Origin: Prasinococcaceae sp. CCMP 1430
Taxonomy: Eukaryota > Plantae > Prasinodermophyta
Length of the DNA: 7,360 bases
NCBI GenBank assembly: GCA_013416795.1
Contig: RQSC01000510.1
Location: 1-7,360, forward strand
Direction: 5' to 3'
In this document: positions 1 through 7,360 of the stretch, piece by piece
Layout of the letters: every line of letters starts with the position of its first letter
Position numbering within the stretch: the stretch's first letter is position 1
Notes under the pieces: model-generated
Told to the model about the DNA's origin: nothing
Database searches by the model: none
What the model saw: only the letters and a program-made list of their open reading frames with translations
Made by a program: the position numbers and the translations under genes

Positions 1-423
1 GCCGACCGCCGGGCGCGCGAACTCCGCCGGCGGCGCGGCGAGCGGCGCGCGCGTGACCGCGTCGGCGAGGATGACCTCGAGAACGCCCTCCCTGCCCGGC
101 GCCACGCGCCCGTTGCGCCGCGCCACCTCCTGCGGCGTCATGGCGTCGAGCGCGCGCCGCCGGTAGAGTATCGTGCCGATCACCTGCTCGATCTCGGCGT
201 CGACGCGCCGCAGGTGCACCTGCGCGGGCACCACGTAGGCTAGGTGCTTGGCGATCGAGTAGGCGCCCGCCAGGCTCAGCCACGTGAGCATGAGGGCGCC
301 GAAGGCGTTGCCCAGCGCGCTGGCGCCCGCGGGCGTGTCGAGCGACGCCAGCACGCGCATCGCGAGCGGCAGCGACGACACCTCGGCGGCGCTCGCGGCG
401 CCCGTGACGGCCGCCGAGGGCGC
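1..423 (-). CDS. Hypothetical membrane protein, internal fragment (open at both ends; 141 codons)
   Basis: Stop-free minus frame from 423 to 1 with almost all codons ending in G/C. It translates as APSAAVTGAASAAEVSSLPLAMRVLASLDTPAGASALGNAFGALMLTWLSLAGAYSIAKHLAYVVPAQVHLRRVDAEIEQVIGTILYRRRALDAMTPQEVARRNGRVAPGREGVLEVILADAVTRAPL..., with one hydrophobic segment (AFGALMLTWLSLAGAYSIA). It is absent from the ORF track, probably because no stop lies in the window. Family not recognised. Confidence 0.55.
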
Positions 424-425
424 CG

Positions 426-426
426 N
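426..426. other. Single-n assembly junction
   Basis: Isolated n at 426. The high-GC3 reading frame on the left ends here; the right side is the 3' flank of the golgin gene. Confidence 0.8.
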
Positions 427-510
427 ACACACGCGCTCGCGTCTCGCGTCACATCACACGGATGGCGTCGTGCATCCAGGTGGTCACCAGCTCCTGCGCG
501 TTTTTCTTAC

Positions 511-1635
511 TCATGACGCGCCGAACATGGAAGACAGCCACGCCCCTGCGCTGTCTGCTGCGGCTGCCGCGCCCGCGAGCGGCACGGCACCCGCCGCAGC
601 CGTCTCATATGCGGTGCGAATGCGCTTCACCTCCTCCGGCGACATCTTGAGCAAGGTCGCCACGACAGGCAGCAGTGCCTCGAATTCGCCCGTCTCCAAC
701 AGCTTGACGATCGTGCATTTCAGGTACTCCATGTCGGTGACCTCCTTGCCCATGCGCTCGAGCTCGGCGGCGCGGCGCAGCGCACGGATCTCGTCCTTGA
801 GCACGCTGCACTGCAGCGCGTTGCGCTCGGCGTCCAACTCGTACTCGCGCATCTCCGCAATCGCCTCCATCGCCTCGCGTCGCGCGCCGGCGAGCTCCTC
901 GTCACGTGTCGACTGCACAGCGGCGAGTTGCAGCAGCTTCGCCTCCATGTCGCTGTTAGCACGCTGCAGGGCGCCGCCGTTCGCAGCCGTCGTGTCGACT
1001 GCCGCCCCCCCCACGCCAACGCCGGCGGCGCGCGGCTGAAGCCGGATGTTCGCAGCCTCCTGCAGCAGCCGACTCACTTCGGCGTCCTTTGCCTCGAGCA
1101 TGCTGGCGGACAGCTCACGGAAGTGCGCGAACTCCTCCTTCAGCGCATTGTATTCGCTACGCAAGGTGACAAGCGAGCCGGCGTCCGCCGCGGCGGATGC
1201 GGTGCTCACGCTGGGATTGCTTCGCGCACTTTCGTGGCCGCGTCTGGGCGATCCCAAGAGCGAGCTTGGGCCCTCGGGCGCTTGGTTTGGGCCCGTCGAT
1301 GAGCCATCCGCTTGCGCCAGCGCTCCTTCTGCCTCGGCAAGGCGCCCCTCGAGCTCGGCACATCTGGCGCGAAGGTCAGCCTCTACACGCTGTTCCGTCT
1401 TCTCCTTCGCCTTCAGCCGGGATTGCACGCCCTGGAGCTTCGCCTCCATCGCCTCGAGCTCGGCTTCGGCGTCGGCGGCGGCCGCCTCTGAGGACGTCAC
1501 GAGAGCGTCAACACGAGCTGTGGCCGCATCGAGCTCTGCCTGCAGTCTGTGCTCAGCCTCTCGCGCATCGGAGAGATCACGTTCGAGCTGGGCACGCGCA
1601 TCACCGCCTTGCGCCTCCTCGAGCTCCTCGTCCTC
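511..1635 (-). CDS. GRIP-domain golgin (trans-Golgi coiled-coil tether, plant AtGRIP-like), 5'-truncated
   Basis: C-terminal TDMEYLKCTIVKLLETGEFEALLPVVATLLKMSPEEVKRIRTAY matches the GRIP domain pattern (YLK..l.k.LETGE.EALLPVV..LL..SPEE). It is preceded by long E/A/L/R-rich heptad coiled coil, and the stop TGA is at 513-511. The frame extends upstream of the ORF-track GTG start at 1500 as EDEELEEAQGGDARAQLERDLSDAREAEHRLQAELDAATARVDAL to ~1635, with no ATG before an in-frame stop at 1734-1732, so the 5' end is missing. Confidence 0.9.
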   Translation of the reverse strand, partial: EDEELEEAQGGDARAQLERDLSDAREAEHRLQAELDAATARVDALVTSSEAAAADAEAELEAMEAKLQGVQSRLKAKEKTEQRVEADLRARCAELEGRLAEAEGALAQADGSSTGPNQAPEGPSSLLGSPRRGHESARSNPSVSTASAAADAGSLVTLRSEYNALKEEFAHFRELSASMLEAKDAEVSRLLQEAANIRLQPRAAGVGVGGAAVDTTAANGGALQRANSDMEAKLLQLAAVQSTRDEELAGARREAMEAIAEMREYELDAERNALQCSVLKDEIRALRRAAELERMGKEVTDMEYLKCTIVKLLETGEFEALLPVVATLLKMSPEEVKRIRTAYETAAAGAVPLAGAAAAADSAGAWLSSMFGAS

Positions 1636-1647
1636 CCCCGCACACAG

Positions 1648-2365
1648 GGCCCCCTCCGGTGGCGGGCGCGGCCATCGACGCCGCGCTGCTCGTGGCGCAC
1701 GGAAAGCTCTCGCCGCTGGAGCTCGACACGGTCATGGTGAGGACAATTGTTTTTTTTGTGTGTGTTTGGGTGTGTGTGTGTGGGAGCGTGTGTGGGTGTG
1801 AAAAGCGCTCGCCTCGCCTCGGCGCGCGCGCGGCCCGCGCGCTCGGGGTGTCCCGCTGACGCGCCGGCGGCCGCGCGCGCGCGCGCAGGACGACCTGCAC
1901 GAGGGCAAGGCCGACGTGCTCGTCTCCACCACGATCGTGGAGAACGGCCTGGACATCAACAGCGTCAACACCATCCTCGTGGAGGACGCGCAGCAGTTCG
2001 GCCTCGCGCAGCTGCACCAGCTGAGGGGCCGCGTCGGCCGCGGCGCCGAGCAGGCGTACGCGCACTTCCTCATCGGCAACGCCACGTGGCAGCGCCCCAC
2101 CACGCTCGAGATGCTCGCCGCGGAGGGCGGCGCGGGGGGGCTGCAGCACGACCGCCTGGCCAAGCTCAAGGAGGAGCAGTCGCTCGGGGGTGGCTTCGCC
2201 ATCGCCAAGTTCGACGCGCAGCTGCGCGGCTACGGCGAGCTCTTCGGCATGCGGCAGTCGGGCTTCGACGCGGGCAGCGTGGGCGAGGAGATGATGCTCG
2301 AGCTCATCCACGACGCGATGGCGCGCGCGCAGTTCGGGCGGCGCGCGCGGGGCGGTGCGGCCTGA
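1648..2365 (+). CDS. mfd: Mfd/TRCF-like (RecG/Mfd family) SF2 DNA translocase, C-terminal part; exons 1648-1736 and 1889-2365
   Basis: Spliced translation: ...LLVAHGKLSPLELDTVM|DDLHEGKADVLVSTTIVENGLDINSVNTILVEDAQQFGLAQLHQLRGRVGRGAEQAYAHFL...RLAKLKEEQSLGGGFAIAKFDAQLRGYGELFGMRQSG. This contains helicase motifs IV-VI (AHG, STTIVENGLDI, FGLAQLHQLRGRVGR) and the TRG motif of RecG/Mfd. AHG, QAYA, LGGGF and the following VG..M.LE helix favour Mfd over RecG. Upstream acceptor cacacAG at 1646-1647; TGA at 2363-2365. Confidence 0.85.
1737..1888 (+). other. Spliceosomal intron (152 nt, phase 0) in the Mfd-like gene
   Basis: ATG|GTGAGG donor, GCTGACGC branch site (A at 1859) and gcgcAG|GAC acceptor. Removal joins the helicase motifs in frame. 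Contains a T/GT-rich tract. Confidence 0.9.
1749..1800 (+). repeat. Imperfect (GT)n/T-rich microsatellite in intron
   Basis: T-run followed by gtgtgtgtttgggtgtgtgtgtgtgggagcgtgtgtgggtgtg, read directly. Confidence 0.85.
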
Positions 2366-2437
2366 CAGCAGCATTTTAGATCAAAAATTTTCAGTGTTTA
2401 CCGTAAAAGTGACTTTCAGGCATCAAGGCAGGGTACA

Positions 2438-4924
2438 CTACAAACGCTGCATATTCCCCCTCCCGCGCGCGAGGGCGCGCTCGCGCGCGCCAGTGATGAG
2501 GAAGAAGCACAGGGTGCCCGCGGCCACCTTCAGCGTGCGCAGCAAGAGGGACATACGGATATCGATGTGTGCATATCGGAGGCTGCGAGAGAAAAGGAGA
2601 ATCGCGCAGAACGCCAGCGCTATGATGAAGTTCTCCTCGGCGCTGGACGCCGCCTCGAACACATCGCTGTAGCTCTCGTACGGCTTGGTCACGCGGTCCG
2701 CCCATTCCTGTATTTCTCCGATCCAACTGTCATGGATGAGCTCACTCACGTTGCTGCTCTCCGAGTCGTTCAGGGACTGCTCGCAGAACTCGATAGGCGT
2801 CAGCACCTCAGAGAAGTTGAGGCCGTTCTGCGTCTGATTGTCCCTCAAAGAAATGAGGGTGTCGTAGACGCTGTCGCCTATTGGCGCCGAGAGGCGGTAG
2901 TTCATAAGGAGCGCGTTGATGTAGTTGGGCCAGCTGACGTTCTTCCACCCCTCGGGCAAAGGCATGGCCGGCTGGGTTGCGTTCCCGCAGATGCGGTCGA
3001 TGTCCTCGCAGCAGTTGCCGTAGATGTAGCAGAGCGCCGCGTCACAGATGCAGCCGCCAGACGCATTCCCCACACCTCCCGTGCTCGTGAAGCCACACCA
3101 CGTGACATTCTCAAGCAGCTCGAAGTGCTCGACGCCGGATGGTAGCACTTCAACGGCACCCTGCACGCAGCTACGATTGGCGGGCGTCAAAGTGTGGTCG
3201 AAGTCCGGCGTGAGCGGCGACGCGGTCGTGTTCGCACGCGGGTAAAGCCACGGCGTGCCATCCCAATAATAGGCCTCCTCGCCATTGAGTGCCGACGCCA
3301 GGAATGAATCGCGCAGAAAGGATCGTTGCGCGTCTGGTGCGTAGTTGGAAAATACCAGGTCGCCAAGCTGCTCGTTGCTGCAAACTTGGAAGCAGTTTCC
3401 GTAGGCCGTTGCGCAACAAAAGGGCGTGAGGACCACCTCAAAGGTCTCGCACGTGGCAAAGGTACTGTTTCCGCAGCAATATTCGGTGATGTTGTCCCAT
3501 GTCTCTGCGCCCATGGGCACGTCCGCATCCAAGTCGAGGCAGTCCTCGCACGAGGCGGACAGCGCCTTGTGGCGGTCGACGTAGACTCCGTACAGGATGA
3601 TCGTCGCGATCATCACGCCTAGCGTCAGGAGGTCGAACCAAAACCACTTGCGTGAGAAAGCCCTTCCAAAGGAGACTACGGTGCGCCACCAGAGCGACTG
3701 CACGCTCCCACGCAGGCCGCGCTCGATGACGCAGAGCCGGCCGAAGATAGGACCAAACAAGAAGAACAGTGTGAAGAAGCAGAAGACGACCTGAAAAACG
3801 CCCAGGGCAACGCCCTGCGCGCCCGGGTAGAGGTTCACTGGCAAAAACGTGTAGCTAACGGCGTCCGTGCTGCCGTCAAAGGTGACAAGCACCCACAGTG
3901 AGTCGGTGCTACCACCAGCAGCGCGAGTCTCATCGACGCTCGCCATCTCGGAGTACGTGGCGCCCTCATTCGAGATAGATCCATCCACCCTGGAGCGCTC
4001 GCTCTGCGGCACCTCGCGCAGCAGCATGTGCCACCTCAGACCGATCCGCATCGGGCACTCGTCCAGCCCGCCGGAGCTGGTGCGGCTTACGGACGTGGCG
4101 GTGGCGCAGCGCGTGTCATTGGCGAGCCCTTGTGTCGCAAAGCCCATCACTGCCGAGTCGATCGGTGCGCAAAGGTCGTGCATGTTGTGGTACGACGTTG
4201 ACCGCCTTCGGGCGACCTCGCATGCGTCGGGAACCTCCCCAGAGGCGCAGAGGAGCTCGATCTGCGCCTGCACGCGATTGCTACCTCCTATCGACCAACC
4301 ATAGCTGGCGCCGAAGTCCCAATTGAGCTCGGAGGCTGTGGCACGGTCAACTGCGTCCCAGTCGGAGAGGGGGCGAGAATTTGCGTTGTCGCCGCCGCTC
4401 GTCGTGTTCACCGTGCCGGTGAGGTCATCGAGGTGCGGTGTAAAGTCGAAGCCCAGGCTCTGGTGGAATCGTATGCCGAATGAGATATCTGTGTCGCCAA
4501 GCTCATTCCGCGGCTCGCCATCAGTGAGGGACATGGTGAGCCAGCTGCTGTACAAGAGGAAGCTGTCGTGCAGCCGAAAATCGTCGAAGGAGCACCCGAC
4601 GCAGCGCGTCGGCCGGTGGAAGACGCGTGACACCTGAGTGGACCATTGCCACGCCTTCTGCGTCTCGCTGGTGATGCGTTCCGTGTCGACCAGCGCGTTC
4701 CCTACCTCCCACAGCGCCACTGGCGGACACAGCCCCGGCGTGGTGCGCCCGAGGCCGCGCGGGCCGTAGCCATTAGTGGTGAGCACACCGTTGTCGGAGC
4801 CCTTTGCAAATAGATTGTCAAGGTCGGCCGCGATGGACGCGCGCTCGCCGTACGAGCGTAGCGTCGGCAAGAGCTGCAGCATCACGATGAAGCACGCCAG
4901 AAAGAAGATGTACAGCAGCGGCTC
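2438..4924 (-). CDS. Polycystin-2/TRPP-like cation channel, partial (S1, TOP loop, S2, S3, enlarged S3-S4 loop, S4, start of S5); pore and S6 absent
   Basis: One uninterrupted frame. S1 EPLLYIFFLACFIVMLQLL resembles PKD2 S1 (ELvtYllFL). A ~350-aa S1-S2 loop ends in VLVTFDGSTDAVSYTFLPVNLY, like the end of the TOP domain. S2 VFQVVFCFFTLFFLF; pre-S3/S3 AFSRKWFWFDLLTLGVMIATIILYGVY; S4 and linker ILLFSRSLRYAHIDIRMSLLLRTLKVAAGTLCFFLIT, comparable to PKD2 [30 protein letters not shown]. The first 45 aa of the listed 873-aa ORF lie across the n at 4925 and do not belong to this gene. The last ~17 codons (2438-2490) are probably non-coding. Confidence 0.75.
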   Translation of the reverse strand, partial: EPLLYIFFLACFIVMLQLLPTLRSYGERASIAADLDNLFAKGSDNGVLTTNGYGPRGLGRTTPGLCPPVALWEVGNALVDTERITSETQKAWQWSTQVSRVFHRPTRCVGCSFDDFRLHDSFLLYSSWLTMSLTDGEPRNELGDTDISFGIRFHQSLGFDFTPHLDDLTGTVNTTSGGDNANSRPLSDWDAVDRATASELNWDFGASYGWSIGGSNRVQAQIELLCASGEVPDACEVARRRSTSYHNMHDLCAPIDSAVMGFATQGLANDTRCATATSVSRTSSGGLDECPMRIGLRWHMLLREVPQSERSRVDGSISNEGATYSEMASVDETRAAGGSTDSLWVLVTFDGSTDAVSYTFLPVNLYPGAQGVALGVFQVVFCFFTLFFLFGPIFGRLCVIERGLRGSVQSLWWRTVVSFGRAFSRKWFWFDLLTLGVMIATIILYGVYVDRHKALSASCEDCLDLDADVPMGAETWDNITEYCCGNSTFATCETFEVVLTPFCCATAYGNCFQVCSNEQLGDLVFSNYAPDAQRSFLRDSFLASALNGEEAYYWDGTPWLYPRANTTASPLTPDFDHTLTPANRSCVQGAVEVLPSGVEHFELLENVTWCGFTSTGGVGNASGGCICDAALCYIYGNCCEDIDRICGNATQPAMPLPEGWKNVSWPNYINALLMNYRLSAPIGDSVYDTLISLRDNQTQNGLNFSEVLTPIEFCEQSLNDSESSNVSELIHDSWIGEIQEWADRVTKPYESYSDVFEAASSAEENFIIALAFCAILLFSRSLRYAHIDIRMSLLLRTLKVAAGTLCFFLITGARERALARGRGNMQRL
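2987..3052 (-). other. Somatomedin-B-like cysteine motif within the channel ORF
   Basis: CICDAALCYIYGNCCEDIDRIC has spacing C-x-C-x4-C-x5-CC-x-D-x4-C, versus vitronectin SMB CQCDELCSYYQSCCTDYTAEC (C-x-C-x3-C-x5-CC-x-D-x4-C). Confidence 0.65.
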
Positions 4925-4925
4925 N
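4925..4925. other. Single-n assembly junction
   Basis: Isolated n separating the minus-strand channel (moderate GC) from the plus-strand TPR gene (very high GC). Both genes lose their 5' ends here. Confidence 0.85.
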
Positions 4926-6042
4926 CGCGCGGCGTCGCAGGCGCTCGCGGCGGCGGCGGCGGCGGCGCCGGACGACCCCGTGCTGTGGTCGGAGCTGGGC
5001 AACGCGCACCGCGCGATGGGCGACGCGACCACCGCCATCGCGTGCTTCGAGGCGGCCATCCGGCTGCAGCCGCACCCGGACTACTACCTCAACCTCGGTG
5101 CGGAGCGCGGGGCGCCGAGCGCGAGCGCGCGGAGCATGGAGCGCGATCGCGCGAGCGGGGGAGACAGAGAGACGGGGAGAGAATATGCAGGGGGGCGGCG
5201 TGGACTGCGACCTGGCAGCTGACGCGCCCCATTCCACCCTCAACATTCCCCTCCCGACGCAACCCTCTGCGCACACACAAACGCACACAACAACGACACC
5301 CACGACACCAACGCACACCCACCACACCCCTTCCTTCCCCTTGCCCCACCACCGCCTCACACAACAACAACAACAACATAATAGGCTCGACGCACGCGGC
5401 CATCGACGAGCTGGAGGAGGCCACCCGGCTGTACGCGATGGGCCTGCAGCTCAACCCGCGGCACGCGCTGCTGCAGTTCGCCGCCGGCGCGGCGCACGCC
5501 GCCGCGGGGCGCCCCGACGAGGCCTCGCGCGCCTTCGAGGCCGTGCTGCGCACGCAGCCCGACTTCGTGGCCGCGCGGCAGTACCTGGACGTGCTGCGCG
5601 CCGAGAACCCGCTGTGGTGGCACTCGAGCGGCTACCTCGCGGCGATGCTCACCGCGGCGGCCGCCGCGCTGGCCGCCGCGCAGCAGGTGCGCCCTTCCCC
5701 TCCCTCCTTTGTTGCCCGATGCCACCCCCCTTCTCGCCTGACCGCTCGCGTCCGCTGACGCCCGCGCCCTCTCCCTTTGCCCTTGGCTCCGACGCCGCAC
5801 CCACCCACCCAAACCCACACAAACCCACCCCACCCCAAACCCACCCCAAACCCACCGCCCATGTTGTGCCCCTCCGCGCGCAGGCGATCAGCTGGCTGCT
5901 CCTGCGGGGGACGTCGGAGCTCGAGTGGGACATCAGCGAGGGCGGCGGCGGCAACGGCGGCACCTCCGACGCGGGAGGCGGCGAAGGCGGAGGCGGGGGC
6001 GGCGGGCGCGGCGGAGGGGGCGGGAGGCGCGGCGGAGCGCCC
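4926..6042 (+). CDS. Tetratricopeptide-repeat (TPR) protein, partial; exons 4926-5097, 5385-5686, 5884-6042+
   Basis: Spliced translation: ...APDDPVLWSELGNAHRAMGDATTAIACFEAAIRLQPHPDYYLNLG|STHAAIDELEEATRLYAMGLQLNPRHALLQFAAGAAHAAAGRPDEASRAFEAVLRTQPDFVAARQYLDVLRAENPLWWHSSGYLAAMLTAAAAALAAAQQ|AISWLLLRGTSELEWDISEGGGG.... At least three ~34-aa TPR units show W..LG..., A...F..A....P spacing, followed by a hydrophobic stretch and a Gly-rich tail running into the gap. Confidence 0.85.
5098..5384 (+). other. Spliceosomal intron (287 nt, phase 1) in the TPR gene
   Basis: G|GTGCGG donor, GCTGACGC branch site (A at 5222) and aatAG|GC acceptor. Splicing restores the TPR LG motif in frame. Confidence 0.9.
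5362..5376 (+). repeat. (CAA)5 microsatellite just before the acceptor
   Basis: caacaacaacaacaa read directly; it produces the spurious NNNNN in the ORF track. Confidence 0.8.
5687..5883 (+). other. Spliceosomal intron (197 nt, phase 0) in the TPR gene
   Basis: CAG|GTGCGC donor, GCTGACGC branch site (A at 5758), C/A-rich tract and gcgcAG|GCG acceptor. The frame is preserved. Confidence 0.85.
5941..6042 (+). repeat. Imperfect (GGC/GGA)n low-complexity tract encoding a Gly-rich segment
   Basis: ggcggcggcggcaacggcggc...ggcggaggcgggggcggcgggcgcggcggagggggcggg directly abuts the N gap. Confidence 0.8.
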
Positions 6043-6490
6043 NNNNNNNNNNNNNNNNNNNNNNNNNNNNNNNNNNNNNNNNNNNNNNNNNNNNNNNNNN
6101 NNNNNNNNNNNNNNNNNNNNNNNNNNNNNNNNNNNNNNNNNNNNNNNNNNNNNNNNNNNNNNNNNNNNNNNNNNNNNNNNNNNNNNNNNNNNNNNNNNNN
6201 NNNNNNNNNNNNNNNNNNNNNNNNNNNNNNNNNNNNNNNNNNNNNNNNNNNNNNNNNNNNNNNNNNNNNNNNNNNNNNNNNNNNNNNNNNNNNNNNNNNN
6301 NNNNNNNNNNNNNNNNNNNNNNNNNNNNNNNNNNNNNNNNNNNNNNNNNNNNNNNNNNNNNNNNNNNNNNNNNNNNNNNNNNNNNNNNNNNNNNNNNNNN
6401 NNNNNNNNNNNNNNNNNNNNNNNNNNNNNNNNNNNNNNNNNNNNNNNNNNNNNNNNNNNNNNNNNNNNNNNNNNNNNNNNNNNNNNNNNN
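6043..6490. other. Scaffold gap (448 N)
   Basis: Run of n from 6043 to 6490. Confidence 1.
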
Positions 6491-6786
6491 CGGTGATGGC
6501 GCTGCCGCTGATGGTGCGGGCGATGCGGCTGTCGATCGAGGCGGTCGACCGGCGGTTGGAGCAGGCCGCGGCGACGCTGGGTGCCGGGCGCTGGCGGGTG
6601 TTCACCAGCGTGACCCTGCCGCTCAGCCTGCCGGGCGTGCTGGCCGGCACGGTATTGGGCTTTGCGCGGGCGCTGGGCGAGTTCGGCGCGACGATCACCT
6701 TCGTCTCCAACATCCCCGGCGAGACGCAGACCTTGCCTTCCGCGATCTACACCTTAACTCAGATCCCCGGCGGCGACGCCGGCGCC
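6491..6786 (+). CDS. modB: Molybdate ABC transporter permease ModB, bacterial-type internal fragment
   Basis: VMALPLMVRAMRLSIEAVDRRLEQAAATLGAGRWRVFTSVTLPLSLPGVLAGTVLGFARALGEFGATITFVSNIPGETQTLPSAIYTLTQIPGGDA contains the ABC-permease EAA loop (from 6559) and the ModB signature FARALGEFGATITFVSNIPGETQTLP. No introns. The last ModB transmembrane helix is missing. Confidence 0.9.
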
Positions 6787-7073
6787 GACGAGGAGGCGGA
6801 CGGCGACGCCCGGGAGGGCGGCAACTCTCCCGGGCAGGTCGCGCTCAAGGTGCGCAGACGAGTGACGCGCGGCGGCCTGGACGACGGAGAGGTGTCCAAA
6901 GAGACGGAGAGCGCCCCCACCCCACCCCCCAAAACACACACACACACACACAGCACACACGCGCACGAGCGCGACGAGGAGCGAGCGCGCGTTCGCCTTC
7001 GCGCTGACGCCCCATCCACACCAACACCACCACCCCACACCACCTCACACCCCACACCACCACCACCACCACC

Positions 7074-7112
<39 letters not shown>

Positions 7113-7360
7113 CACCCACACCAAAAAAACACAAACAAGGTGCTGAGCTCGCCGCTCTTCTACGTCACCGCGGGCTTCGCCTTCGCGTCGCGGCTGGTGG
7201 ACGCCGCGGGCGACGCGTTCGCGGGCGCGGCGGTCGTGGCGCTGGCGGCGGCGCCGATCGTCCTGCTGACGGCCGTCGCGGAGACGGGCGCCGGCGACGG
7301 CCTCGCCGAGCGAGCGGCGCGCGACAGGGCGGCGTACGAGAGCGAGAGGCCCGCCTTCGA
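6787..7360 (+). CDS. Hypothetical eukaryotic membrane protein, partial; exons ~6787-6849 and 7140-7360+
   Basis: Spliced translation DEEADGDAREGGNSPGQVALK|VLSSPLFYVTAGFAFASRLVDAAGDAFAGAAVVALAAAPIVLLTAVAETGAGDGLAERAARDRAAYESERPAF has two hydrophobic segments and nearly all codons ending in G/C. The left boundary is approximate. Family not recognised. Confidence 0.65.
6934..6951 (+). repeat. (AC)9 microsatellite, intronic
   Basis: Read directly. Confidence 0.9.
7056..7110 (+). repeat. Compound (ACC)6 + (AC)18 microsatellite, intronic
   Basis: acc x6 at 7056-7073, then ac x18 at 7075-7110. Confidence 0.9.

Follow-up and report, generated by a model that had tools for sequence, protein, structure and literature searches.

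A polycystin/mucolipin-group channel of Prasinoderma with a second large outer domain between S3 and S4

Introduction

Can a channel of the polycystin/mucolipin group carry a large domain between its helices S3 and S4? The question is raised by a 7,360-nucleotide stretch of DNA (the window), for which a first-pass annotation had proposed a TRPP/polycystin-like channel with an S3-S4 loop of about 310 residues. In six-helix channels, the known outer sensory domains lie either around the pore or, as in polycystins and mucolipins, in the S1-S2 loop. S3 and S4 are usually joined by a short segment, because this segment follows the movements of the sensor helices. It comprises about 25-30 residues in PKD2 (528-554) and PKD2L1 (407-434) (PMC5864754), and in both channels it contacts the TOP domain and moves in gating (PMC5864754; PMC10192930). 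A conserved S3-S4 domain of 300 residues represents a natural experiment on whether a TRP-type voltage-sensor-like module can be driven from outside.

Results

Gene identity and channel family

The channel gene contributes 813 codons to the window, and all 813 residues are equal to residues 139-951 of P0005 (100% identity, 0 mismatches), which is PRCOL_00005641-RA, or MMETSP Transcript_10289, of the green picoalga Prasinoderma coloniale. Another full-length family member, P0001, is 99.1% identical to the window across 4924 to 2486 (tblastn), and no second match region was found. The open reading frame of 873 codons at 5059..2438 is a composite, of which the channel gene accounts only for this stretch (tblastn); the part upstream of a single N at 4925 runs antisense to a TPR gene, and the final 16 codons are read-through. 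The fragment is a mid-gene portion coding for S1-S4 and half of S5, while the pore and S6 are absent (Table 1). The window holds the middle of PRCOL_00005641, whose predicted product is a single subunit of a polycystin/mucolipin-group cation channel with six helices.

The window's own translation gave no match to the Pfam family PKD_channel (PF08016), because the pore/S6 region is missing and S5-S6 is incomplete. Full-length P0001 matches this family with 42.4 bits (cut-off 22.4; E 7.2e-11), residues 780-922 being equivalent to profile positions 83-223 of 225 and covering S4-S6, and PKD_channel was matched by ten of ten family members. Among solved structures, TRPML3 (6aye) is the closest in sequence, with an E value of 1.2e-4 over S4-S6. 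S4 aligns to the TRPML3 S4 from residue 380, and S5, the pore and S6, all contained in P0001, align to TRPML3 as well. The ten nearest Atlas clusters with a Pfam family are all PKD_channel families. The placement in the PKD_channel group made in the first-pass annotation is upheld by the full-length protein (7e-11), but TRPP is not favoured over TRPML. The full-length proteins have 1126-1236 residues, a long tail and the pore motif LLFDPFP.E.FP. The full-length protein is predicted to have six membrane helices, with S5 and S6 separated by a pore loop, and tetrameric cation conduction is a predicted property of the channel.

Table 1. Features of the channel gene in the window.
Feature	Position	Strand	Description
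Channel gene fragment	2486..4924	-	P0005 139-951 and P0001 29-841
S1	4862..4918	-	LLYIFFLACFIVMLQLLPT; first membrane helix; hydropathy peak 2.29
S1-S2 loop	3812..4858	-	349 residues, 8 conserved Cys, 2 sequons; TOP/polycystin-domain position
S2, S2-S3 linker and S3	3575..3811	-	hydropathy peaks 2.5 and 1.93
S3-S4 insert	2636..3574	-	313 residues, 18 Cys, 12 sequons, net charge -34
Best-conserved insert segment	2975..3109	-	invariant sequon NVT-WCG, then somatomedin-B-like knot C-x-C-D-x3-C-x3-GNCC-x-D-x4-C
S4	2573..2635	-	ENFIIALAFCAILLFSRSLRY; conserved R-x-x-R/K; PKD_channel match begins just ahead of it
S4-S5 linker and first half of S5	2486..2572	-	..MSLLLRTLKVAAGTLCFFLITGA; gene breaks off here

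Helices and sidedness

As the PKD_channel match lies over S4-S6, the helix after the insert is S4 and the helix before it is S3, in line with the first-pass annotation, and hydropathy gives exactly three helices ahead of S4. S3 carries the invariant Asp of WFWFD (invariant alignment columns). No stretch within the S3-S4 insert or the S1-S2 loop reached membrane-helix hydropathy. AlphaFold2 yielded no usable structure (mean pLDDT 38.6 for the insert alone, 40.7 for the whole protein), and Foldseek with the whole-protein model retrieved nothing at E <= 0.001. Solved PKD2 chains top the weak structural match lists. Residues 20-480 of the low-confidence model could be weakly superimposed on PKD2 214-532 (Z 7.3, 219 aligned residues, rmsd 8.4 Å), with the S1 region of the model falling on PKD2 S1 and the alignment beginning at PKD2 residue 214. 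S1-S3 and the S1-S2 loop are tentatively assigned from hydropathy, position and this weak Z score. The S1-S2 loop was matched by neither Polycystin_dom (PF20519) nor MCLN_ECD (PF21381), and when S2-S3, the S1-S2 loop and the insert were searched separately against Pfam (E <= 10), no meaningful match was obtained.

The S2-S3 linker is basic and putatively cytosolic (7 K/R versus 1 D/E). The net charges are +3 for the N-terminus, +6 for the S2-S3 linker, -17 for the S1-S2 loop and -34 for the insert. This distribution puts both loops at a predicted location outside the cytosol, and the N-terminus and the S2-S3 linker in the cytosol, which agrees with the non-cytosolic side proposed for the insert in the first-pass annotation.

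The S3-S4 insert

The insert spans RHKALSAS... to ...AASSAE and is flanked by ..IILYGVYVD and ENFIIALAF... The 18 Cys and 12 N-x-S/T sequons listed in the first-pass annotation are all present in a single stop-free frame, and the claim that both loops are large is borne out (Table 1); only the limits given there, 2635-3575, have to be moved inwards by one base at each end. Shuffling of the insert's own residues (n=2000) gave 3.1 +/- 1.6 sequons, and none of the shuffles reached 12. We infer that the insert forms a folded, N-glycosylated domain with about nine disulfides, next to the S1-S2 domain on the outer or luminal side of the membrane. A duplication of the S1-S2 domain as its source was rejected, the hhalign probability for the two loops being 0.06%.

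The insert has 277-324 residues in all relatives, which form at least four diverged subfamilies. Eleven Cys are invariant, and the number of Cys is even in every member (18, 16, 12, 16, 14). The relatives have 3-7 sequons, a single one of which is invariant (at P0001 N634), so that a heavy load of glycans is not characteristic of the family. Between subfamilies the identity of the insert is 29-59%, compared to 60-84% for S4-S6 and 35-66% pairwise over the whole protein; the insert diverges as fast as the tail. The best-conserved segment keeps 49-64% identity in distant paralogues, versus 24-42% for the rest of the insert.

This segment resembles somatomedin-B (SMB) domains, such as those of vitronectin, ENPP and EndoU. 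The Pfam family Somatomedin_B (PF01033) was found at E <= 0.5 in nine of ten members at the same place, in all cases below the cut-off of 23.1 bits (best score 18.9 bits, E 0.0019; window copy 13.3 bits). The core C-x-C-D...GNCC-x-D...C is equivalent to profile positions 7-39 of 40, but only seven Cys are in register, and about 40 of the 313 insert residues are covered. The insert also matches the two SMB domains of EndoU (9ftw) at E 0.11, a value at which an unrelated enzyme scores equally. "SMB-like" is a fair label for the putative knot; PF01033 itself describes an eight-Cys knot.

The named members are all from Prasinoderma, and P. coloniale genes account for three of them. When the insert alone was used in a full HMMER search of 1.84 billion representative proteins, three true matches were obtained, all to PKD_channel proteins; two further candidates, P0044 and P0045, were rejected as unrelated repeat proteins. 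Atlas contained no usable match for the insert, a metagenome scan with the family alignment gave 81 pattern matches, 0 of them confirmed, and a word search on the S4-S6 region retrieved the same family only, with no insert-less nearest relative. The insert is present in the transcriptome-derived sequences P0005, P0042 and P0025. It is transcribed, it was in place before at least four subfamilies diverged, and it is in no other known protein. It is also kept in the paralogues; the conservation that the first-pass annotation had proposed to check extends through the subfamilies, but, among the proteins scanned, not to any outside PKD_channel.

Discussion

The channel belongs to a known family, and its layout is a real novelty, that is, a second large outer domain in the S3-S4 position. 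The literature searched does not describe any channel of the polycystin/mucolipin group with a large S3-S4 domain, and polycystins and ion channels are not mentioned in the P. coloniale genome paper (PMC7455551). The first-pass annotation, which knew of no described channel with this layout, is in agreement with this, but the proteins are already public, as databases carry them under an automatic, generic polycystin name.

With PKD2/TRPP2 and PKD2L1 the Prasinoderma channel shares the PKD_channel match in S4-S6, the number of helices (six), a large, putatively non-cytosolic S1-S2 region where the TOP domain would be, the Asp in S3, basic residues in S4 and a helical C-terminal end. It differs from them by an S3-S4 connection of 313 instead of about 27 residues, the short linker being usual in the family but not a formal requirement, by its pore motif, and by an IQ-like motif in place of a Polycystin_dom or EF-hand match. 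TRPML1-3 belong to the same Pfam family and also have a large luminal S1-S2 domain. However, mucolipins comprise only about 550-590 residues and have a short S3-S4 link, whereas the Prasinoderma channel has an additional domain on the outside as well as a long tail, and no MCLN_ECD match. PKD2 of Dictyostelium is a further family member from a unicellular organism with an enlarged outer surface, but there the enlargement is in the S1-S2 (TM1-TM2) loop, while Prasinoderma adds a separate, unrelated S3-S4 domain. Chlamydomonas PKD2 is a protist polycystin-type channel with an enlarged S1-S2 loop.

We regard it as probable that the gene encodes a polycystin/mucolipin-group channel with two large non-cytosolic domains, in which a folded S3-S4 insert biases gating. 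The voltage-sensor-like half would bear two outer domains, one of 349 residues in the S1-S2 loop and one of 313 residues in place of an S3-S4 linker of about 25 residues, and S4 is predicted to extend outward from the insert as one long helix. Binding or sensing of something by the insert would exert a bias on S3/S4 and change gating. Because the S3-S4 linker moves in PKD2/PKD2L1 gating, and because of the predicted long S4 helix, an input to the insert is expected to act in this way. Candidates for such an input include a ligand, force, and a protein of the wall or matrix; a putative ligand or mechanical sensor role had also been proposed in the first-pass annotation. The stronger proposal that the insert is a built-in receptor domain, which gates the channel directly via S3 and S4 and might be tied to SMB-rich wall or matrix proteins, is rather unlikely. 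If it were true, a voltage-sensor-like module would here be coupled in a new way to an outer domain that binds a partner or bears force. If the insert is only decorative or protective, it is a curiosity of one genus.

Equally doubtful is the alternative that a channel of the same architecture resides in an internal, vacuole- or lysosome-like compartment, as mucolipins do, and that the insert is a luminal, glycan-covered shield or scaffold and not a sensor. The luminal faces of lysosomal membrane proteins are usually rich in sequons, and sequons are strongly enriched in the PRCOL_00005641 orthologue, but this load is not conserved in the relatives. By sequence, the closest solved relative is TRPML3 and not PKD2, against which stands the missing match to MCLN_ECD. 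With its conserved framework of Cys and its SMB-like knot, the insert resembles a binding module more than a mere shield. A ciliary polycystin role is not obvious, as the known P. coloniale cells are non-flagellate; however, the authors of the genome paper consider the existence of flagellate stages probable (PMC7455551).

It is very improbable that the window copy is a truncated, non-functional gene fragment, from which a real rearrangement removed the pore. The first 138 and the last 285 residues of P0005 are absent from the window, and at position 2486 the gene stops without any N as a gap sign, but public contigs run on in frame past this point with LLFMGYVFF... and contain S4 through the C-terminus in a single ORF (P0006), and the fragment is 100% identical to an annotated and transcribed full-length gene. 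The opposite end adjoins the N at 4925, and the neighbouring TPR gene is cut exactly there, too, which points to sequence missing from the assembly. The pore sequence of the channel is missing from this assembly. That the insert itself is an artefact, i.e. a retained intron or an in-frame mis-join, is hardly credible, since nothing but its unusual position and the lack of a Pfam match favours it, while the insert occurs in three transcriptome-derived sequences, the frame stays open at 29-59% insert identity in other subfamilies with invariant Cys, and the tblastn match to P0001 is unbroken across it.

The insert is a new target for structural biologists, and a lineage-specific invention in the early-branching green lineage. 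The cytosolic tail, which lies outside the window, contains a terminal helix and an IQ-like motif; the Pfam family IQ (PF00612) was matched by five of ten members at E <= 0.5 (best 2.5e-4), with P0039 scoring above the cut-off (21.0 versus 20.3 bits) and the remaining members under it. The IQ-like motif and the terminal helix suggest possible calmodulin control and tetramer assembly.

The S3-S4 insert and its sidedness

The first-pass annotation had described a loop of about 310 residues, rich in Cys and sequons and in an unbroken frame, in a protein with two large loops, and this observation was confirmed. The S3-S4 insert comprises 313 stop-free residues between ..IILYGVYVD and ENFIIALAF.. 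and contains 18 Cys and 12 N-x-S/T sequons, a number that was reached in 0 of 2000 shuffles of its own residues (3.1 +/- 1.6 by chance). The S1-S2 loop is 349 residues long and contains 8 Cys together with 2 sequons. Scanning the ORF for hydropathy revealed helices at ORF residues 48-66, 417-435, 476-494, 811-829, and 838-856, and no segment of membrane-helix strength within either long loop.

The helix directly after the insert aligns to S4 in the PKD_channel profile and in TRPML3, and exactly three helices precede it. Therefore, the claimed position between S3 and S4 holds. As positive charge prevails at the N-terminus (+3) and in the S2-S3 linker (7 K/R versus 1 D/E) and both loops are acidic (-17 for S1-S2, -34 for the insert), a non-cytosolic location of both loops fits the positive-inside rule, in agreement with the extracellular or luminal side claimed for the insert. 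AlphaFold2 modelled the full-length protein poorly (mean pLDDT 40.7); in a Foldseek search residues 20-480 of the model aligned to PKD2 214-532 (S1, TOP, S2, S3; Z 7.3, 219 aligned residues, rmsd 8.4 A), and nearly all rows with Z >= 5 were polycystin and mucolipin chains. As such Z values may stem from a common arrangement, this alignment lends weak support to the predicted placement of S1-S3.

Extent and transcription of the channel gene

The ORF is composite. The full-length relative P0001 matches the window only over the channel fragment, and the part of the ORF upstream of the single N is the antisense of the plus-strand TPR gene. Beyond 2486 there are 16 read-through codons, and about 70 nt separate the last of them from the end of the plus-strand helicase gene. 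The fragment comprises 813 residues and is identical to residues 139-951 of the full-length protein P0005, the source names of which are Prasinoderma coloniale PRCOL_00005641-RA and MMETSP Transcript_10289. This identifies the alga as P. coloniale, and it shows the insert to be present in transcript-derived sequence. The window is devoid of the first 138 and the last 285 residues of P0005, while among public contigs, the longest 12.7 kb, a single ORF (P0006) runs from S4 to the C-terminus, and thus the assembly most likely lacks sequence at both ends of the channel gene.

Both ends of the channel gene are truncated, as is the TPR gene at the N. No N is present beyond about 2486, where the read-through codons and a GC-rich stretch are followed by an AT-richer 60 nt and the 3' end of the helicase gene.

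Assignment to the polycystin/mucolipin group

The translation of the window itself yielded no Pfam match except a weak one to Somatomedin_B (E 0.1); a PKD_channel match is missing because the pore half is absent. In contrast, full-length P0001 passes PKD_channel (42.4 bits versus a cut-off of 22.4, E 7.2e-11) with residues 780-922, corresponding to profile positions 83-223 of 225, and all ten aligned members match this family. Among solved structures, the family profile best matched TRPML3 (E 1.2e-4) in an alignment that begins at S4 of TRPML3 and continues over S5, pore, and S6; PKD2L1 had an E of 0.29. The nearest Atlas clusters with a Pfam family were PKD_channel proteins of protists and animals in 10 of 10 cases, with scores of 0.80-0.84 that serve as leads only. 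These matches place the protein in the polycystin/mucolipin group. Of the proposed TRPP/polycystin-like identity the group stands, but neither branch is clearly preferred.

Conservation of the insert and its restriction to these channels

A word search identified four clusters, all with both loops; query coverage was 98%, or 45% in the case of P0004, which is truncated. Pairwise identities of 35-66% separate at least four subfamilies, and all named members are from Prasinoderma, among them PRCOL_00005641 (the window gene), PRCOL_00005626, and PRCOL_00004199. The architecture is thus conserved. The insert has 277-324 residues in all members, 11 Cys columns are invariant in all ten sequences, and the number of Cys per member is always even (18, 16, 12, 16, 14). 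The N of NVTWCG is an invariant sequon. Identity is 29-59% in the insert, 39-68% in the S1-S2 loop, and 60-84% in S4-S6; the best-kept part of the insert is the NVTWCG-to-knot segment (49-64%). The fragment in the window, from a cultured strain, differs at seven residues from P0001, a near-identical environmental variant; six of these lie inside the insert, although it accounts for 38% of the fragment.

Among the proteins searched, the insert is restricted to these channels. The insert alone had five HMMER matches at E <= 0.001 among 1.84 billion representative proteins, three of them these channels and two unrelated repeat proteins, and there was no usable Atlas match. The AlphaFold model proposed for the loop was calculated, but it was unusable (pLDDT 38.6) and no fold could be assigned from it. 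A somatomedin-B (SMB)-like core, C-x-C-D...GNCC-x-D...C, is found at the same place in nine of ten members; it is always under the Pfam cut-off (best 18.9 bits versus 23.1), and against both SMB domains of EndoU (9ftw) it reached an E of 0.11, with an unrelated enzyme scoring equally. An origin of the insert as a copy of the S1-S2 domain was rejected (hhalign probability 0.06%).

A proposed sensor function

For this transcribed and conserved architecture, which is supported as a channel with a second large non-cytosolic domain, a sensor function is proposed. Judged from its sequence, the insert would be a domain with disulfide bonds and glycans that adjoins the S1-S2 domain on the outer or luminal side of the membrane, and in the low-confidence model residues 752-811 are a single helix from the insert into S4. 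The S3-S4 linkers of PKD2 (~528-554) and PKD2L1 (~407-434) contact the polycystin domain and have been proposed to move on gating (PMC5864754, PMC10192930). By analogy with this linker motion, binding to or force on the insert would bias S3/S4.

In the main rival explanation the architecture is the same, but the channel would reside in an internal compartment, where the insert would shield the luminal side. This reading gains from the sequon load and from the match to TRPML3; the poor conservation of the sequons and the conserved Cys framework speak against it. A ciliary polycystin-like role is neither supported nor excluded, because the known cells of the alga have no flagella, yet its gene set suggests flagellate stages (PMC7455551).

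The proteins are already deposited under automatic names; the UniRef relatives A0A7S3FDL7, A0A7R9TZJ8, and A0A7R9XYR2, all from Prasinoderma, share the name 'Polycystin cation channel PKD1/PKD2 domain-containing protein'. No account of a channel of this group with a large domain between S3 and S4 was found in the literature, nor by a term search of the genome paper (PMC7455551); unrelated inserts at this site may occur in other clades.

The cytosolic tail of P0001, outside the window, has an IQ-like calmodulin-binding motif at about 975-1000, present in five of ten members and above the cut-off in one. At 1087-1114 a terminal helix is predicted. The tail may thus provide calmodulin control and coiled-coil assembly.

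Other genes in the window

Features of the window
Feature	Position	Strand	Remark
Coiled-coil ORF, 329 residues, ends in GRIP domain	514-1500	-	E 2e-10
RecG/Mfd-like helicase, C-terminal part	~1650-2365	+	Helicase_C, E 5e-8
Intron of helicase gene	1738-1888	+	clear GT-AG, (GT)n-like repeats
Composite ORF	5059..2438	-	873 codons
Channel fragment	4924->2486	-	99.1% to P0001 (tblastn)
S3-S4 insert	2636-3574	-	
Single N	4925		
TPR-repeat protein, two pieces	4929-5100 and ~5400-5700	+	
N run	6043-6490		
Bacterial-type ABC transporter permease fragment	6493-6750	+	BPD_transp_1, E 1.3e-12

The product of the GRIP domain ORF looks like a golgin-type Golgi-targeting protein. Upstream exons of the helicase gene were not evident within the window. 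Between the two pieces of the TPR gene is a CA-rich stretch of low complexity that resembles an intron. The ABC permease fragment, directly after the N run, could be an algal plastid-type transporter gene or a bacterial contaminant that was joined on across the gap.
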